Below, in pieces: positions 1 through 61,698 of a DNA stretch of 61,698 nucleotides (positions within the stretch are counted from its first letter, which is position 1; the number at the start of each line of letters is the position of its first letter). The translations under genes were made by a program, and so were the position numbers. Origin of the DNA: a bacterium (GTDB lineage: Bacteria > Patescibacteriota > Doudnabacteria > UBA920 > 2-01-FULL-46-14); contig JAUYKH010000040.1 in assembly GCA_030700065.1 (NCBI GenBank), positions 1 to 61,698 of the forward strand, read 5' to 3'. The notes beneath the pieces are model-generated. The model ran no database searches. It saw only the letters and a program-made list of their open reading frames with translations, and was not told where the DNA came from.

Positions 1-1
1 C

Positions 2-2977
2 AACAGTGAGCAAGGTCTGACTCTGGTTCCCGGGAGCGTCGTGTTGCGGCGTGACCAGGGGTCAAATCCGCAAACAATTAATTTGCCGGATACGATTTTT
101 ACTACGGGCGTTAATATCGGTGATGTGCGCGGGTGTTTTGAATTCCATGGATTTGTAAATTTTAAACTGAAAGTTTCGGAGAGCGCGCCGGCCGCGGTGA
201 CCCCGCAAGGCACGATTTCCGCGACTTCACCGCAAGTCTGTCCGCCCGCCACTTTGGGCAAAGCGACAATCACAGCAAGCGCGAATGTTGATTGGGAAGT
301 GCGGGTCGGCTCTACCACCGGGACTCTCTTCATGTCCGGCGGGGTAAATGAGACCGCGTCTTCGCAAACCTCAAATCCTGACGGCAGCTCCTGGGCAACC
401 AATGGCATGAAGTTTTATCTAGTTCAGGCCGGAACCAATACTGAAATTGCAAACACGACTGTGAACTTTGACACTACCGGATGTGCGCATGTCACGGCAT
501 CGGGCACTATTACCGCGACCAGCCCTGGCTGTCCGCCGGATGGAACAGGTGTGGTTACGATCACGGTCAGCAATCCGACCGTACCTTGGGTGGTACGGGT
601 GGGTAATGAAGGCAGGGATAATGGCAACAACAATTTTATGTCAGGCGGGCCTGGGGGGGTCCACACGCAAACGACGGGCGATTGGGTCACGGATGGCATG
701 ACATTTTACCTTGTCGCGTCCAATCCGGGCACCTTCGATCAAGTAACTGTCAATTTCACAGGCTGTCCTGTTCAACCCGGCCAAGGCCAGCTACAGATCA
801 AAAAGGAAGTTCGGAACATCAGCCAAACAGGTTCTTTTAATGACACTGAAGTTTCCGCCAATCCGGGCGACACAGTCGAATACAAAATCACTCTTTCGGC
901 CCAGAACAATTCAGTAGACAATGTCAGCGTCCGGGACAGTCTCGATTCCAGACTGACTTTCATATTGGGCAGTTTGAGAAGCGATACCGGGGTTCTTAAC
1001 AGCGGCAGTTTCTTTGGTAGCGGTAGCGGGCTCAACATGGGCGGTATCAGTCCGAATAATCCAGTAACAATTTATTTCCAGGCAACTGTGGCTCCCGAGA
1101 GTTCTTTCACCGCCGGCACGCATATTTTGCCCAATACGGCTACTGCCACAAGTGGCAGCCAGTCAGTGCAGGATACGGCCAATGTCCGAGTGGTCGTGAG
1201 CGCCCCCATTGTTATCCAACAGGTTTACGCGCTTGGCATCACCAAACGCGTACAGAATGTAACGACCACCTCCGCCTTTTCGACATCGGTTTCGGCGAAT
1301 CCGACCGAGCGCGTAAAATTTGAAATTGTCGTCAATACCGCGGGCAGTGACGCCGCGCAGACCAATGTCACCCTCCGCGATATTATAAATGACAACCGGC
1401 TGACATTTGTTGCCGGCACGATGCGGCTGAATAATAATACTGTCCCAAACGAGTTGGCCGTGTTCGGCGGGTCCGGGCTTAGCTTGGGAACTGTTCAGGC
1501 CAACGACACGCGAACCCTGACTTTCGAAGCCAATGTCGCGGGAAGCTCGTCTTTCTCTGCCGGCACGACTGCCACGCTGATTAATACCGCCAATGTGCGA
1601 AGCGATCAGGTCGGAGTACGCCAGGCCCAGGCGCAGGTGATTGTGAGCGTATCGGCGGTCACGCAAGACCCTGCCCTTAGCATCACCAAGAGAGTGAGAA
1701 ATATCGATGACAACACCAGCTTTAGCACATTTGTCACGGTTGATCCGGGCGAACGGGTCAGATTTGAAATCGTAGTAACCAATACTGGCAATGCCGCGCT
1801 TAGCAATGTCATTGTGCGCGACAACTTTCCTTCTTCCAGATTGAGTCTCACGGGTGGGGATACGGCATTGGTGGCAAGCAATGGCTTTAATGCCGGCGGC
1901 ATGGGGATCGGCGGATCTCGGACATTTATTCTGGATGCTACGGCCATTGGCAATGATTTTGCTTCTGTTACCAATACGGCTTTTGCTAGAGCGGACCAGG
2001 TAAGTGAAGTACAAGCCCAAGCGACCGTAGAAATTCGCCCTGTCACCACGTCGCCGCCGCGGGACCTCGTGATCAACAAACAAGTCCGGAATTTGAGCCA
2101 GAATGAGACGACTTTTCGCAACTCTACATCCGTTAACCCAGGGGATCGGCTCGAATATCGAATCGTTATTGAAACCACGGGCAATGCTTCACAGAACAAT
2201 GTGATCGTCAGGGACGCTCTGCCCGGCCGACTTACCTTTGACAGCGGCGACTCTTCGCTCTTTGGCAGCGGCCGGAATTTCGGCACGCTCTCGGCCGGAA
2301 CTTCACGAACGGTTATTTATCAAGTGATAGTCGCGGGCGCTTCGTCTTTTTCAAGCAATACTGTAACCACTTTGATCAATACGGCTTCCGTGAGATCAGA
2401 CGAGGTCGGCACTAGATCTGATGAGGCGTTTGTCAATGTTCAGGGTCCGTCTGTACCAGGCGTTTCGATCGCCCAGAGCAAATCCGCGTTTAATATCACG
2501 CAAAATAGGGACGCGACTACAGTCGCGGCCAATCCCGGGGATACGATTGAATATACCCTGCGTTTCAGAAACACTGGTTCTGGCAACCTGACCAATGTTG
2601 TAATCGAGGATGATATCCGGGATGTGCTGGAACTGGCGCAAATGACCAATACCGGCGGCGCTGTCGTGGACAACAATGTGATTCGTTTTCCCGTGGTTTC
2701 TGTGTCTGCGGGAAGCGAAATTACCAGGACTTTCCGAGTCACGGTCAGAGCCGCGAATACGTTCCCGGCAACCGCGGATAGTTTCATGGTCAATTTTTAC
2801 GGGAACGAAGTGCGAGTCCAGGTCAGACGGCCGCAAGTGGCGCCCCTCGTGCTCGTCACCCCCAGAACCGGGGCGGGCGAGTGGTTCGTGGTTGCGCTGG
2901 CAGGACTAACTACTGCTGGGTATTGGATTTATCGCAGACGGAAACTAAATCGTCAGGTTCCAGGACTGGCAGTATAA
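2..2977 (+). CDS. Cell-surface repeat protein (DUF11-type conserved repeat domains); 5' end lies outside the window; sortase-type C-terminal anchor
   Basis: The frame is open from base 2, upstream of the ORF-track M at 41. Five tandem modules share I(T/N)K.V.N...F...V..NPGD.V.Y.I...NTG...NV.V.D motifs. The C-terminus is VTPRTGAGE, then a hydrophobic helix, then RRRK. Confidence 0.8.
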   Translation, partial: NSEQGLTLVPGSVVLRRDQGSNPQTINLPDTIFTTGVNIGDVRGCFEFHGFVNFKLKVSESAPAAVTPQGTISATSPQVCPPATLGKATITASANVDWEVRVGSTTGTLFMSGGVNETASSQTSNPDGSSWATNGMKFYLVQAGTNTEIANTTVNFDTTGCAHVTASGTITATSPGCPPDGTGVVTITVSNPTVPWVVRVGNEGRDNGNNNFMSGGPGGVHTQTTGDWVTDGMTFYLVASNPGTFDQVTVNFTGCPVQPGQGQLQIKKEVRNISQTGSFNDTEVSANPGDTVEYKITLSAQNNSVDNVSVRDSLDSRLTFILGSLRSDTGVLNSGSFFGSGSGLNMGGISPNNPVTIYFQATVAPESSFTAGTHILPNTATATSGSQSVQDTANVRVVVSAPIVIQQVYALGITKRVQNVTTTSAFSTSVSANPTERVKFEIVVNTAGSDAAQTNVTLRDIINDNRLTFVAGTMRLNNNTVPNELAVFGGSGLSLGTVQANDTRTLTFEANVAGSSSFSAGTTATLINTANVRSDQVGVRQAQAQVIVSVSAVTQDPALSITKRVRNIDDNTSFSTFVTVDPGERVRFEIVVTNTGNAALSNVIVRDNFPSSRLSLTGGDTALVASNGFNAGGMGIGGSRTFILDATAIGNDFASVTNTAFARADQVSEVQAQATVEIRPVTTSPPRDLVINKQVRNLSQNETTFRNSTSVNPGDRLEYRIVIETTGNASQNNVIVRDALPGRLTFDSGDSSLFGSGRNFGTLSAGTSRTVIYQVIVAGASSFSSNTVTTLINTASVRSDEVGTRSDEAFVNVQGPSVPGVSIAQSKSAFNITQNRDATTVAANPGDTIEYTLRFRNTGSGNLTNVVIEDDIRDVLELAQMTNTGGAVVDNNVIRFPVVSVSAGSEITRTFRVTVRAANTFPATADSFMVNFYGNEVRVQVRRPQVAPLVLVTPRTGAGEWFVVALAGLTTAGYWIYRRRKLNRQVPGLAV

Positions 2978-2993
2978 AAATTATAGAGCGACA

Positions 2994-3022
2994 AAATCCC
3001 GCCCTTTCAAAGGCGGGATTTT
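2994..3022 (+). terminator. Rho-independent terminator
   Basis: AAATCCCGCC / GGCGGGATTT 10-bp stem with an 8-nt loop, followed by TT, 17 nt after the stop codon. Confidence 0.6.
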
Positions 3023-3023
3023 G

Positions 3024-3032
3024 TGATATAAT
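3024..3032 (+). promoter_or_regulatory. Extended -10 promoter element (TGaTATAAT)
   Basis: TGATATAAT lies directly after the terminator. A GGAGG at 3052-3056 precedes ATG 3064. Confidence 0.45.
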
Positions 3033-3063
3033 GGCCGCACTACGGTCCCCAAGGAGGAAATGA

Positions 3064-3681
3064 ATGTCACAGCGGAAAGAGATCATGACAGTAAACGCGA
3101 AAATTCTCGCGGATGGCAGATTGTGGAATTACGGTCCAAACGCGCTGATGCAGGCGGAAATCCGTCCGATCGGCAGCGGTCCGGACCATAGCCCGCGAGC
3201 TATAATCACGGATTATCGCACAGAGGTACATACGCTCTGCAAGAGGATGCAGTGGAACCCGTGTAACCCGAAAAGGTATCAAGACTTCGAGGAAGCAGTT
3301 TGTTCGCCGGCACGCGTTGTCATAGAACAAGTTGGCGAGAGCGATTTTGAAATCAAGCTCTTTGAGACGAATGTCTGCAACCCGGACAAGACACTGATCA
3401 GTGTTGATCTGGAGTTTTCGCTTGTCCGTGGGGAAGGCTTTCGTTTGAAATCAGATTCCTTGTGGCAATTCGAATCACATACCCTGATTCGCCAGTACCC
3501 CAACGAGTATATGCCGCCTACCATTGTCACTGCCTACTTCACTTTCCTATTTTTGACAGATGGCGATAATCCGGTGCATTACGAGAAGTTTGAATTCGCG
3601 AACGGTCGCGAGAATATAAAGGACGTGTTTCGGATTGCCAAAGATCTGGAACGTCTCCGCTGTCCGCAGTCAGCGCTTTGA
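3064..3681 (+). CDS. Hypothetical protein (205 aa), no recognisable family
   Basis: GGAGG sits 7 nt upstream of the ATG. The gene has its own -10 box and a downstream terminator. No motifs were recognised. Confidence 0.6.
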   Translation: MSQRKEIMTVNAKILADGRLWNYGPNALMQAEIRPIGSGPDHSPRAIITDYRTEVHTLCKRMQWNPCNPKRYQDFEEAVCSPARVVIEQVGESDFEIKLFETNVCNPDKTLISVDLEFSLVRGEGFRLKSDSLWQFESHTLIRQYPNEYMPPTIVTAYFTFLFLTDGDNPVHYEKFEFANGRENIKDVFRIAKDLERLRCPQSAL

Positions 3682-3716
3682 AAATGGGCATCAGATTGAT
3701 CGGTGCCCATTTTTGT
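3682..3716 (+). terminator. Rho-independent terminator
   Basis: AAATGGGCA ... TGCCCATTT stem followed by TTTTGTTT, immediately after the stop at 3681. Confidence 0.65.
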
Positions 3717-3747
3717 TTGCCTCTTGTGCGGAGGACTCAATGGGGCA

Positions 3748-3753
3748 TATAAT
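3748..3753 (+). promoter_or_regulatory. -10 box (TATAAT) 8 nt upstream of ATG 3762; implies a leaderless mRNA
   Basis: CATATAATG context. There is no Shine-Dalgarno sequence between the box and the ATG. Confidence 0.45.
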
Positions 3754-3761
3754 GATTTATC

Positions 3762-4901
3762 ATGCCCAACACGACCCCCGCAATTTCCCCGCAAACATTG
3801 AGTGATCTGAAAAAAGCCTTCGAAGCCTCCCCGAAGGGATTTGTCATTACGGATTGGGGAGCGCCGCGTTTTGCCGTGGTGGATTTTGCGACTTTTGAAA
3901 AACTGCGGACTCAAAAAAAAACGGTGGCCCCGATCAGGACAATTTTAGTCACTGGCGGCGCCGGCTATATCGGCTCCCACGCCGTAAAAGTTTTGCGGCA
4001 GAGCGGGTACGAGGTAGTGGTTTACGACAATCTCTCGACCGGCCGCCGCGAGGCCGTGGGGGATGCCAAGCTTATTGTCGGGGATTTATCCGACCGCGAA
4101 TTATTGGCCAAAGTCTTTGCTGAAGAAAAGATTGATGCCGTGATGCACTTCGCGGCCAGCATCGAGGCGGAGGAATCCGTCTTTAAGCCGGTCGAGTATT
4201 TCCAGAACAATGTCATAAATGGGCTTTATCTTCTCGATGCCATGGTCGCCGCCGGGGTTGCCAGATTGGTCTTTTCTTCGTCAGCCGCGGTCTACGGCGA
4301 TCCGGCCAAATTTCCCATCGCGGAAGACAGTACGTGCGAACCAGCTAATCCGTACGGGGAGAGCAAACTGGTTTTTGAAAAAATCTTGAAATGGTATTCA
4401 AAAGCCTACGGCCTTCACTCCATAAGTCTGCGCTATTTCAACGCGGCGGGAGCGGACGCCGCTTCAGGGCTTGGCTATCGCAGGGAAAAAATGTCGCACC
4501 TCATCCCGCGCGTGCTGGATGTCGCCGCGGGCAATGAAAAAGAAATCGAAGTCTACGGTCAGGATTATGCCACGCCGGATGGCACATGCATCAGGGATTA
4601 TATTCACGTTCTGGATTTGGCGGAGGCGCATGTCGCGGCGCTTGAGAAACTGGCCGCAAGCAACGGCGCGTACGTATATAACGTTGGCACAGGCAGGGGA
4701 TACTCGGTCCTCGAAGTGGTGGATGCGATCATGGAAGTCACCGGGCACATGATCCCGATCAAGGTCTCGGAGCGTCGGGCAGGAGATCCGGCCAAGCTTG
4801 TCGCGGACAGCACCAAGATCCAAAGAGAATTCGGCTGGCGCCCGCGGCACGATCTGCAATCGATTATCGAAACATCCTGGCAGTGGCATAGGAAAGTTTG
4901 A
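3762..4901 (+). CDS. galE: UDP-glucose 4-epimerase (GalE, SDR family) with a roughly 55-aa N-terminal Phd/YefM-antitoxin-like extension
   Basis: ILVTGGAGYIGSH Rossmann motif and YGESK (YxxxK) catalytic motif, with GalE-like sequence throughout. The N-terminus TLSDLKKAFEASPKGFVITDWGAPRFAVVDFATFEKL follows the Phd/YefM pattern. Confidence 0.85.
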   Translation: MPNTTPAISPQTLSDLKKAFEASPKGFVITDWGAPRFAVVDFATFEKLRTQKKTVAPIRTILVTGGAGYIGSHAVKVLRQSGYEVVVYDNLSTGRREAVGDAKLIVGDLSDRELLAKVFAEEKIDAVMHFAASIEAEESVFKPVEYFQNNVINGLYLLDAMVAAGVARLVFSSSAAVYGDPAKFPIAEDSTCEPANPYGESKLVFEKILKWYSKAYGLHSISLRYFNAAGADAASGLGYRREKMSHLIPRVLDVAAGNEKEIEVYGQDYATPDGTCIRDYIHVLDLAEAHVAALEKLAASNGAYVYNVGTGRGYSVLEVVDAIMEVTGHMIPIKVSERRAGDPAKLVADSTKIQREFGWRPRHDLQSIIETSWQWHRKV

Positions 4902-4913
4902 ACTTAGCAAGGC

Positions 4914-4942
4914 TTGACCAGGCGGCAGTTTTTTGCTACAAT
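4914..4942 (+). promoter_or_regulatory. Sigma70-type promoter TTGACC-17 nt-TACAAT
   Basis: The -35 box is at 4914-4919 and the -10 box at 4937-4942, with an exact 17-nt spacer, directly after the galE stop. Confidence 0.55.
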
Positions 4943-4985
4943 AGCCAGTTCTTTTGAAATACATATTTTACTAGAGGAGGTACAC

Positions 4986-5123
4986 ATGATGGGGCAAAAT
5001 TTTGACCCGAAAGAGGAGGCACAAGTGTTGGAACGTACATTGTGCCAGTACTGTGAGGACGTAGGTCCATGCCGGTACTGCAAACGGGGGAGGGAGGAAG
5101 AGGCCGCCCGGCGGAGAAAATGA
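4986..5123 (+). CDS. Small Cys-rich protein (45 aa; CxxC-x5-CxxC zinc-knuckle-like, basic tail)
   Basis: AGGAGG lies 6-7 nt upstream of ATG 4986. It has its own promoter and a perfect 10-bp-stem terminator. The cysteine motif is CQYCEDVGPCRYC. Confidence 0.55.
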   Translation: MMGQNFDPKEEAQVLERTLCQYCEDVGPCRYCKRGREEEAARRRK

Positions 5124-5148
5124 ACTGCTTTTGAAGCATGGGACTTCG

Positions 5149-5177
5149 GGAGTGATCGAAATCGATCACTCCTTTTT
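5149..5177 (+). terminator. Rho-independent terminator
   Basis: GGAGTGATCG-AAAT-CGATCACTCC perfect 10-bp stem followed by TTTTT. Confidence 0.75.
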
Positions 5178-5184
5178 GTTGGCG

Positions 5185-5193
5185 TGTTATAAT
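5185..5193 (+). promoter_or_regulatory. Extended -10 promoter (TGtTATAAT), 9 nt upstream of GTG 5203
   Basis: It lies after the terminator, so the ORF-track start at 5131 would span a terminator and is unlikely. Confidence 0.45.
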
Positions 5194-5202
5194 TATCTCA
5201 CT

Positions 5203-5424
5203 GTGAAAATACTCGTCAAAGTGAAAGCAGGAGCAAAACAGGAGTTTGTGCGCCAAATCGGCGCGAACAATTTTGTTGTTTCGGTGATGGCGGCGCCGGA
5301 GAAGGGAAAAGCTAATGAAGCCGTGAGATCCGCCTTGGCGGATTATTTTAATGTGCCGAAATTTAGTATAAAAATCCTCGCCGGCCATACGACCAAAAAT
5401 AAGCTTATTCAAATTCATGTTTAA
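5203..5424 (+). CDS. DUF167 / YggU-family protein
   Basis: VKILVKVKAGAK...VSVMAAPEKGKANEAV...LAGHTTKNKLIQI matches the YggU pattern (V.V.P.A...APP..G.AN...G..S..K). The start was moved to GTG 5203. Confidence 0.7.
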   Translation: MKILVKVKAGAKQEFVRQIGANNFVVSVMAAPEKGKANEAVRSALADYFNVPKFSIKILAGHTTKNKLIQIHV

Positions 5425-5438
5425 ATTGAGAAACCTAT

Positions 5439-5876
5439 ATGCAAATCACATGCCCCGCGTTTGAACACAATCAAACAATTCCCAGGAAATACACCTGCGA
5501 CGGCGAGAATATCAATCCGCCACTTGAGTTTTCAGATGTGCCGGAGGCTGCGCAGAGCCTAGTACTGGTTATGGATGATCCAGACGCGCCAGCGGGATTA
5601 TGGGTTCATTGGACGCTGTGGAACATTGATCCGAAAATTTCCGAAATCCCCGAAGACAGTGTTCCTGAAGGGGCGGTGCAGGGGGCAACGAACAGGGAGA
5701 ACCATTATGGCGGCCCATGCCCGCCGGATCGCGAGCATCGTTATTTTTTCAAGCTTTACGCGCTAAAATCCAGACTTGATCTGGATGCATCAGCCGACAA
5801 AGCCGCTCTTGAGGCGGCCATGGCAGACCAGGTGATTGAACAAGCCGAGCTCATAGGGCTTTACAATCGCCGCTAA
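5439..5876 (+). CDS. YbhB/YbcL-family Raf-kinase-inhibitor-like (PEBP) protein
   Basis: DDPDAP, WVHW and GPCPPDREHRYFFKLYAL motifs. Confidence 0.8.
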   Translation: MQITCPAFEHNQTIPRKYTCDGENINPPLEFSDVPEAAQSLVLVMDDPDAPAGLWVHWTLWNIDPKISEIPEDSVPEGAVQGATNRENHYGGPCPPDREHRYFFKLYALKSRLDLDASADKAALEAAMADQVIEQAELIGLYNRR

Positions 5877-5896
5877 ATTTAGCATTATTAGGGCAT

Positions 5897-6385
5897 ATGG
5901 ATCAGCAGCAAAGTGCCCCTGAAAAAGTCGGTCCGAGGGACGTATTTTTGCATCTCCTGGCCATAGTGACCCTATACGCAAGCGCCATTACTTTTTCGGT
6001 GCTTATTTTTGATTATATTGATATTTATATTCCCGATCCGCTCATCGATAATAATTATTACAGCGTGAGTTCCTCATATCAATCGATCCGCTGGTCCATC
6101 GCATCACTTATAGTTATTTTCCCTGTTTATCTGCTTACCACTCGTCATCTCAATAGGTCATACTCCGGCGATCCTGCTAGAAGTAATTTGCGGACCCGAA
6201 GATGGCTCCTGTATTTCACTTTATTGGTTGCCACCCTCATAATCATCGGCGACCTGGTAACCTTGATTTATCGTCTCTTGGGTGGCGAGCTGACCATTCG
6301 GTTTGCCCTCAAAATGTTGGCGGTGCTGTTCGTGGCCGGTTCGATTTTTGGGTATTACCGCGCAGAGCTTAAAAAATATAAATGA
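5897..6385 (+). CDS. Integral membrane protein (DUF5671-like topology)
   Basis: Four predicted transmembrane helices. The family assignment is from memory of similar CPR proteins. Confidence 0.5.
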   Translation: MDQQQSAPEKVGPRDVFLHLLAIVTLYASAITFSVLIFDYIDIYIPDPLIDNNYYSVSSSYQSIRWSIASLIVIFPVYLLTTRHLNRSYSGDPARSNLRTRRWLLYFTLLVATLIIIGDLVTLIYRLLGGELTIRFALKMLAVLFVAGSIFGYYRAELKKYK

Positions 6386-6855
6386 AGTTTTTTGTGTATA
6401 CAATTATCGCCGTAGTCGCCGCCGCGGTCATCGCGGGATTTTTTGTTGTCGGCTCGCCGCAAGAGGAGCGATTGAGGAGATTCGACGAAATGCGGGTACA
6501 GAATCTGCAATTCATTCAGTCGGAAATTATATATTTTTGGCAAAATAAAAATCATCTGCCCGCATCCTTAGACGATTTGCGCGACGATATCCGAGGAATC
6601 AGTATTCCGCGGGATCCTCAGACCGGCGAGTCATACGGCTATCAAACAAAAGGGTCGGCGAATTTTGAGCTATGCGCCAATTTTGCCAGGGCTGGCCGTT
6701 TCGAGAACGCGCCCGCGAGCGGCATTCAGAAGTCGGTTCCGGCGGGTATCGGCTATTCCCCCGGAGGGTACGGCAATTGGCAGCATGACGCGGGGAGAGT
6801 TTGCTTTGAGCGCACGATTGACAGAGATATATACCCCCCAATTAGAAAAGAATGA
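6382..6855 (+). CDS. Hypothetical N-terminally anchored protein
   Basis: N-terminal hydrophobic helix. Its start overlaps the upstream stop by 4 nt (ATGA). Confidence 0.5.
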   Translation: MKFFVYTIIAVVAAAVIAGFFVVGSPQEERLRRFDEMRVQNLQFIQSEIIYFWQNKNHLPASLDDLRDDIRGISIPRDPQTGESYGYQTKGSANFELCANFARAGRFENAPASGIQKSVPAGIGYSPGGYGNWQHDAGRVCFERTIDRDIYPPIRKE

Positions 6856-7592
6856 ATATCAAATTATCCGTTGTAATTCCGGCTTTTAATGAATCAAAGA
6901 GAATTTCGCAAACACTCGAGGGCACAGATGCTTATCTGCGAAAACAAAATTACGACTACGAGATAATTGTTGTCGATAACGGCAGTAACGATAACACCTG
7001 CGACATCGTCAAAGAATATCAGGAGAGGTCCGTCAAGAATCTCGTCCGGCTTTGCTTGTCGAAAAGCATAGGAGCGAAGGGAAGCGCCGTAAAAATGGGC
7101 ATTTTGGATTATGCCCATGGAGATTTTGTGGTATTTATGGACGCTGACAATGCCACTCCCATCTCGGAAATAGAGAAATTCTGGCCGTTTTTAGAAAGCG
7201 CCCAATACCAAGTGGTGATCGGATCGCGATATGTTCATGAATCCAACGTCAGTCAAAAGCAGCCGTTTTATCGCGTAGTCTTGAGCCGAATGAGCAATCT
7301 GCTCATCCAAATACTTTTAATAAAGGGAATCAAAGACACCCAGCTCGGATTCAAGGCGTTCCTGGGGAAAGCGGCGAAAGATATTTTTTCACAAGTCAGC
7401 GTGCCCGGTTGGGGGTTCGACATGGAAGTCTTGACTATCGCGATAAGACATGGATACAAAATCAGAGAAGTCGGTGTGATTTGGCGCGAAAGGGGAGGGA
7501 GCCATGTGCCGCTCGGAGCGTATGTTCAGAGTTTTCTGGATCTTCTCAAAATTAAAATCAATTCCATTCTCGGACGATACAATAAAAAATGA
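6852..7592 (+). CDS. GT2-family glycosyltransferase (dolichyl-phosphate beta-glucosyltransferase-like)
   Basis: VVIPAFNE, IIVVDNGSND and FMDADN (DxD) motifs. Confidence 0.8.
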   Translation: MNIKLSVVIPAFNESKRISQTLEGTDAYLRKQNYDYEIIVVDNGSNDNTCDIVKEYQERSVKNLVRLCLSKSIGAKGSAVKMGILDYAHGDFVVFMDADNATPISEIEKFWPFLESAQYQVVIGSRYVHESNVSQKQPFYRVVLSRMSNLLIQILLIKGIKDTQLGFKAFLGKAAKDIFSQVSVPGWGFDMEVLTIAIRHGYKIREVGVIWRERGGSHVPLGAYVQSFLDLLKIKINSILGRYNKK

Positions 7593-9628
7593 AAAGAGCC
7601 GCGTCTTTTTTAATTTTGATCGCCACAACTTTGGTTTTTTCCCCAATCTCGGCCCAAGCGGGCTCGGAGGGGGGAGTTTTGGTCGTCAAAATAAAGGACC
7701 AAAAATACGGGCCGATTTTGGAAAATTATGCAAACCAAGTAGAGTTATTATTTGATGAAACTTACCGAATTAATGTTTCAGACAAGTCGAGGGCAATGTC
7801 AGAATTGGACCGTGAGCCTTGGGTGGCTTATGTCGAAAGCGACAGGCTTTTGAATACAACGATGACTGCCGCTGATCCGCTGTTCGTGCTCGACGAGCAG
7901 GAGCTCACGAAGCAATGGTACCTGCCGAAAATTCAGGCTGACAAGGCGTGGAATAAAACGACCGGAAGCAATCTCATTATTGCCATAATTGATACCGGGA
8001 TAAACGCGAAGCATGAAGATATGAATGACGGGAGGGTTATCGCCGGGTACGCGACCTATTGCCAGGTTGAAAATGCGGAAACCGGAGATTGCCTGATTCG
8101 AGTATCCGGTGATTTGGCCGCCAACGTCAATTCAGATGATAACGGACATGGAACAATTGTGGCGGGAATTATTGGGGCGATCTCCAACAATAACAGAGGG
8201 ATTGCCGGGATCAACTGGCACGCCAGACTCATGCCGATCAAGGCCCTTGATTCGACCGGGACCGGATACGCGTCAGACGTGGCCTTGGCACTGCGCTGGG
8301 CCGCTGACCACGGCGCTCGCGTCGCCAACCTTTCCATTGGCGGGCCGGGACTTGAATCAGTGCAGGTTCTACAGGACTCGGTAACTTATGCTTTCAATAA
8401 GGGCGTATTGATTGTGGTAGCGGCAGGGAATGACGCCGCCGCCATAGGCGGGAATTTGAATACCAATCCCAGTTTGCCGGTTTGTGCCAACGGCGGACAA
8501 AACATGATCGTCGGGGTCGCGGCAGTGGACGCGGCTGATCGCAAAGCGCTTTTTTCCAACTATGGCTCCAATTGCGTTGATATTTCCGCGCCGGGCACTG
8601 GCACTTTCGTTGACAAGCAAACAAAGCAGGGCTTGGTTTCCACTTATTACGATCCCACCCGTCCTGGCGAGAACAATTTGTATGTTTATGCTTTGGGAAC
8701 GTCCATGGCTACCCCGATGGTGAGCGCCGTGGCTTCGCTGATGATGGACACGTTTCCAGAATTGGACGTTCGGGCCATTCGCGATAGGCTCATTTCAAGC
8801 GCGGATAATATTGATCAGCTGAATCAAACGGGCTGCGATGGGTCTTCGTGCGCCGGCCATATTGGCCAAGGGCGACTCAATGCTTACAAAGCGGTATATT
8901 TTTCGACCATATTTGCCACGGGTAGCGTGGTGAGAAATGAGCAGAACAGTCTTTTTTTGATCGAGCAGGGGATAAAGCGGCCCCTTTCAGAATACGTCTA
9001 CAAACAGCGATTTGGCGCGGTTCCGGTAATTCAAGCGACCACGGCCCAGCTTGACACTTTTCCGACCGGAACGCGCGTTCCACCCGCTGACGGCACGCTT
9101 ATTAAAGAACCGAACATTCCGACAGTCTATCTCGTAGGCGGGGGACAAAGGCTCGCTTTATCCTATCTCGCTTTTACATCCAGGGGGTTTCGTTTTCAAG
9201 ATATCGTCACCCTTCCGGCGGAAGAAATCGCTGGGATACCGCCAGGCCAGGACGCGGACGTTTTGGACGGCGCTTTGATGAAGTCGCCTGATCACCCGGC
9301 CGTATTTATTCTGACGAGCCGGGCGCGGCGGCTCCTGTCATATTTTGTGTTCAAGGAGCGCGGGTTTGATCAATCGCCGATTGCCATAATTTCACTCGAG
9401 GAATTGGCGAAATTCCCGGTGCATCCCGATGGATTTTTGTATCCTCCCGCGGAAGGAACTCTCATGCGCGGCGACGAGATTAGCACTGTTTTCATGATTG
9501 AGGGCGGGAAGAGACGCGGTCTGAATTTGCCGGCGTTTCAGACACGGGGTTTTAGGTTTGAGGACGTGAAGGTTTTATCGCAAAGCGAAGTGAGCGGTTA
9601 CGAATTAGGAACGGACATCATAGAATGA
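7589..9628 (+). CDS. Secreted S8 (subtilisin-family) serine peptidase with four C-terminal modules of about 60 aa
   Basis: Signal peptide ...SAQA. Catalytic triad motifs IAIIDTGI, HGTIVAG and GTSMATPMV. The C-terminal repeats are shared with the next gene. Confidence 0.85.
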   Translation: MKRAASFLILIATTLVFSPISAQAGSEGGVLVVKIKDQKYGPILENYANQVELLFDETYRINVSDKSRAMSELDREPWVAYVESDRLLNTTMTAADPLFVLDEQELTKQWYLPKIQADKAWNKTTGSNLIIAIIDTGINAKHEDMNDGRVIAGYATYCQVENAETGDCLIRVSGDLAANVNSDDNGHGTIVAGIIGAISNNNRGIAGINWHARLMPIKALDSTGTGYASDVALALRWAADHGARVANLSIGGPGLESVQVLQDSVTYAFNKGVLIVVAAGNDAAAIGGNLNTNPSLPVCANGGQNMIVGVAAVDAADRKALFSNYGSNCVDISAPGTGTFVDKQTKQGLVSTYYDPTRPGENNLYVYALGTSMATPMVSAVASLMMDTFPELDVRAIRDRLISSADNIDQLNQTGCDGSSCAGHIGQGRLNAYKAVYFSTIFATGSVVRNEQNSLFLIEQGIKRPLSEYVYKQRFGAVPVIQATTAQLDTFPTGTRVPPADGTLIKEPNIPTVYLVGGGQRLALSYLAFTSRGFRFQDIVTLPAEEIAGIPPGQDADVLDGALMKSPDHPAVFILTSRARRLLSYFVFKERGFDQSPIAIISLEELAKFPVHPDGFLYPPAEGTLMRGDEISTVFMIEGGKRRGLNLPAFQTRGFRFEDVKVLSQSEVSGYELGTDIIE

Positions 9629-11526
9629 AGTTTCAAGTTTCAAGTTTCAAGTTTCATTTTTTTCTGTCGTCCATTATTTTGATTTCGACGCCGTTGCTGG
9701 TTTTGGCACAAACGACAGGTTTTGATCCAAATTTACTTATTTCCGACGAACGGTTTTCTGACACGGCGACCCTGGGCGGAGCCGAAGGCATTCAAAAATT
9801 TCTGGAGCACCAGGGCAGCGTACTGGCCAATACTTCTGCAGATTTTCTGGTCAAATTGCGCGAGCCGGACACCGCTCTCAAAAGTCGTTTGCCTGACCCG
9901 CGGCCGAATCTCGGCCGGTTGAGAACCGCGGCTGAACTTATTTATGATGCGGCTACGTCTGCGGGACTGAACCCCCAGGTGGTGTTAGTGACCCTGCACA
10001 AAGAGCAGTCTCTCTTGGGCGGCAATTTTTTAACGCGTGATTTGCAGAGAGCGCTTGACCGCGCCTTGGGCTTCGGCTGTCCTGACGAAGGCGGTTGCGG
10101 CGATATTTTTCTCGGGTTTTATCACCAGTTGTTTGGCAACTTTGATGCGTCTGACAACCGGTTCATTGGGATGCCGATGTCGCTCATGCGCAGTTTCAAT
10201 TTTGAAGTCGGCGGAATCAGAGTCGGCAGGGGTCCCGCGGTGGACGCTTTGAACAACGCGTACGGCAACGGCAACCGCGTTCGAACCGCCCGAAAAGGAG
10301 ACACTATCATGTTTGAAAATACCCAAGGCCCCCCAAACAACGCCCCGCAGTATCAACAAGTAACACTTTCCAATTTTGCCACAGCGGCTTTGTATCGGTA
10401 TACGCCGCACGTTTACAACGGCAATTTTAATTTCAACAAATTTTTCATCGCTTGGTTCAGATACCCCAACGGCACGCTTATCCAAACTGCCGGCGATGCC
10501 AGGGTGTATGTTGTGGACAATGATGTCAGAAGGCCGATCTCCAGCTATGTGGTTACCGAGCGGGGCCTCAATCCGGCGGCGGTAATCACATTGTCAGCTT
10601 TGGAATTTGACGCGTACTCGCTGGGTGATGTTGTGCCGCCCAAGGACGGGACTTTGATAAAAAATTCCCTCGGGCAGATATATTTAGTGGAGCAGGGAAC
10701 CAGAAAGTTGCTCACGAGCTTTGTGGCAGCACAGCGGAAATTGAATCTGGCGGAGGCGGTTGTTTTACCGGACGACGAAATAACGAGCTACACCGATGGG
10801 GGCAAGGCGTTGCCCGCCGAGGGGACGTTGGTAAAATCGAAAGACAACCCTGCCGTTTATGTAATCACTAACAATGAAAAGCGGTTACTCTCCGCGTTCG
10901 TGTTTAAACAGCGCAAATATTCTTTCGCCGATGTTCTGTCGGCAGAGGCGGGTGAACTGGATGGTTACCCGACAGGGCCGCTCATGGCACCGCTCGATGG
11001 GACCCTTATCAAGGCGGCCGAAGAGCCGGCCGTGTACCATGTCACAAACGGACAGCTCCAGCCGCTAACATTTTTTGTATTCACCAATAGGGGTTTCCGC
11101 TTCCGAGATGTAATATCCGTGCCAAAGGCTGAACTTGCGACTTGGGAACTGGGCAAACCAATGCCTCCGCCCACGGGATTGCTCGTCAAAAATACCACGA
11201 GCCCGGCGGTTTACTATATCGAGTCAGGCACCAAGCGCCCCATATCTTATGATGTTTTCTTGAGCCGCAAATTCAGCTTCAAAGATGTAGTGGTCGGCGC
11301 GGACGCGGAAATTGACGCAATCGAGCTTACGGATGATCTGACGCTTCCTGAACGCGCGTTGGTCAAGACGCGGGATTCCGCGGCCGTATATTATCTCGTG
11401 GACGGATCGATGCGCCCCCTAACCTACAACGCGTTCATCAATCGCCGTTTGCGATTTGAAGATGTAGTCACTATTTCGCCTGAAACTTTGGCCGAATATC
11501 CTATCGGCGCGGTCGTCGAGAACTGA
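9625..11526 (+). CDS. Secreted repeat protein (six copies of the DGTLIK...PAVY...F.F.DV module); possible cell-wall-binding or hydrolase protein
   Basis: Signal/TM helix. The N-terminal domain contains LNPQVVLVTLHKEQSLL. Six modules of about 59 aa are homologous to the C-terminus of the S8 protease. Confidence 0.65.
   Translation: MKFQVSSFKFHFFLSSIILISTPLLVLAQTTGFDPNLLISDERFSDTATLGGAEGIQKFLEHQGSVLANTSADFLVKLREPDTALKSRLPDPRPNLGRLRTAAELIYDAATSAGLNPQVVLVTLHKEQSLLGGNFLTRDLQRALDRALGFGCPDEGGCGDIFLGFYHQLFGNFDASDNRFIGMPMSLMRSFNFEVGGIRVGRGPAVDALNNAYGNGNRVRTARKGDTIMFENTQGPPNNAPQYQQVTLSNFATAALYRYTPHVYNGNFNFNKFFIAWFRYPNGTLIQTAGDARVYVVDNDVRRPISSYVVTERGLNPAAVITLSALEFDAYSLGDVVPPKDGTLIKNSLGQIYLVEQGTRKLLTSFVAAQRKLNLAEAVVLPDDEITSYTDGGKALPAEGTLVKSKDNPAVYVITNNEKRLLSAFVFKQRKYSFADVLSAEAGELDGYPTGPLMAPLDGTLIKAAEEPAVYHVTNGQLQPLTFFVFTNRGFRFRDVISVPKAELATWELGKPMPPPTGLLVKNTTSPAVYYIESGTKRPISYDVFLSRKFSFKDVVVGADAEIDAIELTDDLTLPERALVKTRDSAAVYYLVDGSMRPLTYNAFINRRLRFEDVVTISPETLAEYPIGAVVEN
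9629..9656 (+). repeat. Heptanucleotide tandem repeat (AGTTTCA, about 3.7 copies) at codons 2-11
   Basis: atgaAGTTTCAAGTTTCAAGTTTCAAGTTTCAttt encodes KFQVSSFKFH. Confidence 0.9.
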
Positions 11527-11546
11527 TCGATCTAAACCGTTTTCAA

Positions 11547-11572
11547 GCCCCGCGTCAAAGCGGGGCGTTTTT
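11547..11572 (+). terminator. Rho-independent terminator
   Basis: GCCCCGC-GTCAAA-GCGGGGC followed by GTTTTT. Confidence 0.7.
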
Positions 11573-11597
11573 GTGTTATAATATCAGTGTAAAATTT

Positions 11598-13013
11598 ATG
11601 TCAAACATCGGCCGAAACATCGTTTCTTTGGGGTTATCCAGAATCACGTCCGGGCTCCTTTTGTTTTTTGTTTACGCGAAGCTTGCATCGTATCTCGGGC
11701 CAGCGGGTTTTGGCAAGTTTTCTTTGATCCTGGCCTATTACACAATTTTTTTGCTTTTTGTGGATTTTGGCATATCGCGCTACGTGATCAAAAAAATCAG
11801 CGAGGATAAAAGCCAAACGCCCCTGTATTTCGGGAATTTTTTCATCGCCCAATTTTTTTTGGCACTGATCGTTTTTTCCCTGTTTATTTTCATCCCGCGG
11901 TGGTTTGACTATGATGCCGAAGTCGCGCGCGCCATGTTTTACATAGGGATAGGCTTGCTGTTCGGGGCCTTGAGCATCCCTTTCGCGGCGATTATTCAGG
12001 CGTGGCAGAAAATCCACCTTCTGGCCGCGGTATATTTTTTCGATTCTCTGATCCGCGCCGTGTGGCTCATCCTGGCCATTCTTTGGAGCAAAGATCTGGT
12101 TTTTATTTTTTTCGTTTATTCGTTGACCGGAGTTTTTGATATAGTCATTTACGCGATCCTCACGCGGAAGATTGCGCGGCCCAGGTTCCAATTTGACCAG
12201 GGTCTCACCAAAAAATTATTTATGTATGGCATCCCTTTCGCGTTCGTCTCCGGATTTGAAATTTTGATTGCCAAAGTGGACATCGTCATCCAAAAATTTT
12301 TTCTGCCCTATTACGAGGTGGGACTTTATTCCGCGGCATACCGCTTTCTGGATTTTCTGACATTTATTCCGGCAGTCGTCGCCATCAGTTTATTCCCGGT
12401 TCTTTCGGAAATCCCGGATTTAAAAACCCCGGAAACCAAGGGTATTATTGATCGATTTAACCGCTATATGCTTCTGCTCGCAATTCCGCTTGGCACGGGG
12501 GCGACTATGTTCGCCGACAAGATCATTTTCACGCTATTCGGGCCGGAATACACAGGTTCGATTTTAATATTTCAAATTCTGATTTGGTCCACGGTGATTA
12601 CTTTTGTCTATGCCGTTTCGAACGTGATCATGCAGGTCAGGCAAACAAAAAGGGCAGTATTGATTCTGGCGGTTGCCGCGGCGGCAAATGCTGTTTCCAA
12701 TGTGATTCTGGTCCCGCGGTTTGGGATCATAGCTTCCGCCTGGCTCACGGTCGCGACATATCTTCTGGTTGCCGCGCTGTATATTTTTTACTCAAATAAC
12801 ACCGCTCGCCACTCCTACCATCCGTACGTCTTTTGGCCGGTGATTGCTTCAGCGTTGATGGCAGCGGGGCTGTGGGCGATACGCGACGCAAATATTTTTT
12901 TAATCACCTTAATTGCGATAGCCATCTATTTCGGCGTTCTGATCGCAGGCGGTTATGTAAAAAGAGAGGATTGGCTGTTTATTAAATCGGTAGTAACAAA
13001 ACCATCGCCGTGA
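11598..13013 (+). CDS. Polysaccharide/oligosaccharide flippase (MOP/Wzx family)
   Basis: About 12-14 transmembrane helices and Wzx-like sequence. The start is set at ATG 11598, downstream of TGtTATAAT (11574-11582). Confidence 0.7.
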   Translation: MSNIGRNIVSLGLSRITSGLLLFFVYAKLASYLGPAGFGKFSLILAYYTIFLLFVDFGISRYVIKKISEDKSQTPLYFGNFFIAQFFLALIVFSLFIFIPRWFDYDAEVARAMFYIGIGLLFGALSIPFAAIIQAWQKIHLLAAVYFFDSLIRAVWLILAILWSKDLVFIFFVYSLTGVFDIVIYAILTRKIARPRFQFDQGLTKKLFMYGIPFAFVSGFEILIAKVDIVIQKFFLPYYEVGLYSAAYRFLDFLTFIPAVVAISLFPVLSEIPDLKTPETKGIIDRFNRYMLLLAIPLGTGATMFADKIIFTLFGPEYTGSILIFQILIWSTVITFVYAVSNVIMQVRQTKRAVLILAVAAAANAVSNVILVPRFGIIASAWLTVATYLLVAALYIFYSNNTARHSYHPYVFWPVIASALMAAGLWAIRDANIFLITLIAIAIYFGVLIAGGYVKREDWLFIKSVVTKPSP

Positions 13014-13885
13014 AACTTTCCATCCTCATCGTAAATTGGAATACCCGCGATCTTTTGATCAAATGCATTAATTCTATCCTAAACAATGCGCCAAGCTTTG
13101 ATTACGAGATAATTGTGGTGGACAACAATTCGAGGGACGGCAGCGTGGAGACTCTGACTAATTTATTGGGGCACAACAAGAAGATACGCCTTCTTCAATC
13201 GTTGAGGAATTTGGGGTTTGCCCGCGCAAACAATTATGCGTTTCAAAATTCAATCGGTGAATATATTTTTGCGTTGAATCCTGACACAGAAGTTCATCCT
13301 TGCGCAATTGATTTGCTTGTTTCTTATATGGAGGCTCATCCGGCGGTGGGTGTGGCGGGACCGAAGCTTTTGAACCCTGACGGAACGGTTCAGCAGTCAG
13401 TGCGGCGATTCCCAACTATTTCGTCGTCTGTTCTGGTTTTTTCCGGCCTGTATAGGATTTTTCGTCCGCGGCGCTATCTCATGGACGATTTTGACTATAA
13501 TCACGAAGCCGACGTTGATCAGGTCATGGGGGCGGCGCTTCTGACGCGCAGAAGCATAATTGAGAAATTGGGACTGTTTGATGAAAACTTTTGGCTCTGG
13601 TATGAGGAAGTCGATTTTTGCAAACGGGTAAAAGATGCCGGATACCAAGTGAAATTTTACCCTGGCGCCCAAGTCATGCATCGCGGGGCAGAAAGTTTTT
13701 CCCAGCTGGCGGTTTTTGAGCGGAAAAGAGTCGCGGGACGAAGCTTGGTTTATTATTTCAAAAAAAATGGAAACATATTCCAGGTTTTAGCCATCGCAGT
13801 GGTTATCCCGGCGGTTTTGTTCGCTGCCTGGTTTTTGGGGCGCCTGGAAAGAGCTTTCAAATTTAAGCTTCACCCCCATGCCTAG
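13010..13885 (+). CDS. GT2-family glycosyltransferase
   Basis: SILIVNWN, IIVVDNNSRDGS, NLGFARANN and LNPDTEV motifs. Confidence 0.8.
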   Translation: MKLSILIVNWNTRDLLIKCINSILNNAPSFDYEIIVVDNNSRDGSVETLTNLLGHNKKIRLLQSLRNLGFARANNYAFQNSIGEYIFALNPDTEVHPCAIDLLVSYMEAHPAVGVAGPKLLNPDGTVQQSVRRFPTISSSVLVFSGLYRIFRPRRYLMDDFDYNHEADVDQVMGAALLTRRSIIEKLGLFDENFWLWYEEVDFCKRVKDAGYQVKFYPGAQVMHRGAESFSQLAVFERKRVAGRSLVYYFKKNGNIFQVLAIAVVIPAVLFAAWFLGRLERAFKFKLHPHA

Positions 13886-15365
13886 TAATACCACTTTTGC
13901 AAAAGCCTTAATTGTCATGGCGCTCTTGGAAGGGATTTCTTTGCTGTCGTTCGTTTACCCGGCAATTTCCCTGCCACTGCTCTTGGTAGCCGCGGTTGCG
14001 ACCTTTTTCATGTCGTTACGAAAGTTGGAATGGGGAATTTATATTTTGTTTGGGGAATTATTTTTGGGTAGCAGGGGACATCTGCTGGAGCACGGATTTT
14101 TGTCTCTAAGGTTGGTCGTTTTTTTGGCAGTATTTGTAGCGTGGATTGTGAGCAGAATCAAGAATCAAGAATCAAGAATCAAGGAACTCCAAACCGTAAT
14201 TCATAATTCTAAATTCATAATTCTATATGCGCTGTTGTTGTTGGTAATCGGTCTTGGGGTGGTTAATGGTTATTTTCGTGGGAGCGGCTTAGCAAATATC
14301 TTCAACGATGCAAACGGGTATCTGTATTTGGCCATTCTTCCGGCGGTTCTGGCGGGAATTCGGACCCAGGAGGCTGTAGCAAAGTTATTCAAAATTTTGG
14401 GCGCCGCGGTTGTTATCATCGCGGTCAAAACGCTAATTTTATTTGTGTGGTTTACTTACGGCCTAGGAGGGGTTGCCACGCTATATCATTGGGTATTAGA
14501 TCAGGACATTGGCGAGATTACCGGTGTTGTGGGCAGCGCGTCGAGGATTTTCATGCAGAGCCAATTTTACGCGCTGGTGGGCCTGTTTGTTTTCGGTCTT
14601 CTTACCCTCCCCTTGCCCCTCCCATCAGGGGGGGGGGATGAGGAAGAAGATTCCTCCCCCCTTGTGGGGGAGGTTGGGTGGGGGGGGAAGTGGTTGGTTG
14701 TCGCCGCGGCAATATTTTCCGTCATCATGAGCTTATCGCGCAGTTTTTGGCTTGGCGGCATTGTGGGAGCTGTATTTGCGGCGGCAATGCTGCTCTTTTA
14801 TTTCCGCGTGAGTTGGAAAAGATTTGCTAAATTTGCCGCAGTTTTGATTTTAATTGCCGGGGCAGAGGTTAGCATATTTGTTGCAGTCTCGAAGACTGCA
14901 GGACAGAGCGAGACAGTCGGGAGCCGCCTTGAAAATCCAGTTTCAGAAGCCGCGGGCGGGGCGCGGCTGCTGCTTCTGCCAGAATTGCTTGAGCAAATAA
15001 AACAAAGCCCAATTGTTGGAAAAGGTTTTGGCCGAGAAGTGACTTATTCCAGTTACCTGCCGGATCGGGTGACGGCCGATAATCCAGAAGGAAAAATTAC
15101 CAGCTTTGCCTTTGAATGGGGCTACCTTGACACGATATTAAAAATTGGACTCGCTGGGACATTGGTTTATCTATTATTCATTGCAAAAGTATTTGGGGAC
15201 GGCTGGTCAAAGTTTCAAGTTCCAGGTTTCAAGTTTCAAATACTGGGATTGCTATCCGGTTTAGTCGCGCTAGTTATTTTAAACATCACCACTCCCTATC
15301 TTAATCATCCGCTGGGAATCGGATATTTGATGCTAAGTCTTGTTGCTTTTAAGAACTATGAATAA
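13878..15365 (+). CDS. O-antigen ligase/polymerase-family (Wzy_C-like) membrane protein carrying several simple-repeat insertions
   Basis: Polytopic membrane protein with an SLSRSFWLGG motif. It lies within the glycan cluster. Confidence 0.6.
   Translation: MPSNTTFAKALIVMALLEGISLLSFVYPAISLPLLLVAAVATFFMSLRKLEWGIYILFGELFLGSRGHLLEHGFLSLRLVVFLAVFVAWIVSRIKNQESRIKELQTVIHNSKFIILYALLLLVIGLGVVNGYFRGSGLANIFNDANGYLYLAILPAVLAGIRTQEAVAKLFKILGAAVVIIAVKTLILFVWFTYGLGGVATLYHWVLDQDIGEITGVVGSASRIFMQSQFYALVGLFVFGLLTLPLPLPSGGGDEEEDSSPLVGEVGWGGKWLVVAAAIFSVIMSLSRSFWLGGIVGAVFAAAMLLFYFRVSWKRFAKFAAVLILIAGAEVSIFVAVSKTAGQSETVGSRLENPVSEAAGGARLLLLPELLEQIKQSPIVGKGFGREVTYSSYLPDRVTADNPEGKITSFAFEWGYLDTILKIGLAGTLVYLLFIAKVFGDGWSKFQVPGFKFQILGLLSGLVALVILNITTPYLNHPLGIGYLMLSLVAFKNYE
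14154..14181 (+). repeat. Perfect heptanucleotide tandem repeat (AGAATCA x4) inside a CDS
   Basis: Read directly from the sequence. It encodes RIKNQESRIK. Confidence 0.95.
14198..14224 (+). repeat. 13-mer AATTCATAATTCT repeated twice with a 14-nt period, inside a CDS
   Basis: Copies at 14198-14210 and 14212-14224 are identical. Confidence 0.9.
14600..14690 (+). repeat. G-run/C-run hairpin element inserted in frame (G10, G8, C6 tracts)
   Basis: CCTCCCCC-CTTGT-GGGGGAGG perfect 8-bp hairpin at 14653-14673. G10 at 14628-14637 and G8 at 14680-14687. Encodes LPLPLPSGGGDEEEDSSPLVGEVGWGGK between transmembrane segments. Confidence 0.85.
15211..15238 (+). repeat. Imperfect heptamer array AGTTTCA/AGTTCCA/GGTTTCA/AGTTTCA inside a CDS
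   Basis: It uses the same unit as 9629-9656 and encodes KFQVPGFKFQ. Confidence 0.85.
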
Positions 15366-16383
15366 GCCGCTCGTCAGCGTTGTTATTCTTTCATACAACA
15401 GCCGGAGGTACATTGAAAAATGTCTGGATAGCGTGTTGCGGCAGGATTATCCAAATATTGAAATTTTGATTTTGATCAACGGATCGGATGACGGATCAGT
15501 CGAAATCATCAAATCAAAATACTCCCGGATTAAAAAAATTAAGATTCTCGAGCCGGGGGCAAATTTGTGGTTTAGCCGAGGGAATAATTATACTTTTTCC
15601 CATGCCAAAGGCGAATATATCATGGCCTTGAATCAAGACACTATTTTGCGAAGCAATTTTGTAAGTCTTTTGGGAGGGGCGATGGAGGCAGATATCACTT
15701 TGGGTTCGGTAACAGGCAGACTTCTTCACTATAAATTTGATATTGACTCTGAGACCAGAATTTTGGACAGCACGGGGATCGAGATTTTTAAAACCCGCCG
15801 CGTAATCGACCGGGGGCAATGGGAGGTGGACCGCGGTCAATACGATCGTGACACGGACATATTTGGCGCATCAGGCGCGGCTGCCATGTACCGCAAATCT
15901 GCGCTTGAGCAGATAAGAATTCCAAAAATCGGCGGAGGGTACGAATATTTTGACGAAGATTTCATCGCTTATAAAGAAGATGTGGACCTCGCCTGGCGCC
16001 TCCGGCTTGCCGGCTATGGCTGCCGATATGTGCCGCAGGCCGTGATTTTCCACGGCCGCAACGTCGGCCGGTCCTGGCCGACCCAATTTATTCGGTTTAT
16101 CCTCAATCGCCGCCGACAATCCCGCGAAATAAGAAAGCTCTCTTTCAAAAACCATTATCTGATGATGGTAAAGAATGAAGTTCCCGCGGTTTTTTGGCGG
16201 CACTTCGGCTACATATTAACCAGAGAAATTTTATTGCTGCTTTACACGATAATTTTTGAACAGTTTCAGATTTTCGCCGCCAGAGACTTCTTCAAACAGC
16301 TCCCTCACGCGCTCAAAAAACGAAAATTTATCATGGCGAATGTGAAAATTAGTCCGCACGATATTCGAAAACTGTTCCATTAA
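15358..16383 (+). CDS. GT2-family glycosyltransferase
   Basis: VSVVILSYNS and ILINGSDDGS motifs. ATG 15358 overlaps the upstream stop. The ORF-track start at 15340 is less likely. Confidence 0.75.
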   Translation: MNKPLVSVVILSYNSRRYIEKCLDSVLRQDYPNIEILILINGSDDGSVEIIKSKYSRIKKIKILEPGANLWFSRGNNYTFSHAKGEYIMALNQDTILRSNFVSLLGGAMEADITLGSVTGRLLHYKFDIDSETRILDSTGIEIFKTRRVIDRGQWEVDRGQYDRDTDIFGASGAAAMYRKSALEQIRIPKIGGGYEYFDEDFIAYKEDVDLAWRLRLAGYGCRYVPQAVIFHGRNVGRSWPTQFIRFILNRRRQSREIRKLSFKNHYLMMVKNEVPAVFWRHFGYILTREILLLLYTIIFEQFQIFAARDFFKQLPHALKKRKFIMANVKISPHDIRKLFH

Positions 16384-16498
16384 CTCGTTTCACAGAGCTG
16401 CCTGCAAGAATAATGACAACGCTAGCACAATCCCTATACGGTTGTTATTTTTATTCAATCACATTGTAATTTAGGAAGATACTTGATAACTTAACGAT

Positions 16499-17380
16499 AT
16501 GGCTGATTTATCGGTTATCATTGTCAATTTCAATACCAAAGACAAGCTCCGTGCGTGTTTGCGGTCGGTTTTTGCGTCACGAACGAAATTTAACTTCGAA
16601 GTCTGGGTGGCGGATAACGCCAGCAGTGACGGGTCAGTGGAGATGGTAAGGGAGGAATTCGGGCAGGTGAAGTTGATTGAGAATAATGAGAACGTTGGGT
16701 TTGCTAAAGCCAACAATCAAGCCCTTCGCAAAGCGCAGGGACGATATTTTCTGCTTTTGAATTCCGATGTCGAAGTCTCGGCGGACAGTTTTGACAAGAT
16801 GCTTGTCTATATGGATAATAATCCCATGGTCGGCGCGGCGGGCTGCCGGGTAATGAAAACCGACGGAACTTTGGACAAGGCGTGCCGCAGAAGCTTTCCC
16901 AATCCAGTCAATTCTTTTTTCCGCCTGACAGGACTGTCATTTCTTTTTCCACGAAGCAGAGCCGTCGCATCTTACAATTTGACTTATCTGCCCGAGGACC
17001 AGATCGCGGAAGTAGACAGCGTGATGGGCGCGTTTTTGCTCATTAGACGCGACGTAGTGGCACGGGTTGGACTTTTGGACGAACAGTTCTTCATGTACGG
17101 TGAGGATTTAGACTGGTGTTACAGGATCAAAGCGGCCGGATACAGGGTGATGTACGTGCCGACAACTTCAGTGATTCATCACAAAGGATCGTCTTCGAGA
17201 AAGCTTCCGCAAAAAGCGCTTTATGAATTCCACCGCGCCATGGAACTTTTTTACAACAAACACTATCGCGCGAAATACAATTTTTTATTAAACCTTATCG
17301 CGTACGCGGGAATTTGGCTGCGTTACGCAGTACTCGCAGCCGCAAACAGCGTAAGACAAGAAAAATATGTTAGCAAATGA
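16499..17380 (+). CDS. GT2-family glycosyltransferase
   Basis: SVIIVNFNT, VADNASSDGS, NVGFAKANN and LLNSDVEV motifs. Confidence 0.8.
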   Translation: MADLSVIIVNFNTKDKLRACLRSVFASRTKFNFEVWVADNASSDGSVEMVREEFGQVKLIENNENVGFAKANNQALRKAQGRYFLLLNSDVEVSADSFDKMLVYMDNNPMVGAAGCRVMKTDGTLDKACRRSFPNPVNSFFRLTGLSFLFPRSRAVASYNLTYLPEDQIAEVDSVMGAFLLIRRDVVARVGLLDEQFFMYGEDLDWCYRIKAAGYRVMYVPTTSVIHHKGSSSRKLPQKALYEFHRAMELFYNKHYRAKYNFLLNLIAYAGIWLRYAVLAAANSVRQEKYVSK

Positions 17381-18617
17381 AACACCCGAGAATACTAATA
17401 ATCCGAAGATGAGCTCTGTCAAGAAATTTTTTGTCCTGCTTTTTGTCGTTCTAGTATTTTTTGCGGGCGTGCAGTTGGGGCGCTCCGACAGCAAATTTAG
17501 CAGGGCATTGCCAATTTTTGTTGACGAAAATCGGGGAAATGCGCCTGGGGAAGTGGATTGGCAAATTCTCTGGGATACGATAGACAAAATAAATCAAAGG
17601 TATTTGGATAGGCCGGTCGACATGACCAATCTTTTGTATGGAGCGGTGAGCGGCGCGGTCGCGTCCTTGGATGATCCCTACAGCTTGTTCCTGCCGCCAA
17701 AGGAAGCGGAGGAATTTGGAAACGAGCTCCGCGGAAGCCTGGAGGGGATCGGCGCGGAAATTGCGCTCAAGAATCAACAGCTGATTGTGGTCGCGCCGAT
17801 TGACGATTCGCCGGCCATGAACGCCGGCGTGAAGGCCGGGGATTATATTGCCAGGGTTGATGGCGAGGATACGTTTGGCATGACCCTTGAGCAGGCGGTT
17901 AGGAAAATCCGCGGCCCGGCGGGAACGAGGGTCACACTGACCATTTTTCATAAGGGCCAGACCAAACCGGTCGAGATTGCCATTACCCGAGCGCGGATTG
18001 AAGTCAAAAGCCTAAGCCATGAGATCCAGGACCTTGAGGGAAAGAAGATCGGTATCCTCAAACTGCGCCGTTTCGGGGAGGAGACCCAAGGCGAGCTCGA
18101 CAAGGCCATTTCCGAATTTCTGGTGAAGAATGTCAAAGGAGTGATATTGGATTTAAGAAATAATCCGGGAGGCTATCTGGAAACTTCAGTCTCGGTTGCG
18201 AGCAATTGGGTCTCATCGGGGGCAACCGTGGTCATCCAGAAATCAAGCGATGGCAATGAGCAAATATACGAAGCCGAAGGGGCAAATCGCCTGGCTGGCA
18301 TGCCGACCGTCGTTTTGATCAACGGCGGTTCGGCATCTGCCTCGGAAATTGTGGCTGGAGCGCTTCGGGACCACGGCCTGGCCAAACTTGTCGGGGAAAA
18401 AAGTTTTGGGAAAGGATCGGTCCAGGAACTAATTGAGCTCCGGGGGGGCGCGGAACTGAAACTTACGATTTCCAAATGGGTTACGCCCAGCGGACACGAC
18501 CTGAACAAAGAAGGGATCGAGCCGGATGAAAAAATCGAGCTTACGGACGAGGATTTTCAGAATGACCGCGATCCGCAGATGGATAAGGCCTTGGAGGTGT
18601 TGTCGGATAGCTTTTAG
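17367..18617 (+). CDS. S41-family C-terminal processing peptidase (PDZ domain)
   Basis: GIGAEI, a PDZ segment, RNNPGGYL, SASASEIVAGAL and FGKGSVQ motifs. Confidence 0.85.
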   Translation: MLANETPENTNNPKMSSVKKFFVLLFVVLVFFAGVQLGRSDSKFSRALPIFVDENRGNAPGEVDWQILWDTIDKINQRYLDRPVDMTNLLYGAVSGAVASLDDPYSLFLPPKEAEEFGNELRGSLEGIGAEIALKNQQLIVVAPIDDSPAMNAGVKAGDYIARVDGEDTFGMTLEQAVRKIRGPAGTRVTLTIFHKGQTKPVEIAITRARIEVKSLSHEIQDLEGKKIGILKLRRFGEETQGELDKAISEFLVKNVKGVILDLRNNPGGYLETSVSVASNWVSSGATVVIQKSSDGNEQIYEAEGANRLAGMPTVVLINGGSASASEIVAGALRDHGLAKLVGEKSFGKGSVQELIELRGGAELKLTISKWVTPSGHDLNKEGIEPDEKIELTDEDFQNDRDPQMDKALEVLSDSF

Positions 18618-18644
18618 GTTGTAGGTGACAGCTTGTAGCATGGG

Positions 18645-18676
18645 TCAACGGCCCAACCCTTGAGCCGTTGATTTTA
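18645..18676 (+). terminator. Rho-independent terminator
   Basis: TCAACGGC ... GCCGTTGA stem followed by TTTTAAGTTT. Confidence 0.55.
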
Positions 18677-18679
18677 AGT

Positions 18680-18709
18680 TTGACTTTTTTGCTGCTTTTG
18701 AGCTACGAT
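18680..18709 (+). promoter_or_regulatory. Sigma70-type promoter TTGACT-18 nt-TACGAT
   Basis: Read directly from the sequence. It is followed by AGGAGG (18725-18730) and ATG 18735. Confidence 0.45.
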
Positions 18710-18734
18710 GAGATGATTTAGAACAGGAGGATAT

Positions 18735-20030
18735 ATGTATTCGCATTGGCAAATTATAAATGTGATTCTGCCTTCGGGTCAGAGGAGCGCTATACAGATT
18801 AAGGATAGGCTTATCGAAGAGGTCGGGCAGGAGCGGAAAGGATTACTGCCTTTTTTGGACGCCAAAGGGCTTCATGTCGTGCCGGGTCTTATCAATCCTC
18901 ATGTGCATTTCCGAACCCCCGGCGAGGAGCACAAAGAAGACTGGGTGACGGGGACGGCCGCAGCTTTGGCCGGCGGGTGCACCACGGTTGGCGATATGCC
19001 AAACAACAAAATCCCTTGCACGACGGTTGAGAGATTGGTGAACAAAATCGAGACGGTGGGCGAACAGGCTTTGAATGCTCGGTTTTGGATGGCCGGAATG
19101 CCGGACAATATCTCTGAAATCCGGGACGCACGTTTTTTGAAGCCACCCCTTCTGGGTGTTAAAGTGTACTTCGATCTTTCGACGGGCGGGTTGATAGTTC
19201 GCGAACAGAAAGACCGGATCGCCATAGCCGAGAAGACGAGGGAAGGGAAATTAGTCTACGCGGTGCACGCGGAGAGCGAGCGCATCAGGTTACGGAATGA
19301 GAGCATGATGGAGAAGTTGCCGCGAATTTCTGATCATTGCATCATTAGGAGCGCAGAGTCGGAAATCGAGGCGGTGAAAAAAGCAATTGAAGTGCAACGG
19401 TGTACTGGCGTGAAGATGCTGATTTGTCATGTTTCTCACCCAACTTCGGTGGAGCTCATTTTGCTAGCAAAAGATCGGGGCCAGGAGATTTACATCGAGG
19501 GTTGCCCCCACTACCTGTTTTTGACATCTCACTTGCTTGATAGAATCGATGGCGCTTTTTTCAAGATGAATCCCCCATTGCGCGATCCCAAAGAGGCAGA
19601 GCTCATGCTTGATTATGTCTGCAGGGGAGATGTCGATATAATCGACTCCGACCACGCGCCGCATACTCAAGAGGAGAAAATCGGACATCCGTATGACAAG
19701 ACCCCGAGCGGGGTTCCAGGGGTTCAGGACCTATTTTCTCTGATGTATTCGCTTGTGGCCGCCGGCAGGATGACCATTGGGCAGTTTATCGAACTTACTT
19801 CCACCAACGCGGCTAAGCTGTTTGGCATGAAGAAAGGGGCCCTGGCCCCGGGTTATGACGCTGACCTGGTATTGTTTGACCCGGCGGCGGAGGTGGTTTT
19901 CCGCAACGAGGAGCAGTTGACGAAATCCGCTTGGTCGCCCTTCGCCTTGGCTGGCTTGCGTGGCATGGGCCGGCCAAAAGTGGTGATCAATCGAGGGCAG
20001 ATTGTGTATAGACGAGCAGATGACGAATAA
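18735..20030 (+). CDS. Dihydroorotase-like cyclic amidohydrolase
   Basis: PGLINPHVHFRTPG (HxH) and DSDHAPH motifs. Strong RBS. Confidence 0.7.
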   Translation: MYSHWQIINVILPSGQRSAIQIKDRLIEEVGQERKGLLPFLDAKGLHVVPGLINPHVHFRTPGEEHKEDWVTGTAAALAGGCTTVGDMPNNKIPCTTVERLVNKIETVGEQALNARFWMAGMPDNISEIRDARFLKPPLLGVKVYFDLSTGGLIVREQKDRIAIAEKTREGKLVYAVHAESERIRLRNESMMEKLPRISDHCIIRSAESEIEAVKKAIEVQRCTGVKMLICHVSHPTSVELILLAKDRGQEIYIEGCPHYLFLTSHLLDRIDGAFFKMNPPLRDPKEAELMLDYVCRGDVDIIDSDHAPHTQEEKIGHPYDKTPSGVPGVQDLFSLMYSLVAAGRMTIGQFIELTSTNAAKLFGMKKGALAPGYDADLVLFDPAAEVVFRNEEQLTKSAWSPFALAGLRGMGRPKVVINRGQIVYRRADDE

Positions 20031-20040
20031 CACAAGATTT

Positions 20041-20078
20041 GGAGTAAGGTAGACTGGTCTACCTTACTCCGCTTTTTT
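20041..20078 (+). terminator. Rho-independent terminator
   Basis: GGAGTAAGGTAGAC-TG-GTCTACCTTACTCC perfect 14-bp stem followed by GCTTTTTTAT. Confidence 0.85.
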
Positions 20079-20080
20079 AT

Positions 20081-20109
20081 TTGTCTAAAGTGATATTTTT
20101 TGCTTTAAT
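20081..20109 (+). promoter_or_regulatory. Promoter TTGTCT-17 nt-TTTAAT, 10 nt upstream of ATG 20120
   Basis: The spacing was read directly from the sequence. Confidence 0.4.
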
Positions 20110-20119
20110 TAAGGCACGA

Positions 20120-21868
20120 ATGACTGCAAAAGAGCTTCGCAAAAAATACATTGAGTTTTTCAAGAGCAAGGGACATGCGCTGATCCCTTCGGCTTCGCTC
20201 GTGCCGCAAAATGACCCGACAGTCTTGTTCACGACGGCGGGCATGCATCCGCTCGTTCCCTATCTTTTGGGCGAGCCACACCCGGGAGGCAATCGTCTGG
20301 TAAGCGTGCAGAAATCCCTGCGCACTGACGATATCGAAGAGGTAGGGGACAATGTTCACAATACTTTTTTTGAAATGCTTGGCAATTGGTCGCTGGGCGA
20401 CTATTGGAAGAAAGAAGCCATTGGATGGTCGTATGAATTTCTGACCGACAAGAAATGGCTGGGAATAGACCCCGCGGTATTCGGGATCAGTATTTTTGGC
20501 GGGGATGATGATTCGCCGCGCGATGATGAATCAGCGCAAATTTGGAAATCACTTGGCATACCCGATGAGCGGATTGCTTATCTTGGCAAAGAGGATAATT
20601 GGTGGGGGCCGGCTGGCGTAACAGGGCCTTGCGGGCCGGATACGGAAATGTTTATCCGGACTGGCCGCGGCGAAGCGCCGAAAAATTTTGATCCAAAAGA
20701 CGGGGACTGGGTGGAAGTCTGGAATGATGTGTTTATGGAATATAATAAAACCATCAACGGCTCCCATGCGCCGCTTCTACAACAGAACGTTGATACCGGC
20801 ATGGGGCTTGAGCGCATGCTTATGGTTTTGCAAAAGAAAGAAAGCGTGTACGAGACTGAATTATTTGAGCCGATTATAGAAAAAATAAGGGGCTTGGCGA
20901 AGAAGCAGGACACAAAAGCCGAACGAATTGTCGCTGATCATATTCGCGCCGCGACATTTATCATTGCGGACGGAGTTGTGCCTTCGAACAAGGATCGCGG
21001 GTATGTATTGCGCAGGCTTGTCCGCCGCGCGATCCGCTACGGGCAGATATTGGGCATTGCGGAGGAGTTTGCCGCGGAGATTGGGAGCGTGGTGGTTGAG
21101 AGTTTTCACGACATTTATCCCGAGCTCAAAGTTCATAGGGAAAAGATTGCGAATGAATTAGGCAAAGAAGATATAAGGTTTCGAAAGACTTTGGACAAAG
21201 GCCTTCGGGAATTTGAAAAATTGGGACAAATTGACGGCAAGAAGGCTTTTGATTTGTTTCAAACCTACGGTTTTCCCTGGGAGCTTACCCGGGAGCTTTC
21301 GGAAAACAAGGGCCAAATGGTAAATCAGGAAGAGTTCGAAGGGGAATTCAAAAAACATCAGGAACTTTCCCGGACCGCGGGCGCGGGGGTTTTCAAAGGG
21401 GGTCTTCAGGACCATACGGAAGAAGTCGTCAGACTTCACACCTCGACGCACCTTCTGCAGGCCGCGTTGCGGAAAGTGTTGGGGAATCATGTTTTCCAGA
21501 AAGGCAGTAATATCACGAAAGAGCGGACGCGGTTTGATTTTGCGCATCCGCAAAAGTTGACTCCCGAAGAAATTAAAAAAGTTGAAGACCTTGTGAATGC
21601 CTGGATCGAAAAGGATTATTCGGTCAAAAAAGAGATGATGCCCCTTGAAGAAGCGCGCCGTTTGGGCGCCATCGGCCTCTTTGGCGAGAAATACGGCGAA
21701 CAGGTTTCTGTTTATACAATATGCGATTCGGCGGCCAACGAAGTTATCAGCCGGGAATTTTGCGGCGGCCCGCACGTGGAACACACAGGCGTTATCGGAA
21801 AGTTTAAAATCGTGAAAGAAGAATCGGTCGCATCGGGAGTAAGAAGAATCAAGGCAACGGTGGAATAG
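20120..21868 (+). CDS. alaS: Alanine--tRNA ligase, compact form (about 582 aa, no C-Ala domain)
   Basis: Class II AlaRS N-terminus ELRKKYIEFFKSKGH...FTTAGM...NWSLGDYWK. Editing-site motifs HTSTHLL and CGGPHV are present. Confidence 0.85.
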   Translation: MTAKELRKKYIEFFKSKGHALIPSASLVPQNDPTVLFTTAGMHPLVPYLLGEPHPGGNRLVSVQKSLRTDDIEEVGDNVHNTFFEMLGNWSLGDYWKKEAIGWSYEFLTDKKWLGIDPAVFGISIFGGDDDSPRDDESAQIWKSLGIPDERIAYLGKEDNWWGPAGVTGPCGPDTEMFIRTGRGEAPKNFDPKDGDWVEVWNDVFMEYNKTINGSHAPLLQQNVDTGMGLERMLMVLQKKESVYETELFEPIIEKIRGLAKKQDTKAERIVADHIRAATFIIADGVVPSNKDRGYVLRRLVRRAIRYGQILGIAEEFAAEIGSVVVESFHDIYPELKVHREKIANELGKEDIRFRKTLDKGLREFEKLGQIDGKKAFDLFQTYGFPWELTRELSENKGQMVNQEEFEGEFKKHQELSRTAGAGVFKGGLQDHTEEVVRLHTSTHLLQAALRKVLGNHVFQKGSNITKERTRFDFAHPQKLTPEEIKKVEDLVNAWIEKDYSVKKEMMPLEEARRLGAIGLFGEKYGEQVSVYTICDSAANEVISREFCGGPHVEHTGVIGKFKIVKEESVASGVRRIKATVE

Positions 21869-21895
21869 AAATCGTTAAGATGGTAAGATGACCCC

Positions 21896-22747
21896 ATGAT
21901 GAGTCTAGAAAAATGGTCTGGATTGCCGATTCAAATGAGGGATGATTATAGTCTGGTTTTTGAGGGCGGGTTGCCCTCGGTTGCTCCACAGATTCGGGAA
22001 TTTTCGGCAATGAAAAATTTTTTGAAAGACGAGATCGGTACGTACTGGCGCCGCGATGTGTACCATATGTACCGGGACGTGTCATTGCCCGAGCATACCG
22101 ACGCCATCCACGCCGCTAAACTGCAATACGATATCACGGTCATACCGCCCGGAAGGATGGGGGATGAATTCGTCAAAACCATCGGGCACTATCACCGGTT
22201 TAAGCCTGGAACGCAGATCAGATACCCTGAAGTTTATGAAGTCATCTACGGCAAAGTTTTTGAACTTATTCAGCGGGCCTCTCCGGATCTTGAAAGATTG
22301 GAGGAGGTTTACTTGATAGAGGCAAACCGCGGCGAAAAGATTATGGTGCCGCCCGGATTTGGGCACGTAAGCATTAATCCCGCTGATGACGTGCTGGTGC
22401 TCGCAAACTGGCAGCTGTTGGACAATAAGGGCATCTACGAGCCGTATGAATCAAAAAACGGGGCCGCGTATTATGTAATCCAATCAGAGAGATTATCAAA
22501 CAGCGGGTCGCTCTCCGCCCAATATGAATTTTTGCCAAACATGCATTACAATCAGCTTCCCCCGCTCGTCCGCGCCCGCACCCGGGATTTTCCGCAATAT
22601 GATCTCCGGAGCGCCTTGCCGATGTACAAAACCGGCGTAAAAAACCTCAAGGCGCTGGAATTCCTGGTCAACCCCGAAGATTACATGGATGAATTAACGC
22701 CTGATAAATTATTAGCCCGTCAAAATTCAAAAAATGAGAAGTTTTGA
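21896..22747 (+). CDS. Cupin-type (archaeal-type) glucose-6-phosphate isomerase family protein
   Basis: TIGHYH...EVYEVI...VPPGFGHVSIN parallels the Pyrococcus cPGI motifs TKGHFH...VPPYWAHRTVN. Confidence 0.6.
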   Translation: MMSLEKWSGLPIQMRDDYSLVFEGGLPSVAPQIREFSAMKNFLKDEIGTYWRRDVYHMYRDVSLPEHTDAIHAAKLQYDITVIPPGRMGDEFVKTIGHYHRFKPGTQIRYPEVYEVIYGKVFELIQRASPDLERLEEVYLIEANRGEKIMVPPGFGHVSINPADDVLVLANWQLLDNKGIYEPYESKNGAAYYVIQSERLSNSGSLSAQYEFLPNMHYNQLPPLVRARTRDFPQYDLRSALPMYKTGVKNLKALEFLVNPEDYMDELTPDKLLARQNSKNEKF

Positions 22748-23978
22748 CATCAAGGCCCCCCAAAAAGCAAAGGGCGCGGACCCGGTCAAACGACCACAAA
22801 TGCGTAAGAGCCGGGGTCATTACCGCAAAACCTTATTTACCGGAATTGCGCTCGTTGTTTTGCTGGCGGTTATTGTTTTTTACGTGATGCCGCAAGCGCG
22901 CGCGGATATCAAGCTTCGGACCGAGCCGGTCACCAGGGATTTGGAGGTGCGCGTCGACAGCCGTCAACAAACAGCCGACGCGGCGAACCTCGTCATCCCG
23001 GGAGAGTTTTTGCAATCCGAAACCACCAAAGGCCGAAAGTTCGCGGCGACCGGCAAAAAGGACGTGGGACAAAAAGCCTCCGGGTTTGTGTATATTTACA
23101 ACTTTTCCAAAACGACGTTGGTCTTGAAAGCGCAAACAACCGTTCTAAATGTCGGCGACAGGGAGTATTTATTCGTGCAGGATGTCGGCAACATTCGCCC
23201 GACCGCCCTCATCGGGCTCGAGGATCAGGAGGTCGACCAAACGAGCCTGATTGCCCCCGTGCCGGTGGTTGCGGCCGGGCCCGGCCCGGCATACAATCTC
23301 GCCGAGGGTGCCCGGATTGAAATAACCAATGAAGTTTTTGGGGCGCAGCCAAAGGCTCTTTACGCTGTCGCGGCCGAGGGCGGATTGACGGGCGGGGTAA
23401 CCCGCGAAATCAAGGTGGTGACAGAGAATGATATTCTTTCCAGTTTTGATATCCTAAATCAAGAACTGATCAACGAAACCAGAAACGAGCTGAATGGAAG
23501 CAAACCGAATTCAAAATTGTTGGACAAGGCGGCATCCTCGGAAATAATCGAAAAGTATTCCTCCGCCTCACCCAGCCAGGAGGCGTCCGAATTTGAATCG
23601 GCAATCAAAGTCAGGCTCAAGGCCCTCGCGTATGATGAATCGGAAGTATTGAGGATTATTCGAGAACGCATCAGCAAGCTTCTGCCTAAAAACAAAATCC
23701 TCTCCTCAGACGCGCAATTTCGCCTAAATTCGCAATTTAAGAGCATAGATCTGGCATCTGGCAGCGGAATTTTGACGAATCATTTTGAGGGCAAGGCTTC
23801 GTACCAGTTGGACAAGGAGGAACTTTTGGAAAAGATAAAAGGCAAGTCCCCGGACGAGATCCGGGAGATCTTGCTCTCCCGTCCGGAAATAGAGTCCGTA
23901 GAAATCAAATTGTCTCCGTTCTGGGTGAAGAAAATGCCCAGATTTGGTAAAAGAATTACCCTTGAGTTAACCCCTTGA
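22734..23978 (+). CDS. Hypothetical membrane-anchored protein (414 aa)
   Basis: Basic N-terminus followed by one transmembrane helix. No family was recognised. Confidence 0.55.
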   Translation: MRSFDIKAPQKAKGADPVKRPQMRKSRGHYRKTLFTGIALVVLLAVIVFYVMPQARADIKLRTEPVTRDLEVRVDSRQQTADAANLVIPGEFLQSETTKGRKFAATGKKDVGQKASGFVYIYNFSKTTLVLKAQTTVLNVGDREYLFVQDVGNIRPTALIGLEDQEVDQTSLIAPVPVVAAGPGPAYNLAEGARIEITNEVFGAQPKALYAVAAEGGLTGGVTREIKVVTENDILSSFDILNQELINETRNELNGSKPNSKLLDKAASSEIIEKYSSASPSQEASEFESAIKVRLKALAYDESEVLRIIRERISKLLPKNKILSSDAQFRLNSQFKSIDLASGSGILTNHFEGKASYQLDKEELLEKIKGKSPDEIREILLSRPEIESVEIKLSPFWVKKMPRFGKRITLELTP

Positions 23979-24016
23979 CCCCGCACCAGAACCCAAAACA
24001 GCCAACTGGCGCGGGG

Positions 24017-24045
24017 TTGACGAACCCCTGCTTTTACATTATCAT
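24017..24045 (+). promoter_or_regulatory. Sigma70-type promoter TTGACG-17 nt-TATCAT ahead of the infA operon
   Basis: The -35 box is at 24017-24022 and the -10 box at 24040-24045. Confidence 0.5.
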
Positions 24046-24076
24046 ACATCTATTACTGAAATAAGTAAGGTAAAAA

Positions 24077-24337
24077 TTGTTTAAACCTCCAGTTTCTCAC
24101 GATTCCGGGCAGAATCGACCCAATACCAATAAGGACACAATCGAAGTAAAAGGTAAGGTCATTGAGGCTTTACCCAATGCTGTTTTTCGGGTAAAAATAG
24201 AATCCGGACAAGAGGTATTGGGTCACATAGCCGGCAGATTGCGAGTTAATCGGATCAGGATATTGCCCGGCGATCAGGTTTTGCTGGAACTGACCCCTTA
24301 CGATTTAACAAGGGGGAGGATAACAAGGAGATTTTAA
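24077..24337 (+). CDS. infA: Translation initiation factor IF-1 (TTG start, N-terminal extension)
   Basis: [65 protein letters not shown]. Confidence 0.85.
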
Positions 24338-24340
24338 AAA

Positions 24341-24454
24341 GTGAAAGTCAGGGCGTCAGCCAAAAAAATTTGCCAGAAGTGTAAAATCGTCCGGCGAAAG
24401 GGCAGAATTTTTGTGATATGCGAAATTCCTAAACATAAGCAAAGACAGGGTTGA
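24341..24454 (+). CDS. rpmJ: 50S ribosomal protein L36
   Basis: This gene is not in the ORF track. GTG start; translation is [37 protein letters not shown]. Confidence 0.9.
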
Positions 24455-24520
24455 CCCATACAAATTTTGTGTCTACTATACGAAAATAATGTTAATCAAT
24501 CTAAAAATTTAGGCGGGTAA

Positions 24521-24916
24521 ATGGCGACCGTTAGAATCGCGGGAGTGAATCTCCCCGCGCGAAAAAGAATCGAAGCCGCCCTCCCGTACATCTACGGCAT
24601 TGGTTTTTCGCGCGCGCGGAAAATTTTGAATACAGTAAAAATCGATCCGAACAAAAGAACCGCGGATCTCTCCGAAAACGAGGTTGAAAAATTGAAAGAA
24701 TTTATTGAGGGCAATTTCAAGGTCGAAGGATCACTGCGTCAGGAAATATTGCAGAATATTAAAAGGCTGAAAGAAATCGCGGCTTACCGCGGAATTCGCC
24801 ATATTCGCGGCCTGCCCGTGCGAGGACAGCGGACGAGGACGAACACCCGCACCGTTCGGGGAAATGTGCGAAGGACCGCGGGATCAGGCCGGCGCGCGGC
24901 CGCAGAGAAGACCTAA
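24521..24916 (+). CDS. rpsM: 30S ribosomal protein S13
   Basis: ARIAGVNLP...YIYGIG...[13 protein letters not shown]. Confidence 0.95.
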
Positions 24917-24917
24917 A

Positions 24918-25355
24918 ATGGGGGAGCAAAAGGTAAAGACAATCAGCGGAGGCGAGGAAGCCGCGAAGCCGGCGCCCGCGAAGGCGCCAGCCAAAAAAGG
25001 CAAGCGCAAAATTCAGCGCGGACGAATTTATATTCAATCGACTTATAACAACACCATAATTACAGTGACTGACAGTGAGGGGGGTGTTATCGAATGGGGT
25101 AGCGCCGGATTGGCCGGTTTCAAGGGCAGTAAAAAGTCCACGCCATACGCGGCCCAGCGGACCATGGAAGAGACCTTGGGCAAACTGAAAAATTCCGGCC
25201 TGGAAGAAGTAGACATATTCATCAAAGGAGTTGGATCCGGCCGTGAGTCGGCCATCCGCGCCCTGCAAGGATCCGGGATCACTGTTTTGTCAATCAAAGA
25301 CATGACGCCAATTCCCCACGGAGGAGTCAGACCAAAGAAAGTGAGAAGGGTATAA
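24918..25355 (+). CDS. rpsK: 30S ribosomal protein S11
   Basis: [16 protein letters not shown]...[14 protein letters not shown]. The start is set at ATG 24918, just after the rpsM stop. Confidence 0.9.
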
Positions 25356-25356
25356 T

Positions 25357-25965
25357 ATGAGCAGAATTACGGGACCAAAAACAAGATATGCTCGGCGTTT
25401 GGGCGAACCCTTGCGAGACAAGGATTCGAAAATTTTGGTTAAACGAAATTACCGTCCGGGCATGCACGGGCAGAGCCGCACGCGAATTTCTGAATACGGA
25501 ACACAGCTTTTGGAAAAGCAAAAGGCCAAATGGATTTACGGCATTAAAGAACAACAGTTTAGGCGTTACATTGAGGACGCGACAAAGAAAAAAGGAATGA
25601 CCGGGGATATCCTGCTTCGGGCTTTGGAACTCCGAATGGACAATATTATTTACCGGCTTGGCTTTGCCGCAAGCCGGGCGCAGGCGAGACAACTCGTAAC
25701 CCACGGTTTTTTTACGATCGATGCCAAACGGGTGAACATCCCGTCTTATTCCGTGCCAATTGGCTCGCAAATCGCGGTTGCCGCGAATAAGCGGCCTTCT
25801 AAATATATCCAGCAAATTTTACCGAAGCTGAAAGAATTCAAAACTCTCGAGTGGCTCTCGCTCGACGGCAAGAGTTTGAGCGGGAGAGTGCTCTCGGCCC
25901 CCACCTTCGAAAACACGGGCAGCACTATACGTTCGGAACTTATCATCGAACATTACAGCAGATAA
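25357..25965 (+). CDS. rpsD: 30S ribosomal protein S4
   Basis: SEYGTQLLEKQKAK..YG, RLDNIIYRLGFA.SRAQARQLV.HG. Confidence 0.95.
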   Translation: MSRITGPKTRYARRLGEPLRDKDSKILVKRNYRPGMHGQSRTRISEYGTQLLEKQKAKWIYGIKEQQFRRYIEDATKKKGMTGDILLRALELRMDNIIYRLGFAASRAQARQLVTHGFFTIDAKRVNIPSYSVPIGSQIAVAANKRPSKYIQQILPKLKEFKTLEWLSLDGKSLSGRVLSAPTFENTGSTIRSELIIEHYSR

Positions 25966-25988
25966 ATAATTTTTAAGGAGCAACTTTC

Positions 25989-26933
25989 GTGAAAATCATA
26001 CCACTGCCCAACAAAATTTATTTTGCGAAGGAAGAAGACAACAAATCCGAGCTCGTGATCGAGCCGCTGTATTCAGGCTATGGAGTAACCATCGGCAACG
26101 CTCTGCGCCGCGTGCTTTTGTCTTCTCTGCCCGGCGCCGCCGTGACCGCCGTCAAGATCAAGGGCGTGGATCATGAATTTTCGACAATTCCCAATGTTAC
26201 CGAAGACGTTGTTGATGTGCTTTTGAATCTCAAACAATTGCGTTTGCGCCTACATTCCGAGGAGTCGGTCAGGCTTGAACTGAAGGCCAAGGGGCAAAAA
26301 GAGGTAAGGGCAAAGGACATCAAGCCGAACCCGCTCGTGGAAATCGTCAATCCGGATTTGCAAATAGCCACTTTGGACAACAAAATGTCCGAGTTATCGA
26401 TGGAATTGCTGGTTGAGCAGGGCCGGGGTTATGTGCCCGTGGAATTAAGGGAAAGCGAGAAGATGGAGATCGGCATGATGGCAATAGACGCCATTTTTAC
26501 TCCTGTTCGAACAGTCAATTTCGAAATCGAAAACGTGCGCGTTGGGCAAATCACGAACTACGATAAATTAACAATCACCATGGAAACTGACGGCACCATC
26601 ACCGGTCGCGAAGCCGTAGACCAAGCTTCGCAGATACTCGTTGATCATTTTCATTTGTTTTTGACCAAGCAAGTCGAAGAGGCGGGGGAAAGCAAGGAAG
26701 AAGCGATTTCCAAACCGGAGAGCGAACCCATACCGGCGGAAGCAGAAAAACAAGTTGTCGTAGGAGACCTCGAATCCCTGGGTTTGCCGAACCGCGCTCA
26801 TAATGCCCTCATTAAAAATAATATTACCACGGTTGAACAGCTTCGGGGGATGACCCGCGAAGATTTTTTGGCGCTTGAGGGACTCGGAGAGAAATCAATT
26901 AATGACATCTTAAAGTCTTTGGGGAAAGAATGA
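25989..26933 (+). CDS. rpoA: DNA-directed RNA polymerase subunit alpha
   Basis: GYGVTIGNALRRVLLSSLPGAAVT plus a C-terminal domain helix-hairpin-helix. GTG start. Confidence 0.95.
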   Translation: MKIIPLPNKIYFAKEEDNKSELVIEPLYSGYGVTIGNALRRVLLSSLPGAAVTAVKIKGVDHEFSTIPNVTEDVVDVLLNLKQLRLRLHSEESVRLELKAKGQKEVRAKDIKPNPLVEIVNPDLQIATLDNKMSELSMELLVEQGRGYVPVELRESEKMEIGMMAIDAIFTPVRTVNFEIENVRVGQITNYDKLTITMETDGTITGREAVDQASQILVDHFHLFLTKQVEEAGESKEEAISKPESEPIPAEAEKQVVVGDLESLGLPNRAHNALIKNNITTVEQLRGMTREDFLALEGLGEKSINDILKSLGKE

Positions 26934-27274
26934 GGCATCGGGCGAAGAAACATCTGCGAGGGCACAAGGATCGGCGAAGGAAAGAACTCCGCGCGCTGGC
27001 ATCAGCTTTGATTCTATACGAACGGATCGAAACAACGCAGGCGCGCGCGAGGCTGACCCGCAGCAAGGTTGAGAAAATGATCACGCGCGGCAAAGGACAA
27101 AATTTGAATGCCCGGCGCCTGCTGTCGAGGGATTTGTCGCGGAACGCGGTCAACAAAATTCTCGAAGTGCTTTCTCCTCGCTACCAAAGCCGCGGCGGGG
27201 GGTATACGCGGATATTGCATACCGGAAAATTTAAGGACGGTACAGCTAAGGTTTCTCTGGAACTAGTCAAATGA
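26930..27274 (+). CDS. rplQ: 50S ribosomal protein L17
   Basis: MRHRAKKHLRG...ERIETT.ARA...GGYTRI. Confidence 0.95.
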   Translation: MRHRAKKHLRGHKDRRRKELRALASALILYERIETTQARARLTRSKVEKMITRGKGQNLNARRLLSRDLSRNAVNKILEVLSPRYQSRGGGYTRILHTGKFKDGTAKVSLELVK

Positions 27275-27693
27275 ATCAAACTTATTTGCCAAAAACTTCG
27301 GATATCAAGAGACGGTGGTATGAGATAGATGCTTCCAAATTTACGTTGGGCCGGCTGGCGACGCGGGTGGCTTCTCTACTGCGGGGTAAACACAAAGCGA
27401 GTTTCACGCCGCATATGGACGTGGGGGATTTTGTGGTCGTGACAAACGCGGAAAAAATCAAATTAACCGGCCGAAAGATTCTCCAGAAAGAATACTTTCG
27501 TTTCTCCGGATATCCGGGCGGGATCAAACGCGAGATATTGCGCGACGTTTTGAAAAAGAAGCCCGAGGATGTGGTTTACCGGGCCGTCAGAAATATGCTG
27601 GCAGTTAACAGGCTCCGCAAGCCGATTTTGAAGCGATTAAAAATTGTGCGGAATGACAAGCATAATTTTAATATTGACAAGAAAATAAGCTGA
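27271..27693 (+). CDS. rplM: 50S ribosomal protein L13
   Basis: RWYEIDA...LGRLAT.VA.LLRGKHK..FTPH.D.GD.VVV.NA. Confidence 0.95.
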   Translation: MNQTYLPKTSDIKRRWYEIDASKFTLGRLATRVASLLRGKHKASFTPHMDVGDFVVVTNAEKIKLTGRKILQKEYFRFSGYPGGIKREILRDVLKKKPEDVVYRAVRNMLAVNRLRKPILKRLKIVRNDKHNFNIDKKIS

Positions 27694-27694
27694 T

Positions 27695-28147
27695 ATGGTA
27701 AAGAAGACAATAAAAAAGAAGATTGAGAAGAAGGCGGAAAAACCGTCGGCAAAACCAAAAGAATATTTTTTTGGCATCGGACGGCGCAAGACCGCGAGAG
27801 CAAAGATCAAAATCTATCCCGAAGGCAAGGGAGAAATTGTTTTTAACAAAAAACCCATTTTTCAATATTTCCCGACACTTCAGCTGCAGAAGGTCGTACT
27901 CGACCCGCTTTCGGTTTTGGGTTTTGAAAAAAAGTTTGACGTTGCGGGCGCATTGTCGGGCGGAGGAATTTCGGCGCAGGCCCGGGCCGCGAGCTTGGGA
28001 ATAGCAAGAGCGCTCGTACTTTCCAATCCGGATCACAAGACAGTTTTGAAAAAGCAGGGTTTTCTCACCAGGGACGCGAGAAAGAAAGAACGCAAGAAGC
28101 CGGGCTTAAAGAGAGCGCGTCGGGCCCCCCAGTGGCAGAAGCGGTAG
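27695..28147 (+). CDS. rpsI: 30S ribosomal protein S9
   Basis: GIGRRKTARA...GGGISAQA.A...GIARAL...TRD.R..ERKK.G...AR...Q..KR. Confidence 0.95.
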   Translation: MVKKTIKKKIEKKAEKPSAKPKEYFFGIGRRKTARAKIKIYPEGKGEIVFNKKPIFQYFPTLQLQKVVLDPLSVLGFEKKFDVAGALSGGGISAQARAASLGIARALVLSNPDHKTVLKKQGFLTRDARKKERKKPGLKRARRAPQWQKR

Positions 28148-28167
28148 ATTTAAAATTTTGTCTTTCC

Positions 28168-28209
28168 GACCCGCCTTGGCGGCTTTCGTGCCAAAGCGGG
28201 TCCTTTTTT
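28168..28209 (+). terminator. Rho-independent terminator after rpsI
   Basis: GACCCGCCTTGGC ... GCCAAAGCGGGTC stem (12 of 13 bp) followed by CTTTTTT. Confidence 0.75.
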
Positions 28210-28217
28210 GATATAAT
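28209..28217 (+). promoter_or_regulatory. Extended -10 promoter (TGaTATAAT), 11 nt upstream of ATG 28229
   Basis: Read directly from the sequence. There is no Shine-Dalgarno sequence in the gap. Confidence 0.45.
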
Positions 28218-28228
28218 TTGGTTTATCA

Positions 28229-28864
28229 ATGCAAATCGTAACGATTCCGCGCGAAAAGAGAATATTCGATATAATAATGAGCGTTTTTCTTTTGATTCTG
28301 CTCTCTCCTTTCATTGTCGCGGTGCTGTGGGCGATGTTGCTGGAAAGCGTTTTGATCCCTTCCTCGCGCGGCAGATTTTTCTATTCCGAAACAAGAATAT
28401 CAGAAGGCAGGCCGTTTACCCTCTATAAATTTCGAATTTTCAAACAGAGCAGTTTGGAAAAGTTTTTTGACCAAAACGGATTCGTCCAAACCAAGGAATT
28501 GGAGAATGACAGGAAGAATTTTACCTATGTCGGCAGTATTTTAAGGCAGATTTACATGGACGAACTGCCCCAGCTCATTTGCGTTTTGAAAGGGGATATG
28601 AGTTTGGTAGGGCCCAGACCGACAAATCCGGTCAATGCAAAGAGGTGGCTTCAAGAAGGCAAATACTCAAAGCACTTGATAAAAGCGGGCTTGACGGGTT
28701 ATTTTCAATCTTATAAAGGGACAAAGCATTCTCGGGAGCAGAACCAAACGGATATGAAATACATTGAATATTGCCGGAACAATCCGGGTTGGAAAATAGT
28801 TTTGCTGGATGCCAAGATCCTGATAATTTCCGCGATAACTGTTTTGAAAGCCCAGGGGATATGA
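28229..28864 (+). CDS. Undecaprenyl-phosphate sugar phosphotransferase (bacterial sugar transferase family)
   Basis: KFR.F....DELPQLICVLKGDMSLVGPRP motif with an N-terminal transmembrane helix. Confidence 0.8.
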   Translation: MQIVTIPREKRIFDIIMSVFLLILLSPFIVAVLWAMLLESVLIPSSRGRFFYSETRISEGRPFTLYKFRIFKQSSLEKFFDQNGFVQTKELENDRKNFTYVGSILRQIYMDELPQLICVLKGDMSLVGPRPTNPVNAKRWLQEGKYSKHLIKAGLTGYFQSYKGTKHSREQNQTDMKYIEYCRNNPGWKIVLLDAKILIISAITVLKAQGI

Positions 28865-30609
28865 CGAATCAAGCCATTGCCAAAATTTTGAAGGAGATGG
28901 CCGGGTTCTATGAGATGCGGGACGTACCGTTCAAACCCCGGGCGTATGAAAAAGCCGCTCTCGCCATAGAAGATTTGGACGAGCAAGCGGAAGAAATCTA
29001 CGAAAAACAGGGGACAAAAGGCCTCTTGGGCATTCCCGGAGTCGGACGAGGCATAGCCGAGCATATTGAGGAGCTGTTGAGTTCAGGCCGTCTCAAGAAA
29101 TACGAACAGATGCGCAAAAAAATTCCGGTTGATTTGGTGGAGCTTGCGAGCATCGCCGGGGTCGGACCCAAGACTGTGAAGACATTGTATCAGAAACTTG
29201 GGATAAGAACTGTCACTGATTTGAAGAAGGCCGCGGTCAAACACAAAATTAGAGACCTGCCCGGATTCGGGGACAAATCAGAATTGCAAATTCTGGCGGG
29301 GCTGAATTTTCAGACCGCGAGTTCGGGCCGTTTTACGCTCGGGCGAGTGTTTCCGATCGTGAAGGATTTGGTCAAGCGTCTCAAATCAGGAACCGTGTTC
29401 GAGAAACTCGAGGTCGGTGGGTCTTTCCGGCGCCGTCAGGAAACAGTGGGCGATATCGACGTTCTGGGCACCTCGACCGAACCCGCGAAGGCGATGAATT
29501 TTTTTGTGCGCCTGAAAGACGTTGATACTGTGCTAGAGCACGGGGAAACAAAATCGGAAATCCGTTTGAGCAACGGCCTGCAGGTGGATTTGCGGATCGT
29601 CAAGGATGCCAACTGGGGCGCGGCGCTACAGTATTTTACGGGGGACAAAGCGCATAACGTCAAATTGCGAAAAATCGCGATTGCGAAAGGGTACAAACTT
29701 TCTGAATACGGCCTGACTCCCAACCGTCCCCCCTCACGAGGGGGGAAAAGAAGGGGGGTCATAGTGGATACTGAAGAAAAAGTCTACCGTGCTTTGGATA
29801 TGGACTTTATACCGCCCGAATTGCGCACGGACACCGGCGAAATCGAGGCGGCTCAAACCCGGCGGCTACCGAAGTTAATAGAATACGGCGATGTCCGAGG
29901 AGACCTGCAGGTGCAAACCAATTGGACTGACGGGTCAAACAGCATTGAGGAGTTGGCCGAGGCCGCCAGGAAACTGGGAAGGGAATATATCTGCATCACG
30001 GATCATACGAAAGCGTTGGCAATGACGGGCGGGCTGGATGAGAGGAAGTTGCTCCGACAGATGAAAGAAATTGACAAGCTAAATTCTAAATTTCGCATTC
30101 AACATTCCAAATTCCGTATTTTAAAAGGCGCGGAGGTCAATATTTTAAAATACGGGAATTTGGATATCAGGGAAGACGTGTTGGATAAACTGGACATCGT
30201 TGGCGTCTCCATCCATTCCCATTTCAAGATGAGTTCCGCGGAAATGACCGGAAGAATTATCGCGGCGCTGTCTCGGCCCTGTGTCGATATATTTTTCCAC
30301 CCAACAGCGAGACTAATTGGCAGACGGGAGCCGATCCAGTTCGATTTTCCCAAAGTTTTGCGGGCGGCGAAGAGAAATAACGTCGCCCTGGAAGTCAATG
30401 CTCATCCCGAGCGGCTTGATTTACACGACACCTTGATCCGGCAAGCCGTTGAGGCGGGGGTGAAACTGGTCATTGATACGGACGCGCATAGTACCAAAGA
30501 CCTTGAATTTTTGCATTTTGGCGAGGCGCAGGCGCGACGCGGCTGGGCAACAAAAGAGTATGTCTTGAACTCTAGACCGGTCGCCGAACTTTTGAAATAT
30601 TTTTCTTGA
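28861..30609 (+). CDS. polX: DNA polymerase X family protein with C-terminal PHP phosphoesterase domain
   Basis: HhH motifs (GIPGVG, GVGPKT), GSFRRRQETVGDIDVL, and PHP motifs ITDHT and DTDAHS. ATG 28861 overlaps the upstream TGA. Confidence 0.85.
   Translation: MTNQAIAKILKEMAGFYEMRDVPFKPRAYEKAALAIEDLDEQAEEIYEKQGTKGLLGIPGVGRGIAEHIEELLSSGRLKKYEQMRKKIPVDLVELASIAGVGPKTVKTLYQKLGIRTVTDLKKAAVKHKIRDLPGFGDKSELQILAGLNFQTASSGRFTLGRVFPIVKDLVKRLKSGTVFEKLEVGGSFRRRQETVGDIDVLGTSTEPAKAMNFFVRLKDVDTVLEHGETKSEIRLSNGLQVDLRIVKDANWGAALQYFTGDKAHNVKLRKIAIAKGYKLSEYGLTPNRPPSRGGKRRGVIVDTEEKVYRALDMDFIPPELRTDTGEIEAAQTRRLPKLIEYGDVRGDLQVQTNWTDGSNSIEELAEAARKLGREYICITDHTKALAMTGGLDERKLLRQMKEIDKLNSKFRIQHSKFRILKGAEVNILKYGNLDIREDVLDKLDIVGVSIHSHFKMSSAEMTGRIIAALSRPCVDIFFHPTARLIGRREPIQFDFPKVLRAAKRNNVALEVNAHPERLDLHDTLIRQAVEAGVKLVIDTDAHSTKDLEFLHFGEAQARRGWATKEYVLNSRPVAELLKYFS
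29727..29758 (+). repeat. C-run/G-run hairpin element in frame in polX
   Basis: CCCCCCT-CACG-AGGGGGG stem at 29728-29745, plus G6 at 29753-29758. Encodes PNRPPSRGGKRRG in a loop that I recall as short in other PolX proteins. Confidence 0.75.
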
Positions 30610-30661
30610 AGTCGGAAATAGTGTTATACTGAAAACGGGTAATATTAAAACCAAAACAACA

Positions 30662-31372
30662 ATGCCAGAAGAAGTAATGCCGCCGCCTGCCTCCGACCAT
30701 CTGGACATTCACGATTTTACCGCCCAGCCGTTTGATTATCAAAATAACCCATCCTGGCGAATTTTTCGGATCATGGCCGAATTCGTGGACGGGTTTAATT
30801 TTATCACCAAATTTCCCAAAAGCGTGACGATTTTCGGTTCAACGCGCTTCGACAATAAAAACGAACACTACCGCGCGGCTCAAAAATTAGCCCGCGTCTT
30901 GGCCCAATCCGGCTATACTATCGTCACCGGCGGGGGGCCGGGCATCATGGAAGCGGCGAACAAGGGTGCGGTCGAGGGCGGGGGAGAATCGGTGGGCTTA
31001 AATATCCAACTGCCTACCGAGCAACGAGTCAATCCATACGTCAAAAAAAGCATGGCGTTCAATTACTTCTTCACCCGAAAAGTCATGCTCGCTTTTTCCG
31101 CCAGCGCGTTTGTGTTTTTCCCGGGTGGGTACGGAACTCTGGACGAGGCCTTTGAGCTTATCACCCTGCGGCAGACCCACAAGATTCATCCAAACATTCC
31201 GATCATATTGATGGGGAGCGATTATTGGGAGCCAGCGGCCGAGTGGCTCAAGAATAATCTTTATAAAAAACACGGAACGATAAACGAAAAAGAGCTCAAA
31301 CTGTGGGAGATCGTGGATGAGCCGGTTGAGGCTGTCGCCATAATCCAAAAAGCCCGCGTCCCACAGCGCTAA
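30662..31372 (+). CDS. LOG-family / TIGR00730 Rossmann-fold protein (cytokinin riboside 5'-monophosphate phosphoribohydrolase-like)
   Basis: GGGPGIMEAAN and PGGYGTLDE motifs. Confidence 0.85.
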   Translation: MPEEVMPPPASDHLDIHDFTAQPFDYQNNPSWRIFRIMAEFVDGFNFITKFPKSVTIFGSTRFDNKNEHYRAAQKLARVLAQSGYTIVTGGGPGIMEAANKGAVEGGGESVGLNIQLPTEQRVNPYVKKSMAFNYFFTRKVMLAFSASAFVFFPGGYGTLDEAFELITLRQTHKIHPNIPIILMGSDYWEPAAEWLKNNLYKKHGTINEKELKLWEIVDEPVEAVAIIQKARVPQR

Positions 31373-31373
31373 G

Positions 31374-32291
31374 CTAAAGCCACTTTTTCCTTATAAGAAT
31401 AGCGATCATTGTAAACGTCATAATAACCAGCCCGAGGTTGATGTAGGCGAGAATGTGCGGATTGTTTTGGTATGGAAGATTGACATTCATGCCGTAGTAA
31501 TTCAAAAGTATGGTGAGCGGCAGGGGAATTACAGAGAATATTGCCAGGACTTTCAAAACTTTGTTCGAGCTTCTGCTGATCAGCGCTTCGTTCGCGTCCT
31601 CGAGGACGTCAATGTAAGCCAGCGCCGTATCGAGCTGGTTTATTATTTTATCTTTCTTGTCGATAATGTCGTCAAAATAAATATTCAGTTCCTCGGGCAC
31701 GAACCGTTTGTACTTTGTTTGCAAATCCGCGAAGACGAAGCGTTGCGGCAGGAGAATTCGCCGGACGTTAATGATATTGCGTTTTAAAATCATAATCTCC
31801 TGAATCATATCCTTGGTTTCGGGTGTTTCAAATATCTCTTCTTCGAGCTGGAAAATAAGTTCATTTTTCTGATTGATGATCGGAAAAACATAATCCAGGA
31901 GCGAATCTAAGATTTCATAAAGGAGCATCGCCCCGCCCCGCCCGATGAATTTTTCGCGGGCGGAATCGTCGGCCCGGCAGGTTTCGAAAAAGTTTTGGAG
32001 AGGATTCAATTCGCCGCTGTTTATGGTAATGATATAATCCTTTCCAAAAAAAATATCCAGTTCCGTTCTTTTGTAGATCCTTTTGTGGCTTTCGTAAAGA
32101 GGAAACTGAAGGATGATGAACAAATAATCCTGATAAGCGTCAATTTTCGGATACTGGGCTTTCGAGAGCACGTCTTCCAGGTCGAGGACGTGGAAATGAA
32201 AATTTTCCCGCAAGTAATCAACCATTTCCTGATCCGGTCCGGTGATATTGATCCAGCGTAGCTCGTTATAGTTAATTTCGGTTATTTTCAT
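31374..32291 (-). CDS. corA: CorA-family magnesium/cobalt transporter
   Basis: YGMNV (GMN) motif followed by two C-terminal transmembrane helices. Confidence 0.85.
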   Translation of the reverse strand: MKITEINYNELRWINITGPDQEMVDYLRENFHFHVLDLEDVLSKAQYPKIDAYQDYLFIILQFPLYESHKRIYKRTELDIFFGKDYIITINSGELNPLQNFFETCRADDSAREKFIGRGGAMLLYEILDSLLDYVFPIINQKNELIFQLEEEIFETPETKDMIQEIMILKRNIINVRRILLPQRFVFADLQTKYKRFVPEELNIYFDDIIDKKDKIINQLDTALAYIDVLEDANEALISRSSNKVLKVLAIFSVIPLPLTILLNYYGMNVNLPYQNNPHILAYINLGLVIMTFTMIAILIRKKWL

Positions 32292-32608
32292 GACAGGTGT
32301 TTGTCGATCCGTTTTCTGATTTCAGCACCCGGCATTGCCCCGATTACCTCGTCGATTATTTGCCCGTTTTTGAAAATTTTTAGATTTGGGATGCTCCGGA
32401 CGGCGTATTTTTCCGCCATATCCGGATTTTCGTCAACATTGAGCTTGCCCACTGTCAATTTTCCCTCATAATCCTTCGCGATGCCGCTTAAGGTGGGCGC
32501 GATGGCGTGGCAGGGGCCGCACCACTCGGCCCAAAAATCGACGATTACGGGTACTGGCGACGCAATCACTTCTTTGTCGAAATTTTGATTGTTGAGCGTA
32601 ATTTCCAT
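32288..32608 (-). CDS. trxA: Thioredoxin
   Basis: FWAEWCGPCH active site; 106 aa. Confidence 0.95.
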   Translation of the reverse strand: MEITLNNQNFDKEVIASPVPVIVDFWAEWCGPCHAIAPTLSGIAKDYEGKLTVGKLNVDENPDMAEKYAVRSIPNLKIFKNGQIIDEVIGAMPGAEIRKRIDKHLS

Positions 32609-32684
32609 TTCGGTTACCCTTACAATTTACGGCTAAGCAGGGCATTTGTCAATTGTGCCGTAAAAAGTTATTATGAATTAGTAA

Positions 32685-32754
32685 ACCCCGCACCACTTTT
32701 ATTGCAATCTAAAGTTTTTTTCGTTGGACTTATTGTTCAAAAGTGGTGCGGGGT
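32685..32754. repeat. 16-bp perfect inverted repeat with a 38-nt spacer, in the divergent trxA/dac intergenic region
   Basis: ACCCCGCACCACTTTT (32685-32700) pairs with AAAAGTGGTGCGGGGT (32739-32754). Confidence 0.9.
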
Positions 32755-32779
32755 AAAATAAACCTTAACGCACCCTCGG

Positions 32780-33700
32780 TTGGAAACAAAAAAGTTTATA
32801 ATTTGGTCACTCGGCATATCGATAGCCCTGGCTGTCATATTCCAATTTATACCAATACCCAGGCAAAGCCGGGTTGGCGGGGCATACCTTGAGCTTCTCC
32901 CGCAATTTCCCCTATCTGACAAGCGGGAGGGTCTTACCCCCCGACAGCAGTTTTTTATCGCGGAGCTCGAGCTGTCCGCCGAAAGCGCCCTGGTGAAGGA
33001 CAAAAACTCCAATGTCGTGCTTTTTGAAAAAAATTCCAGGGAGAAACTGCCCATCGCGAGCCTGACCAAGCTTATGACCGCCCTGGTTGCCTTAAGAGAA
33101 TTAAAAATGGATGAGGTTGTCACAATTTCGCCGGAAGACACGAGGGTCTCGCCCTACAAGGCGAATTTGGCCGCCGGTGAGAAGCTTTTGGCCCGAGATT
33201 TGTTGAAAGCCATGCTCGTTCTTTCTGCGAACGACGCGGCCTGGGCGCTCGCTCGCGCCGCGGGGGGGACGGTGAAAGACTTTGTGCTGAAGATGAACAG
33301 CGAGGCGCGTTCTCTGGGCATGCTCTCTACGGCCTTTACCAACCCGGTCGGATTCGACGATGACGGACATTATTCTACGGCCGCGGATCTGGCAATTTTG
33401 GTCGAAGAAGTATTGCGCCACCCGGAGCTGGTCGAAATTGCCAGCCTCAAGGAAGCGACGATCAATTCGGTTGACGGAAGAATCACGCACCGTTTGTTGA
33501 CCACGAATAAATTGATGCTGAAGTACAAAGAAATTTCGGGTCTCAAGACCGGCTACACAACGGAAGCCAAAGGGAATTTGATTGTTTTGGTGCAGGAAGG
33601 CCCGGCTCTCCTGTACTTCATTGTACTCAACAGCGACGACCGCGAAACGGAAACGGAGCGAGCCCTGACCTGGGTAAAACAAAGCTTTGTATGGAGATGA
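32780..33700 (+). CDS. D-alanyl-D-alanine carboxypeptidase (S11 family, PBP5/DacB-like)
   Basis: SLTK (SxxK), SAND (SxN) and KTGYT (KTG) motifs. TTG start is uncertain. Confidence 0.8.
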   Translation: METKKFIIWSLGISIALAVIFQFIPIPRQSRVGGAYLELLPQFPLSDKREGLTPRQQFFIAELELSAESALVKDKNSNVVLFEKNSREKLPIASLTKLMTALVALRELKMDEVVTISPEDTRVSPYKANLAAGEKLLARDLLKAMLVLSANDAAWALARAAGGTVKDFVLKMNSEARSLGMLSTAFTNPVGFDDDGHYSTAADLAILVEEVLRHPELVEIASLKEATINSVDGRITHRLLTTNKLMLKYKEISGLKTGYTTEAKGNLIVLVQEGPALLYFIVLNSDDRETETERALTWVKQSFVWR

Positions 33701-34704
33701 CCACAGAAAATTTGATTCGCGTGTTTTCCTTGACAGCGATTTCTTTTTTGATCGCCATTTTATGGACCCCTCTTTTGGCGCATTTTCTGTATAAATACCG
33801 GATCGCGAAACAGATACGGCAAAGAACATGGGACGGCGAGCCAGCCAAGCTTTTTCGAAAGATGCACGCGAACAAAAGCGGAACGCCGACGATGGGCGGT
33901 CTCCTTGTTTGGGTCACCGCCGCCGCCGTAACCGTTGTGTTCAATCTTTCCAGATCCCAGACCTGGCTGCCCGTATTTGTGCTCGTGGCTTCAGGGGCAT
34001 TGGGCTTTATTGATGATTTTCTGAACGTTCGGGGAGTGGTGCGGGGGCTTTCCATAAAAATCAAATTTATCTTTCAATTTTTGATAGCCGGTTTGGGCGG
34101 GTGGTGGTTTTTTTATAAATTGGAATTTTCACAAATCCGCATTCCCGCGAACGAGCTTCTGGGTTTGCCCGAGTTTTTGGACATCGGCTGGGCCTACATC
34201 CCTCTTTTTATTTTGACCGTGGTTTTCCTGACCAACGCGGTAAATATCACGGACGGTCTTGACGGGCTTTCGGGAGGCGCGTTGGCGGCCAGCTTTGGGG
34301 CCATCCTCGGGATCGCGTTGGTCCAGGGACAAATCGGCATAGCGGCGTTCGCGGGGACCATCATCGGGGCGCTTCTGGCGTTTCTTTGGTTTAATATTTA
34401 TCCCGCCAGGTTTTTCATGGGCGATACGGGGGCGTTCGCCCTGGGTGCGACGCTCGCGGTTTTGGCCTTTTTGACGAACAGCGTGCTACTTTTGCCGATT
34501 GTCGGTTTTGTATTCGTAATCGAGGCCCTCTCGAGTCTGGCCCAATGGGCGAGCAAAAAATATCTCAAGCGCAAAGTTTTTCTTGTGGCACCATTGCATC
34601 ACCATTTCGAAGCTGCGGGCTGGCCCGAAACAAAAGTCACCATGCGATTTTGGGTCATAGCCACTGTTTGCGCGACAGTCGGGCTTGTAATCGGGCTTAT
34701 CTGA
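33691..34704 (+). CDS. mraY: Phospho-N-acetylmuramoyl-pentapeptide transferase
   Basis: K.GTPTMGG, NA.N.TDGLDGL and F.GD.G..ALG motifs; polytopic membrane protein. Confidence 0.9.
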   Translation: MEMTTENLIRVFSLTAISFLIAILWTPLLAHFLYKYRIAKQIRQRTWDGEPAKLFRKMHANKSGTPTMGGLLVWVTAAAVTVVFNLSRSQTWLPVFVLVASGALGFIDDFLNVRGVVRGLSIKIKFIFQFLIAGLGGWWFFYKLEFSQIRIPANELLGLPEFLDIGWAYIPLFILTVVFLTNAVNITDGLDGLSGGALAASFGAILGIALVQGQIGIAAFAGTIIGALLAFLWFNIYPARFFMGDTGAFALGATLAVLAFLTNSVLLLPIVGFVFVIEALSSLAQWASKKYLKRKVFLVAPLHHHFEAAGWPETKVTMRFWVIATVCATVGLVIGLI

Positions 34705-34705
34705 T

Positions 34706-36280
34706 ATGCGATTCGACACGATAATCAAAAACGGAACTATTCTGGACGGGATCTCGGCCGAGCCCCGCTCCGCGGATGTCGGGATTTCCGGGAAAGAAAT
34801 CAAGGCAATCGGAAATTTGAGTTCGGCCAGGGCGAGACAAATCATTTCGGCTGATCATAAATTTGTCTGTCCGGGGTTCATTGATATCCAAAACCATTCC
34901 GACTCCTATTTTACCTTGTTCGAGATTCCCGCGATGCCGAGCCTCACGAGTCAGGGCGTTACCACCATTGCCGTCGGGCAATGCGGGACATCCCTGGCGC
35001 CTTTGCCCAACATTGAGGCGATCAAATCGGTCCAAAAATGGCACAGTCTGGCCGGCGCCAATTTGAACTGGTTAACTTTCGGTGAATATTTTGACAGCCT
35101 TGGCCGTTACCCTTTGGGAGTAAATGTCACGAGCCTGATCGGTCACTCCACGCTAAGGCGCGGTTTGGTCGGAGACAAGGTGCGTCCCGCCACTCCGGAG
35201 GAAATCGGCATAATGTCAAAGTTACTGTCAGACGGCTTGTCCTCAGGCGCGGCCGGGATGTCGCTGGGCCTGGCCTACGCGCACGAAGCGGATTCCACTA
35301 TTGAAGAAATGACCGAAGCCGCCGAGGTGGTCGCGAAGCACAGGAAGCTTTTGAGCATCCACTTGCGCTCTGAAGGCGTACACGTCGTCGAAAGCGTGAA
35401 TGAAGCGATTGATTTGGCCGAAAGCGCGAAAGTATCTTTGAAAATTTCGCACTTTAAGGTTCGCGGGGAAAAAAATTGGCCGAAACTGGAAATCGTTTTG
35501 GATCGCATTGACCGCGCTTATCAACGGGGTGTGGACGTTTTTTTCGACGTTTATCCATATACGACATCCTGGACGGTGCTCTATACGTATTTGCCGAAAT
35601 GGGCGTATGAGGGCGGTCGAAGCGCGATCCTGGAAAATTTACAGGATTCCGCCGCGCGCCGCAAAATTCTCGCTTATTTGAAGGACCAGGAGCAGAAAAC
35701 TATCGCCGACATAATGATCGCGACTTCTCCGACCAATCCCGCTTTGGTGGGCAAAACCCTGCGTCAAATTGCGGCAAACCAGGACGTCGGCGTGGAAGAG
35801 GCGTTGCTGAACATGATTGCCGCCACAAACGCCCAGGTTGTTGTGTTTGACCGCAATATCTCCGAAGAATCCCTTCCAGCCCTGCTCGGGCATCCGCTGT
35901 CCCTAGTCGCGTCCGACGGGGCCGGGTATGACTTTGTTTATTCGCCTTCTCACGGCCTGGTTCATCCGAGATGTTTCGGCGCTTTCCCGAAATTTTTAGG
36001 GTTGGTCAGGGATAAAAAAGTGAAAATTTCGTGGTCAGAAGCTGTTAAGAAAATTACCTCCCGCCCGGCCGAAAAGCTCAGGGTTGGAAAGAGGGGGCGC
36101 CTGGCCGTCGGAAATTTTGCCGACATTGTCGTGTTTGACCCTCGAGATATTGGCAGCCGCGCGACTTATGAAAGCCCTTATCAGGAAAGCGACGGCATTG
36201 ATTACGTTTTGATCAACGGCAAACTGGTTTTTTGGAAAACTCTTACGGGAGAAACAGCCGGGGAGGTTTTGAAAGTTTAG
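34706..36280 (+). CDS. N-acyl-D-amino-acid deacylase (D-aminoacylase) family amidohydrolase
   Basis: DG....ADVGI.G..I...G, PGFID.Q.HSD, and a C-terminal VFDP....D.ATYE.P pattern. Confidence 0.7.
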   Translation: MRFDTIIKNGTILDGISAEPRSADVGISGKEIKAIGNLSSARARQIISADHKFVCPGFIDIQNHSDSYFTLFEIPAMPSLTSQGVTTIAVGQCGTSLAPLPNIEAIKSVQKWHSLAGANLNWLTFGEYFDSLGRYPLGVNVTSLIGHSTLRRGLVGDKVRPATPEEIGIMSKLLSDGLSSGAAGMSLGLAYAHEADSTIEEMTEAAEVVAKHRKLLSIHLRSEGVHVVESVNEAIDLAESAKVSLKISHFKVRGEKNWPKLEIVLDRIDRAYQRGVDVFFDVYPYTTSWTVLYTYLPKWAYEGGRSAILENLQDSAARRKILAYLKDQEQKTIADIMIATSPTNPALVGKTLRQIAANQDVGVEEALLNMIAATNAQVVVFDRNISEESLPALLGHPLSLVASDGAGYDFVYSPSHGLVHPRCFGAFPKFLGLVRDKKVKISWSEAVKKITSRPAEKLRVGKRGRLAVGNFADIVVFDPRDIGSRATYESPYQESDGIDYVLINGKLVFWKTLTGETAGEVLKV

Positions 36281-36292
36281 CCAATATTAAAT

Positions 36293-37396
36293 ATGCATTC
36301 CGCGAGACTTTGGAAAAAAGTTGATCGTTTTATTTTGGGAATAGTTTTAGGCTTGATTATTTTTGGCCTTGTGGCCGTTTCATCTTCTTCCGCTGTCTTG
36401 TCTTTTAACCGTTTTGGACACAACAATTATTATTTTTACCGTCAATTGCTTTTTGCCGGACTGGGAATTTTAGCGATATATTTTTTTAGCAGAATAGATT
36501 ATCATTTCTGGAAAAAATGGGCATTTTGGTTCATGCTCGCGGGGTTTGCCGCGCTCGGTCTGGTTTTGCTTCCTGAAGTAGGTTTTCGAGCCGGGAGCAG
36601 CCGAAGCTGGTTTAGTATCGGTTCATTTCTGATCCAGCCGTCCGAGTTTGTTAAACTGGCCGTCATTTTGTACTTGGCCTCATGGTTTGACAGAAAAAAG
36701 TCGGCGGAAACCAATTTTTGGTTTGGAATTGCGCCCCCTCTTCTGGTATCGGGACTGGCCGTGGGCCTCATCGCCATTGAGCCGGACATAGGCACGGCCG
36801 TCATGGTGGGCGTAATTATCTTTTGCATTTTGTTCGGCGCGGGGACGAAATGGCAATATCTTGCAAGCCTGGGCGCCATCGGGATTGCCACCCTGTGGGC
36901 ATTGATAAAAGCCGCGCCTTATCGAGCGGCGAGAATAATTACCTTCCTTGACCCATCGCTTGATCCGCAGGGAATCGGCTACCAAATCAATCAAGCGCTT
37001 TTGGCCATAGGCACCGGCGGTTTCTGGGGAAGGGGATTCGGGGATAGCATACAAAAACACAATTATTTGCCGGAGCCGATCGGAGACTCGATATTCGCGG
37101 TTATGGCCGAGGAGTTTGGGTTTATACGGATAATTCTCTTGTTGTTGATGTTTTTATTTTTAGCTGTCGTGTCGCTCAAGCTTGCCAGCCTTGCCCCGGA
37201 CAAATTTGGCGCATTAGCGGTCATCGGGATTACAAGCTGGATAACCATGCAGGCGCTTATCAACATCGGCGCGATCACCAGAATGCTGCCTTTGACCGGC
37301 ATCACCTTGCCGTTTATCAGTTACGGCGGGTCCTCGCTTTTGTCGCTATGCGCTGCGGTTGGAATTATGCTGAACATTTCCCGACAGAGAAATTAG
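36293..37396 (+). CDS. ftsW: FtsW/RodA/SpoVE-family peptidoglycan glycosyltransferase
   Basis: QPSEF.K, EPD.GTA and the LP.TG..LPF.SYGGSS motif. Confidence 0.85.
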   Translation: MHSARLWKKVDRFILGIVLGLIIFGLVAVSSSSAVLSFNRFGHNNYYFYRQLLFAGLGILAIYFFSRIDYHFWKKWAFWFMLAGFAALGLVLLPEVGFRAGSSRSWFSIGSFLIQPSEFVKLAVILYLASWFDRKKSAETNFWFGIAPPLLVSGLAVGLIAIEPDIGTAVMVGVIIFCILFGAGTKWQYLASLGAIGIATLWALIKAAPYRAARIITFLDPSLDPQGIGYQINQALLAIGTGGFWGRGFGDSIQKHNYLPEPIGDSIFAVMAEEFGFIRIILLLLMFLFLAVVSLKLASLAPDKFGALAVIGITSWITMQALINIGAITRMLPLTGITLPFISYGGSSLLSLCAAVGIMLNISRQRN

Positions 37397-37397
37397 T

Positions 37398-37406
37398 TGG
37401 TATACT
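37398..37406 (+). promoter_or_regulatory. Extended -10 promoter (TGgTATACT), 9 nt upstream of ATG 37416
   Basis: Read directly from the sequence. There is no Shine-Dalgarno sequence. Confidence 0.4.
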
Positions 37407-37415
37407 CAATAAACG

Positions 37416-39386
37416 ATGATAATCGGCAGTGTTCTGAAAAAAGATCTGACGGAATTGAAGCTCAAGGTGTACCGCAACTCCAAGCAAAATAATTTGCGGG
37501 GGTTGGGATATTTTTGGGCGGGGTGCGTCCTCTTGTTCGCCATAATAGCGGGAATGTCCCTGGTCGAACAGAGGTTGCCCGGTTTGAGGAAACAGATTCT
37601 GGGTACCGCGACTACGGGTTTTGAATTTTTAAACTCCGGCAGGACAAACTTTATCGATCAAAATTTTCCCGAGGCCTCGTCAAATTTCCGCAGCGCGGCC
37701 GCCTCTTTTACGCTCGCGAGCGAACAGATAAAGCATTCGTTCGGCGCCCTGGCGGTAATCTTGCCGCGTCTCCCGGTGGGCGGCGATTACAACAGCCTGC
37801 TTCTGGCCGGATCGCGTATTTCCTCCGCCCTGGAAGCGGTTGTTGACGGCGTCGAGGATTTCGAAAAGATCCGCCCGACAGTCAACGATCAATCCCTTTA
37901 TTTTGGACTGAAATCTTCAAGAGAAAAATTGACAAAAGGTATCGATGAGTTGTCGCAAGCCCTGGTACTTCTTGAAGACGTCAACCCCAATGTCTTGCCG
38001 GACGAGTATAGGGATACATTTTTGGAAAGTACCGCGGACTTGGTCAATTCCAGGACCCTGCTTTTAGGCCTGGTCGATACCGAAGGATTCATTCTGAACC
38101 TGCTGGGCGGGGAGAAAAAAACTTATCTTCTCATATTTCAAAACAACAACGAGGCTCGCCCAACAGGCGGATTTATGGGCACGTATGGTCTGCTTTATTT
38201 GGAGAACGGACGGATGAGCATCGGGAAGATAGAGTCTATATACAATCTGGATGGCCAGCTCGACGAAAAAATTGCCGCGCCCGGTCCTCTGCAGCGGCAA
38301 GCTTCGTCTTACTGGGGAATAAGGGATGCGAATTGGTTCGTGGATTTCCCGGCAAGCAGCTTGAAGATACTGGATTTTTTTGAAAAAACGACCGGCACAT
38401 TGGCAGACGGCATTCTGTCGTTTACGCCCGACGTTTTTGAGAAACTTTTGGAAGTAACGGGGCCGATCCCCATGCCGGAATATGACACGATATTGACCGC
38501 GCAGAATTTTCGATCAGTCACGCAATCCAAGACTTCGATCGATTATTTCGAGGCGGAAAATGAGCCGAAGAAATTTCTGGCTGATTTTGCCCCGCGAATG
38601 CTTGAGCGTTTGCAGACCTTGGACACCCCCCGGTGGATTGGGATTGTAACAGCCCTGACCAGCCTTTCGCGGGAAAAACAGATATTGATGTATTCAACCA
38701 GCGCCGAAGTCCAGGACAGGATCATCAAATACAGACTCGGGGGCGAGATCAAAAAAACCCCGGGGGATTATTTGGCAATTTTCCACAGCAGTGTCGGCGG
38801 AGGAAAGACCGATCAAGGCATTGCGCAGAGAGTTGAAAAAAAAGTCAGTATGGACTCCGGAGGGCTGGCGATTGTGAAGCTTGCCATAACCAGGTCGCAT
38901 GGGGCCTATGACGAAAAGTATTTTCCCAAGAACATAGATTTTATGCGTGTTCTGGTGCCGGCCGGCGCGGAATTGCTTTCCGCGACGGGCTTCGACGATT
39001 ATCCGCTTCTGCCGTCGCAAAGAGCCGGCGCGGCCTCGGATCCCGATCTTTTGGCGTGGAGTCTGCGGATGAAAAGGGATGAAAATACCAAAATGTACGT
39101 CGGGCAGGAATCAGGCTATACCGTGTTCAGCAACTGGCTTGAGCTTGGTCCCGGGGAGACGAAATCGGTTGAGCTTATCTACGAGCTGCAGTTTGACGCG
39201 GGAAACCGCTACACGCATTTGTTGCAGAAACAGCCGGGGGCGAAAGAATTCGAATTCCTATTCGAACTAAATTACCTGGGGGGTATCGTCTATACATATC
39301 CAGAGGACCTCGCGCGCAACGGGAACAAACTCACAATTAGCGAGAACGTAAACAGTGACCGATTTTATGGGGTGATAGGGGAATGA
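37416..39386 (+). CDS. DUF4012-domain protein
   Basis: FQNNNEARPTGGFMGTYG motif typical of DUF4012, with an N-terminal transmembrane helix. Confidence 0.7.
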   Translation: MIIGSVLKKDLTELKLKVYRNSKQNNLRGLGYFWAGCVLLFAIIAGMSLVEQRLPGLRKQILGTATTGFEFLNSGRTNFIDQNFPEASSNFRSAAASFTLASEQIKHSFGALAVILPRLPVGGDYNSLLLAGSRISSALEAVVDGVEDFEKIRPTVNDQSLYFGLKSSREKLTKGIDELSQALVLLEDVNPNVLPDEYRDTFLESTADLVNSRTLLLGLVDTEGFILNLLGGEKKTYLLIFQNNNEARPTGGFMGTYGLLYLENGRMSIGKIESIYNLDGQLDEKIAAPGPLQRQASSYWGIRDANWFVDFPASSLKILDFFEKTTGTLADGILSFTPDVFEKLLEVTGPIPMPEYDTILTAQNFRSVTQSKTSIDYFEAENEPKKFLADFAPRMLERLQTLDTPRWIGIVTALTSLSREKQILMYSTSAEVQDRIIKYRLGGEIKKTPGDYLAIFHSSVGGGKTDQGIAQRVEKKVSMDSGGLAIVKLAITRSHGAYDEKYFPKNIDFMRVLVPAGAELLSATGFDDYPLLPSQRAGAASDPDLLAWSLRMKRDENTKMYVGQESGYTVFSNWLELGPGETKSVELIYELQFDAGNRYTHLLQKQPGAKEFEFLFELNYLGGIVYTYPEDLARNGNKLTISENVNSDRFYGVIGE

Positions 39387-40984
39387 AATTCGTGACCGCC
39401 TCGATAATGATCGGGGCATTTTCTCTGCTATCGAAAATTTTGGGACTCGGACGGATTTTGGCCTTTTCCAACCGCTTAGGATTGGGTCAGGAGTTCGATA
39501 TTTATGTCGCGGCCTTTCGCCTCCCTGACCTGATTTTTAATTTGTTAATTTTAGGCACCCTGTCCGTTGCTTTTATCCCCGTCCTGGTTGGCTATTTGAA
39601 CAAAAATAGGGAGGAGGCGGAGAAATTCAGCTCCACAATTTTCAATTTCACGCTTTTGGTGATGGGTGTTTTCGGCGTGTTGGGATTTTTGCTAAGCGGC
39701 TGGTTCGCAAAAATTATTGTGCCCGGATTTAGCGCAGACGCGCAGGCGGCTACAGCGTCTCTCACAAGAATACTCATGCTTTCCCCGGTTTTTTTCAGCT
39801 TGTCGAGCGTGCTAACTGCCTACCTGCATTCTTTCAAACGGTTTTTTATAGCGGCAATCTCTCCGCTGTTTTACAATTTGTCCATAATCGCGGGTGTAAT
39901 TTTCTTATATCCGAAATTTGGCCTTCCGGGTATCGCCTGGTCGGTTGTTGCCGGAGCGTTTCTGCATTTTCTCCTGCAATTCCCCATGGGCATTCGGTTG
40001 GGTTTAAAACCGCTGCGTTTTTGGGATTTGTCCCAACAAGGAGTTAAAAAATTCGCAAAGTTGTTTTTGCCGCGCGTGTTTGGATTGGAATTGGGTCAGA
40101 TAAGCCTTCTGGCCACTTCTGTTTTGGGAAGTTATTTGGCAAGCGGAACATTGGCAGTTTTTTATATTGCCTACGATTTGGAAACAGTGCCGGTAGGCAT
40201 ATTCGCGGTATCCTTTGCGATAGCGGCCTTTCCGATGCTTTCCGAATTTTTTGAAAAAGGGGATATGTCTTCTTTCAGAACATTTTTTTCTCGAACCGCC
40301 GTACAGATATTATTTTTGATTATCCCCATTTCCGTTTTGACGATTTTACTAAGAGCGCAAATTGTCAGATTGATTCCCGGCGCTCTGGAAGGAACCAAAT
40401 TTACTTTTGCGGACACTCGCCTGACGGCGGAAGCTTTGGGTTTTTTTGCCATCTCTTTGTTCGCCCAAAGTTTGGTACCGCTGCTGGCACGCTGTTTTTA
40501 CGCCATGCGCAATACAATTATTCCCGTGATTTCGGGATTGGTGGCCGGCGTTATCAATATCGGATTGGCAATAATACTGCGGCCGCTTGCCAGTCCTTAC
40601 GCGTTTGCGATAGCGTTTTCGATCGCGGCAATCGCGCAAATGCTGATATTATTTATTTGGTTGCGTCGTCGACTGGCCGAGTTCGACGATGAATTTTTGT
40701 ACGTAAGAACCATAAAAATTTGTATTTCGTCCATCATAATGGCCATGACTGCCTACCTCACGCTTTACCTGGTCGCGCCGTTGGTGAATATGGTAGCTTA
40801 TTGGGGAATTTTGGTGCAAACTCTTTCCGCCGTCGCCGTCGCCGCGGCGACTTATTTGGGCGCCGGCCTGCTCGTAAAATTGCCCGAGGCGCGGGGTTTG
40901 TTCGGGATACTTCGAAGCTGGTTTGCCAAATTTACTCGGCCCGTGACTTCAGCGATCGTAAACGCGTTTACCGATTTTCGGTAG
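39383..40984 (+). CDS. murJ: Lipid II flippase MurJ
   Basis: MurJ/MviN-like N-terminus (SK.LG..R......G.G...D....AFR.P) and about 14 transmembrane helices. Confidence 0.85.
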   Translation: MKFVTASIMIGAFSLLSKILGLGRILAFSNRLGLGQEFDIYVAAFRLPDLIFNLLILGTLSVAFIPVLVGYLNKNREEAEKFSSTIFNFTLLVMGVFGVLGFLLSGWFAKIIVPGFSADAQAATASLTRILMLSPVFFSLSSVLTAYLHSFKRFFIAAISPLFYNLSIIAGVIFLYPKFGLPGIAWSVVAGAFLHFLLQFPMGIRLGLKPLRFWDLSQQGVKKFAKLFLPRVFGLELGQISLLATSVLGSYLASGTLAVFYIAYDLETVPVGIFAVSFAIAAFPMLSEFFEKGDMSSFRTFFSRTAVQILFLIIPISVLTILLRAQIVRLIPGALEGTKFTFADTRLTAEALGFFAISLFAQSLVPLLARCFYAMRNTIIPVISGLVAGVINIGLAIILRPLASPYAFAIAFSIAAIAQMLILFIWLRRRLAEFDDEFLYVRTIKICISSIIMAMTAYLTLYLVAPLVNMVAYWGILVQTLSAVAVAAATYLGAGLLVKLPEARGLFGILRSWFAKFTRPVTSAIVNAFTDFR

Positions 40985-40987
40985 GGG

Positions 40988-41016
40988 TTGACATTCGCGG
41001 TTTATTGATCTATGAT
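40988..41016 (+). promoter_or_regulatory. Consensus-like sigma70 promoter TTGACA-17 nt-TATGAT
   Basis: The -35 box is at 40988-40993 and the -10 box at 41011-41016. It lies immediately after the murJ stop and no ORF follows. Confidence 0.6.
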
Positions 41017-41022
41017 TAGATT

Positions 41023-41295
41023 CGCAATATCAAAGAGGGTCATTAATTTATAAAGGCGTGTGGAAGGAGTCTCCGTGGGTCCGTTACAGGCCAAAAGCCT
41101 AACACTAGGGCTCATATCCCGACGTGGCGGATGAGCGGTACGAGAACCGAGATCACAAAAGAGCGGGGGGCTCTTGCGACTCGGAAATGGCTAAAAGAGG
41201 CCAGGTGCATCGGCTGACTTCGAATTGGCCATATGTTCGCTCCTCCTTTCACGCCAAAGCCGCATTTTTTTAGCAGAAAGAATGCGGCTTTGTAT
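41023..41295 (+). ncRNA. Candidate structured non-coding RNA, class unknown (about 200-nt core plus intrinsic terminator)
   Basis: It has its own promoter. A 5'/3' closing helix pairs 41055-41069 (GGCGTGTGGAAGGAG) with 41240-41255 (CTCCTCCTTTCACGCC). Internal hairpins are present. Terminator stem AAAGCCGCATT/AATGCGGCTTT at 41256-41291. There is no credible ORF. Confidence 0.45.
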
Positions 41296-41301
41296 ATTAT
41301 T

Positions 41302-41310
41302 TGTTATAAT
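41302..41310 (+). promoter_or_regulatory. Extended -10 promoter (TGtTATAAT), 6 nt upstream of ATG 41317 (leaderless lepA)
   Basis: Read directly from the sequence. Confidence 0.5.
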
Positions 41311-41316
41311 TGTTAG

Positions 41317-43101
41317 ATGCTAGACCAATCAAAGATTCGCAATTTTTGCATCATCGCCCACATTGATCATGGGAAGAGTACTCTGGCGGATCGGCTTTTG
41401 GAAATCACGGGGACGATCGAAAGACGGAAAATGAAAGAACAAGTTCTCGATCAGATGGATTTGGAAAGGGAGAGGGGAATTACCATCAAACTTCAGCCAG
41501 TCAGGATGAAATATCAGGATTACGAGCTGAACCTCATTGATACTCCCGGCCATGTGGATTTCACCTATGAGGTCAGCCGTTCCCTGGCCGCCTGCGAAGG
41601 AGCCATTTTGGTTGTGGACGCGAGCCAGGGGATACAGGCTCAAACCATTGCCAATGTGAATCTCGCGCTGGAGCACAACCTCGTTATCATCCCCGTAGTC
41701 AACAAAATCGATCTGCCCAACGCCGACCCCAAAAGTACCGTTGCCGAAATTAAGGAAGTATTCGGCTTCAAAGAGGATGAGATCATGTTCGTATCGGCCA
41801 AGACCGGTCAAAATGTTGAAGCGATTTTGCGGCGAATTATTGAAAAAATACCAAAGCCCGCGGGAAGCCCGGACCAGCCCTTCAAGGCGCTGATATTTGA
41901 TTCCAAATATGACAAACACCGAGGCGTCGTGGCATATGTTCGAATAATGGACGGGCAAATTTCCACAGGGGAGGAGCTTCTGATGATGGGCACGAAGACC
42001 AAAGGACATAGCCTGGAGGTCGGTTATTTCGCGCCGGAGCTTCGGAAAAGCGAATTTTTGGGGGCGGGCGAAGTCGGATACATTGTCACCGGACTGCGCG
42101 AAGTGCAAAAGGCCAGAGTTGGCGATACGATTACAACGGCCAAACCAGGAGGGGCGGGCGAACCGCTTCCCGGGTACAAAGAGATCAAACCAATGGTTTT
42201 CGCGTCCATATTCCCCACCGCAGGAGACGACTACCATGTTTTGCGCGACGCGATGGGAAAGTTAAAATTAAATGATGCCGCGTTGAGTTTTGAACCGGAG
42301 AACATCCCTTCTTTGGGATTTGGGTTCCGCACGGGTTTTTTGGGGCTTCTGCATATGGATATTGTGCAGGAGAGACTCTCGCGCGAATTCGGGCTGGACC
42401 TCGTCCTGACCGCCCCGTCCGTCGCGTACGAGATTAAAAAGAATAGCGGGGAGCGGCTGACAATCCATACCCCGACCCGGATGCCCGACCCGTCCGAGAT
42501 TGAATATATCGCCGAGCCGTGGGTGGACCTTTTTATCATCACGCCGGAGAAATATATCGGCGGAATAATGAATCTGGTTACGGGGCGCCGGGGGATTTAC
42601 AAAACGTCAACTTATCTCGGGCCCGGCCGGGTGAATTTGCAGTTTGAAGCCCCCCTCGGCAATGTCATCAGCGACCTGTATGACAATTTGAAAAGCGTAT
42701 CGGCCGGATACGCCTCAATGAATTATGATTTTATAAATTTTCGTCCCGCCGATTTGGTCAAATTGGACATTCTGGTGGCCGCGGACAAAGTTGACGCGCT
42801 GTCCATGATCGTTCACAAATCAACCGCCCTCTCCGAAGGGCGGCGGATCGTGGAGAAACTGAAAACCCTGATTCCAAAACAGCAATTCGCCATATCTCTC
42901 CAGGCCGCGATTGGAGGCACGATCATCGCCCGCGAAACCATCGCGGCCCTGCGAAAAGACGTTACGGCCAAGCTTTATGGCGGCGACGTTACGCGCAAAA
43001 TGAAGCTCCTGAAGAAACAGAAGAAGGGGAAGAAGAAACTGAAGAGCATCGGCCGGGTGGAAATACCCCAGGACGCTTTTTTGTCCCTGATGAAGCGATA
43101 A
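41317..43101 (+). CDS. lepA: Translation elongation factor 4 (LepA)
   Basis: IRNFCIIAHIDHGKSTLADR, DTPGHVDF and NKID G-motifs, plus the LepA C-terminal domain. Confidence 0.95.
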   Translation: MLDQSKIRNFCIIAHIDHGKSTLADRLLEITGTIERRKMKEQVLDQMDLERERGITIKLQPVRMKYQDYELNLIDTPGHVDFTYEVSRSLAACEGAILVVDASQGIQAQTIANVNLALEHNLVIIPVVNKIDLPNADPKSTVAEIKEVFGFKEDEIMFVSAKTGQNVEAILRRIIEKIPKPAGSPDQPFKALIFDSKYDKHRGVVAYVRIMDGQISTGEELLMMGTKTKGHSLEVGYFAPELRKSEFLGAGEVGYIVTGLREVQKARVGDTITTAKPGGAGEPLPGYKEIKPMVFASIFPTAGDDYHVLRDAMGKLKLNDAALSFEPENIPSLGFGFRTGFLGLLHMDIVQERLSREFGLDLVLTAPSVAYEIKKNSGERLTIHTPTRMPDPSEIEYIAEPWVDLFIITPEKYIGGIMNLVTGRRGIYKTSTYLGPGRVNLQFEAPLGNVISDLYDNLKSVSAGYASMNYDFINFRPADLVKLDILVAADKVDALSMIVHKSTALSEGRRIVEKLKTLIPKQQFAISLQAAIGGTIIARETIAALRKDVTAKLYGGDVTRKMKLLKKQKKGKKKLKSIGRVEIPQDAFLSLMKR

Positions 43102-43112
43102 GTTATAGTAGT

Positions 43113-43223
43113 TTAGAAGACGCCTGATTGAAAGAAGGGGATCAGGGTAAAAAGTAGCATCGCGGCAATCATTAAGACTGCCACGACATACGATATTGTT
43201 TTCAGGAGTTTGCGGTTTCTCAT
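43113..43223 (-). CDS. Possible small hydrophobic protein (36 aa)
   Basis: This ORF is not in the ORF track. Translation is MRNRKLLKTISYVVAVLMIAAMLLFTLIPFFQSGVF, with one transmembrane helix. A TATAAT-like box lies 10 nt upstream on the minus strand. Confidence 0.3.
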   Translation of the reverse strand: MRNRKLLKTISYVVAVLMIAAMLLFTLIPFFQSGVF

Positions 43224-43226
43224 TTC

Positions 43227-43619
43227 TTGTTTGATTATAACATGTGGTCAGATATCGTAAAATCGAGATGGTTTAGGGCCTTAGGATCAATACTCCTGGT
43301 TATGTTTTTATTTTCTTTGGGAAGGCAGGTTTACAAGAAGTACCAGATCCACCTCGAAATCCGCGGGCTTGAAACCGAAATTGCAAGACTCGAGAGCCAA
43401 AACCAGGATTTGGCCGGGCTTTTGGAATATTTCAAGACCACCGCCTATAAAGAGCGCCAGGCCAGGTCGATTTTAAATCTCAAGAAACCCGGCGAGTTCG
43501 CGGTGGCTCTGCCGCCTCGGGAGGAAGAGGGGGCGGGGCAAGGCCCGCAAGCGGAAGAGATTTACGCATCCAATTTCAAAAAATGGAGAGAGTACTTCTT
43601 TGGGCGAAAAGATGAATAG
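43227..43619 (+). CDS. Septum formation initiator (FtsB/DivIC-like)
   Basis: Transmembrane helix followed by a coiled coil (LEIRGLETEIARLESQNQDL) and ERQAR..LNL.KPGE. The start could be TTG 43227 or ATG 43242. Confidence 0.65.
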   Translation: MFDYNMWSDIVKSRWFRALGSILLVMFLFSLGRQVYKKYQIHLEIRGLETEIARLESQNQDLAGLLEYFKTTAYKERQARSILNLKKPGEFAVALPPREEEGAGQGPQAEEIYASNFKKWREYFFGRKDE

Positions 43620-44469
43620 TCAAAAAATTTTAATCTGGTTTTTTCTTCTGGTCCTCTTTTTTGCCGCAGGCAGTTCGGTTCTGGCCTTGGGCATATATGA
43701 ATTCGGCTGGAGCGGGCCTTGGATGGCGTATATTCCCCTGCCGGCCGCCCTGGTTGACGGCCGCTTTATTACGCAAAGAGATGTTTTCCGCCGCGTGGGC
43801 GCTTATCAGACGCTGACAGGAGAACAAGCCGATAATCAAAGAAAAACAGTCGTTGAGAAACTGACTGAAGAAAAAATAATTGCCGATTTGGCAAAGAAGC
43901 GGGGAATTACCGTCAATGATCAGGAAGCCGAACAATATTACAGCTCGCTTTTGAACCGCTTCGGAATCAAAAGCGAAGATGCTTCAAATGAAATAAGGCA
44001 AAAATTTGGCTGGAGTCCCGAGGAATTCAGGCGCTATCTGGTTATTCCGGACCTTTTGGAAACAAAATTAAAAATATTATTTATGGCCGCGGCGGAAGAC
44101 GGTTCCGTTTTCCGGCAGATGCGGCTTATTGAAAACAGGATAGGGGCGGGACTTGATTTTATTGAAGCCGTAAAGCTTTATAGTGAAGATGAAGAAAGTA
44201 GATATATCGGCGGGGAAACGGGGTATCGCCGATTAAACGAGATCGAACCGTGGATTTTGGACGAGGTCAGAGCGCTAAAAAACGGCGAGGTGAGTGATAT
44301 AATTGTTTCCTCGAATGGGTATCACGTTATGCAAATGGTCGCGCGGGAGGGGAGCGGGGATGACGAACAGGTGCTCCTGCGGCAGATATTTATCAAAGGC
44401 CCAAGTTTTGAAGAATACTTAGAAAAAGAGAAGGAGAATCACAGGATTTATGTCTTCGGCAAGTTATAA
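43612..44469 (+). CDS. Parvulin-type peptidyl-prolyl isomerase (PpiC/SurA-like)
   Basis: C-terminal rotamase segment FIEAVKLYSEDEES...GG.TGY......EPW....V.ALK.GEVSDI...SNGYHVMQ. ATG 43612 is preferred as the start. Confidence 0.7.
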   Translation: MNSQKILIWFFLLVLFFAAGSSVLALGIYEFGWSGPWMAYIPLPAALVDGRFITQRDVFRRVGAYQTLTGEQADNQRKTVVEKLTEEKIIADLAKKRGITVNDQEAEQYYSSLLNRFGIKSEDASNEIRQKFGWSPEEFRRYLVIPDLLETKLKILFMAAAEDGSVFRQMRLIENRIGAGLDFIEAVKLYSEDEESRYIGGETGYRRLNEIEPWILDEVRALKNGEVSDIIVSSNGYHVMQMVAREGSGDDEQVLLRQIFIKGPSFEEYLEKEKENHRIYVFGKL

Positions 44470-44500
44470 TATAATGTCTTGAACAGCTAATAATTTTAGA

Positions 44501-44571
44501 GCGGGATTAGTACAGTGGTAGTACGCTTGCTTCCCAAGCAAGAGATGCGAGTTCGATTCTCGTATCCCGCT
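44501..44571 (+). tRNA. tRNA-Gly (anticodon CCC)
   Basis: Hand-folded cloverleaf. Acceptor GCGGGAT/ATCCCGC, D stem GTAC/GTAC, anticodon arm CTTGC-TTCCCAA-GCAAG, T arm GCGAG-TTCGATT-CTCGT, discriminator T. No CCA is encoded. Confidence 0.9.
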
Positions 44572-44615
44572 CCGAAATTGTTAGGGTTCGACCTGCCCGG
44601 TAGTTAAACAGCAGT

Positions 44616-44852
44616 TTATACTATCTGGGTTCCCGTTACCCGCTCCAAGATTAGAGATTCCGATTTTTGACCAGCCATTTCGTGGGCGGCGCACAGCGCC
44701 GCCCATTGATTTCGGGGGTTTCCGCGCGCCTCGCGGTTGGTCAAGACGAGGTTCGAGCCGAACACTTGTTCGGCAGCAACCTTTTTATTGAAAAGGTTGC
44801 TATCCCTTGCGGTTTTATCAAGAAAAGAAGCGACTTTTATCCATTCTGCCAT
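44616..44852 (-). pseudogene. Orphan 78-aa ORF; possibly the C-terminal remnant of a serine-recombinase-type integrase
   Basis: FGSNLVLTNREA...NQWAAL resembles, from memory, the C-terminal GSNL.L..K...PW..L region of large serine recombinases. It abuts tRNA-Gly and no catalytic domain is present. Confidence 0.3.
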
Positions 44853-44862
44853 CGGTTTGGCA

Positions 44863-44894
44863 TTGCAAAATTATCGGGGGGGGGGGGGTAAAAT
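44863..44894 (+). promoter_or_regulatory. Putative promoter TTGCAA-20 nt-TAAAAT whose spacer contains a G13 tract
   Basis: The -35 box is at 44863-44868, G13 at 44876-44888, and the -10 box at 44889-44894. It lies 45 nt upstream of ATG 44940. Confidence 0.4.
44876..44888. repeat. Homopolymeric G13 tract (intergenic)
   Basis: Counted directly from the sequence: five G at 44876-44880 plus eight G at 44881-44888. Confidence 0.95.
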
Positions 44895-44939
44895 ATAGTA
44901 AAGGTCTTAAAAACAATTATTAACTAACTAAAAGAATCT

Positions 44940-47342
44940 ATGAAAAAATTTAACAAGATTTCAACAGTTATATTAAGTCTTGCGCTTATACTTGGTATAA
45001 CTGGACCGACTACTACATTTGCGGCAACAGACCCGGGTCTGGATGCGGCACGTAGCTTTGCGGTTCTGGCCGGGTCGGGCATTGTCAGCACTAATCCCCC
45101 GCAAGTTATTGTCGGGGATGCCGGTTCAAGTCCAACCGTATCAAACGGTTTAACGAATGTTGAAGTAACCGGAACGAATTACCAAGCGAATGAACAAGCT
45201 GTAATTGATGCCAAAACCGATCTGGCTATTGCCTATGCCGATGCTTCTACTCAACCCCAGTCAGGTGCTGATATACCCTCAGATCTCGCTTCACAAACTC
45301 TGGTACCGGGAGTATATCATTCCGCTTCCGGGGTATTTGCGATATCGGGAGCGGGAGTTTTGACGCTTGATGGCGGCGGAGACCCGAATGCGGTTTTTAT
45401 TATCAAAGCAGATTCGACTCTTACTACAGCAGTCGGCAGTTCGGTTGTTCTTACGAATGGCACTCGTGCCAGCAATGTCTTTTGGACTGTCGGTTCTTCA
45501 GCGACTCTTGAAGGCACTACCTTTGTGGGAACTGTTATGGCTGTGGCTTCAATCACGGATAGTGGAGGTTCAATTGTTTCAGGAAGATTTTTGGCTGACG
45601 CCGATAATGATGGTACTGGCGCAGTTACATTAAACAATACAGAAATTACCGTCCCAACCAACCTTACGCTTAATAAAATCGTAGTTAATAATGATGGCGG
45701 CACAGATGTTGAAGCTGATTGGACTTTGACAGCTACCGGACCAACCACGATTTCCGGTCCCGGTGCTGCGGGCTCTACCGATGTAGTCAGCGGCGGTGAT
45801 TTTCTTTCCGGAGCATATACACTGTCTGAATCAGCCGGACCTGCCGGGTACACTGCTTCATCTTGGAGCTGTGTAAAAAATGGGGGCGCGCCGGTTACCG
45901 GTTCTTCAATTACACTTGCGACGGGTGATACCGCAACCTGTACTATCACCAATAACGATATCGCGCTCACAACCGCAACACTTAATGTCGTCAAAACAGT
46001 AATTAACAACAACGGTGGCACGGCAGTTGCTTCTGACTTTACTCTTAATGTTACTGGTACCAATGTTTCAAATCCTTCTTTTGCTGGTTCTGCATCGGGC
46101 GTAGATATTACGCTTGACGCTGGTTCTTACGCAGTAACAGAGCCAGTCGTCCCCACTGGCTATTTACAAACAGGTTCTGGTGATTGTTCGGGAACAATTT
46201 CGGCAGGTCAAACCAAAACTTGCACCATTACCAACGATGATATTGCGCCTCAACTTATCGTGAACAAAATCGTCATCAATGACAACGGCAGGACTAAGGT
46301 GATTGCCGACTTTCCGCTCTTTATTGACGGCGGTAGCGTAACATCGGGAGTTGCGAGCACAACCACCATAGGATTACACACGGTTTCTGAGACTTCTGAT
46401 TCCGTCTATACATCTGTTATCGGCGGCAATTGCGCCGCGGACGGTACGATTACTCTTGCGCTGGGCGATGTGAAAACCTGTACTATCACCAATGACGATA
46501 TAGTGCCCGTAGTTCCGCCCTCATCGGGTGGCGGCGGAGGTAGCGGTTCATACTATCCACCTGTCCCACCCCTCATTGACGTGGTGAAAGTACCAAGTTC
46601 TCTGGCACTGCCGAACGGTCCCGGCCCGGTAATGTATACCTACACGCTTCGCAATATCGGAACGGTTCCAGTAACTAATATAACAATGGTCGGTGATACT
46701 TGCAGTCCCATTGTACGCATTTCTGGCGACACGAATAGTGACAACAAACTTGATGTGACTGAAACATGGGTTTACACTTGCTCAACGACGCTATCTAAAA
46801 CTCACATGAACATCGTCACTACGATTGGATGGGCTAATGGCATAAGCGCAACTGATATTGCAAACGCTACGGTCATCGTCGGTATTCCAGTGGTGCCACC
46901 TTTGATTCACGTAACAAAAGTTCCAAGTCCGCTGACTTTACTAGCCGGAGGAGGAATGGTTACATACACAAATAAAGTCACCAACCCGGGGACGGTGCCA
47001 TTAAGCAATGTTCAACTCACTGATGATAAATGTGGTCCCGTAAAATATATTTCCGGCGACACAAATGGCAATGCAAAACTTGATATCACGGAAACATGGA
47101 CATACACCTGTCGGACGAAGCTCACTAAAACCACGGTAAATACCGTCACAGCGAGCGGCGAAGCTAATGGTCTGACGGCAAGAGATTTTGCGATTGCTAC
47201 TGTCGTTGTAGCCGCCCCAAAATTACCAAATACAGGGATTAGTCCTGACGAAAAAAGTATGCCTTGGAATATCGTCATACCGGCTGGCATCTTTGCGATT
47301 TCGATTTTCTTCTATCTTGCTCGAAGAAAACAAACAGTTTAG
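44940..47342 (+). CDS. LPXTG-anchored surface protein: ice-binding-like (DUF3494) N-domain, four Cys-bracketed beta-domain repeats and two further repeats
   Basis: Signal peptide. The segment AARSFAVLAGSGI...VFIIKADSTLT...SNVFWTVGSSATL is DUF3494-like. Repeats match L.VVK.V.NNNGGT....DF.L...G. The C-terminus is LPNTG, then a transmembrane helix, then RRK. Confidence 0.8.
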   Translation: MKKFNKISTVILSLALILGITGPTTTFAATDPGLDAARSFAVLAGSGIVSTNPPQVIVGDAGSSPTVSNGLTNVEVTGTNYQANEQAVIDAKTDLAIAYADASTQPQSGADIPSDLASQTLVPGVYHSASGVFAISGAGVLTLDGGGDPNAVFIIKADSTLTTAVGSSVVLTNGTRASNVFWTVGSSATLEGTTFVGTVMAVASITDSGGSIVSGRFLADADNDGTGAVTLNNTEITVPTNLTLNKIVVNNDGGTDVEADWTLTATGPTTISGPGAAGSTDVVSGGDFLSGAYTLSESAGPAGYTASSWSCVKNGGAPVTGSSITLATGDTATCTITNNDIALTTATLNVVKTVINNNGGTAVASDFTLNVTGTNVSNPSFAGSASGVDITLDAGSYAVTEPVVPTGYLQTGSGDCSGTISAGQTKTCTITNDDIAPQLIVNKIVINDNGRTKVIADFPLFIDGGSVTSGVASTTTIGLHTVSETSDSVYTSVIGGNCAADGTITLALGDVKTCTITNDDIVPVVPPSSGGGGGSGSYYPPVPPLIDVVKVPSSLALPNGPGPVMYTYTLRNIGTVPVTNITMVGDTCSPIVRISGDTNSDNKLDVTETWVYTCSTTLSKTHMNIVTTIGWANGISATDIANATVIVGIPVVPPLIHVTKVPSPLTLLAGGGMVTYTNKVTNPGTVPLSNVQLTDDKCGPVKYISGDTNGNAKLDITETWTYTCRTKLTKTTVNTVTASGEANGLTARDFAIATVVVAAPKLPNTGISPDEKSMPWNIVIPAGIFAISIFFYLARRKQTV

Positions 47343-47368
47343 TCTAAGCATTGAGAAGAATTAGTGAG

Positions 47369-47400
47369 CAAATGCCAAACAAGAGTTTGTCTGGCATTTG
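47369..47400 (+). terminator. Hairpin terminator after the LPXTG gene
   Basis: CAAATGCCAAACAA-GAG-TTTGTCTGGCATTTG, with 13 of 14 bp paired. The U-tail is weak. Confidence 0.5.
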
Positions 47401-47445
47401 TGGTTATAAATCCAATAGAGACCTTGCTCGCACTACAACAAAATT

Positions 47446-47691
47446 ATGACCAGTATAATGCAATCACAAATTTTCTTCTTTATTTCTTCAATAGGATTTG
47501 TCATTCTTGGAATTTTAGCCGCAATAATATTGATCTATATTCTATGGATACTCAATCTATTTACAAAGATTTTAAGAAGAATGGAAAAGGAGATTGATTC
47601 TGTCGGTGATGCGACCAAAGAAACAATTGAGGCGATACGAGAAAGCAATGTGTTTAGATTTCTGTTCAAAGGAAAAAGAAAGCACAAATAA
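47446..47691 (+). CDS. Small membrane protein (DUF948-like)
   Basis: N-terminal transmembrane helix followed by a charged coiled segment. The family call is tentative. Confidence 0.45.
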   Translation: MTSIMQSQIFFFISSIGFVILGILAAIILIYILWILNLFTKILRRMEKEIDSVGDATKETIEAIRESNVFRFLFKGKRKHK

Positions 47692-47752
47692 TTGTAAGGT
47701 GTATACTTAATGAACATGAGCGTGAAATTATCAATTTTAATTAAAAAACTAT

Positions 47753-48097
47753 ATGACAAAAAAGAAAATTGGAATGTCCGTCGGTAAGATTGCAGGAATA
47801 GGTGCTGGAGTGGCGGCTGTCGGCGCAGGGGCGTATTACCTTTTTGGGCCAAAAGGAAAAAAGCATCAGAAAAAAGCGAGCGCTTGGGCGGCAGAGATGA
47901 AAAGAGAAGTTGAGAAGGAGTTAAAAAAGATGAAAGGCGTTACGAAACCTCTTTATCAGGATGTGGTTGATGCCATTGCCAAAACCTACAGCAAAAAATA
48001 CAAGAATTATTCAGGCGAAATCAATGCTTTTGCCAAGAAGCTCAAAACTCGCCCTACTCTGAAAAAAGTAAAAAGTACCATCAAGAAAATTACTTGA
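47753..48097 (+). CDS. YtxH-like protein
   Basis: Gly-rich helix followed by LFGPKGKKHQKK, resembling the YtxH LFAPKSGKETR motif. Confidence 0.45.
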   Translation: MTKKKIGMSVGKIAGIGAGVAAVGAGAYYLFGPKGKKHQKKASAWAAEMKREVEKELKKMKGVTKPLYQDVVDAIAKTYSKKYKNYSGEINAFAKKLKTRPTLKKVKSTIKKIT

Positions 48098-48107
48098 TGC
48101 AAAGTTC

Positions 48108-48722
48108 ATGCAATCAAAAACCTTATCAAAACAAACACTATTATTAGTAGTTGTCCTTTCAGGATTAACTCTCTTTATCGCACTTCTTTTGTATTTTATT
48201 CCAAAAAATTCAGTTCAAAGTAGCTCGGCAATGCTTTTTGAAAATGTTGTCGCTCTTCCAAAACAAGAACAAGCAAGTGTTAAATTGCCGGTGCGTCTTA
48301 AAATTCCAAGTATAAATGTTGACGCTCCCGTTGAGTATGTAGGTCTTACATCCGACGGAGCAATGGATGTGCCAAAAGGCCCTGTTAATGTAGCGTGGTT
48401 TAACCTCGGACCACGTCCCGGGGAAACAGGCAGTTCTGTTATTGCCGGACACTATGGCTGGAAAAATAATATACCGGCAGTATTTGATAATTTACATAAA
48501 ATACGCAAAGGTGATAAAATCTATATTGAAAATGGAAAAGGAGCGATTATTACTTTTGTTGTGCGTGAAATTCGAACATACAGCAAAGATGAGGCCGCGC
48601 CAGATGTATTTGGATCAAGCGATGGTAAAGCGCACCTTAATCTCATCACTTGCACGGGAGTTTGGAATAAGGCGGAAAAAACTCGATCCGAGCGACTTAT
48701 AGTATTTACTGATAAAGAATAA
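48108..48722 (+). CDS. Sortase (class E/F-like transpeptidase)
   Basis: N-terminal transmembrane helix, VIAGH, LITCTG (TLxTC-type Cys) and the conserved Arg in ERLIVF. Confidence 0.8.
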   Translation: MQSKTLSKQTLLLVVVLSGLTLFIALLLYFIPKNSVQSSSAMLFENVVALPKQEQASVKLPVRLKIPSINVDAPVEYVGLTSDGAMDVPKGPVNVAWFNLGPRPGETGSSVIAGHYGWKNNIPAVFDNLHKIRKGDKIYIENGKGAIITFVVREIRTYSKDEAAPDVFGSSDGKAHLNLITCTGVWNKAEKTRSERLIVFTDKE

Positions 48723-49089
48723 TAAGAATATTTTCATTTGCAAAATCCCGTCGTTGAAAGCGAGGACGGCGCGGGATTCCTTCCCCCAACCCCCTTCCTC
48801 CCGCGCCGTCCGAGCGAAAAAAGAGGCCGCTCCCGCCGTCCTGCTCGTTTAGAGCAGAGCCAAGCAAATCACTCTTTTCCTTTTAGAAGAATTTTTTGGT
48901 GGCGCGCGCAAATCAGAAATCGTAAAGAGTATTTTGCTTGGCGGCGAGCGTTAGCGAGCGGCGGCGGGGCGGCTTCCATTGGTTAGGAATTTTTGATAAA
49001 GTGAGTTCGAGCGCAGTCGTAAATATACTCCAGAATCAAACAGACATTAGTTTTAGAATTTTTTTGATGGGCTTCCATTGTCGGAAAAC

Positions 49090-49119
49090 AAAAAGAGCGG
49101 TTTGTGCCGCTCTTTTTTT
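49090..49119. terminator. Bidirectional hairpin terminator
   Basis: AAAAAGAGCGG-TTTGTG-CCGCTCTTTTT. It is flanked by A/T runs on both strands and lies 10 nt from the stop of the minus-strand S8 gene. Confidence 0.7.
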
Positions 49120-49128
49120 CTTTCTTCC

Positions 49129-50946
49129 TTACTTATCGTATCCGTTGGGTGGTGTTGCGTCGTCCCAAATTAAACCGACCGCCGTTACCCCAGTTATCAC
49201 GGTTTCGTAGTGTCCGGATGGGGCATTTTTGTAACTGAATGTTACCACTCCGTTACTTCCGGTCGTGCCCGTGCCGCTTCCTACAACATTGCCGTTAAGT
49301 GTAAGGTTGATGGAAACCGAAGCATTGGCAACAGGATTTCCAAAGTCGTCAATCACCGCTATATGGATATTCAAGTGTTTGTCGCTATTTTTACCGCCTT
49401 CGGTTGTATAGGTGATTGAATTTACTATTGCGGTAGTGGGTTCGGACGGGGCAGGGCCGATTGACAAATTCGCCGTGCCGCTGCCGGAAACGCTTCTTGT
49501 ATCCGTGGCCGTTACCCCAACTGTATAATTGCCATCTGCCAAGCTGGAAATATCAAGATTGCCGGTATAAGTTCCCGGAGTGGCTGTTTCAGCAAAGCTG
49601 ACAGCTGTGGTAGTGACATTTACCGTTATAGTGAAGTCAGATGGACTCAAGCCGCTTATCGCATTGCCGTTTTCGTCTGCTATCGCCGCCGTTAATATAG
49701 CCGTGGTATCAATTCCACTTTCGTAGTTGGTCTTGTCCGTACTCAAATCAACATTTACTGCCGGGTCGGGCGGCTGTGGCGGTACAAGAGAAGCAATTGC
49801 GGCTGCGACATTAACCAATCCATAGCCGTAATGCGTGTCCTTTCCAGTCGCTCCAATATCATCAGCCGTAGAGTTGAGTATCGCTCTTACTTCGTCATTA
49901 TTGGTAACTCCGGCCGCAATCACAAGCGCGGCGGCACCGGCGACATGCGGAGAGGCCATTGAAGTACCGGTGAATTTAACATAACCGCCGCCAAGCTGGG
50001 TGGAGTTGATAGAAACGCCGGGCGCCGAAAGCTCTACCGCGACACCGGTGCTTGAAAAACACGGCCGTGAATCGCTTTTGTTCGTTGCGGCAACCGCCAT
50101 AACCGAATCATACCTCGCGGGGTATCCGACATTATTACCCTTGCCGGCGCAATTTCCGGAATTGCCGGCAGCTGCCGCGTGAAAAATCCCCGCGGCCGCC
50201 GAATTATCAAAAGCCGCTTTAACCGTAGCACCGGGATCTGATCCCGCCCCGTAACTATTATTTGTTACTTGCATCCCGTTATCTACCGCCCATTGAAGCG
50301 CGGCGATAATATTACTCCAATAACCCGATCCGCTTGAGTTGAGAACCTTAAGCGCATAGAGGCTTGCTAACGGAGCAACACCAACAACTCCAGTATCATT
50401 ATCTTCAGCCGCCACGGTCCCCGCGACATGCGTGCCGTGGCCATTGTCGTCCATAGGGTTGGCGTCGTTATTCACAAAGTCGTAGCCGCCCGTAAAATTC
50501 GCGTCCAAGTCAGGATGCGTGTAATCAATACCCGAATCAATAATGGCAACTTTCACGCCAACACCTTTGTTGTCGTCGTCGTGAACCGTCCCGGAGCCGA
50601 TCCTCTCAACGCCCCACGTATTATCCAATTCCACGTCAATGGCGTAAACGACTCCGTCGGGCTCAATGCTTGTGATATTGGGATTCCGCGAAAGTCCCGC
50701 AATCGCCGATTCGGGGATGCTTGCGGCAATTGCCGGCACAAGATGATAGCTGTGTTTAATAACACCGCCGTGGCTCTCTACCAACGCTTGCTCGCGCGAA
50801 CCCGGCGTTTGGTTAAAGATAATAAAAACATCAACTTTATTGTTCCCGGCGGCCTGAACTTGGGAGTTTGTCGATCCCACTACTCCGACAGCCGTTATAC
50901 CGAATACAACTCCTAAAATAAGCGAATACGATAGAATTTTTTTCAT
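49129..50946 (-). CDS. Secreted S8 (subtilisin-family) serine peptidase with C-terminal Ig-like domains
   Basis: Signal peptide. Catalytic triad motifs VAIIDSGID, HGTHVAGTVAA and GTSMASPHVAG. Confidence 0.85.
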   Translation of the reverse strand: MKKILSYSLILGVVFGITAVGVVGSTNSQVQAAGNNKVDVFIIFNQTPGSREQALVESHGGVIKHSYHLVPAIAASIPESAIAGLSRNPNITSIEPDGVVYAIDVELDNTWGVERIGSGTVHDDDNKGVGVKVAIIDSGIDYTHPDLDANFTGGYDFVNNDANPMDDNGHGTHVAGTVAAEDNDTGVVGVAPLASLYALKVLNSSGSGYWSNIIAALQWAVDNGMQVTNNSYGAGSDPGATVKAAFDNSAAAGIFHAAAAGNSGNCAGKGNNVGYPARYDSVMAVAATNKSDSRPCFSSTGVAVELSAPGVSINSTQLGGGYVKFTGTSMASPHVAGAAALVIAAGVTNNDEVRAILNSTADDIGATGKDTHYGYGLVNVAAAIASLVPPQPPDPAVNVDLSTDKTNYESGIDTTAILTAAIADENGNAISGLSPSDFTITVNVTTTAVSFAETATPGTYTGNLDISSLADGNYTVGVTATDTRSVSGSGTANLSIGPAPSEPTTAIVNSITYTTEGGKNSDKHLNIHIAVIDDFGNPVANASVSINLTLNGNVVGSGTGTTGSNGVVTFSYKNAPSGHYETVITGVTAVGLIWDDATPPNGYDK

Positions 50947-51069
50947 ATTGTTTGTTGTTATGTTTTTATAGTAGCAAGGGTATATAAAAAGTCAAACCCT
51001 CGGCTTTTTGAGTGTTTCCTGCAGGTGCAGAGCCAAGATTTGCGCGGTGTTTTTTATGAGCAGTCTGGT

Positions 51070-51828
51070 TTATTTCAACTCAAACGTTATCGATACGTTG
51101 ACTGTCACGTCCTGGGAACCCGGCTGGACAGGGGAGGTCCCGCCACCGGCGCCTCTGCCATAGACATCGGGCGCGCTAAGCTCATAAGGCATAGGGAGGT
51201 AAACATTGCCTTCATTGAAATTGATAACCTTGCCAAGTTTGACGCCGAGATTTGAGGCGAGGTCCTGCGCTTTTTGTTTGGCTTTATTTATCGCCTGTTC
51301 GCGCGCCTGCGCCTTGAGAGCGTCCGGATCGTCGATATAATATGAAACATTGTCGATTTGATTGATGCCTTTGCTGGTCAGGCCGCCGACCATGGAAGAA
51401 ACATCCTCAAGTTTTGAAACTTTTACACTCACGGTTTGGGTAAGATTATAACCAGAGATTGTTGGCGGTCTTGTTTCTCCGCTGACCGGATAGCCATAGT
51501 CATACTGGGGATAGAGGTTATAGCCGCTGGTTTTTATGTCCTCGTCCGCTATTCCTTTGGATTTCAAAAAATCAATGACAATTTTCATTTTGCTGTCGTT
51601 GTCTTCTTGAACTTTGCCGGCATCCTTGCCCTGCGTAACAACCGAGAATGACAACGACGCCCGGTCGGTCTTGGCCGTGACCTTTCCCTCGGCGGACATA
51701 GTGATGCTCCTTGTTTTGCTTATGTCAACAGAGGAACGCTTTTTTATCTCAAACCCCGCCAGAATTAATGCGGCCAGGATAAGTATGGCCGATAAGACGC
51801 CCAACAAATCCTTTATTCTCGGATTCAT
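51070..51828 (-). CDS. SIMPL-domain (DUF541) protein
   Basis: N-terminal transmembrane helix. SIMPL-like pattern (...A.LSFSV...G.DA..VQ..N...M..V...L...GI...DI.T..Y.L.P.Y). Confidence 0.65.
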   Translation of the reverse strand: MNPRIKDLLGVLSAILILAALILAGFEIKKRSSVDISKTRSITMSAEGKVTAKTDRASLSFSVVTQGKDAGKVQEDNDSKMKIVIDFLKSKGIADEDIKTSGYNLYPQYDYGYPVSGETRPPTISGYNLTQTVSVKVSKLEDVSSMVGGLTSKGINQIDNVSYYIDDPDALKAQAREQAINKAKQKAQDLASNLGVKLGKVINFNEGNVYLPMPYELSAPDVYGRGAGGGTSPVQPGSQDVTVNVSITFELK

Positions 51829-51852
51829 GCTTGTTTCCTTCCAATTTAATTT

Positions 51853-52275
51853 TTAACCTAATTCCTCGAAACGAATATCGTTTTCGTGGGTGAGAATAGC
51901 CAAAACTTTTTTGACCTCCAGCTCTGGAAATTTTTCTAGTATTCTCGTTTCCGCGTCTTTGAGGTCCGAGAAGTGTTTTTCCCGCTCTTCCCCATTGGAA
52001 TTAAAGGCCTTTCTGCCTCCGTACGCGCCGCAGTCCGTGTGATTCATCAGGATAACTTGTTTGATATCGTGGAGTGTTTTGCTTGTCTCAATTTGCTTCA
52101 TCAAAAACTCAGCGTCGCTAGGCTCGTTTGGCCCAACAATATTTTTTACCCCCCCTGCCACTGAAATAATATCAATGTCTCCGAGGAGCCCCTGATCCTC
52201 CAGGTATTTTTTTATCGCTTTGCCGAAACGGAAATCAATGCAGTGAATAATGAGCGCCTGGCAGGTATGTTGCAT
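51853..52275 (-). CDS. Small beta-carbonic-anhydrase-like protein (CxDxR / HxxC motifs)
   Basis: HCIDFR and NHTDCGAY parallel the beta-CA zinc ligand motifs (CxDxR, HxxC). It is 140 aa with a leaderless-type promoter. Confidence 0.4.
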   Translation of the reverse strand: MQHTCQALIIHCIDFRFGKAIKKYLEDQGLLGDIDIISVAGGVKNIVGPNEPSDAEFLMKQIETSKTLHDIKQVILMNHTDCGAYGGRKAFNSNGEEREKHFSDLKDAETRILEKFPELEVKKVLAILTHENDIRFEELG

Positions 52276-52292
52276 GCTTAAATATTAGCAAA

Positions 52293-52337
52293 AATGAAAA
52301 CGCCGCGCAATCTCCCCCCGTGGGAAATTGCGCGGCG
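52293..52337 (-). terminator. Rho-independent terminator (minus strand) between the two paralogues
   Basis: CGCCGCGCAAT/ATTGCGCGGCG perfect 11-bp stem. On the minus strand it is followed by TTTTCATTTTT. Confidence 0.7.
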
Positions 52338-52348
52338 CAGGACGAATC

Positions 52349-52822
52349 TCAAACGGCTACTGGCACCATTTCGTTTTGCGGCCGCGGCTTCACGGTGACA
52401 AACTCGACGCTCGTCGGGCGTTCCGCGGAGGCCCGCTCAAGCCTAGCCAGGCGGTGTTCGAAGGTAAGTCGCGGGTAAACCGCCCTGATGATTGCTTCAG
52501 ATTTCTCCATGTGTTTTTTATGGAGGGCTTCCTCCTTTTCCTTGGAAGGAAATTGACCAAAGGCTTTCTGATAGGCCCGGCAGTCAGTATGATTGAGGAC
52601 TATCACGTGTGTGGCACCGAGCTCCACCGCGAGATGAACTTGCCTCATAATGTAGCCGGTGTCAGAGTCGAGAGTCGGCGCGGCCAGGTCCTTGCACCCG
52701 CCGGCGGGATTGAAGCAAATTGCGGTTTTCTCTATCCCGAGTTCGGCGAGCAGTCCCATTACTATCGGTCGCAGATCGGGGTCGAAACAGTGCAGCACAA
52801 AGACTCGTTCTGTCGCTTCCAT
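52349..52822 (-). CDS. Divergent paralogue of the beta-CA-like protein
   Basis: It has HCFDPDLR, AGGCKD and NHTDCRAY. AAGGAGG lies 5 nt upstream of the ATG at 52822. Confidence 0.4.
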   Translation of the reverse strand: MEATERVFVLHCFDPDLRPIVMGLLAELGIEKTAICFNPAGGCKDLAAPTLDSDTGYIMRQVHLAVELGATHVIVLNHTDCRAYQKAFGQFPSKEKEEALHKKHMEKSEAIIRAVYPRLTFEHRLARLERASAERPTSVEFVTVKPRPQNEMVPVAV

Positions 52823-52877
52823 TAGCACCTCCTTGGAGTTGAATTCGATTACTGATTACTGGTGATAGTAGCAGTTA

Positions 52878-52906
52878 TTGCTTATTTTTGCAAGAGATTT
52901 TATGAT
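52878..52906 (+). promoter_or_regulatory. Sigma70-type promoter TTGCTT-17 nt-TATGAT for the tRNA unit
   Basis: The -35 box is at 52878-52883 and the -10 box at 52901-52906. It lies about 25 nt upstream of the tRNA-like 5' half. Confidence 0.5.
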
Positions 52907-52931
52907 ACTAATGAGGCCCGCCAATACCAGA

Positions 52932-52956
52932 GCCACCTTAGCTCAGCCGGTAGACC
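52932..52956 (+). other. tRNA-like 5' half (acceptor 5' strand plus D arm) of an interrupted outer tRNA
   Basis: GCCACCT-TA-GCTC-AGCCGGTA-GACC. A14, G18G19 and A21 are canonical. There is one C-C mismatch in the D stem. No anticodon arm follows. Confidence 0.6.
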
Positions 52957-52973
52957 TGCCCGCCCTTGCCTAA

Positions 52974-53047
52974 GCCGACGTAGCTCAATTTGGTAGAGCA
53001 ATCGCTTCGTAAGCGATAGGTTATCGGTTCAATTCCGATCGTCGGCT
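52974..53047 (+). tRNA. tRNA-Thr (anticodon CGU)
   Basis: Perfect hand-folded cloverleaf. Acceptor GCCGACG/CGTCGGC, D arm GCTC-AATTTGGTA-GAGC, anticodon arm ATCGC-TTCGTAA-GCGAT, variable AGGTT, T arm ATCGG-TTCAATT-CCGAT. Confidence 0.92.
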
Positions 53048-53080
53048 CGGGCGATGGCAGGCGGGGCAGCCCCATAGTGA

Positions 53081-53110
53081 AGGTCCCCGGTTCGATTCCG
53101 GGAGGTGGCT
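53081..53110 (+). other. tRNA-like 3' half (variable loop, T arm, acceptor 3' strand) of the outer tRNA
   Basis: AGGTC-CCCGG-TTCGATT-CCGGG-AGGTGGC-T. AGGTGGC is a perfect 7-of-7 complement of GCCACCT at 52932-52938. Confidence 0.6.
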
Positions 53111-53130
53111 GTGGCAATGGCAGGCGGAGC

Positions 53131-53162
53131 AACGGCTCAAGCGGTTGAGCCGTTGAAATTTT
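53131..53162 (+). terminator. Rho-independent terminator of the tRNA unit
   Basis: AACGGCTCAA-GCGG-TTGAGCCGTT followed by GAAATTTT. Confidence 0.65.
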
Positions 53163-53283
53163 GGCCAATTTGTCAAGGCCCTGGTGGATTGACAGAAGCG
53201 CGCAATTTAGAGGAAAATTAGGGGGGTATGCTTTTGAAAGACCTTTCCAAATAAGGCTTTTTTTGTTATTATGAATTCTGCCT

Positions 53284-53526
53284 ATGATTGACGCTACTCC
53301 TGAAAACAAACCAAAAAAAAGCCTCGCAAAGTCAGAACTGGTCTCAATTGCCTTTGAGCTGGGTTTTATCATTGCCTTGCCGGTTGTGCTTTTCGGGTTT
53401 TTGGGCAAGTGGCTGGATACTCGAGCCGACACATCTCCACTGCTCACACTCATTGGAATCTTTGGCGCGATTACCATGACCAGCTTTTGGATATACCGAA
53501 AGTTTAAGAATTATTTCAAATCATGA
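53284..53526 (+). CDS. AtpZ/AtpI-family ATP synthase accessory protein
   Basis: 80 aa with two transmembrane helices. It lies immediately upstream of atpB and overlaps it by 4 nt. Confidence 0.65.
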   Translation: MIDATPENKPKKSLAKSELVSIAFELGFIIALPVVLFGFLGKWLDTRADTSPLLTLIGIFGAITMTSFWIYRKFKNYFKS

Positions 53527-54326
53527 TTTTTGCGATTCCGCCGTTGGCGGCCGAAACAATTTTCCGTATTGGCCCGATCCTCGTAACCAATGCTTATATA
53601 AATTCGACGATTGTCCTGGCGCTTTTTATTGCCCTTGGTCTTGTTTTGCGCAAAAGAAGCGGTGAAATCCCGGACAAAATTCAAAATTTCGCGGAAAGCA
53701 TTTTTGAAGTTTGTCTAGGATATGTCGATCAGGTTACCAAGGATCGCCGGAAATCAATAAAGTTTTTGCCGATCGTAGGTTCCCTCTTCTTTTTTATTCT
53801 GATTTCAAACTGGATCGGAATATTTCCGGGAATCGGTTCGATCGGGCGCTATCTGCCGATTCACGGAGAGATCGAACTTGTGCCGCTTTTCCGACCCGCG
53901 AACACGGATCTCAACATGACGCTGGCCATGGCTATTTTGGGAATAGGGGCGACGCACATTTTCGGAATACTGGCCATTGGTTTTTGGAAATACGCCAATA
54001 AATTCGTGAAGCTGGGGGACATTTGGCGCAGTTTCCGCAAAGGCGGCATGAGTATTTTCGTGGCATTCGTCGAGTTTGGAGTCGGGCTTATTGAAATTTT
54101 TTCCGAGGTCGCCAAGGTCGTATCGCTATCATTGAGGTTGTTCGGCAATGTGTTCGCGGGCGAGGTGTTGCTCACGGTCATGGCCAGCCTCATCGCGTTT
54201 ATTATTCCTCTGCCGTTTATTTTTTTGGAAATTCTCGTGGGTTTTATCCAGGCGCTGGTTTTCTCGATGCTGGTTTTGGTGTTTTTGAGCATAGCAACCA
54301 TGGAAGTTCAGACGGCGCGTCATTAA
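53523..54326 (+). CDS. atpB: F0F1 ATP synthase subunit a
   Basis: SLSLRLFGNVFAGE (essential Arg) motif; polytopic membrane protein. Confidence 0.92.
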   Translation: MIFAIPPLAAETIFRIGPILVTNAYINSTIVLALFIALGLVLRKRSGEIPDKIQNFAESIFEVCLGYVDQVTKDRRKSIKFLPIVGSLFFFILISNWIGIFPGIGSIGRYLPIHGEIELVPLFRPANTDLNMTLAMAILGIGATHIFGILAIGFWKYANKFVKLGDIWRSFRKGGMSIFVAFVEFGVGLIEIFSEVAKVVSLSLRLFGNVFAGEVLLTVMASLIAFIIPLPFIFLEILVGFIQALVFSMLVLVFLSIATMEVQTARH

Positions 54327-54366
54327 TTTTTTGTCATTCACCGCCGACCAAATAAACTCAAAATAA

Positions 54367-54630
<264 letters not shown>

Positions 54631-54638
54631 AGCAAGCG

Positions 54639-55193
54639 ATGAATTTTCCATCTCTAGTTTTTCTCGCGACCGAGGTAGCGGAACATGCCGCTCCCGGATC
54701 AGCCGGCGTCCTCGGCACATTGGGTTTGAATTGGAAGCTGTTTTTGGCGCAGCTTGTGAATTTCGGGGTGGTAATCTTCATTTTGTGGAAGTGGGTGATG
54801 AAGCCCGTCGTCGGGGCATTGGAGGCAAGGCGAATTAGAATTGAGGAATCTGTGAAAAAGGCGGGGGAAATCGAGAAGAAGTTCGCAGACATTAAGGCGT
54901 ATGAAGAAGGGGCCAGACACAAATCCCGAATCGAAGCCGATGAATTGATTACCAGGGCATCACTTACAGGGGAGACATTAAAAAATGAAGCCGCGGAAAG
55001 GGCCCGCGCCGAATCGGCCAAAATTTTGTCAGAGGCCAGAGTTACGATCGCCTCGGAAAAGGAACGGGCGCTTCTGGAGATTCGGGAAGAGGTCGCTGGC
55101 CTCGCCGTGATGGCTGCAGAGAAAATTTTGCGGGCAAAGCTGGATGAGAAGAAAGATGCCGAATTGATCAAGAACATGATGAAAAGTCTATAA
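54639..55193 (+). CDS. atpF: F0F1 ATP synthase subunit b
   Basis: N-terminal transmembrane helix followed by a long charged helix. Operon position supports the call. Confidence 0.85.
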   Translation: MNFPSLVFLATEVAEHAAPGSAGVLGTLGLNWKLFLAQLVNFGVVIFILWKWVMKPVVGALEARRIRIEESVKKAGEIEKKFADIKAYEEGARHKSRIEADELITRASLTGETLKNEAAERARAESAKILSEARVTIASEKERALLEIREEVAGLAVMAAEKILRAKLDEKKDAELIKNMMKSL

Positions 55194-55199
55194 TCCTTT

Positions 55200-55592
55200 A
55201 TGAGATTCACACCTCAACAATACGCCAAGGCCTTATTCGATTCTATCGCCGAGACCAATACAGAGGATCACGAAGCGGTTCTTGATAATTTTGTAAAAGT
55301 CCTGGCCGCGAACGGCGATCTTGCTAAATTCGAGGAGATTGAATCGGCGTATAACGATTTGGATAGAGAAGCGAAGGGAATCAGGGGCGTGGATGTAACT
55401 TTTGCCAGGGAGATCAATCCCAAAATTTTGGACGAGTTGAATACCGTGGTTCAGGATCGGGCCGAGTTTAAGACAAAGGTTGATGAGGGGATTGTCGGCG
55501 GCGTGGTGCTCAAGGCTGACGAAATTTTGATTGACGGAAGCCTTCGAACACAACTAGAGGACCTAAATAAAATGTTGAAAGGACGGGTATAA
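55200..55592 (+). CDS. atpH: F0F1 ATP synthase subunit delta (short, 130 aa)
   Basis: YAKALFD start, the C-terminal GG.V......IDGS....L motif, and operon position. Confidence 0.8.
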   Translation: MRFTPQQYAKALFDSIAETNTEDHEAVLDNFVKVLAANGDLAKFEEIESAYNDLDREAKGIRGVDVTFAREINPKILDELNTVVQDRAEFKTKVDEGIVGGVVLKADEILIDGSLRTQLEDLNKMLKGRV

Positions 55593-55599
55593 ATAATAT

Positions 55600-57129
55600 A
55601 TGGCCAACGCGAATTTGATCCAGCAGCTCAAAGATAAAATTCTCAAATTCCAACCGGATGTAAAGATTGAGAAAGTCGGAACGGTTTTGGAAGTGGGGGA
55701 CGGCATTGCGCGAATCTCGGGACTCACGCAGGCGGCGAGCATGGAAATGCTGGATTTTTCCGCCGGAAGCGGATCCGCCTCCGGCGGAGGAAAACAAACT
55801 TTTGGCGTTGCGCTAAATCTTGAGGAAAATTTGATCGGGTGTGTGATTTTGGGCGATTATACCAATATCAGGGCGGGCGATATGGTGCGCTCGACAGGCA
55901 GAATTCTGTCAGTCCCAGTGGGAGAAAATTTGATAGGTCGTACGGTAAACGCTTTGGGGTTTCCAAAAGATGGGAAAGGAGCCATCAAGGAGAGCGCCTT
56001 TTATCCAGTGGAAAAAATCGCTCCCGGTGTTATCACCCGGCAAAGCGTAAAACAGCCCGTCCAGACGGGAATCAAGGCCATAGACGCGCTTATTCCCATC
56101 GGCCGCGGCCAGCGCGAGCTTATTATTGGCGACCGGCAGACCGGGAAGACAGCGATTGCCATCGACACAATCATCAATCAAAAAGGCCAGAATATGGTCT
56201 GCATTTATGTCGCCATCGGACAGAAGGAGAGCAAAGTTGCCAAAATTGTCGCGGAGCTTGAGAAGCACGGCGCGATGGAATACACGATTGTAGTTTCGGC
56301 GGGCGCTTCGGAAGCCGCGTCGCTATCGTATATCGCGCCTTACGCGGGTTGCGCCATGGGCGAATATTTTATGGATAAGGGCAAAGACGTGCTTATCGTG
56401 TATGACGACCTGTCAAAGCAGGCGGTCGCCTATCGCGAAATATCCTTGTTGTTGCGCCGACCGCCGGGAAGGGAAGCATATCCGGGCGATGTGTTCTATT
56501 TGCATTCAAGGCTTCTTGAGAGGGCGGCAAAACTGAATCCTGATTTTGGCGGGGGGAGTTTGACGGCTTTGCCAATTATTGAAACTCAGGCTGGGGATGT
56601 GTCGGCGTACATTCCGACCAATGTGATTTCCATTACTGATGGACAAATTTTCCTGGAGAGCGACTTGTTCTATAAAGGCATCCGTCCGGCCTTGAACGTC
56701 GGTATTTCTGTTTCGCGCGTGGGTTCTTCCGCCCAGACCAAGGCTATGAAAAAAGTCGCCGGCAAACTGAAACTGCAGCTCGCGCAATTCAGGGAACTCG
56801 AGGCGTTCGCGCAGTTTGGTTCGGATCTCGACGAGGCAACGCGAAAAACTCTGGAATTGGGCAAGAGACTGTCCGAAATTCTCAAGCAGCCGCAATACCG
56901 GCCCGATTCTTTGGAAAGAGAAGTCACGATTGTTTACGCGGTGAACAACGGTTACTTTAACGAAATCCCTGTTGAGAAAATCGCTGAGACGGAAAACAGG
57001 TTTCATCAATATTTAGCCGCGCAAGCCAAAGATGTTCTCGAAGAAATCCGCGTAACCCGCGACCTCTCGGAAAGCACCGAGGAAAAATTAAAGCGCGCGA
57101 TAACGGGTTTCCTGCAGACCATCAAATAA
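55600..57129 (+). CDS. atpA: F0F1 ATP synthase subunit alpha
   Basis: GDRQTGKT Walker A motif, and the sequence is highly conserved throughout. Confidence 0.97.
55769..55788 (+). repeat. Palindromic 20-mer GCGGATCCGCCTCCGGCGGA, in frame (GSASGG); copy 1, in atpA
   Basis: It is identical to 58103-58122. It contains the GCGGATCCGC palindrome and a TCCGCC-TCC-GGCGGA hairpin. Confidence 0.95.
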
Positions 57130-57131
57130 TT

Positions 57132-58055
57132 ATGCCGAGTTTAAGAGACATTAAACGTCGCATCAAATCAATTCAAAGCACGCGCAAAATCACACGCGCG
57201 ATGCAGATGGTTTCGGCTTCCAAAATGCGCAAGGCGCAGAGCGCGGTGACGAATAGCCGTACATATGCGGATTTGGCATGGGAGTTGATAAACTCCGTCA
57301 TTCCCGCCATGCCTGGCGGCAGGCAGGCGCAGGTGACAAGCGGGTTTTTGCAAACGTTTCCGGAAGCTGAAAAAATCGGCATCGTTTTGCTGACCACAAA
57401 CCGCGGCTTGGTCGGGAGCCTTAACAGCAACCTCGCGGCAAAAATAAAAGAGATTCCCAATTCAGAGATTATCAGTGAAATTATCACTTACGGCAAGAAT
57501 GCCAGAACCATCGCCGGGCGGCTTCAAAAAAACGTGGTGGCGGATTTTCCCAAAATGGACAGGATGATTTCCGCAGTGGAAATTTACCCCCTGGCCCGAT
57601 ACATTTCCGATATTTATCAGACAGGGGAGTATCAAAAGATTTTTATTGTCTACAATCATTTTGTCTCGACGCTGATTCAAAAGTCCACCATAAAACAATT
57701 GCTTCCTTTCATTGGCGGTCGCAACCTCACCCGGCCTTCGACCACCCTCTCCGATATCGGAGAGGGCAGGGGTGAGGTAATATACAATGCAATTCAGAAT
57801 GAGTATTTATTCGAGCCCGCCCCCGATCGAGTCATCAATCATCTTCTGCCGAGAATCATCGAATCTCAAATTTACCAGGCTATTTTGGAATCCGACGCTT
57901 CGGAACATTCCGCTCGCATGGTCATGATGAAAAACGCGACCGAGGCCGCGGGCGATCTGATTTTTGATTTAACCTTGACTTACAACCAGGTGCGTCAGAA
58001 CAAGATCACAACCGAGCTGGCGGAAATAACAGCCGGTAGAATCGCGCTTGAATAA
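57132..58055 (+). CDS. atpG: F0F1 ATP synthase subunit gamma
   Basis: IKRRIKS...T.KIT.AM.MV...K...A start and a C-terminal ITTEL.EI..G end. Confidence 0.95.
   Translation: MPSLRDIKRRIKSIQSTRKITRAMQMVSASKMRKAQSAVTNSRTYADLAWELINSVIPAMPGGRQAQVTSGFLQTFPEAEKIGIVLLTTNRGLVGSLNSNLAAKIKEIPNSEIISEIITYGKNARTIAGRLQKNVVADFPKMDRMISAVEIYPLARYISDIYQTGEYQKIFIVYNHFVSTLIQKSTIKQLLPFIGGRNLTRPSTTLSDIGEGRGEVIYNAIQNEYLFEPAPDRVINHLLPRIIESQIYQAILESDASEHSARMVMMKNATEAAGDLIFDLTLTYNQVRQNKITTELAEITAGRIALE
57725..57777 (+). repeat. Nested palindromic element in frame in atpG
   Basis: 22-bp perfect palindrome CCCTCTCCGATATCGGAGAGGG (57745-57766). It sits inside the 8-bp inverted repeat CCTCACCC (57725-57732) / GGGTGAGG (57770-57777). 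Confidence 0.95.
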
Positions 58056-58059
58056 GTAG

Positions 58060-59505
<1,446 letters not shown>

Positions 59506-59510
59506 TTCAT

Positions 59511-59945
59511 ATGGCTAAGATCAAATTTCGTATTGCCACACCGGAACGCGTGGTTTACGAGAGCGAAGTCGACAGCGTGACTTGTCCGACCGAAATGGGC
59601 GAGGTTACAATTTTGCCCAAGCATATTCCTCTCGTGGCCAATCTTAAAGCAGGGGAATTAAAGACTATACAAAACGGGCAGGAAAATTATTTTTCCCTAT
59701 CAGGCGGTTTTCTGGAAGTGCGTACAAATAACGAGATCGTGATTTTGGCAGACTCCGCTGAACACGCGCATGAGATAGACATGGCGCGGGCGGAAGAAGC
59801 GCGTGGGCGAGCAAAAAAACTTATGGCCGAGGAGGTCAGGAGTGAGGAGGAGTACGCGGTCACAGCCGCCGCGCTCGAACGGGCACTGGCCAGGATCAGG
59901 GTCGCCAGGCGCAGACACAAAGACGTCGGCCGGACAGCCCCATGA
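59511..59945 (+). CDS. atpC: F0F1 ATP synthase subunit epsilon
   Basis: The first segment fits the beta-sandwich N-terminal domain (TPE..V......V..P...GE..ILP.H.PL) and is followed by a helical C-terminus. Operon position supports the call. Confidence 0.9.
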   Translation: MAKIKFRIATPERVVYESEVDSVTCPTEMGEVTILPKHIPLVANLKAGELKTIQNGQENYFSLSGGFLEVRTNNEIVILADSAEHAHEIDMARAEEARGRAKKLMAEEVRSEEEYAVTAAALERALARIRVARRRHKDVGRTAP

Positions 59946-59955
59946 TGGATTTTGC

Positions 59956-59984
59956 AAACGGCTCAACCGCGGTTGAGCCGTTTT
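59956..59984 (+). terminator. Rho-independent terminator of the atp operon
   Basis: AAACGGCTCAACCG/CGGTTGAGCCGTTT palindrome followed by TTTGT. The arm sequence matches the terminator at 53131-53154. Confidence 0.75.
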
Positions 59985-60000
59985 GTGGTACTATTAAGCC

Positions 60001-61416
60001 ATGGGAAAACCAGCGAGATTCAAATTTGCGTGGACGGATCGCTCAAAATTGTCAGAGGGCGCTTTTTCGATCGTAAGAAAACTGAAAACATCGGGTTTTG
60101 AAGCCCTGCTCGCCGGCGGCGCGGTGCGCGACGCTTTGCTTAAGCGGCCGCTTCTGGAGATAGACATCGCTACATCAGCTACTCCGGCGCAGATAAAAAG
60201 ACTTTTTTCAAAGACCATTCCAACCGGCGAAAAACACGGCACGATTACAGTCCGCCTTGATAAGGTCAGTTATGAGGTGACAACTTTCCGGATCGAAGGA
60301 CCTTATAAAGATTACCGGCATCCGGCGAAGGTTAAGTTCGTCCAAAACCCCGAACAGGACGCAAAAAGACGTGATTTTGGGGTAAATGCCCTGTTTTATG
60401 ACCCTACAGCCAAGGAGGTTATTGATTATGTCAATGGTATTGCTGACATTTCCCACAAGAAGATCCGGTTCGTGGGTATGGCCGATGACAGGATCAGGGA
60501 GGACGCTTTGCGCATGATGCGCGCGGTGAGATTTGCCACGGCGCTCAATTTTGCCCTCGAACCTCGCGCTCGCAAGGCAATTCAGAATAACGCCGCCTTG
60601 ATAAAAAAAATCTCCACCGAGAGAATTAAACAAGAATTGGATAAGATCATTTTGTCCGATAGGGCTTCGATCGGGCTCAGCCTTTTGGATGTTGTCGGGC
60701 TCATGGAATTTATATTACCCGAACTCAAGGCTTGCCAAGGAGTGAGGCAGCCGAGAAACGAACACGCCGAAGGGGATGTGTACACTCATTCATTGCTCGC
60801 TCTGGAGAAAACGGACGAGAGTTACGATGTGCCGACGCGTTACGCCGTCCTATTCCATGATTTGGGAAAAGCCGGGACGGCAAAGATTCGCCAAGGCAAA
60901 ATTACTTTTTACGGGCACCCGGACGCGGGCGCCGAGATCGCGTTTCGGATGATGAAGCGCCTCAAGTTCAGCGGGCAGGACACTGATAAAACAGTGTGGC
61001 TTGTGAGAAACCACATGGTGCCCAACGACTTCCCCAACATGCGCTTGTCAACCAGGCGGAAATGGGGGCTAAATGCCTTTTTTGCCGATCTTTTGAAGGT
61101 CTACAAAGCCGATGCCCAAGCCTCGCTTTCCCCGGCAGGCGAAGGACACAACAATACGCGCAGTTACCGCGAGGGACTGAAAATTTTGAAGGAAATCGCC
61201 GCGATGCCCAAACTTAAAAAGCCAATCCTGTCCGGAAATGAAGTGATGAAAATTTTGCGCGTGAAGCCCGGGCCGATTGTCGGAAAAGTTTTGGAAATTT
61301 TGGAAGAAAAAAAATTGGCGAATGAATTGCGGACAAAAAAACAAGCGCGGCTTTTTTTGAAACAAAACAAAAATGAAATTTTACTTGACAAAAAATCGTC
61401 CACACTCTACAGTTAA
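60001..61416 (+). CDS. cca: CCA tRNA nucleotidyltransferase with HD domain
   Basis: LAGGAVRDALL, DIDIAT and an RRDF..NAL head domain, plus VLFHDLGK (HD). This is consistent with the tRNA genes here lacking an encoded CCA. Confidence 0.85.
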   Translation: MGKPARFKFAWTDRSKLSEGAFSIVRKLKTSGFEALLAGGAVRDALLKRPLLEIDIATSATPAQIKRLFSKTIPTGEKHGTITVRLDKVSYEVTTFRIEGPYKDYRHPAKVKFVQNPEQDAKRRDFGVNALFYDPTAKEVIDYVNGIADISHKKIRFVGMADDRIREDALRMMRAVRFATALNFALEPRARKAIQNNAALIKKISTERIKQELDKIILSDRASIGLSLLDVVGLMEFILPELKACQGVRQPRNEHAEGDVYTHSLLALEKTDESYDVPTRYAVLFHDLGKAGTAKIRQGKITFYGHPDAGAEIAFRMMKRLKFSGQDTDKTVWLVRNHMVPNDFPNMRLSTRRKWGLNAFFADLLKVYKADAQASLSPAGEGHNNTRSYREGLKILKEIAAMPKLKKPILSGNEVMKILRVKPGPIVGKVLEILEEKKLANELRTKKQARLFLKQNKNEILLDKKSSTLYS

Positions 61417-61560
61417 TGTAGTTCTTGTATTATGTCGGGAAACAAAAATTTGTTTCCTCATATAAACCCCGTTAGAACTCGCATTTCTAAATGGGGTAAA
61501 AACAAAAATCATTAAGTACTATTGCAGAAAGCCAAATGCGATAGTTCAGGGAGAGATACG

Positions 61561-61608
61561 ATGGCAAAGAAAAAGAAAGCCAAGAAGAGCCGAAAGAAGA
61601 GACTGTAA
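61561..61608 (+). CDS. Possible 15-aa Lys/Arg-rich micro-ORF
   Basis: Translation is MAKKKKAKKSRKKRL, preceded by GGGAGAG and followed by two hairpins. It may not be translated. Confidence 0.2.
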   Translation: MAKKKKAKKSRKKRL

Positions 61609-61664
61609 TTCGTATCTAACGATTACGGCCTCGCCCCAAATTTATTTGGGGCACGCGGCTAAAT

Positions 61665-61692
61665 AAAAAACCCCGTGAAAGGGGTTTTTTAT
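61665..61692 (+). terminator. Rho-independent terminator
   Basis: AAAAAACCCC-GTGAAA-GGGGTTTTTT. Confidence 0.8.
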
Positions 61693-61698
61693 TTGAAT

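Follow-up and report, generated by a model that had tools for sequence, protein, structure and literature searches.

A complete tRNA-Thr(CGU) gene inserted in the D stem of a resident tRNA-Thr(CGU) gene in a Candidatus Doudnabacteria genome: evidence for a small cassette carrying its own spare tRNA

Genes for tRNAs are classic integration sites, and sublocations in the anticodon loop and in the T loop are known. Integrative elements, which include phages, ICEs and the archaeal elements of pNOB8/SSV type, target a tRNA gene, carry tRNA sequence that keeps the host supplied and leave displaced tRNA fragments behind, and repeated events stack at one locus. Homing introns (the bacterial group I introns of tRNA anticodon loops and the rRNA insertions of CPR bacteria) occupy one fixed, conserved position in an essential RNA gene, use the promoter of this gene and exist as occupied and empty alleles among relatives. 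The REP/REPIN and MITE-type elements are short and non-coding, with inverted arms that form a long hairpin, and are present in many copies across genomes, "empty" versions included. In the disrupted tRNA genes of Archaea (with bulge-helix-bulge introns, split or permuted), the interruption lies at positions other than the anticodon, the D arm among them, and the intervening sequences are hairpin-like and apparently move between tRNA genes. Nested transposons and twintrons contain their own target, and the Russian-doll nesting which results records the order of events. At an archaeal tRNA-Thr locus, a 5' fragment accompanies a 1.8-kb recombinase element, and a tRNA-Thr(GGU) locus of Archaea shows a heterogeneity similar to that described below, with an intron gained at position 24/25 (PMC3293823).

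The locus presented here, in a stretch of 61,698 nucleotides (the window), resembles each of these systems in the respects just listed and differs from each in others. We consider it quite probable that a clean, non-autonomous cassette of 111 nt, bringing a spare tRNA with the same anticodon, interrupted the tRNA-Thr(CGU) gene resident at this locus. Integrative elements carry a 3' or a 5' tRNA segment and are bounded by att direct repeats, whereas this cassette of about 110 nt has no integrase, carries a complete tRNA, is bounded by mutually complementary arms, and lies in the D stem at 23/24, the new gene being flanked by the matched 5' half and 3' half of the old one. It has neither the ribozyme core nor the endonuclease ORF of the homing introns; these restore the host gene by splicing, whereas the cassette would rescue the function by the spare copy inside the insert, and this spare recreates the target, so that nesting can recur. 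In contrast to a classic DDE-type MITE, it shows no target-site duplication, and in contrast to REP/REPIN and MITE-type elements generally, it has an apparently functional tRNA as cargo and was found at one tRNA position, by a pattern that required the junction; no RAYT or transposase was tied to it in 53 nest loci. Its arms pair with each other, whereas the ends of IS200/IS605 form separate left and right hairpins. As compared with the archaeal disrupted tRNA genes, the host is bacterial, the bulge-helix-bulge geometry is missing, the outer copies decay instead of being spliced back, and the intervening sequence holds a whole tRNA. Unlike in nested transposons and twintrons, the nested unit is a tRNA gene with arms of 17–19 nt. 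No description of a nested tRNA or a tRNA cassette in bacteria was found in the searchable literature.

The features of the locus are given in Table 1, where related sequences are designated by L followed by a number. An earlier note, made from the letters of the window, had described an intact tRNA-Thr nested between the halves of a second tRNA gene, and all the parts it listed were present, with small corrections. The insert consists of a 19-nt left arm, a complete 75-nt tRNA-Thr(CGU) of another allele and a 17-nt right arm. It is located after A23, between A23 and G24 of the outer D stem, and the empty site GGTAGA/GCAGC has become GGTAGA-insert-GCAGC without any base being duplicated or lost. 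The inner tRNA does not have an encoded CCA. It was near-identical to its counterparts in L003 (a plain gene) and L020 (an inner gene), from which it differs at a few positions. It was the sole tRNA found, the outer unit being called neither by ARAGORN nor by Rfam. An Rfam E-value search of the segment 52850–53250 returned nothing besides tRNA, without a match to a group I intron or a ribozyme, and the spacers of the relatives gave tRNAs alone in the same kind of search, again without an intron or ribozyme match. Judging from its sequence, the inner tRNA-Thr(CGU) is the functional gene of the locus.

Table 1. Features of the nested tRNA-Thr locus in the window.
Feature	Position	Strand	Comparison or support
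Promoter-like stretch TTGCTT-17-TATGAT	52878..52906	+	Almost base for base in L003
Truncated left arm (CCCGCCAATACCAGA) of an older cassette	52917..52931	+	Same in L091/L092, upstream of the intact gene
Outer tRNA-Thr(CGU), positions 1–23	52932..52954	+	23/23 same as the intact L091/L092 gene
Left arm of the insert (CCTGCCCGCCCTTGCCTAA)	52955..52973	+	Missing from the empty-site allele L091
Inner intact tRNA-Thr(CGU)	52974..53048	+	ARAGORN call; Rfam RF00005, 72.4 bits, full model
Right arm of the insert (GGGCGATGGCAGGCGGG)	53049..53065	+	Missing from L091
Outer gene, positions 24–28 (GCAGC), then 5-nt scar (CCCAT)	53066..53075	+	Compared directly with L091/L092
Outer gene, positions 39–73	53076..53110	+	100% identity to the L007 inner gene and the L091 gene
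Older cassette right arm (GTGGCAATGGCAGGCGG), then start of the level 3 tRNA remnant (AGC)	53111..53130	+	Downstream of the intact gene in L091
Terminator-like hairpin AACGGCTCAA-GCGG-TTGAGCCGTT	53131..53154	+	Perfect 11-nt inverted repeat I4; kept in L091

The first segment of the outer gene covers the acceptor 5' strand, U8 A9, the D stem 5' strand, the D loop and G22 A23, and the last one the anticodon stem 3' strand, the variable loop, the T arm, the acceptor 3' strand and the discriminator. Positions 1–28 and 39–73 were identical to the intact tRNA-Thr(CGU) of L091/L092, which scores 64.5 bits, and the two halves showed 96% (52932–52954) and 100% (53076–53110) identity to the inner gene of L007, an intact tRNA-Thr(CGU). 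These matches are not due to chance. On their strength, the outer "tRNA" was once the resident tRNA-Thr(CGU) gene in the genome of a Candidatus Doudnabacteria member and, since it matches the functional gene of L091/L092, it is a recently disrupted one; the opinion that the halves are not an old pseudogene was thus a fair one. A second lesion was visible, in which CCCAT has taken the place of ACTTTCGTAA, so that the 5' strand of the anticodon stem lacks its remaining positions and the anticodon loop is gone entirely. The outer unit was initially thought to have no anticodon arm, which is right for the loop and not for the stem remnants GCAGC (53066–53070, positions 24–28) and AGTGA (53076–53080, positions 39–43) on either side of the scar. 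Because of this replacement, the outer gene rebuilt in silico without the insert was still not recognised as a tRNA, and because the loop is gone, the inner tRNA alone can decode. When every plausible interval was removed in silico, ARAGORN proposed many mutually inconsistent isotypes. The supposed D stem 3' strand GACC with one mismatch turned out to be the end of the cut gene, G22 A23, followed by the CC that starts the insert. Similarly, the idea of a Gly(GCC) anticodon arm was dropped after the intact homologue was found in L091/L092: the outer gene is a tRNA-Thr(CGU) and TTGCCTAA is the end of the left arm of the insert. A circularly permuted tRNA gene was also rejected, as the order of the elements is 5' part, insert, 3' part.

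In the closest relative, L091/L092, whose AtpB is 90% identical, the gene is intact and the site is empty, and the flanks are the same as in the window for 15 nt upstream and about 60 nt downstream. The two gene loci differ solely by the clean 111-nt insert and by the CCCAT scar. The presence of the empty-site allele in the closest relative proves the insertion and bears out the disruption of a tRNA gene by insertion, one of the readings initially offered. The site is occupied in L002 as it is in the window, and for the GCCGGCT allele, it is occupied in L149 and empty in L017/L023. Plain genes were observed in L003, L013, L016, L017 and L023, nests with the two alleles in swapped roles in L007–L010, and deeper nests in L012, L020 and L025. 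In L025 and L020, the full gene is followed by runs of 3' fragments. A 37-nt hairpin was polymorphic among near-identical strains (L007 versus L008–L010). A scan of a genome collection by AtpB synteny returned, among the matches listed, mostly distant Patescibacteria without the tRNA.

An alignment of 18 related inserts showed that the first 10 nt of the left arm and the last 10 nt of the right arm are nearly invariant, the pair reading CCTGCCCGCC ... GGCAGGCGGG. The arms pair in register from the junction over 16–17 positions. Position 3 is a U.G wobble and position 7 a C.A mismatch, both invariant in 18/18 sequences, and positions 11–17 covary. The 3-nt bulge attributed to this helix in the earlier note does not exist, and the coordinates of GGCAG were off by one. 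In the alignment, 82% of the cells were paired, as compared to 29–48% with the partner slid. The arm ends constitute an inverted repeat (I1), not direct repeats. The predicted fold of the 111-nt insert, a stem made by the two arms and capped by the cloverleaf, has an energy of -57.5 kcal/mol (z = -6.4). The cassette contains no ORF and has no coding capacity.

The flanks hold older layers. The truncated left arm upstream of the outer gene is homologous to the left arm of the inner cassette (repeat D2) and complementary to 53103–53125 (inverted repeat I2, 83%). Downstream, the older right arm and the first letters of the level 3 remnant represent copy two of the 51-nt repeat D1 and form an arm of I2. 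Within the remnant, GAGCAACGG matches positions 22–30 of other tRNA-Thr alleles and AACGG is the first stem strand of the terminator-like hairpin, which apparently was built on the anticodon stem (AACGG/CCGTT) of this remnant. The locus is three-layered, the outer gene being enclosed by what is left of an earlier pair of arms and of an earlier tRNA. The hairpin, conserved in L091, is a putative terminator; the terminator scan did not call it because its T run is short. The promoter-like stretch would drive the whole unit: its hexamers did not pass a generic sigma-70 scan, but the stretch is conserved directly upstream of the plain tRNA-Thr of L003, where the copy lies at a distance of 6 nt. 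The 18-nt direct repeat previously pointed out is real and belongs to the 51-nt repeat (75% identity, 53018–53068 and 53081–53131); it is not an att duplication made by an integrase. One of its copies is the right arm which arrived with the insert; the second belongs, again as right arm, to the older cassette that already flanked the resident gene, the whole repeat deriving from the right arms and tRNA 3' parts of two successive cassettes. A 10-mer shared with the neighborhood of a tRNA-Gly gene is of the same palindromic repeat family as the arms and does not mark the boundary of an island. The 8-kb block between tRNA-Gly and tRNA-Thr contains six genes with Pfam matches (surface and enzyme families), none of them to a recombinase, and one small ORF without a match. 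A tRNA 3' fragment follows the tRNA-Gly.

The scan of metagenomes gave at least 120 stretches, and at least about 45 distinct contigs possessed the identical junction and arms (GGTAGA/CCTGCCCGCC ... GGCAGGCGGG/GC); the loci were gathered by a pattern requiring the D-arm junction, a requirement that sets the target position in this sample. Members of the family occur in the Doudnabacteria and the Liptonbacteria, hence in two CPR lineages at least, and the isotypes among the matches listed were Thr(CGU), Thr(GGU), Thr(UGU), Val(UAC), Ala(CGC/GGC) and Lys(CUU). When the insert was taken out in silico, an intact outer gene resulted in 13 of the 32 simple cases among the matches listed, and in all 13 the inner anticodon was the same as the outer one. 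The 19 other outer copies in this set did not yield an intact tRNA, as they had further hairpins inserted, had lost 3' parts or had suffered point decay. Among the matches listed, the outer copies thus ranged from intact to badly decayed, about 10 of them having extra hairpins in the anticodon arm and others being truncated or mutated. The outer and inner genes were usually different alleles sharing 49–73 of about 75 positions, which does not agree with a duplication of the target during insertion as a general rule. In L173, L144 and L120, the two bodies were identical or near-identical, and this could result from gene conversion after insertion or from target duplication. Cassettes 91–94% identical were found inside different outer alleles. 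Some loci were doubly nested (L207, L123), and others had an empty pair of arms at this site (L124, L147, L196). None of roughly 50 junctions sampled contained kilobase cargo. CPR contigs also contain, at scattered places and outside tRNAs as well, a related perfect palindrome of 20 nt (CCTGCCTGCCGGCAGGCAGG). In viral contigs, the left-junction pattern had 0 matches and the right-arm pattern 18, all of them fortuitous, in GC-rich coding DNA and without a tRNA in the vicinity; a phage or plasmid origin was rejected.

We propose that the insert kills the host gene and yet supplies a replacement with the same anticodon, and would be tolerated because this replacement is carried, the genome probably having one copy per tRNA. 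Devoid of its own promoter, the cassette would be transcribed from the resident one. The arm helix would present the inner pre-tRNA, to be released by RNase P, 3' trimming and CCA addition, with the outer halves as by-products, and the outer copy would have decayed after the insertion, losing its anticodon loop. The cargo recreates the target GGTAGA^GC, and the process is therefore repeatable, leading to Russian-doll nests. For the movement of the cassette, we favor a site- or structure-specific DNA mechanism acting in trans, which might be a hairpin-recognising single-stranded DNA transposase of the IS200/RAYT kind or an endonuclease-triggered copying from the occupied allele, as in homing. 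Clustering of the ORFs of 53 nest loci displayed housekeeping neighbors (FtsE/FtsX-like, RF2, EF-G) and no enriched recombinase family. One IS200-like Y1 transposase (Y1_Tnp, PF01797, E = 1e-28) was located near a nest, in the contig pair L101/L146 alone, and tblastn with the IS200-like TnpA detected no further copies in the other 1.39 Mb of contig sequence.

It is conceivable, though in our opinion unlikely, that the resident locus was exchanged, through homologous recombination in conserved flanks, for an already nested allele taken up from a related strain, with no dedicated mobile element, the nests being rare ancient accidents spread by recombination and gene conversion. The window is indeed a mosaic, with a promoter like that of L003 and a gene and flanks like those of L091, alleles and arm sets are shuffled among loci, and the inner and outer bodies of L144 and L120 show a gene-conversion-like identity. 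However, the outer halves, including the rare D-loop variant (CAGCCGG), are the same as in L091 up to the junction, so that the left crossover with a donor of differing outer gene would be confined to the GGTAGA of at most 6 nt. In addition, the same junction is shared by at least four isotypes and by numerous unrelated outer alleles, and repeated independent insertions at one position would therefore be needed. If the fragments were scars left where a phage, plasmid or island had integrated into tRNA-Thr and was later deleted, with the tRNA pieces as att duplications, this would account for the 3' fragment series that follows the full gene in L025 and L020 and for the 3' fragment after tRNA-Gly, at a classic integration target and with the archaeal tRNA-Thr locus as a precedent (PMC3293823). 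Such an origin is quite improbable, since the insert is a non-coding 111-nt segment, the 8-kb block encodes surface proteins and, among its six genes with Pfam matches, no recombinase, kilobase cargo is missing from the sampled junctions and true matches from viral contigs, and the ends are inverted, without an att-type direct repeat of one tRNA segment at both ends. Moreover, an integrase duplicates one part of a tRNA and does not produce matched 5' and 3' halves around a complete gene.

A continued use of the outer gene at the RNA level, by removal of an intron or through the two outer pieces, which would work as a split tRNA or a tRNA-like RNA once the inner tRNA is cut out by RNase P and RNase Z, would be in line with the 13/32 outer genes (among the matches listed) that have no lesion other than the insert and retain the same anticodon, and with the conserved arm helix, which could hold the halves together. 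The two versions of this hypothesis had been put forward initially, and we regard it as very improbable. The insert splits the D stem itself, and the arms pair from the first to the last inserted base, flush with the junction and without bulges, so that there is no bulge-helix-bulge motif and neither a BHB intron nor a BHB-type split tRNA is compatible with the geometry. A group I intron was rejected as well, the insert being located at D stem 23/24, with 75 of its 111 nt being tRNA, and having no signature or Rfam match of such an intron or of another ribozyme. For a functional split tRNA, there is no support in view of the lost anticodon loop of the window's outer copy and, among the matches listed, of the 19/32 related outer copies which are not rebuildable, those with anticodon-arm hairpins, truncations or mutations included. 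As for an assembly chimera joining two tRNA-Thr strain variants, a Logan contig breaks off inside the inner tRNA at 52995, which is typical of strain-shared sequence. The same contig, a 100% match to the right half, supports the path from the inner tRNA through the right arm to the outer 3' half, and the unit is base-for-base the same in the NCBI assembly GCA_034374505.1; both the contig and this assembly may share the window's sample. With the same architecture and conserved non-tRNA arms in at least about 45 independent assemblies, the probability of a chimera appears negligible. An exact-protein look-up of the 159-aa upstream ORF gave no record.

The insertion of a cassette with its spare tRNA thus being our preferred explanation for the window, we would give about even chances to the broader proposal that CPR/Patescibacteria harbor an undescribed class of selfish cassettes of ~110 nt with palindromic arms, which home to D-stem position 23/24, are not spliced, survive by means of the same-anticodon spare tRNA, and repeatedly overwrite single-copy tRNA genes, leaving Russian-doll fossils. 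The arms may also belong to a palindromic repeat extending across the CPR (CCTGCCYGCC/GGCRGGCAGG), one that might serve another purpose as well, such as DNA uptake or recombination. If the broader proposal is true, selfish inserts would have a third means of persisting within an essential RNA gene, the carriage of a whole spare, next to the two known ones, the splicing out of introns and the rebuilding of the gene from a carried fragment by integrative elements. The 16–17-bp imperfect hairpin with its invariant U.G and C.A would then provide a handle for finding the mobilising enzyme. The nested arrangement recurs in many uncultured ultra-small (CPR) bacteria, and the turnover of cassettes would account for the turnover of tRNA-Thr alleles and for their role swaps between closely related CPR genomes. 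The nests would constitute a layered record of successive replacements at one locus, and the tRNA halves or "pseudo-tRNAs" of CPR genome bins may be fossils of the cassette process rather than split genes.

The sequence layout at 52878–53162 agreed with the description in the earlier note. The inner tRNA-Thr(CGU) was the sole tRNA detected in the unit (ARAGORN and Rfam, 72.4 bits), and the outer pieces on both sides were tRNA-derived. A mis-join at the unit is unlikely. A 5-kb stretch of the NCBI assembly GCA_034374505.1 contained the unit with 4 mismatches over 4999 bases, none of them inside the unit, and a Logan contig from the SRR13727534 reads, 100% identical, extended from within the inner tRNA across the right arm and outer 3' half as far as the atp operon; either or both may share the sample of the window. 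The unit was flanked by a divergent carbonic-anhydrase-like gene pair and by the atpI-atpB-atpE-atpF-atpH-atpA operon, and AtpB homologues assigned the window to Candidatus Doudnabacteria, a CPR/Patescibacteria lineage.

Features of the window and of related loci (L-numbers designate loci or contigs of relatives or metagenomes)
Sequence	Position	Feature
Window	52932–52954	Outer 5' piece: acceptor 5' strand, U8 A9, D arm through G22 A23
Window	52974–53048	Inner tRNA-Thr(CGU)
Window	53076–53110	Outer 3' piece: AGTGA, AGGTC, T arm, perfectly complementary acceptor 3' strand
Window	52916–52938 and 53103–53125	Inverted repeat I2, 83% complementary (repeat finder)
Window	52916–52945	D2, 73% direct repeat of inner left arm and tRNA start (repeat finder)
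Window	53081–53131 and 53018–53068	Direct repeat D1, 75% (repeat finder)
Window	53131–53154	Terminator-like hairpin
Window	44501–44573	tRNA-Gly(CCC)
Window	44584–44647	Palindromic insert in T loop of tRNA-Gly fragment
Window	32686–32757; 61467–61500	Second-type small hairpins (CCCC...GGGG then TAAA; TAAA also left), outside any tRNA
Window	14628–14637; 44876–44885	Homopolymer runs of at least 10 G
L003, L013, L016, L017, L023		Plain tRNA-Thr at the locus
L004		Full tRNA-Thr gene, right arm, outer 3' part
L007–L010		Swapped-role nest: GCCACCT allele intact inside, GCCGATG allele halves outside
L012, L020, L025		Nests at least two levels deep; second junction type in anticodon loop (arms CCCC...GGGG, then TAAA)
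L025	3038–3057	20-nt palindrome
L040	1360–1379	20-nt palindrome
L066	4707–4726	20-nt palindrome
L125	1278–1297	20-nt palindrome
L180	1470–1489	20-nt palindrome
L207 (- strand)	4165–4184	20-nt palindrome

The copies of the locus in relatives were retrieved via their AtpB proteins. The closest relative (L091/L092, AtpB 90% identical) possessed at the same position an uninterrupted tRNA-Thr(CGU) gene, GCCACCTTAGCTCAGCCGGTAGAGCAGCACTTTCGTAAAGTGAAGGTCCCCGGTTCGATTCCGGGAGGTGGCT, with an RF00005 score of 64.5 bits. The upstream flank cccgccaataccaga matched that of the outer 5' half in the window, and so did the downstream flank GTGGCAATGGCAGGCGGA.CAACGGCTCAA..GGTTGAGCCGTTGAAATTTTGGCCAATT, behind which lies the atp promoter palindrome. 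Because this gene is intact and its flanks match those of the outer halves, the unit in the window corresponds to an L091-type gene with two changes. First, 111 nt are cleanly inserted between A23 and G24 of the outer gene: CCTGCCCGCCCTTGCCTAA, a 75-nt tRNA-Thr(CGU) that represents a different allele (GCCGACG...), and GGGCGATGGCAGGCGGG. The DNA insertion at D-stem position 23/24 is precise, and no base was duplicated or lost there. Second, CCCAT stands in place of ACTTTCGTAA in the outer gene, and the outer anticodon loop is therefore gone; no tRNA was recognised in the outer gene of the window once the insert was deleted in silico. The idea of a Gly(GCC)-type outer gene falls, the counterpart being a tRNA-Thr(CGU), and the reported D-stem mismatch was only apparent, as the mismatched bases are the first two of the insert. 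The locus was mosaic when 52828–52931 was compared with L003 and L091: the promoter region matched L003 and differed from that of L091, whereas L091 was matched by the 15 nt that precede the outer gene and by all downstream sequence.

The two arms of the insert (inverted repeat I1 of the repeat finder) pair in register from the first and last inserted bases over 16–17 positions, position 3 being a U.G wobble and position 7 a C.A mismatch, and the helix stops 2–3 nt short of the inner acceptor stem. Folding of the 111-nt insert gives this arm stem with a normal cloverleaf on top (-57.5 kcal/mol, z = -6.4 versus shuffles). The repeats I2, D1 and D2 place the resident gene between older arms. The older right arm is followed by GAGCAACGG, a match to positions 22–30 of other tRNA-Thr alleles, and then by a palindrome and CCGTT; on this ground, the terminator-like hairpin resembles the anticodon stem of a tRNA from a third, still older level. 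The 18-nt direct repeat pointed out earlier is present, and it originates from the right arms of two successive cassettes. The locus is a nest of three layers. The window plainly contains a single functional tRNA-Thr(CGU), together with what is left of its two disrupted predecessors.

JGI metagenome contigs were scanned for TAGCTCANNNGGTAGANNNNCCCGCC and at least 120 stretches matched. Among the matches listed and parsed, the architecture of the window recurred in about 45 distinct contigs, at 62 or more junctions. It consists, in order, of a tRNA 5' part that has GGTAGA at its end, CCTGCCCGCC, a short variable stretch with GCCTAA in most cases, a complete tRNA, (A/G)GGCG..GGCAGGCGGG, and the outer gene from position 24. 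The isotypes among the matches listed were mostly Thr(CGU), with Thr(GGU), Thr(UGU), Val(UAC), Ala(CGC, GGC) and Lys(CUU) also represented. L115, the contig with the Lys case, is assigned to Candidatus Liptonbacteria on the basis of its EF-G, and the family is therefore present in at least two CPR lineages. The arm pair is recurrent and conserved: in 18 aligned arm pairs 82% of the cells were paired, compared to 29–48% with the partner slid, U3.G and C7.A were invariant, and positions 11–17 covaried. The insert was deleted in silico from 32 distinct simple cases among the matches listed. This restored an intact outer tRNA in 13, and in every rebuildable case the cargo carried the anticodon of the outer gene. 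About 10 outer genes possessed a further small hairpin in the anticodon arm (TCCGCC-NNNG-GGCGGA plus TAAAC), 4 were devoid of the right arm and 3' part, and the remaining ones showed point decay. Inner and outer tRNAs were usually different alleles, with 49–73 of about 75 positions in common, and cassettes with 91–94% identity to one another were found within quite different outer alleles. Outer copies decay and nesting recurs, with double nests in L207 and L123. Empty arm pairs occupied the same D-stem site in L124, L126 and L196, and in L147 an empty element adjoined a loaded one.

In other Doudnabacteria, the same allele was functional in one genome and an outer fossil in another; the GCCGGCT allele was intact in L017 and L023 and outer in L020, L025 and L149. 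Additional 3' fragments in series were present in L012, L020 and L025. At about positions 1960–2020 of the locus, L008–L010 had a 37-nt hairpin, CCCCAGTAGCAGAACCTCCGGTTCGCTACGGGGTAAA, that interrupts the D arm within the 5' half of the outer tRNA-Thr and was missing from L007. All four encode identical AtpB, and therefore the small hairpin elements are currently or recently mobile in these populations. Hairpins like the second-type ones of the window interrupt outer tRNA copies in L007, L008–L010, L020 and L025, at the D arm, the anticodon loop or the T loop.

The tRNA-Gly(CCC) of the window was followed by a 3' fragment of another tRNA-Gly allele (...TTACCCGCTCCA), the T loop of which was split by a palindromic insert starting with the same CCTGCCCG motif. 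In L007, a Gly 5' half lay some 66 nt upstream of the tRNA-Gly(CCC), and an R-like arm was present on its downstream side. It follows that tRNA-Gly is subject to nesting as well. The distance from tRNA-Gly(CCC) to tRNA-Thr(CGU) was 410 nt in L007, 1–1.8 kb in L012, L013, L015 and L016, and 8.4 kb in the window, where the gap (44574–52877) encodes an Ice-binding/SpaA-domain surface protein, a sortase, an S8 protease, a SIMPL protein and two carbonic-anhydrase-like genes. This gap is a variable region, and no recombinase gene was found in it.

Several known arrangements do not account for the insert. A group I intron or other known ribozyme was rejected on the lack of an Rfam match, the short insert and the site in the D stem; a BHB intron, on the helix being flush with the insert junctions; and a permuted tRNA, on the normal order of the parts. 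A classical integrase scar does not agree with 111 non-coding nucleotides ending in inverted, not direct, repeats. No recombinase was found in the 8-kb block that separates tRNA-Gly from tRNA-Thr, where the six genes with Pfam matches were surface proteins and enzymes, and none of the junctions sampled had kilobase cargo. Concerning viral contigs, the left-junction pattern gave no match and the right-arm pattern 18, all by chance. Recombination and gene conversion clearly shuffle these loci afterwards, but simple import of the locus by homologous recombination cannot explain the left junction if the outer allele of the donor differed: the outer half of the window is that of L091 through its final base, the rare D-loop CAGCCGG included.

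For insertion of a cassette, one of two routes is favoured, a hairpin-recognising single-strand DNA enzyme or nuclease-triggered copying from an occupied allele. ORF clustering over 53 nest loci, in search of the enzyme, returned only housekeeping neighbours. An IS200-like Y1 transposase ORF (PF01797, E = 1e-28) was present in one contig pair (L101 450–746, L146 1323–1619), within about 2.5 kb of a nested tRNA-Thr, and was the sole transposase-like gene near any nest examined. CPR genomes generally possess minimal, single-copy tRNA sets. The insert would be tolerated because it supplies a replacement for the gene that it destroys. The cassette, presumably without a promoter of its own, would use the resident one, and the arm helix may offer the inner pre-tRNA to RNase P and to the enzymes of 3' processing. 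Since the inner gene encodes just one C after the discriminator, CCA has to be added. The cargo recreates GGTAGA^GC, which would make renewed insertion possible and account for the Russian-doll structure.

A perfect 20-nt palindrome, CCTGCCTGCCGGCAGGCAGG (CTTG...CAAG in L207), recurred in unrelated CPR contigs and corresponds to the cassette arms joined with no cargo. Some copies lay within the T loop of a fossil tRNA, others in intergenic DNA away from tRNA sequence. It may be a CPR-wide repeat; a role as uptake signal, recombination site or terminator is speculation. Tandem arrays with a period of 67–69 nt were observed upstream of tRNA-Lys(UUU) in the metagenome contigs L104, L117, L137, L177, L186 and L204, the unit being a truncated tRNA-Lys-like sequence (GATTTAGTAGCTCAGTTGGTAGAGCATCCCGCCTTGCGGGAGGGTCCTGGGTTCTTT), and similar arrays with tRNA-Gly/Asn-like units in L096, L169 and L174. 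These arrays are a phenomenon separate from the cassettes, caught by the same search pattern.

No bacterial description of nested-tRNA cassettes was found in the searchable literature. The closest described case found is the archaeal tRNA-Thr(GGU) locus of Caldiarchaeum, where a 5' fragment occurs together with a recombinase-bearing element of 1.8 kb and an intron acquired at 24/25, features attributed to mobile-element integration (PMC3293823). In its logic the cassette is akin to integrative elements that target tRNA genes and to homing introns, and in its form to REPIN/MITE elements. Three features set it apart from all of these: it is about 110 nt long, its cargo is a whole tRNA, and it is neither spliced nor att-flanked. 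We rate it as belonging with the selfish inserts in tRNA genes that keep their host supplied.
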